This document shows, in pieces, positions 1 to 20,000 of a stretch of 20,000 bases of DNA (position 1 is the stretch's first letter; every line of letters starts with the position of its first letter). The notes beneath the pieces are model-generated. The model was not told the origin of the DNA and did no database searches. It saw only the letters and a list, made by a program, of their open reading frames with translations. This DNA comes from an uncultured virus (IMG/VR IMGVR_UViG_3300025894_000009) (lineage: Duplodnaviria; Heunggongvirae; Uroviricota; Caudoviricetes), in the IMG/VR virus record IMGVR_UViG_3300025894_000009. One strand, given 5' to 3'. A program made the position numbers and the translations under genes.

Positions 1-213
1 AAATGAATTTAATGGAGGTGGTGGTTGGCTAAGATCATAAGACCCAGAGGCAACAACAGCCCACGGCAAATCTTGAGTCGGGATTTGTCGATTATTACCA
101 TGAACTGAGAATGCACGAACCTTGACCCTTCCTTCAAGTTGAGGATCGTCGTTATTTTCTACCACTCCAATAAAAAAGAGTGGGTCTCTTATTCCAACGC
201 CTCTTTCAACCAT
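1..213 (-). CDS. gp5: Baseplate hub/spike protein gp5, N-terminal OB-fold region (runs off the left edge of the window)
   Basis: Manual translation from ATG at 213: MVERGVGIRDPLFFIGVVENNDDPQLEGRVKVRAFSVHG...DLPWA. This matches the gp5/VgrG OB-fold motif FxGVVE..DP..LGRV+VR...H.....LPWA. It overlaps the end of the upstream hub gene and is absent from the ORF track. Confidence 0.9.
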   Translation of the reverse strand, partial: MVERGVGIRDPLFFIGVVENNDDPQLEGRVKVRAFSVHGNNRQIPTQDLPWAVVASGSYDLSQPPPPLNSF

Positions 214-1561
214 ACTTGACCATGACCATTCCAGTGGATAATTGAGATCCTACGATGTCGTGCGAAGTCGACAACACAAGATAGTTACCAGATAACTTTT
301 CATTTAATGTTTGATTAGATTCTGCATCAAACGAATTTGCCAACACATTGATAATTGCCCCCGGTTCGATATCTAATCTACCGGATGTTGTGGCTGATAA
401 TTGAGTTGCTCTCATATGATGGCTGTGAGATAATCTGTTAGCATAAGATTGAGAATAGTATTGATCTCCCCGTAACACACCTGGGTTTGCATTGGACGCA
501 TCACGATAATCTTTAAACACTATAAATCTAGGTGCATTCTCTTCGGTGAAAGTTTCATCCATATATTCTTTGGTATGTATATCATCAGTTATCTTTCTTT
601 TCTTTCCATCTGATGTTGTATAATCACCCAATGCTGTATAGTCATGCAAAATCTCTTTTACTGTTCTCTCTAGCATATTAATTTCTATGGATTTATTTTT
701 GTAGCCACCAGAGCCCATATCCACTGATGCATCAACACGTACGTTATCCGTCATGGTTTGAATCGATGAAATTTGACCTAAAGGATCGTCACCTTCTTTT
801 GTGACATCACTTCCATAAACCATTTTGCTTACCATCCGAGGATTATCTGCACCTCTTTTCATTAAGAACTCATCTGTTACAAAATAATAACCAGTGAGTG
901 TCTCAAAGAACCGATAAGAACTAGAAAGAGAATTTGAACTATAGGCTCTTGCAGATAAAAATGATAACGCCCGTTGCGGTGTATAATTTGGTATAACGGC
1001 CTTGATCTGTCCGATTGAAGGTTGTAAGTAAAATGCCCTACCTTGATTTCGCTTTAGTTCATATTTCTTTGTATCAAAAGCAAGAACCTCTTTATTTTCA
1101 TTTTGATTAGTGCCTTTGGCCGGAGCAATATCACTAAAATATTCTTTGAAAATCTTTTCTACAGCAAATGCTGCCGTTACATTATTAAAGGGCTTGATGA
1201 CCTTTCTTTTTGCTGCTCTCCATGTGAGCTTTGATAAAAAGTGCAAGACATATTGTGCACCATTAGTATTTGGTAGAGGACTTATATCACTTATTCTAAA
1301 AATCTGAGCATCCAATCTTCTGACTGTACCCAAGTCATCTGCCTGAAGTTCTAAACGAAATTCTTCTTCACCTCGCAAGGGGAATTTATCCAATAGGCCT
1401 GCTGTATCTTGTACCGTAACAGTTCCTTTCCACGACACAGAATCCACCGATTGACTCAAGTGGACCTCAGTAATCAACGGTAGTATATCTCTAGAATTCT
1501 GGTCGAATCGTGTCAATTCGGCTTTCAGAATCCTACAACTTTGAGGATTAAAGTCGCTCAT
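206..1561 (-). CDS. Baseplate hub protein (gp27/phage late control D-like)
   Basis: 451 aa between gp53 and gp5. N-terminal 'GTVTVQDTAGLLDKFPLRGEE', central 'YRFFETLTGYYF' and C-terminal 'G.LDIEPG.II...LSGNYLVLSTSH' are typical of T4-like hub proteins. Confidence 0.75.
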   Translation of the reverse strand: MSDFNPQSCRILKAELTRFDQNSRDILPLITEVHLSQSVDSVSWKGTVTVQDTAGLLDKFPLRGEEEFRLELQADDLGTVRRLDAQIFRISDISPLPNTNGAQYVLHFLSKLTWRAAKRKVIKPFNNVTAAFAVEKIFKEYFSDIAPAKGTNQNENKEVLAFDTKKYELKRNQGRAFYLQPSIGQIKAVIPNYTPQRALSFLSARAYSSNSLSSSYRFFETLTGYYFVTDEFLMKRGADNPRMVSKMVYGSDVTKEGDDPLGQISSIQTMTDNVRVDASVDMGSGGYKNKSIEINMLERTVKEILHDYTALGDYTTSDGKKRKITDDIHTKEYMDETFTEENAPRFIVFKDYRDASNANPGVLRGDQYYSQSYANRLSHSHHMRATQLSATTSGRLDIEPGAIINVLANSFDAESNQTLNEKLSGNYLVLSTSHDIVGSQLSTGMVMVKYG

Positions 1562-1812
1562 GTACTAAAACTTTCTTTGAACTCTCGGTTTAATTGATCT
1601 AGATATTCGTTACTAAAAAGCAAAATTTCTTTTTTATTATTATTGAGATCCGACTCATAATCGTACAAACGATATGGAACCCACTCATCTGGAATGATTC
1701 TTTTAATAATAATCTTAGCACCCTTTTCAGTCCGTAAGATTACCCTGTCTTCTTTACGAAGATAAATCGTCTGAAAAGATTCTGGGGTTAAAATAATATC
1801 TTCAATGGCCAT
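1558..1812 (-). CDS. C-terminal part of a split baseplate wedge protein gp53
   Basis: 84 aa ending in YDYESDLNNNKKEILLFSNEYLDQLNREF, the usual gp53 C-terminal motif (YEYE..LNE.KR.I.L....Y....EF). It has its own SD (AGGAG) upstream of the ATG. Confidence 0.7.
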   Translation of the reverse strand: MAIEDIILTPESFQTIYLRKEDRVILRTEKGAKIIIKRIIPDEWVPYRLYDYESDLNNNKKEILLFSNEYLDQLNREFKESFST

Positions 1813-1815
1813 CTA

Positions 1816-2196
1816 TTAGACTCCTGCAGGTCTATAATAATAAACAATGTTATCTTCGGTATCTTCAGATCGGAGCCAATTAAGAATTTCGTATCCTTCT
1901 GCATCAGCAATATCAGCATATTTCTCAATCAGATACTCATGAAGTTGATCTTGACTTTTGGGCCAATCGTGATAGGGGTCAGTAATAGCATTTGCCAAAT
2001 ATACCAACCAAATATAATCTACGGAACCATAATAATATTGAGCTATATCTTCGGGTCTTTCACCTTCTTTTACCGTATATGGCAGATGTAGATAAGGATT
2101 GGTCGAAATATCTTTTACGAATTGAGTTCGTCGTGTAATGTCCTTGACACGCCTACCTTGATATTCTATAATAGGAAAATTTTTAAAGTATTTCAT
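1816..2196 (-). CDS. gp53: Baseplate wedge protein gp53, N-terminal LysM-like part
   Basis: MKYFKNFPIIEY...YTVKEGERPEDIAQYYYGSVDYIWLVYLANAITDPYHDWP is the gp53 signature. Confidence 0.9.
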   Translation of the reverse strand: MKYFKNFPIIEYQGRRVKDITRRTQFVKDISTNPYLHLPYTVKEGERPEDIAQYYYGSVDYIWLVYLANAITDPYHDWPKSQDQLHEYLIEKYADIADAEGYEILNWLRSEDTEDNIVYYYRPAGV

Positions 2197-3272
2197 TATT
2201 CCGCTCCATCCGTGATCCCAATGACTTCATTTGCCTCCGCGCCGTAGTCTTCAGCAGTATGAATTCCGAGTTCGGATATCTCAATACTGATTGTTACCGC
2301 AACGGGCTTCCCGCCCTTTAATATAGCCATATCAGTACCACCTGCATAATCAACACCGACCTTTGAGATCATAGAAGGCTTAAATCTTGGATAATAACTT
2401 TCATCGATGCCAATTAAAGACACATCGACGATGCTTGGATAATTTAAAAAGACTCTGGGCATACCGGTGACACTCTGGAATGTCGGCAATGCATTTCTCT
2501 TAAATAAATTTACGATATTTTTAATCATCACAGAGTCAGCCGGACTTGATGGATATAGTGTCCATTCAAATGCATGTGACTTCAGATCTACACCACCAAA
2601 AGCCAGAGTCTCTTTTGGGTTGATTATCTTACCGGTGACAGCATCTATTGTTTTCCCCATCTCACCAGGGATTGGTAAAAATTGTTGTAATGCATATCTT
2701 GTTGCGGCCGCTGCTGTTGCATTGTCAATCTTGCCAAGAGATGATAAGGTACTATTGATCATGTCTTGTAACTTACCCATACCTTCAGATGCACCTCCCT
2801 TCATACTAGCAAAATCCATGCCGCCAAAGTTTTGAATGCCGGTTGCAAGCTTACCCGCGAAATCGCCACCAGCACCCACCGCATTTTTGATTGAATCACC
2901 AATTGTCCCACCACTCGAGTCTCCGAAATTCTTGATTCCTTTTGCGATTGAAGCTACAAAACCACTCTGTTCAAACCCTTCTAATCTTACAGAGATATCA
3001 TCAGACAACGCGGTAGGAAAGGGCAATTCAATCGAAGAAGTCTTGCTTATCTGTGCACTGTTCGCGTTAGTGATCCCATTTGTCTGGTTGGATTGTAAGT
3101 CTTGGGGCGAAGAAAAAGTTTGATAATTTGAATCAAGGTCGTTATAATCATATTGCTTGAAAATGAAAAGAATACCGTGTGGATACGGAGTAGTCGGAAA
3201 CGAAAGCCTCTCCGATTTCATCTTCTCTTTATTTTCGCGAATTGCGAGCTCTGGCCTTGCTGATCGAGGCAT
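2196..3272 (-). CDS. gp48: Baseplate tail-tube cap gp48
   Basis: Motifs SIELPFP.ALSD, INPKETLAFGGVDLKSHAFEWTLYP and FLNYPS; lies directly upstream of gp53 as in T4-like phages. Confidence 0.85.
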   Translation of the reverse strand: MPRSARPELAIRENKEKMKSERLSFPTTPYPHGILFIFKQYDYNDLDSNYQTFSSPQDLQSNQTNGITNANSAQISKTSSIELPFPTALSDDISVRLEGFEQSGFVASIAKGIKNFGDSSGGTIGDSIKNAVGAGGDFAGKLATGIQNFGGMDFASMKGGASEGMGKLQDMINSTLSSLGKIDNATAAAATRYALQQFLPIPGEMGKTIDAVTGKIINPKETLAFGGVDLKSHAFEWTLYPSSPADSVMIKNIVNLFKRNALPTFQSVTGMPRVFLNYPSIVDVSLIGIDESYYPRFKPSMISKVGVDYAGGTDMAILKGGKPVAVTISIEISELGIHTAEDYGAEANEVIGITDGAE

Positions 3273-3291
3273 ATGAGATTCCTTGGTTTGA

Positions 3292-3299
3292 TATAAATA
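3292..3299 (+). promoter_or_regulatory. T4-type late promoter (gp55-dependent) for the gp4 operon
   Basis: Exact TATAAATA in the intergenic region, 38 nt before the gp4 ATG. Confidence 0.8.
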
Positions 3300-3316
3300 T
3301 TAAGGCAATTACATTT

Positions 3317-3324
3317 TATTTATA
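3317..3324 (-). promoter_or_regulatory. T4-type late promoter for the gp48-gp53-hub-gp5 operon
   Basis: TATTTATA on + (TATAAATA on -), pointing toward gp48. Confidence 0.8.
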
Positions 3325-3337
3325 TCGAAACTGAAAA

Positions 3338-3796
3338 ATGGCATACAAAGGTAAGTTCCGCCCTAAAAATCCCTCGAAATACAAGGGGAATCCTACGGGT
3401 ATTATTTACAGGTCACTGTGGGAATTAAAATTTTTTCGATTGGTGGATGATCACCCTGATGTCATTTGGTGGCAATCGGAAGAACTTATAGTTCCTTATC
3501 GGTCACCAATAGATAAAAAGATTCATCGATATTACCCAGATGTCATCGTGCACATGCGAAAAAGAGATGGTAATATGGGCACGTTGATGATAGAGATTAA
3601 ACCGGCAGGTCAGACAAGACCTCCAGATATAAAGAAGAAGAATGCAACCCCAACCGGTCGCCTTTCACGAAGATATTTAAATGAGGTAAAAACGTGGGGT
3701 GTGAATGATGCTAAATGGAAAGCGGCACGAAGTTACTGTGCCGATCGTGGTTGGGAATTTCAGATCTGGACTGAAAAGGAATTAGGGATTAAATGA
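3338..3796 (+). CDS. gp4: Head completion nuclease gp4 (TnsA-like endonuclease fold)
   Basis: MAYKGKFRPKNPSKYKG...YRSLWE...WQSEE..VPY.SP.D...HRYYPD...IEIKP...NDAKWKAA...WEFQIWTE. Confidence 0.95.
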   Translation: MAYKGKFRPKNPSKYKGNPTGIIYRSLWELKFFRLVDDHPDVIWWQSEELIVPYRSPIDKKIHRYYPDVIVHMRKRDGNMGTLMIEIKPAGQTRPPDIKKKNATPTGRLSRRYLNEVKTWGVNDAKWKAARSYCADRGWEFQIWTEKELGIK

Positions 3797-4257
3797 TTAA
3801 GTTATTGTTCATTGCAGTGATGTTGTTACAATCACAGGCAAAGGCCTCGTGTCAGGCGCATGGTGATCATGAATCTATCGATCAATTGTGTGGCACGGAT
3901 ATGCCTATTAACAATACAATTTTTTATGAAAACACATCACAGGAACCAATTGTTTTGTGGCGAGTATATAATACATCATATCCTCAATCAGCCATGGGAC
4001 GATGGTGGTCTTTAGATGATCCGACAAAGAGTTCCAAGGACGAATATCGCCAGGCAAATGCGATCTGTCCAGAATGGAGTCCCTTAGACGGTATCGCCAA
4101 GTGTGAACTCAGACCTGGCGGAGATTTTGTGATAGGTCATACAGACGCAGTAAGATGTAAGACAGTAAATTATCTTGCATCTGATACACTTCAAATATTC
4201 TTGGTCAACCCATTGGAAGACCTTTACAATTGTACAGTCTCGGACTGGGAGGATTAA
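3793..4257 (+). CDS. Secreted Cys-rich hypothetical protein, possibly ADP-ribosyltransferase/TNT-like fold
   Basis: Sec-type signal peptide (MIKLLFIAVMLLQSQAKA) and 6 Cys. Coupled to both neighbours by an ATGA overlap with gp4 and a TAATG overlap with gp2. Confidence 0.6.
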   Translation: MIKLLFIAVMLLQSQAKASCQAHGDHESIDQLCGTDMPINNTIFYENTSQEPIVLWRVYNTSYPQSAMGRWWSLDDPTKSSKDEYRQANAICPEWSPLDGIAKCELRPGGDFVIGHTDAVRCKTVNYLASDTLQIFLVNPLEDLYNCTVSDWED

Positions 4258-4862
4258 TGGCTCAAATATTCGACGAAATATTATTAAAAGGTATTCGTGC
4301 GGGACAAGCGCCGGGCAGAACAAAAAAGGCCAGAGAATGGTATCGTGCGCAAGCACAAAAGGTTGGCAAAGGTGAGGCCACACAGTCGAAAATGGAATCT
4401 CAATTGACCAAGTCAGGTCGAGCAAAGGGTAGAATTGTATACGGTAATATGTATGCGTTTGCCTATGATCCTAAACATAAAGATACTCTACCATACTATG
4501 ATAAATTTCCTCTCGTTTTTCCTATAAATAAGGCAAAGGGTGGCTTTCTTGGTATCAATCTACATTATCTACCACCTGCTTTAAGAGCAAAATTAATGGA
4601 TGCACTTTATTCTGCAACCAATAATAAAAAATACGATGATTCGACAAAATTAAAAATCTCATATGATATATTAAATGGGGCTGCAAAATTTAAAGAGTTT
4701 AAACCGACAATAAAGCATTATCTGTCTACACAACTTGCTTCAAGGTTTCTTTTAATTGCTCCTGCTGAATGGGATACCGCATTATTTTTACCAACTGCGA
4801 ATTTTGTCGGGGCTTCTAAACAGAAAGTGTGGGCCGATTCAAGACGAATCATACGAGGATAA
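4257..4862 (+). CDS. gp2: DNA end protector protein gp2
   Basis: G.MY.F.YDPKHK.TLPYYDKFPLVF...GFLGINLHYLPP.LR motif. Start reassigned to the ATG at 4257, which has GGAGG upstream. Confidence 0.95.
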   Translation: MAQIFDEILLKGIRAGQAPGRTKKAREWYRAQAQKVGKGEATQSKMESQLTKSGRAKGRIVYGNMYAFAYDPKHKDTLPYYDKFPLVFPINKAKGGFLGINLHYLPPALRAKLMDALYSATNNKKYDDSTKLKISYDILNGAAKFKEFKPTIKHYLSTQLASRFLLIAPAEWDTALFLPTANFVGASKQKVWADSRRIIRG

Positions 4863-4865
4863 TAG

Positions 4866-5645
4866 ATGCCTTTCAATATATCAAATTTCAAGTCTGCATT
4901 CGATCGCCACGGTGGTCCGGCAAAGGCATCTCTATTCGAGCTTAGAATATCTCATATACCTAAAAAGAATACATCACAAATTGGTGCTAGAGATTTTTCA
5001 TTCTTTTGTAAAAGTGCTACAGTTCCTGGCCTTTCGATCTCAACAGCGGAAGATATAAAGGTAGCTCAATTAAAGAAAGCATTTCCTACGACGTTGAATA
5101 AAGAACCTTTGAATACAATCTTCATGGTCGATTCAAATCACGAAATACTCACCTTCTTTGTTCAGTGGATGCAAACTGTAGTCAATTTTGGTACCTCCGG
5201 CGGAATGTACTCAGACATTGACGACCAATTACCGTTTGAGGTTGGTTATAAGAGTGACTATTCAATGGACATTACTGTTCGTCATTATACAACAGATTCC
5301 TTGGAGTTCAAATTCCAAGAAACAAAATTTATTAACGCCTATCCAGTCAGCATGGGCGATTTAGAATTATCGTGGGATGACAATGATTCTTTTCTTACCC
5401 TTCCAATTTCCTTTGAGTATGATCGTTTTCAATTATCAAATGAAATAGGTGGCTCGAATACAAGCAGATTAGGACGTGGTTCAGGTCTCTTGGAAACCAT
5501 AGGAGCAATTGCAGGATTTGCTGATGTCGTGAGGCAAACAGTAAATCAGGGTAGCGGTATAACATCAATTCAGGATGCTGTCAATAGATTGACAAGAGTC
5601 CGAAATTCTTTTGATAATATTAGCGACGTCTTCGGAGGCGGCTAA
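4866..5645 (+). CDS. gp54: Baseplate tail-tube initiator gp54 (gp19-like tube fold)
   Basis: NISNFKS...GGPAK..LFE, FFCKSATVPG, and NAYPVSMGDLELSWD...LPISFEY tube-protein motifs; lies between gp2 and gp26. Confidence 0.75.
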   Translation: MPFNISNFKSAFDRHGGPAKASLFELRISHIPKKNTSQIGARDFSFFCKSATVPGLSISTAEDIKVAQLKKAFPTTLNKEPLNTIFMVDSNHEILTFFVQWMQTVVNFGTSGGMYSDIDDQLPFEVGYKSDYSMDITVRHYTTDSLEFKFQETKFINAYPVSMGDLELSWDDNDSFLTLPISFEYDRFQLSNEIGGSNTSRLGRGSGLLETIGAIAGFADVVRQTVNQGSGITSIQDAVNRLTRVRNSFDNISDVFGGG

Positions 5646-5661
5646 CATATAGGAGTACATC

Positions 5662-6363
5662 ATGGCTTTACCAAAAATTGACCTACCGATGATGGAGATG
5701 GTTCTACCATCATCAGGCGAAAAAATCAAATACAGACCTTTCACAGTAAAAGAAGAAAAAATCTTATTGGTTGCTCAGGAATCGCAAGATCCAGAACAAG
5801 AAATACTAGCAGCCAAACAAGTGGTGAATAATTGTCTCATAGACAAAGACATCAATGAATTGGCTATGTTTGATTTGGAGTTTGTCTTATTGACAATGAG
5901 ATCCAAATCGATTGACAACAAGCTAGAATTTAGAATAACTGATCCAGATACAAGTGAATCTGTAGAGGTTGAATTAAATCTAGATGAAATGAAATTAGTA
6001 GAAGACGCTAATCACACAAATCGAATCAAGGTCAACGACGAATATTTCATAATACTTAAATATCCAAAAATCGATGAGTTCATTAAGATTGTATCATATG
6101 AACCTACAGATCCTTTGGTAAATTATTTCATTATGGTTTCTTGTCTCGATAAGCTTGTTTCAGAAGATGAGAGTCACGATTTTGGAGAGTACAGCGAAGA
6201 AGAAATCGATGATTTTATGAATAATATGACAGGAAATGTTCTCAAAGGAATTCAAACCTTTTTTGAGACCATGCCCAAACTACGACACGAATTTAATTAT
6301 ACGAACAGTGCGGGTTCAGAGAAAACATTTGTCATTGAGGGTATGCGCACTTTTTTTATCTAA
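5662..6363 (+). CDS. gp26: Baseplate hub assembly protein gp26
   Basis: MALPKIDLP...LPSSGEKIKYRPFTVKEEKILL, FDLEFVLL.MRSKS, FFETMPKL, and C-terminal IEG..TFF. SD AGGAG upstream. Confidence 0.92.
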   Translation: MALPKIDLPMMEMVLPSSGEKIKYRPFTVKEEKILLVAQESQDPEQEILAAKQVVNNCLIDKDINELAMFDLEFVLLTMRSKSIDNKLEFRITDPDTSESVEVELNLDEMKLVEDANHTNRIKVNDEYFIILKYPKIDEFIKIVSYEPTDPLVNYFIMVSCLDKLVSEDESHDFGEYSEEEIDDFMNNMTGNVLKGIQTFFETMPKLRHEFNYTNSAGSEKTFVIEGMRTFFI

Positions 6364-6533
6364 TGTTGTGTCACACTAATCTGGCAAATTATTATCAAAC
6401 TATATTTGCCTTGGCGCAACATCATAAATACTCTATAACTGAGGTAGAAAGTTTGATACCATACGAGAGAGATCTCTACTTTGCAATGCTAGTAAGCTGG
6501 TTAGAAGAACAGAAAGAAAAGCAGAAAAAATAA
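6363..6533 (+). CDS. gp51: Small baseplate hub assembly catalyst gp51 (56 aa), possibly also the -1 frameshift extension of gp26
   Basis: Manual translation MLCHTNLANYYQTIFALAQHHKYSITEVESLIPYERDLYFAMLVSWLEEQKEKQKK matches the short gp51 motif NYY...F.L.QHHKYS..E.E..IP.ERD.Y. Absent from the ORF track. Confidence 0.88.
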   Translation: MLCHTNLANYYQTIFALAQHHKYSITEVESLIPYERDLYFAMLVSWLEEQKEKQKK

Positions 6534-8333
6534 ATGGCAGAAAATACATTACCAGGTCGAGGACGCGGTCCTAGTTTAAAGGAACAACGGTCTGAGGCAT
6601 CCGACGACTCTAGGACCTCAACACAGACGCAGGAAATTGTTGATCGTTTAAAGAAGGATGGGGAGCTTCTTAGGAATAAGGGCAAGAATTCTATTCGATC
6701 AGTTAATATAGAATTATCTAAATTTAGTGATGCTTTTAATGCAATTTCTGGTAGCATTCAAAATCAAAGTGGAATCTTGGCTGGCATGCAGGCAACTGCA
6801 GAAGATCAAGCTGAAATCGCACAGAAGAAGTCCGACTTCGACGAATTGAGCGAAGGTAAGGAATCTGATACCGCAAGAGAAATCAGGCTGCTACGAGAAA
6901 AAGCAGAGCTATTCAATGCCAAGGCAGATTTAAATGATGCGAAAAAACGCGACGGTGGAGGACTAGGTGATATATTAGGTAAACTTGCAAGTGGAGGTTT
7001 CTTAAAGACTCTGGGCTTACTTGCTGGAGGTGGCTTCATTGCATATAATCTAGCAAAGGGATTCATTAATAAGATGACCGATGGTGGGTTTGATACATTT
7101 GTCAAATCTGTGCAAGATTTTGATTGGACAGGTTTGGGTACCACCATCGTTGAGTTTATGGGCAGCGCGAAGGATGGTTTGGCGAATATGATTACCTTCT
7201 TCGACGATCCACTCAAGATTCTTGCAGGTCTCACTGGAGCAGCAGTCGGTGCAAAACTCCTCACATCAATCGGAACCTCAATTGCAGCAAAAGCAATTGG
7301 CCAATTAGTGATGGGATCACCCGGAGCAATGTCTGGTGCTGGTGGTAAGGGCATGGGAAAGGCAATGATGGGTGCTCTTGGTGCCGCCGGTCTGATATAC
7401 GCACAAGATATTGCTGATTTTATTGTCGGGGAGGCAAAAAATTCTGATGTAACAAAAATAGATATCAAAAATGCAGCTACTACAGTAGGTATATCAGTAG
7501 CAAGTGGTGCAACAATTGGAGCTATGTTTGGCCCCAAAGGCATGTTGGCCGGTGCTATTTTAGGTGGTGCTTACGGTCTTGGTCTAGGACTTGTGGATTA
7601 TGTAAAAGAAAATCTCTTGGATATGGGGAAAACGTCAAAGGAAGGCAAACAGGCAATCCAGAAACTAAGAGCTCGAAAAGAGATGGTCGAAGCGATGGGT
7701 CAAGAGAAGTTTGATGCATGGGCTGCCGGCAACGAAGACATGAATGAAGAGTTGCTCTTACAACAAGCTTTTGAAGCTCAAGAAGATATAAGAGCAAAAT
7801 TAGAAGAAGCAAAGAAAAAGAAGGCCAACGTTAAGACTACAGATCTCGTCAGTATCAACAGGTATACGGGGGAAAGAACATACAGAGCGCGCAATCAAGA
7901 CTCTATATTAAGAGACCTCGAACGAGCCGACGAAGAAATACAGAGATACCAAGATCAATTAATGACATTGGATTCTGCATTGCAAACAACAGGATATGAT
8001 CCGACGGCGCTAATCCCGAAAGTTGAAGCGATCCCGTTTGATCAAAGTGGTCCTGAAATGGCCCCGGGCAAAATCGTTGAAACCGAAGAGGAAATGTCAC
8101 CTGAGCTTAAAGCATATTTGGACCGAAATGACATATCAAAACCCATTGCCGGCCCTTCTCCCATCGCGATGGCTCCAATAATGGCTCCAATATCAATTAA
8201 TTATGTGTCTGGTGCACCAGTAAATAATGTACTGAATCAAAATGTACAAGGTGGATCAAGCGTCGCCTCTATGACATCTATGAGTTTAGGTGGTGGTAGT
8301 GGTGGACAAGATGTATTTGGAGCTGTAAGTTAA
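6534..8333 (+). CDS. gp29: Tape measure / baseplate hub protein (gp29-like)
   Basis: 599 aa with a helical/coiled-coil character and Gly/Ala-rich hydrophobic segments; follows gp26-gp51; size similar to T4 gp29. Confidence 0.65.
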   Translation: MAENTLPGRGRGPSLKEQRSEASDDSRTSTQTQEIVDRLKKDGELLRNKGKNSIRSVNIELSKFSDAFNAISGSIQNQSGILAGMQATAEDQAEIAQKKSDFDELSEGKESDTAREIRLLREKAELFNAKADLNDAKKRDGGGLGDILGKLASGGFLKTLGLLAGGGFIAYNLAKGFINKMTDGGFDTFVKSVQDFDWTGLGTTIVEFMGSAKDGLANMITFFDDPLKILAGLTGAAVGAKLLTSIGTSIAAKAIGQLVMGSPGAMSGAGGKGMGKAMMGALGAAGLIYAQDIADFIVGEAKNSDVTKIDIKNAATTVGISVASGATIGAMFGPKGMLAGAILGGAYGLGLGLVDYVKENLLDMGKTSKEGKQAIQKLRARKEMVEAMGQEKFDAWAAGNEDMNEELLLQQAFEAQEDIRAKLEEAKKKKANVKTTDLVSINRYTGERTYRARNQDSILRDLERADEEIQRYQDQLMTLDSALQTTGYDPTALIPKVEAIPFDQSGPEMAPGKIVETEEEMSPELKAYLDRNDISKPIAGPSPIAMAPIMAPISINYVSGAPVNNVLNQNVQGGSSVASMTSMSLGGGSGGQDVFGAVS

Positions 8334-8367
8334 AAAAAAGGAGCCCTATTCGGACTCCTTTCGTTTT
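8332..8367. terminator. Intrinsic terminator between the convergent operons, probably bidirectional
   Basis: AAAGGAG-CC...GG-A-CTCCTTT stem. An A8 run on the left gives a U-tract for the - strand; TCGTTTT on the right is a weaker tract for the + strand. Confidence 0.8.
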
Positions 8368-8492
8368 AGTTCTTCTCTTTTTCTGAAAGATTCACCAAGA
8401 TTATGGTCGTACATTTCGATGAAATTCATCCATTTCAGACCTTCTTTGAAATCTGCCCAGAGTTGAGAAAAGAAATCACGCAACCTCTGCAT
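8346..8492 (-). CDS. Small hypothetical protein (48 aa)
   Basis: MQRLRDFFSQLWADFKEGLKWMNFIEMYDHNLGESFRKREELKRKESE, with GAGGT SD 5 nt upstream of the ATG. It overlaps the end of the peroxiredoxin gene and fills the gap to the terminator. Confidence 0.5.
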   Translation of the reverse strand: MQRLRDFFSQLWADFKEGLKWMNFIEMYDHNLGESFRKREELKRKESE

Positions 8493-9057
8493 CTTTAACC
8501 TCAGACCTAACCGCAAAGCGATCGGCTACTTCTTCTAGATAAGCGATTACAGATTCAGGTGATGTTACACTATAAGGATCATCTTCACAAAGATCTATCT
8601 TGCCAGGTTCTTCGAATCCTTGTTCGATAACACTATCGGTAACTACCATAGCATATCGCCAAGATCGGTGACCAAAGCCAAGATTATCTTTATCTACCAA
8701 CATGCCAAGTGCTTTCGTAAACTTACCAGAACCATCGGGAATCATCTTGATGTTTTCCACCCCTTGAGCCTTAGCCCAAGCATTCATCACAAATGCATCA
8801 TTGACTGATACACAATAAACATCATCCACATGAAGAGACTTAATGCATTCATAAGCTTCTTCAAAGCCAGGTACTTGGTATGTTGAACACGTAGGTGTGA
8901 ATGCCCCAGGCAAGCTGAAAACAACCACGCGCTTATTCTCGAATAAATCATCAGTGGTTTTGTCTTCCCAACGATAGGGATTGTCACCGCCGATTGATTC
9001 ATCGCGAACTCGTGTTTTAAAGACTACCTGAGGTAGTAGTCGTCCTTGTAGTTCCAT
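8476..9057 (-). CDS. Peroxiredoxin (PRX5/type II, Redoxin family), auxiliary gene
   Basis: VVFSLPGAFTPTCS peroxidatic motif, SVNDAFVMNAW, IPDGSG.FT, and GFG.RSWRYAMVV. Confidence 0.95.
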   Translation of the reverse strand: MELQGRLLPQVVFKTRVRDESIGGDNPYRWEDKTTDDLFENKRVVVFSLPGAFTPTCSTYQVPGFEEAYECIKSLHVDDVYCVSVNDAFVMNAWAKAQGVENIKMIPDGSGKFTKALGMLVDKDNLGFGHRSWRYAMVVTDSVIEQGFEEPGKIDLCEDDPYSVTSPESVIAYLEEVADRFAVRSEVKDAEVA

Positions 9058-9072
9058 TATATAGTTCTCCTA

Positions 9073-9522
9073 TCAATCGACCAAAAGTTCTCTTGTGGAA
9101 CCGATGGCTATTTTCTTGGGTCTTTTCTCTTCTGGAATAATTCGTTCCAATTGAATAGTTAAAAGACCATTGACATACTCGGCTCCTTGCACTTCAATAT
9201 CATCAGCTAGAGTGAATGAACGAGTAAATTTCTTTCTTGAAATACCGCGATGAAGATATTCGCCAGTAACATTATCATCGCTAGATTCATCCCACGCGGA
9301 TTTGACAGTCAAGGTATTTTCTTTGTGCTCGATGTCAATATCTTCTTGGTTGAGTCCGGCGAGAGCAATGTCGATGTAGAACTTCTCGTCATCCCTGCGG
9401 ATATTGTATGGGGGGAATCCTTGGTTATTTGGATGCTGGTGCGACTGCTCCAACAACCGATCGAACATGCGATCGAAACCAACGGAATAGGGGGTTAACG
9501 TATTAAGGTTAAATCGTGTCAT
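9073..9522 (-). CDS. hsp20: Small heat shock protein Hsp20 (IbpA/B-like)
   Basis: VGFDRMF, FPPYNI, IALAG, YLHRGIS..KFTRSFTLAD, NGLL.I.LERIIPEEKRPKKI.I. Start reassigned to 9522 because of the AAGGAG SD. Confidence 0.95.
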   Translation of the reverse strand: MTRFNLNTLTPYSVGFDRMFDRLLEQSHQHPNNQGFPPYNIRRDDEKFYIDIALAGLNQEDIDIEHKENTLTVKSAWDESSDDNVTGEYLHRGISRKKFTRSFTLADDIEVQGAEYVNGLLTIQLERIIPEEKRPKKIAIGSTRELLVD

Positions 9523-9606
9523 TGTGCTATCTCCTTTTAAGCAAGACATTTAGTTTTGTGTAGGTAAAACCCTACGGTTCAATGGGACCCTTTCGGCATC
9601 CCACGG
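9523..9606 (-). promoter_or_regulatory. ROSE-like RNA thermometer in the hsp20 5' UTR
   Basis: Three hairpins. The last, UGUCUUGCU-UAAA-AGGAGAUA, pairs the UUGCU motif with the SD and leaves a bulged G, which is the ROSE hallmark. Confidence 0.75.
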
Positions 9607-9610
9607 AATT

Positions 9611-9618
9611 TATTTATA
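9611..9618 (-). promoter_or_regulatory. T4-type late promoter for hsp20-prx
   Basis: TATAAATA on the - strand immediately after the dUTPase stop and immediately before the structured UTR. Confidence 0.8.
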
Positions 9619-10131
9619 TCAGTTTGTACTGCCTAGACCACCGTCACGATCAGTTTTTTGTTCGGGTTTTGTCTTTGTTTCTGATATAGAATACTTCAGA
9701 GTCTTCTGTAGCATTCCTTGAGCGATTCTCTCCCCGTTCTTTAATAACACCAATGTATCAGATACATTATGAAGAACGACGAATAGCGGATCGACATAGT
9801 CGCTATCAATGATACCAGTGCTATTCGCTAGTGTCAACCCTTTCTTTAGAGCGACAGATGAACGAACATACATTTTAAGGACATGATCCTTCGGAATGTC
9901 GAATATCAATCCAGTGGGGATCAATACTCGTTGTTCTGGTGGAATCTTGATGGCATGGACACCATCGACCCTTTCTTTTGCTACAATCGGTGCTTCTTTA
10001 TTCCAAGCATTATAACTCTTCAGAAATTCCATAGGAGCAAAACATGCCTTGAGATCAAAGCATGCAGACCCTTCGGTTGCAAATTCTGGGAGTTCAGCTA
10101 ACTCTGTGTGTTTAAAGACTTTCATATTCAT
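9619..10131 (-). CDS. dut: Trimeric dUTPase
   Basis: Motifs GSACFDL, LIPTGL, RSS.ALK.GL, GIIDSDY, GERIAQ and RDGGLGST. Confidence 0.95.
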   Translation of the reverse strand: MNMKVFKHTELAELPEFATEGSACFDLKACFAPMEFLKSYNAWNKEAPIVAKERVDGVHAIKIPPEQRVLIPTGLIFDIPKDHVLKMYVRSSVALKKGLTLANSTGIIDSDYVDPLFVVLHNVSDTLVLLKNGERIAQGMLQKTLKYSISETKTKPEQKTDRDGGLGSTN

Positions 10132-10139
10132 AACCTCAT

Positions 10140-10168
10140 ATTATAACATAAGCCGAATGGCTTGTCAA
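10140..10168 (-). promoter_or_regulatory. Sigma70-type promoter for dut
   Basis: TTGACA-17 nt-TATAAT with an extended -10 TG; perfect consensus. Confidence 0.85.
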
Positions 10169-10171
10169 CAA

Positions 10172-10579
10172 TTATTTTTTACCAATATTATACTTTACTG
10201 TCAAATCCCAATCATTTTTGTCTTTAAATGATATAATCTTAATCTGGTTTAAAGGAGCAATAGGGTCAGAGGCTTTTTCTTTTTCTAATACCTTGATCAG
10301 TTCCCATTCTTCTAAAAGATTAACGATTGTGTTCCGGCGGGCCACATCTTCTTCGGTCAACGTATTGTGCTTTCCGTCGAGGATGAATAATTCTTTAAAA
10401 TGTAAAATTGAATATCTGCCTTTCTTATGCAGAATATGACAGGACTGATACAGTTTCTTTTCCTTGCGTGAAGAAATGCCTATCCTTGTGAGTGTCTCTC
10501 TTACTTTTAAGAAGTTGTCTTGATTCGGCAATTCGATTTCAATGCCGACACCTTTAAATAAATTCTCTACAGACTCCAT
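10172..10579 (-). CDS. regA: Translational repressor RegA
   Basis: FLKVRETLTRIGISSRKEKKLYQSCHILHKKGRYSILHFKELF.LDG...RRNTIV.LL.EW...KYNIG. Confidence 0.97.
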   Translation of the reverse strand: MESVENLFKGVGIEIELPNQDNFLKVRETLTRIGISSRKEKKLYQSCHILHKKGRYSILHFKELFILDGKHNTLTEEDVARRNTIVNLLEEWELIKVLEKEKASDPIAPLNQIKIISFKDKNDWDLTVKYNIGKK

Positions 10580-10647
10580 ACTGCAAAATCACCTTATTAT
10601 TATATTATCGTGGAAATTAAAAAGTCATTGATTGTATTTAGGAGTTA

Positions 10648-11046
10648 TCAATTTCCACCCTTCTCTAGTCTAGAGTGCACCGTTAACATATCGGTTTTAG
10701 ACAGGGCTTTAAGGTAAAGCTTTGCAATAGACCTCGAACACTGATAGACTTGCTGGATAGCATCAAGATCTACGTCCTGTTCTGGTTTGTGCCATTTAGA
10801 GAATCTTTTCCTTTTTCTGAGAACAGCACGATAATAATCAAACTGCGCCGCAGCAAATAAATGGTGTCTCTGATTCATTTCATTTACATGTAGGATAGAG
10901 TCGTCAAAGAAAGAGAGCCCTCGATTCACGATAAAGGGCAGATACTCTTTCTCCGTCATAGCAGGATTATCAGATTCTCTTATAAGATCTTTCTTGCTAT
11001 CAGAAACAGCTGAGATGAAATCAAACGGACTTAGGTCTTTCACCAT
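10648..11046 (-). CDS. gp62: Clamp loader small subunit gp62
   Basis: YLPFIVNRGLSFF.D.IL.VNEMN...QFDYY...LRKRKRFSKW; lies upstream of regA. Confidence 0.93.
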   Translation of the reverse strand: MVKDLSPFDFISAVSDSKKDLIRESDNPAMTEKEYLPFIVNRGLSFFDDSILHVNEMNQRHHLFAAAQFDYYRAVLRKRKRFSKWHKPEQDVDLDAIQQVYQCSRSIAKLYLKALSKTDMLTVHSRLEKGGN

Positions 11047-11209
11047 GAACCTCCTCTATATCTTTTAAGATCTTATCGAACACATCGGCACAATTGCCAC
11101 AAACCTTGACCTTATGTTTGCCTTCCATCGTGTTCATGGTAATCTCGTAAAGATCAGATTTCACCTTAATACTTTTTCCACAATTAAAACATTTCCTTGA
11201 GATAAACAT
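11021..11209 (-). CDS. Small zinc-ribbon protein (62 aa)
   Basis: CFNC...CGNC pair; inserted between gp44 and gp62. Confidence 0.65.
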   Translation of the reverse strand: MFISRKCFNCGKSIKVKSDLYEITMNTMEGKHKVKVCGNCADVFDKILKDIEEVHGERPKSV

Positions 11210-11219
11210 TATTAATTCC

Positions 11220-12167
11220 CTATTTAAACTCCGATTCGATCATAATCTCTGTCAAGAAAGCAACCATGTTAATCTCTTGATCAGCAACGAAATTAGCCTT
11301 GTACATATAATCTGCAAGTGTAACCACCAACCCAGGCATGGATTTGAAATCTATCTTCTCATTGGCAGTATCATAGATTCTACGAAACAATTCATTCATG
11401 TCTTGATCTGAGTTTCTAGCCACCCATTTTCGCATCTCGGTAAAGTTTTTCTGTTTAAGCAGATTGAAAAGTTCATCTACCGATTCTTGTTTCAGATTGA
11501 CAAAGATGCCTTCATCGATGGCGCCAGATCCAGCATAGGATTGGAGTTCGGTGAGCACACGTCGGAAGTCGGGGAAATATTTTTCGATGACTTTGGCCAC
11601 AACTTTCTTTTCGTATTTCACACCTTCCATATCAAGAATAGTGGTAACACGCTTGAAGAAGCACATAGCCAATTGAGGCCTTTCTTCTGGATTGATAGAG
11701 AAGTCTACCTCAGAGAGTCGCGACCGGAGGGGTTCAATAATTCTATTCTTGAAATTACAGGTGAAGATAAAGCCACAATTGGACGAATATTCTTCTATGA
11801 AGTTTCGAAGAGCAGGTTGAACAGATGTGGCATTCAGATAATCTGCCTCATCGAATATTACATATTTACGGCCACCAGTGAGAGACACGGCAGAAGCAAA
11901 CGTAGAGATGTCATACCGAATAGAATCGATATTCACATTTAAAGAACCATTTTTTACAATATAGTCACAACCTAGTTCATCGAGCATTGCCTTTGCGATA
12001 GTAGTCTTACCAACGCCAGGTGTACCAGTTAAAAGTAGATTGGGTATTGTGCCATCTTCAACGAACTTCTTGAATGAGGCTTTTGTCTTTTCAGGTAGGA
12101 TGGTGTCATCAATTTTTTGTGGACGATATTTTTCCACGTACAGCACTTCATTGGATTTAAAATCCAT
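11220..12167 (-). CDS. gp44: Clamp loader ATPase subunit gp44
   Basis: VEKYRP, Walker A GTPGVGKT, Walker B IFDEAD, FIFTCN, PLRSR and FPDFRR. Confidence 0.97.
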   Translation of the reverse strand: MDFKSNEVLYVEKYRPQKIDDTILPEKTKASFKKFVEDGTIPNLLLTGTPGVGKTTIAKAMLDELGCDYIVKNGSLNVNIDSIRYDISTFASAVSLTGGRKYVIFDEADYLNATSVQPALRNFIEEYSSNCGFIFTCNFKNRIIEPLRSRLSEVDFSINPEERPQLAMCFFKRVTTILDMEGVKYEKKVVAKVIEKYFPDFRRVLTELQSYAGSGAIDEGIFVNLKQESVDELFNLLKQKNFTEMRKWVARNSDQDMNELFRRIYDTANEKIDFKSMPGLVVTLADYMYKANFVADQEINMVAFLTEIMIESEFK

Positions 12168-12200
12168 AGCATAATCACCTTAATCATAATATAAAAAAAC

Positions 12201-12229
12201 ATAATAACACACTTGACGGTCAATGTCAA
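12201..12229 (-). promoter_or_regulatory. Sigma70-type promoter for gp44-gp62-regA
   Basis: TTGACA-17 nt-TATTAT with an extended TG. Confidence 0.75.
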
Positions 12230-12230
12230 G

Positions 12231-12256
12231 AAAAACATGGGGGCACGAGGCCCCCA
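12231..12256 (-). terminator. Rho-independent terminator
   Basis: TGGGGGC-CTCGT-GCCCCCA followed by TGTTTTT on the - strand. Confidence 0.85.
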
Positions 12257-12269
12257 CCAATAGGTAATC

Positions 12270-12539
12270 TTAGTTGACTACCAAATTTGCAAGTTCACCC
12301 TGAGGTTGCTCAGAGATCTGTACTTCCTCATTTGCAGCCTGTTGTGCTTGTTGATCCTGCTGAGGAGAATTCTGCTGGAGATATGTTTCAAACTTATCTC
12401 GGAGCATACCTACGCCTCGAAGTTCATTACCCTGAAAGGCACCACGACGTGAAACCACATCGATTACTTGTAGAGCAGTGGCAATATCATTCAAAGTGAT
12501 TGATACTTGCTCTTGTTCTTGCTGTTGTTGTTCACTCAT
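12270..12539 (-). CDS. Hypothetical phage protein (89 aa, Gln-rich ends)
   Basis: Core ITLNDI...LQVIDVVSRRGAFQG.EL..VG.L resembles a family recalled from aquatic T4-like phages; SD AAGGA. Confidence 0.75.
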   Translation of the reverse strand: MSEQQQQEQEQVSITLNDIATALQVIDVVSRRGAFQGNELRGVGMLRDKFETYLQQNSPQQDQQAQQAANEEVQISEQPQGELANLVVN

Positions 12540-12542
12540 AAT

Positions 12543-13208
12543 TTATATTCCTTTGTTATAAGTCGACTTAGAATCAATAGCCACAAAATATGTGGCCGTT
12601 TTACCCTTAAATTGTGAAATTCCCTTGGAGCACAAAACAACTTCATAATCTTGGGACAGGAGTTTTAGATTATCAGTTTTAATGATGATCTCGAACTCAT
12701 CGGCAGTTTCACCAATTTCAATGCCGTAATCATCGGCACCTTTATTGGAACTGTCGATTGCTTTGAGGTAACACTTTCCGTCGGTACCAACGAAAGCAAC
12801 CTCACTGAATTGGAGGACCCCGGCTGCCTTTACAACAGACTGAAGATCATCCCATCCAACATTCACTTTAACATCTTCAGAAGGAATTGTGATTTCCTTT
12901 GACGGTGGTACGTGAATCATTGAGATATCTGCGAAGACATATTTTGTCTTACGCTTTCCCTCTGAGATAGTAAAATATTTATCATGAAATTTTACATCGG
13001 GTTCATTATATAGACTCAAAATCGAAATGAATCGAGATAAGTCGTAAATACAAGCCTCTGACGGGATTTCATCATCAATATTAGCCTTGGCGATCAAGGT
13101 CTTCTCAGGGGTAATAGTTCTTAATTCTTGACCAGGTTGCAGCAAGATAGACTTGTTGATGGTCGAAAAAGACTTTAACACCGAGAGAGTATTTTCACTG
13201 AATTTCAT
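12543..13208 (-). CDS. gp45: DNA polymerase sliding clamp gp45
   Basis: MKFSENTLSVLKSFSTINKSILL, IYDLSRF and NLKLL..DY.V; lies upstream of gp44. Confidence 0.95.
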   Translation of the reverse strand: MKFSENTLSVLKSFSTINKSILLQPGQELRTITPEKTLIAKANIDDEIPSEACIYDLSRFISILSLYNEPDVKFHDKYFTISEGKRKTKYVFADISMIHVPPSKEITIPSEDVKVNVGWDDLQSVVKAAGVLQFSEVAFVGTDGKCYLKAIDSSNKGADDYGIEIGETADEFEIIIKTDNLKLLSQDYEVVLCSKGISQFKGKTATYFVAIDSKSTYNKGI

Positions 13209-13225
13209 TATATAAAAGCTCCAAT

Positions 13226-14116
13226 TTATTTACGGTTTTGTTTAAACTTTGAGGGTTTACGATAATTCTTTTTGGATGAAGAAGAATCAGCAGTAGCAGT
13301 AAGTCTTAGCTTAGACATCTTGCCAAGATCTGCCTTATACAGGTGACTACCAACGTGAGTTAATTTCATCCAAGGACACATCCAAATTTTCATGCCGATG
13401 TCTCGAGTCTTTCGACAGAAGTAATAATCTTCAGATAGGTATCGTCTGCTTTCTGGATCGATCATACAATCAAAGAATGCAGTGATTTCATTAGTCCCAT
13501 CAAAATTTTCTGTTCGAGCATGGTCAGGTCGATATCGTTGTTCTGGATATGCCTCGGCCCATCTTTCAAACGTGTCTCTAGGTATCAACATAAACCCAGT
13601 ACCCGATTCACCAACCTGAACTGGTTGACCCATTTTAGGATCTGGTGTATCAACAATGTTGAAAACATAATCGGCAGAATATTCTTCTAGTTCCCAAGGA
13701 TTCACATCACCCATGCCCATCTTTGCTGCAATATTAATTTTTTCCCAAGCGATAGTCTTTTTGGGATAAGGAGCGCAGATGACGTTTACATCTTTTTCGT
13801 TCTTGGTTTGAATACCGATCATGGCCAAGACATCTCTTGGGTCAAAGCCAATGTCCGAATCTATGAACAATAAATGAGTACAGTCAGATCGCAAGAATTC
13901 ATCTACGATATAATTCCTTGCTCTTTGTACTAAACTTTCGTTGAATAAGAAATACTGCCGTAGATAGATATTATTAGCACCACAGATCGTAGAAAGATCT
14001 GCTACGGATTTTGTGTAGAGACCATGACAGTTCCCACCGTACATTGGAGTACCAAGAAAGATTCTTGTCTTTTGCAAATCTTCTCCGGTGATTGATGTCT
14101 TTGTTGGATCTATCAT
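13226..14116 (-). CDS. GT-A fold (GT2-like) glycosyltransferase
   Basis: IFLGTPMYGG, NESLVQRARN, THLLFIDSDIGF (DxD motif), GTGFMLI.R, YLSEDYYFC and L.H.G. Confidence 0.8.
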   Translation of the reverse strand: MIDPTKTSITGEDLQKTRIFLGTPMYGGNCHGLYTKSVADLSTICGANNIYLRQYFLFNESLVQRARNYIVDEFLRSDCTHLLFIDSDIGFDPRDVLAMIGIQTKNEKDVNVICAPYPKKTIAWEKINIAAKMGMGDVNPWELEEYSADYVFNIVDTPDPKMGQPVQVGESGTGFMLIPRDTFERWAEAYPEQRYRPDHARTENFDGTNEITAFFDCMIDPESRRYLSEDYYFCRKTRDIGMKIWMCPWMKLTHVGSHLYKADLGKMSKLRLTATADSSSSKKNYRKPSKFKQNRK

Positions 14117-14124
14117 ATTATTCC

Positions 14125-14328
14125 TTAGAAGTATTTGTTGAGCATTGCAATTTTATCATGCCATTCTGCCATAGAGGCCAATTCCTTTTCAATCGTCTCG
14201 ATCAAATCAGAGTGTTCTGCAACACCAACTGGATTTCTCAAAAACAATTCTACATTCATTCTGTGTTTCTCAATCTGGCCTCGAAAGTAATCGGTTGCAG
14301 ATTCTATAATTTCTTCTCGCATATCCAT
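14125..14328 (-). CDS. Hypothetical phage protein (67 aa)
   Basis: GQIEKHRMNVE..L.NPVGVAEH.D..E.IE.EL resembles a family recalled from aquatic T4-like phages; SD GGAG. Confidence 0.75.
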   Translation of the reverse strand: MDMREEIIESATDYFRGQIEKHRMNVELFLRNPVGVAEHSDLIETIEKELASMAEWHDKIAMLNKYF

Positions 14329-14343
14329 CTTTATAACTCCATA

Positions 14344-14372
14344 ATTATAACAGACTTTGGGTCACTTGTCAA
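14344..14372 (-). promoter_or_regulatory. Sigma70-type promoter for the 67-aa ORF, GT2 and gp45
   Basis: TTGACA-17 nt-TATAAT with an extended TG; the -35 element lies in the last codons of the dehydrogenase gene. Confidence 0.85.
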
Positions 14373-15219
14373 CCCCTCTCATCGTTTTGTTAATATTAAC
14401 TGCACTTTCTAGTAAATTAAGGACATAATCGTCACCCAATTCTTTAGAATAGTTCACAAAGGCAGAAGTGTCCTTTGGAAAGCAGTTACCTCCGAAGCCT
14501 CGTTGTCCGTCTGGGCCTGGCACTTTCATATGGCTGGATCCCATACGAGGCTCTTGTGCCAGAATATCGGTAAAGGTATTCCAAGAATCGGTCGTGCCAG
14601 AATTCTCAAATACATTATTAATCTCATTGAAGAATGTTACTTTCATAGCAAGAAAAGAATTAATAGTATATTTCAACATACTGGCTGTGACTGCATCTAC
14701 CTTATACGTTGCACATAATCGAACGTTACTGTAATTATTGTATGCGCGTTCTACGACTGTGCAATCTTCGAACTTTCCACCAAGAATTTGGAAGGGCGGA
14801 TTTACGAAATCATTTCTGGCGTTAGCCTCTGTCAAGAACTCTGGGTTATAGACAATCTTAAGGCCTTGGAATTTAGCCAACATCGCCTTGATATTACCAG
14901 GCTGTACCGTACTCTTTAACACGACAATACCTTTATATCGGAGTCGAGCTAATTCAGCAAATACAGATTCGATTATCGAATTATCTTGATTACCATCAGC
15001 GTCGGGTGGTGTTGGAACGCAGACAAATGTGAGTTGTGGATTGAACATGATCAAATCATCATAGTCGAACTCGTCGAGTCTAGGATCGATGATCAGTTGT
15101 TTTGTGTAGTCGTTCTCGAAGCCAAAAGACACGGAACTCCCAACGAAACCGTACCCGATGACCCCGATTCTTAATGCGTTAGTCATGATGTTTGCTTGCT
15201 CTCTTGTTAATGCGGTCAT
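14362..15219 (-). CDS. UDP-glucose/GDP-mannose 6-dehydrogenase family protein (short form)
   Basis: GYGFVG Rossmann motif, FVCVPTP, KSTV.PG, YNPEFL.E, KY..NSFLA.KVTFFNE, and catalytic GFGGNCFPKD. Start placed at 15219 because of GGAGG. Confidence 0.9.
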   Translation of the reverse strand: MTALTREQANIMTNALRIGVIGYGFVGSSVSFGFENDYTKQLIIDPRLDEFDYDDLIMFNPQLTFVCVPTPPDADGNQDNSIIESVFAELARLRYKGIVVLKSTVQPGNIKAMLAKFQGLKIVYNPEFLTEANARNDFVNPPFQILGGKFEDCTVVERAYNNYSNVRLCATYKVDAVTASMLKYTINSFLAMKVTFFNEINNVFENSGTTDSWNTFTDILAQEPRMGSSHMKVPGPDGQRGFGGNCFPKDTSAFVNYSKELGDDYVLNLLESAVNINKTMRGVDK

Positions 15220-15249
15220 AGTACCTCCCATAATATTGTATATTTTTAT

Positions 15250-15867
15250 TTAGTCCAAAAACTCAACACGGTCAATGAATTGTAACCGCATCACGTCAGC
15301 CATGATGTCATAGGCACTATCGTGAGCTTTAAAATTACTTTCCCAATTACTATCGGGAACCTCAAAGCCATTTTTTCTAGGGAAATTGAGTTTTGCATCG
15401 ATCCAGGTTCTGGTGTCCCTCAGTTTATAATGAGGAAGGTATTCGTGAACCGTATTCAATTTGCCGGCAGCTTCGAAGAGTCGCCATAGGATAAGAGGAT
15501 CAAAAGAATTAGAACGAGACCACCAGCAAGAGATCTTACCATGAGGTCGGATATATTCTAGGAACTCATCACAGAATTCTCTAACGGTCAAATCAGCCGG
15601 AGATGGCTTGATGTTTCTTCTGACTTCTTTGGGTAGGGTCATCCACCACTCTAATGTGCTTTCTTCAATGCCGAAGTTATGATCTTCTACCTGATGCTTT
15701 ACATTGAGTTTGAATTTTTTACATTCACCAACATCGGCGAATGAATAGGGGGTATTGGATTGGAATCTGTCCCAGTCGAAAACCAGAGCAGACATATCAA
15801 CGACAGCACATGAGTTCATGTCAGTGCCCATCGTTTCGAAATCAATAATTACGTGTTTTTTAGTCAT
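15250..15867 (-). CDS. dexA: DEDDh 3'-5' exonuclease (DexA-like)
   Basis: IIDFETMG (ExoI), TLEWW, WSRSNSFD (ExoII), RDTRT, and HDSAYD (ExoIII). Confidence 0.85.
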   Translation of the reverse strand: MTKKHVIIDFETMGTDMNSCAVVDMSALVFDWDRFQSNTPYSFADVGECKKFKLNVKHQVEDHNFGIEESTLEWWMTLPKEVRRNIKPSPADLTVREFCDEFLEYIRPHGKISCWWSRSNSFDPLILWRLFEAAGKLNTVHEYLPHYKLRDTRTWIDAKLNFPRKNGFEVPDSNWESNFKAHDSAYDIMADVMRLQFIDRVEFLD

Positions 15868-15891
15868 AATATAATACCGCGTCAATGAAAC

Positions 15892-15899
15892 TATTTATA
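15892..15899 (-). promoter_or_regulatory. T4-type late promoter upstream of dexA
   Basis: TATAAATA on the - strand in the intergenic gap. Confidence 0.6.
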
Positions 15900-15911
15900 T
15901 AGCTTCTGTTT

Positions 15912-16784
15912 TTAAGTGGTGGCGAATTCTCGTTTCGTGATATATTCTACCAAATCGTGTCTTGGTTCCCACCCAAGTTCCCTTATCTTATCCGTAATAA
16001 CGGGTGCAGACATACGGTTACCTCTTGCTCCTGGTCCCATTTCGAAATCAGCATCGAAAAGTATCGCCACATCGATAATAGAATAAGCATCTGGATGTCC
16101 TATCCCGTACTCATCGCCATGTCCCTGCTCTCCGATAAGCATCAATCCATCGACAATATCATCAATGTGGGTAAAGTTTCTTTCTTGTGTACCAGGTGAC
16201 GTGATTGTCAACGTCTCGCCCTTGGCTTTCTTCTCAGCAAATTTTGCAATCAAAGTAGCATATTTGCCCTGTGAGATTTCACCCGGGCCATACACATTGT
16301 AAAAATAAGAAATAGCATAGTCCAGACCATACCATTCACCAAATTTCTTTACGAGTTCTGTATTCTGGGCCTTTGAGAATGCATATGGACTCATTACATA
16401 ACCTGGAGTCTGATCTGCAAACTTTGTACTAGAACCAGCATACACTACCTTTGCTTCCCATTTCAAAGCAAGTTTTAGAATATTGTAGGTTCCATTTGTA
16501 TTGAACTCATGGACAAGATCGACATCATCGAAGCTCTGTTCCACTCTAGAATATTCACCCAGATGATATACCAGAGTAGGTCTTATTTTGAAAGTCCATT
16601 CTTGCAATTCAGCTGTAGATTTCTGAAAGTACGTGACGTTAGGCAAATCGACATGACTATCCCAAGAACCAGTGAAATAGTTATCCACTGATATAATTGT
16701 ATTTTCTGGATTTTCTGCAAGTCTTTTAACCAGGTTACTGCCAACAAATCCAGCACCACCTGTGACCAAAATTACATTATGCAT
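15912..16784 (-). CDS. NAD-dependent nucleotide-sugar epimerase/dehydratase (extended SDR)
   Basis: ILVTGGAGFVGS, YAGSS, YAFSK (YxxxK), YFYNVYGP and RNFTHIDDIV.GL. Start reassigned to 16784 (MHNVILVTGG). Confidence 0.92.
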   Translation of the reverse strand: MHNVILVTGGAGFVGSNLVKRLAENPENTIISVDNYFTGSWDSHVDLPNVTYFQKSTAELQEWTFKIRPTLVYHLGEYSRVEQSFDDVDLVHEFNTNGTYNILKLALKWEAKVVYAGSSTKFADQTPGYVMSPYAFSKAQNTELVKKFGEWYGLDYAISYFYNVYGPGEISQGKYATLIAKFAEKKAKGETLTITSPGTQERNFTHIDDIVDGLMLIGEQGHGDEYGIGHPDAYSIIDVAILFDADFEMGPGARGNRMSAPVITDKIRELGWEPRHDLVEYITKREFATT

Positions 16785-18003
16785 GTATCGAAGTTCTCCC
16801 TGTTGGAAATACGTCGGCCTCGAACAATGGATCTGGATATTGATCATCAGTACCATAGTTACGCATGAGACTCATCCCATAATTATTTGTTTTATTGTGG
16901 ATAGGAACATTCTTTTTCAAAATCAAAGCATTCTGTCGAGCTGGTTGGCCAGTATGTTTATTGACAATTGCATTCAGATCAACATGATGGTGAACACGAC
17001 CATATCGTTCTACCAACGTCACACAGTCTGGATGCATTTCTTTTAGCATTTTTGACTTATTGTAGGCAGGGTCTTCTCCACTTTCATCCTTCTTATAATC
17101 TTTGTAGACCTCAGTGGTATTACCGCCTTTCACAGTTCCGGTTCTCATTTTGCCTTGATAGAAAGCATAGAACAACATTGTTGTCCAGCCTTCTTTAAGA
17201 GCACGGATTGAGATATCCACATCTTCATTAAACTTGCCACGCCATCGACCGGGGAAACTATTGTCGATAAGGATACATGACATCAATCTAGTATTTAGTA
17301 TGAACGGCTGATAGGCACACTGATTAATCACGAAGAATTTATAATGAGGGCCTGCAAGAGCAACATTCTCAAATCGATCAGTGAAATCTTCCACGGCTCT
17401 AAACATACCCGAGCCCTTTTCGATAACATATCTTTTATTGTTATGAAGGCGACCGAAATCAACAATGTTGTCGTCCATCATCCAATGCTTGTCAAAGCCC
17501 AGGGCGAGGGAGTGTTCCCACATCCAATTACGTGCAGGCCCAGAGCCCTTCCCATGATTGCTGAATGGCAATTCAAGAACGGTACCAAACTCTGGGTTTG
17601 TCACGGCCTGATAGTTGTCGAATTCTTGAGGCTCAACACAGATATAATATTGGATGCCCATGCGTTCAAGAGCCTTTGCTGTATATCTGCTCTCCCACCG
17701 ACCCTTCGACAAAATGTAAATTGGGTATCGCGTATGGGTTTCTTCATCGACCCACTTATTAAACAGATTCACTTCACGATCCTTATTAGGATATTGCAGA
17801 ATGTGAGTCTTGTCTGTCAGCTTGTAATCAAATCGCTCACCAAAATGCTCACGATCTTCACGTGTTTTGAAATGAACTCGCAATTGCTTGAATGGGTCTT
17901 GTTTGGGTTGGGTAAAAGCAGGAGCGCCGGCTGCATACCATTGTATAAATTGGTTTCTCCACTCTTGTTGGAGCTCTTCATGAGTGTGTACGGGTTGAAA
18001 CAT
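16777..18003 (-). CDS. GREB1/TET-associated (TAGT)-like glycosyltransferase with a fused N-terminal accessory domain
   Basis: YPIYILSKGR, VEPQE...Y, G.GPARNW.WEH, HWMMDDNI..F, SCILI.N, WRGKFNED.D.S.R.LK.G..T, and KGGNT are motifs of phage GREB1-like/TAGT GT-A enzymes. Confidence 0.75.
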   Translation of the reverse strand: MFQPVHTHEELQQEWRNQFIQWYAAGAPAFTQPKQDPFKQLRVHFKTREDREHFGERFDYKLTDKTHILQYPNKDREVNLFNKWVDEETHTRYPIYILSKGRWESRYTAKALERMGIQYYICVEPQEFDNYQAVTNPEFGTVLELPFSNHGKGSGPARNWMWEHSLALGFDKHWMMDDNIVDFGRLHNNKRYVIEKGSGMFRAVEDFTDRFENVALAGPHYKFFVINQCAYQPFILNTRLMSCILIDNSFPGRWRGKFNEDVDISIRALKEGWTTMLFYAFYQGKMRTGTVKGGNTTEVYKDYKKDESGEDPAYNKSKMLKEMHPDCVTLVERYGRVHHHVDLNAIVNKHTGQPARQNALILKKNVPIHNKTNNYGMSLMRNYGTDDQYPDPLFEADVFPTGRTSIHA

Positions 18004-18308
18004 TAATCCTCCAGAAATCCCAATAGGCCAGTATCAGTTCGGCCTGCCTTATAGACAAATTTATTTAGTTTAGGCATAGGTTTCTCATCAGCCTTGAGCA
18101 TGAACTCGACATAATCTTCCTCAGTAGGGAAATTCATTGTGATAGTCTGCCATGACTCAGGAAACTCTTTGTTAACTTTTGCTGGTGCTACTTTGAGATC
18201 CTTGTCGGATTCCTCACCGAGAAACTCATCAAGGTTACTGATGATGTTTTCTTCAGCGGTATAATCCAACATTGTCTCATAGTCTAGCGATGTATCTTTT
18301 ACTTTCAT
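18003..18308 (-). CDS. Hypothetical protein (101 aa) resembling the N-terminal domain of the adjacent glycosyltransferase
   Basis: Start at ATG 18308 with GAGG SD, downstream of a promoter. WQTITMNFPTEEDYVEF resembles FKQLRVHFKTREDREHF. TAATG overlap with the GT gene. Confidence 0.75.
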   Translation of the reverse strand: MKVKDTSLDYETMLDYTAEENIISNLDEFLGEESDKDLKVAPAKVNKEFPESWQTITMNFPTEEDYVEFMLKADEKPMPKLNKFVYKAGRTDTGLLGFLED

Positions 18309-18327
18309 TATTGCCTCACTGGTGACC

Positions 18328-18356
18328 ATTATACCATTATTTAGTCTACTTGTCAA
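18328..18356 (-). promoter_or_regulatory. Sigma70-type promoter for the glycosyltransferase operon
   Basis: TTGACA-17 nt-TATAAT with an extended TG; the spacer also contains CTAAATA, a possible late-promoter variant. Confidence 0.85.
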
Positions 18357-18377
18357 GAACTTTTTCTGATAGGATAA

Positions 18378-18438
18378 CAACTTGGGTGGTTCGGTCCTTA
18401 GCAGTTTTAGCAATTTTCGTGCCGAACCACCCATGTTG
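18378..18438. repeat. Inverted repeat / hairpin with a 27-nt loop
   Basis: TGGGTGGTTCGG (18383-18394) and CCGAACCACCCA (18422-18433) form a perfect 12-bp stem, extended by CAAC/GTTG after one mismatch. Confidence 0.85.
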
Positions 18439-18451
18439 ACTCACAAGGAAA

Positions 18452-18619
18452 TCATTTGTCGTTGCAACGTTCATCAGTCACAAGATATGTCATCTGGCCA
18501 TTATCATTAACTCTGCCACCTTCGAGGCACTTACCACACTGAGATCCTACTTTTTCTAGTAGAAAATGGTTTTCGGCTAGCATTTTCTCAGTGATTGCGT
18601 TGCAGACACAAACGTACAT
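18452..18619 (-). CDS. bfd: Bfd-like [2Fe-2S] ferredoxin (bacterioferritin-associated), 55 aa
   Basis: Manual translation MYVCVCNAITEKMLAENHFLLEKVGSQCGKCLEGGRVNDNGQMTYLVTDERCNDK contains the MYVCxCN...VGxQCGKC Bfd signature. TAATG coupling to the upstream ORF. Absent from the ORF track. Confidence 0.8.
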   Translation of the reverse strand: MYVCVCNAITEKMLAENHFLLEKVGSQCGKCLEGGRVNDNGQMTYLVTDERCNDK

Positions 18620-18855
18620 TAGTGTCTGATTTCAATTGAAGGCTTAAATTTTGAGATGATCTCATCAGCTTCTGCAGCTTTGTCTCGAGCAACTAGTACC
18701 TTCTTGAGATGATCGATCATCCAAGAATCAGCAAGGCCTTTATGATAGGCATTAGAATCATCAGACATTGTGAAAAACCAGTCATGAAATTTGCAAAGCT
18801 TTGTCAAATGTTCAATGATATCTTCCGTAGGGGTATTGTCAGTAATGTCCATCAT
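18619..18855 (-). CDS. Hypothetical phage protein (78 aa, HDW..MSDD motif)
   Basis: SD AGGAG and TAATG coupling on both sides; HDWFFTMSDDSNAYHKG resembles a recalled small phage protein family. Confidence 0.75.
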   Translation of the reverse strand: MMDITDNTPTEDIIEHLTKLCKFHDWFFTMSDDSNAYHKGLADSWMIDHLKKVLVARDKAAEADEIISKFKPSIEIRH

Positions 18856-18998
18856 TAAACTCCTGTAAAAAGTAAGCCGTATCCAAACAGACCACCAAGA
18901 ATTGCACCCATAATCATACAGGCAATAATCTCGCCAAAAGCTGAAGGCTTCTTAGTGTTCTTCGGAATTGTAAAGTCTTTTTTAGCGTAATCTCTCAT
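18855..18998 (-). CDS. Small single-pass membrane protein (47 aa)
   Basis: MRDYAKKDFTIPKNTKKPSAFGEIIACMIMGAILGGLFGYGLLFTGV: basic N-terminus and hydrophobic C-terminus, TAATG overlaps at both ends, GAGG SD. Absent from the ORF track. Confidence 0.7.
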   Translation of the reverse strand: MRDYAKKDFTIPKNTKKPSAFGEIIACMIMGAILGGLFGYGLLFTGV

Positions 18999-19204
18999 TA
19001 TACCAATTCCTCTTCGTCAGTCACAAATGCGTAGGCAGGGTTCTTGAACTCACGGTCAAACATACCAATCTCGTCAAACCCGTACAAAACATATCCATCC
19101 ATAGGATTAGTACCTTTTTCATAACAGACCAAGTCAGCATCATCAGGAACAAACCCCTTGAAAGTGTTGATATTGTCAACCAAGATTATGTTTGTGTTTT
19201 CCAT
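18998..19204 (-). CDS. Hypothetical acidic early protein (68 aa)
   Basis: First gene after a strong sigma70 promoter; SD AAGGA. Confidence 0.75.
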   Translation of the reverse strand: MENTNIILVDNINTFKGFVPDDADLVCYEKGTNPMDGYVLYGFDEIGMFDREFKNPAYAFVTDEEELV

Positions 19205-19235
19205 CTCTAAGTCCTTTTCTTTAATTTATGTGTCT

Positions 19236-19264
19236 ATTATAGGCCATAGCTGACATTTTGTCAA
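19236..19264 (-). promoter_or_regulatory. Early sigma70-type promoter, copy 1
   Basis: AAAGTG-TTGACA-17 nt-TATAAT-AGACACATAAATT with an A-rich UP region. Confidence 0.9.
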
Positions 19265-19355
19265 CACTTTTTTGTAAAAAAAACAACTTTTTTTAGAACA
19301 TTTTGGAATAAGGAACCGATATTACGAGAAAAAGTCTTCTAAAATTTATGTGTCT

Positions 19356-19384
19356 ATTATACGTCATTTTGGGCCAAATGTCAA
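19356..19384 (-). promoter_or_regulatory. Early sigma70-type promoter, copy 2
   Basis: Same flanks as copy 1, exactly 120 bp away, with a different spacer. Confidence 0.9.
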
Positions 19385-19423
19385 CACTTTTTACACTTTT
19401 TCGTACATAAAAGTGTAAAAATT

Positions 19424-19633
19424 CTACACTTTTGTGGACATAGGAATGTCAAGTATTCCTTTGTTTTTGTCGATGGTATTCTTAGCTAGATCCTTTGCAA
19501 CTTGAACCATCATATCATCACCCTGTTCAAGGGCACGAATAAGGAACGAGAGGATTGTAGTGGTACTAGCCAATTCACCTCGTATGGCCGATGTCTCGGC
19601 AGAAAAATCTATGTACATTTCATCCATTACCAT
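19424..19633 (-). CDS. Hypothetical protein (69 aa)
   Basis: ORF track; GAGGAG SD; TAATG coupling. Confidence 0.7.
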   Translation of the reverse strand: MVMDEMYIDFSAETSAIRGELASTTTILSFLIRALEQGDDMMVQVAKDLAKNTIDKNKGILDIPMSTKV

Positions 19634-19797
19634 TATGCTGCAACTCCTCGAACAGATAAAAACTCATCAATTTCTTCGTCACTCATACCAACACTGAGAC
19701 AAGCACAGATAGCATCATCGATCTGCCCATCTTCAACCAGATGACTAGCATGAATCAACTGTTCACTAACTTCACCTTCCATATACCATGGGTTCAT
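19633..19797 (-). CDS. Hypothetical acidic protein (54 aa)
   Basis: MNPWYMEGEVSEQLIHASHLVEDGQIDDAICACLSVGMSDEEIDEFLSVRGVAA; AGGAGG SD; TAATG overlaps at both ends. Absent from the ORF track. Confidence 0.75.
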   Translation of the reverse strand: MNPWYMEGEVSEQLIHASHLVEDGQIDDAICACLSVGMSDEEIDEFLSVRGVAA

Positions 19798-19985
19798 TAT
19801 ACTGCCTCCTTGTATTTGACTTCAGACTCTTCCGCTTCGATTAAATTGAGAACAAAATCCAATGCGTCGAGATAACCTTCATCATATGAATTCAGCCGGT
19901 CCGGCCGTAGCATCTCTCTCTTGGTTAACTGCATTAACTCAACTTTTTCATTAAGAACAAACTTGATGTGTTCTGTAACAATCAT
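19797..19985 (-). CDS. Hypothetical protein (62 aa)
   Basis: ORF track; GAGGA SD; coupled to the downstream ORF. Confidence 0.7.
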   Translation of the reverse strand: MIVTEHIKFVLNEKVELMQLTKREMLRPDRLNSYDEGYLDALDFVLNLIEAEESEVKYKEAV

Positions 19986-20000
19986 TTACACGGTCCTCAC

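Follow-up and report, generated by a model that had tools for sequence, protein, structure and literature searches.

In this study, we report that gp26 and the small 'gp51' domain behind it, found in a 20,000-nt stretch of DNA from an uncultured marine, T4-like virus of the Caudoviricetes (IMG/VR record IMGVR_UViG_3300025894_000009; hereafter the window), very probably constitute one tail assembly chaperone (TAC) gene that gives two products by means of a predicted programmed -1 frameshift. The slippery heptamer and the SD-like element at the junction are each weak when the window is taken by itself, and the case for the frameshift rests on conservation.

The gp26 gene lies on the plus strand at positions 5662 to 6363 and encodes a short tail assembly chaperone of 233 aa (TAC-N, the lambda G equivalent; PF12322, E 4.7e-52; phrog_150, E 8e-58). 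Its 3' end reads ACT TTT TTT ATC TAA, so that the heptamer T TTT TTT (6351-6357, plus strand), which covers Phe231-Phe232, is in phase and one codon ahead of the stop. The stop codon itself, TAA at 6361-6363, overlaps an ATG of the -1 frame at 6363 (TAATG). The -1 frame is free of stops from 6339 to the stop codon at 6531-6533 and, read from the heptamer (6351-6533, plus strand), specifies the 'gp51' domain (TAC-C, the lambda T equivalent; phrog_634, E 2e-22) as 58 additional residues; the predicted -1 fusion would thus be 232 + 58 = 290 aa in length, compared with the 233 aa of the short product. An internal SD-like GAGG is present at 6337-6340 on the same strand, with 10 nt separating it from the heptamer that follows and 22 nt from the ATG. 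When recomputed from the sequence, the positions of gp26, the heptamer, the GAGG, the ATG and the -1 frame were all as the original prediction had given them.

In-phase X XXY YYZ sites numbered 19 in the 5,483 codons of the 22 long ORFs of the window, and the junction heptamer was the only one located at a gene end; seen in the window alone, the heptamer is little evidence. An assembly slip at the T run was considered and rejected, because contigs of each of the four public runs examined (2 RNA and 2 DNA) spanned the T run with no indel, and because the run is conserved in 94 junctions. The closest sequences were from marine metagenomes, and annotated phages were at most about 40% identical among the matches listed.

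For the comparison of junctions, 80 of 91 related IMG/VR loci were kept, 79 of which extend to the gp26 stop, and 14 GenBank phages were added, hand-picked for host range (Synechococcus, Prochlorococcus, Methylophilales, rhizobia, Vibrio, Shewanella, Aeromonas and Cronobacter). Together with the window these made up 94 junctions; one locus whose contig ends ahead of the gp26 stop (L022) and one with a truncated gp26 (L100) were omitted from the counts. To locate the slip site, the last six codons of gp26 were scanned for their first Phe-Phe or Phe-Leu pair, with no T's being required. Junctions under 80% identity served as 55 representatives, and the expectation for these was calculated from synonymous codon usage in gp26.

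The sequence T TTT TTN was found in phase at all 94 junctions, ending in TTC at 50, in TTT at 43 and in TTG at one. The heptamer occurred in 55/55 representatives against the 19.8 expected from synonymous usage, with the proviso that p-values overstate the evidence, since the representatives are related to one another. The original prediction had proposed that homologues be searched for a random phase between the two genes, for stops between the slip site and the ATG, and for synonymous changes that break the heptamer. The gp51 domain was in the -1 phase at all of the 79 assessable IMG/VR loci and in all 14 GenBank phages, the -1 frame was open for 57-69 codons, with no stop between the heptamer and the gp51 domain, in 94/94 junctions, and not one of these junctions carried a synonymous change that breaks the heptamer. 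Judged by this comparison, selection acts on the heptamer, the phase and the open frame.

A separate route to gp51, translational coupling at the TAATG overlap, was also weighed. According to this explanation gp51 is an independent 56-aa protein, and the T run merely encodes a needed Phe-Phe. The TAATG seen in the window is an overlap typical of coupling, the GenBank records of many relatives list a separate small gene, and an ATG or GTG stands at or beside the gp26 stop in 21 of the 55 representatives. The other 34, however, have no such start. The window's own overlap ATG is present in 11/55 representatives (the window and 10 others) and has an SD pairing of +1.9 kcal/mol, i.e. no SD, and the first possible start is equipped with an SD of -5 kcal/mol or better in only five of the 55. 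In 20/55 representatives, the first ATG, GTG or TTG of the -1 frame is situated at least 16 codons in, and the -1-frame residues ahead of these late starts are conserved (Leu in 47, His in 42, Leu in 50 and Tyr in 44 of 55). As far as the aligned representatives indicate, the -1 frame has no conserved start of its own, and with residues conserved upstream of the first starts, coupling at TAATG cannot be the family-wide route. Moreover, Phe-Phe needs neither TTT nor a preceding T, both of which are invariant here, and phages with two separate genes write it TTC TTT. The window's ATG pairs with a CAT at the base of the stem-loop described below, so that its presence can be explained without initiation. 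Of the reinitiation route that had been put forward for gp51, the ATG of the window is confirmed, and the lack of an SD and the absence of the start from most representatives tell against the rest; taken as the general explanation, it is very improbable. It is possible that some free 56-aa protein is made from the overlap ATG in the window and the 10 other representatives that have it.

For the programmed frameshift, the GAGG upstream of the heptamer is a probable 5' stimulator, as indicated by codon choice across the junctions. SD-forming codons (GAGG/AGGA) were used for Glu-Gly in 36 of the 40 junctions having this pair upstream, as against 83 of the 196 such pairs that occur in flanking genes (p 1.5e-8), and pairing with the anti-SD was above the synonymous mean in 47/55 representatives. 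GAGG or GGAGG was located 9-10 nt from the heptamer in 28/55 representatives, and AGGA 8 nt from it in 14/55, just short of the 9-14 nt range given for SD spacing in -1 shifts in a section of PMC5009743; six of the 55 had no SD 4-mer. The SD of the window by itself was not significant, as 28.5% of synonymous recodings pair equally well. The proposal of an internal SD stimulator is thus borne out in the position of the GAGG and in its enrichment across junctions, and not in the window considered singly.

On the 3' side, a stem-loop that was absent from the original prediction was identified at 6363-6422 (plus strand). It begins 5 nt past the heptamer and has a predicted energy of -18.1 kcal/mol (z -4.7; 0/200 shuffles reach it), and its predicted fold consists of an outer stem (6363-6373 with 6412-6422) and an inner stem (6383-6389 with 6404-6410). 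In 17 close relatives the outer stem was 89.8% paired, with a covariation score reached by 1/500 shuffles, and three of its pairs were changed on both sides, a count reached by 30/500 shuffles; the structure tested was the window's own fold, and kinship of the relatives inflates these shuffle controls. The stem-pairing codons CTG and CAG co-occurred in 13 of 16 relatives, in whose gp26 genes CTG accounts for 10 of 342 Leu codons and CAG for 24 of 117 Gln codons. The inner helix differed in register among the relatives, and only the outer stem was retained by RNAalifold. Across the 55 representatives, the 3' region had a mean z of -2.2 against recoded controls (39 below -1 and 16 above -1), some folding no better than controls, and distant phages showed other 3' structures or none. 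By these comparisons conservation of the outer stem is limited to the closest clade, and the stem-loop is a probable 3' stimulator of the slip.

In the mechanism that we propose, most ribosomes would terminate at 6361, yielding the short form of 233 aa. A smaller share would be slowed between the internal SD, 10 nt upstream, and the stem-loop, 5 nt downstream; the two tRNA-Phe on UUU UUU would then slip back one base in tandem, and the slipped ribosomes would translate 58 further codons to give the 290-aa long form. On the model of lambda G/GT, the tape measure protein would be coated by the short form and joined to the tail tube protein by the long one, the two forms being made in a fixed ratio. 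We infer the ribosomal nature of the slip, its rate, its stimulation by the SD and the stem-loop, and the binding partners of the products.

Slippage during transcription, with RNA polymerase adding one U on the T run, would yield an identical protein from a homopolymer run, and a 294-aa database protein (P0001) does read through the junction in one frame. The run, however, is just 6 T in 50 of the 94 junctions, and transcriptional slippage usually requires longer runs. The strict phase and the SD and stem-loop stimulators favour the ribosome, and the RNA contigs of two runs were without an indel, though contigs drop rare variants. P0001 is a singleton from one contig, either an assembly error or a true fusion; a weak search for longer proteins with the gp51 domain gave it alone among 2 candidates, and its structure, folded without an alignment, had a pLDDT of 35 and was not used. 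We therefore attach hardly any probability to an origin of the long form in transcription.

The phages with two separate genes provide a natural control for the frameshift reading. In T4, gp26 (208 aa) and gp51 (249 aa) are encoded by two divergently transcribed genes without the heptamer (GAG TTC TTT). The profile of the short form matched T4 gp26 (E 1e-28) and also residues 15-172 of T4 gp51, and the -1-frame profile matched residues 207-238 of T4 gp51. Among ten two-gene phages (T4 and nine others), gp51 matched both the gp26 and the -1-frame profiles in every case, the -1-frame match always being in the C-terminal ~50 residues, and the heptamer was kept in none. Phe-Phe was retained in T4, RB69, X20, Bp7 and 15882-3-1, where it is written TTC TTT; the same codons were found in five of six further T4-type IMG/VR loci, and the sixth has G TTT TTT with a -1 frame that stops at once. 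From these profile matches, the ~250-aa gp51 of two-gene phages is a hard-wired fusion of a gp26-like part with the gp51 domain. The line of T4 would have replaced the slip by gene duplication, a view that has previously been published on bioinformatic grounds as a proposal.

Two observations on the distribution of these layouts were also made. Aeh1, LPCS28 and avDM12 are Straboviridae with the frameshift layout, in which the -1-frame domain is unannotated, and the two-gene layout is thus confined to part of the Straboviridae. In GAP161, the fused gp51 immediately precedes gp26 and shares its strand, as against the divergent pair of T4, and this arrangement is possibly a trace of tandem duplication.

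An AlphaFold2 model of gp26 (42-sequence alignment, pLDDT 85) was compared with 48,161 chains. Residues 1-93 gave the top matches, to 3FGX (Z 8.2, rmsd 3.9, 84 aligned) and to the HK97 tail assembly chaperone 2OB9 (Z 7.6, rmsd 3.5, 83 aligned), values of Z 7.6-8.2 being middling by the tool's own scale. Further matches were 3KLU (Z 6.3) and 5IR0 (Z 5.1), and the next row had 4.4. We take 3FGX and 3KLU to be TACs. No PDB match of the model in Foldseek reached E<=0.001 (3FGX came 20th, with E 1.1), and a sequence-profile search of the PDB with gp26 found no relative. We assign a TAC-like fold to the modelled N-terminal domain with moderate confidence. With this fold, and with the T4-type gp51 being the fused form, the proposal that gp26/gp51 is the equivalent of G/GT is supported. 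Residues ~94-233 of gp26 are outside the TAC-like domain. Separately, two flanking strands within residues 85-229 (~5914-6348) weakly resemble the Hsp40/DnaJ peptide-binding domain, with Z 3.0-3.9 and 46-49 aligned residues in several rows, a resemblance that serves as a lead.

A gene of the tail-tube family (gp19/gp54-like; 4866-5645, plus strand; phrog_45, E 7.5e-32) lies just 5' of gp26, and the gene order gp4, gp2, tube, gp26, gp51 is shared by phiM12. Directly after the -1-frame stop, a gene at 6534-8333 on the plus strand encodes a 599-aa protein, close in size to T4 gp29 (590 aa), for which the ESM Atlas gave PF25671 T4_Tape_measure as a lead (score 0.91, 146 shared features). This protein had no PHROG match and no meaningful Pfam match; compared with T4 gp29, its BLAST E value was 0.012 and its own profile was not significant. 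From its position, its size and the one Atlas lead, the gene probably encodes the tape measure protein. The pair had been said to sit directly before the tape measure gene: it does adjoin the 599-aa gene, whose identity as tape measure stands as a lead. Compared with close relatives, the 599-aa protein was also seen to carry ~20-25 extra N-terminal residues (6534-6620), ahead of a conserved IVDRLK.

The two products might instead be baseplate hub components or hub-assembly factors, made by a real frameshift and not acting as chaperones of the tape measure protein. Database names such as 'baseplate hub' and 'hub assembly catalyst' point this way, as do the genetic support for gp26 in the hub that is cited in a passage of PMC3004832, the gp26 residues ~94-233 beyond the TAC-like domain, and a tape measure identity of the downstream gene that is a lead only. 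The TAC-like N-terminal domain, and the location between a tube-family gene and a gene of tape-measure size, speak for the chaperone role. In GenBank record MN709128 both genes bear the name 'tape measure protein assembly chaperone'. Listings within PMC3004832 place gp26 and gp51 among the chaperones and gp29 under hub as well as tape measure, so that the hub and chaperone labels can denote one and the same role. A hub function in place of the chaperone function is unlikely.

The start of the probable tape measure gene was 2-18 nt from the -1-frame stop in the window (6531-6536) and in loci L001-L028. Its SD was on average -3.9 kcal/mol in 16 close relatives, against -6.7 kcal/mol for gp26, and -1.8 kcal/mol in the window. 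Such a weak SD may point to coupling with ribosomes that have frameshifted, or may mean no more than low expression. More tentatively, and with more doubt than belief, we suggest that the three-part cassette of SD, U-heptamer and covarying stem-loop also gates the next gene, the tape measure protein being translated mainly by slipped ribosomes. If true, a single slip would fix the proportions in which the two chaperone forms and the tape measure protein are made.

The original prediction had regarded a slip in T4-like gp26/gp51 as undescribed, which proved to be wrong. A 2022 study by Vladimirov and co-workers reportedly names genes 26 and 51 and has several T4-like groups frameshifting. The subject of that study is the tail assembly chaperones of T4-like phages (Vladimirov, Gautam and Davidson 2022, Virology 566:9-15, pmid 34826709, as far as its record states). 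Passages that cite it attribute to it polyT sequences as -1 signals in the TAC-N genes of T4-like phages (Vladimirov et al. 2022, as cited in PMC12846349) and, in some T4-like phages, a short gene accompanied by a fused long one in place of the shift (Vladimirov et al. 2022, as cited in PMC10885494). The frameshift idea for T4-like phages is therefore already published as a proposal. A passage of a 2016 review had the G-T shift as conserved 'except T4' (PMC5009743). A passage of PMC12803255 had nothing on T4-like genes. Our literature search found neither an experimental test of the slip in T4-like phages nor an account of SD or stem-loop stimulators in these phages, though Vladimirov et al. 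2022 and its supplements may contain the one and the other. Novelty in the present analysis could lie only in the stem-loop, in the SD bias and in the possible coupling of the downstream gene. The small gp51 domain was matched in 554 phage records, and the shift was marked in none of the 14 frameshift-type GenBank records, where gp51 is a stand-alone gene, a truncated gene or no gene.

Several features elsewhere in the window were recorded. Between gp4 and gp2, which are adjacent genes in phiM12, lies an ORF of 154 aa (3793-4257, plus strand; no Pfam match) whose start resembles a signal peptide and which contains several cysteines. Motifs of the sequence TATAAATA are present on both strands (3292 on the plus and 3317 on the minus strand; region 3292-3324) between the divergent gp48 and gp4, and we take them to be late-promoter-like. 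On the minus strand, gene content defines a sugar-modification cluster at 13226-18003, possibly serving DNA or virion glycosylation. It includes a UDP-glucose dehydrogenase-like gene (14362-15231), an NAD-dependent epimerase (15912-16856) and a TET-associated glycosyltransferase (PF20691, E 1.6e-44; 16777-18003), together with a 3'-5' exonuclease-like gene (15250-15885) and a 296-aa ORF with no Pfam match (13226-14116). Genes for a peroxiredoxin (Redoxin), an Hsp20, a dUTPase and a small BFD-like ferredoxin candidate, the last under the Pfam cut-off, were found by Pfam on the same strand at 8476-10131 and 18452-18619.

The predicted system is like lambda G/GT in having a short form, a -1-extended form and a TAC-like fold. 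The slip site of lambda is Gly-Lys; unlike it, the site here is a U-run heptamer with tRNA-Phe, and the window further differs from lambda in its 233-aa short form, with ~140 extra residues, and in its contractile T4-type tail. In sections of PMC5009743, lambda gpG and gpGT are described as a short form and a rare -1 extended form encoded 5' of the tape measure gene, and U_UUU_UUU is said to shift less well in E. coli than A_AAA_AAG does. The likeness to E. coli dnaX is in the three-part design of the signal, and is one of analogy, not homology. The dnaX shift takes place at A AAA AAG with tRNA-Lys and yields a shorter product, unlike the slip here, which would yield a longer one. An excerpt of PMC6771820 gives the dnaX signal as an upstream SD-like sequence, the heptamer and a downstream stem-loop. 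For the Pakpunavirus/Vandenendeviridae, the portion of PMC12846349 concerned argues from conservation for a frameshift in a myovirus TAC, where the T-rich site is invariant and the -1 frame open; it mentions no stimulators. Unlike the window, these phages have the motif GTTTTT and belong to another family. A further comparison is with T4 gp26/gp51, to which the window's pair is homologous, matching T4 gp26 and the C-terminus of T4 gp51. It differs in that the window has the heptamer and an overlapping -1 frame and T4 has two divergent genes. The frameshift reading would correct the annotation of a core tail gene, and would tie the T4 'hub assembly' genes 26 and 51 to the logic of lambda G/GT.
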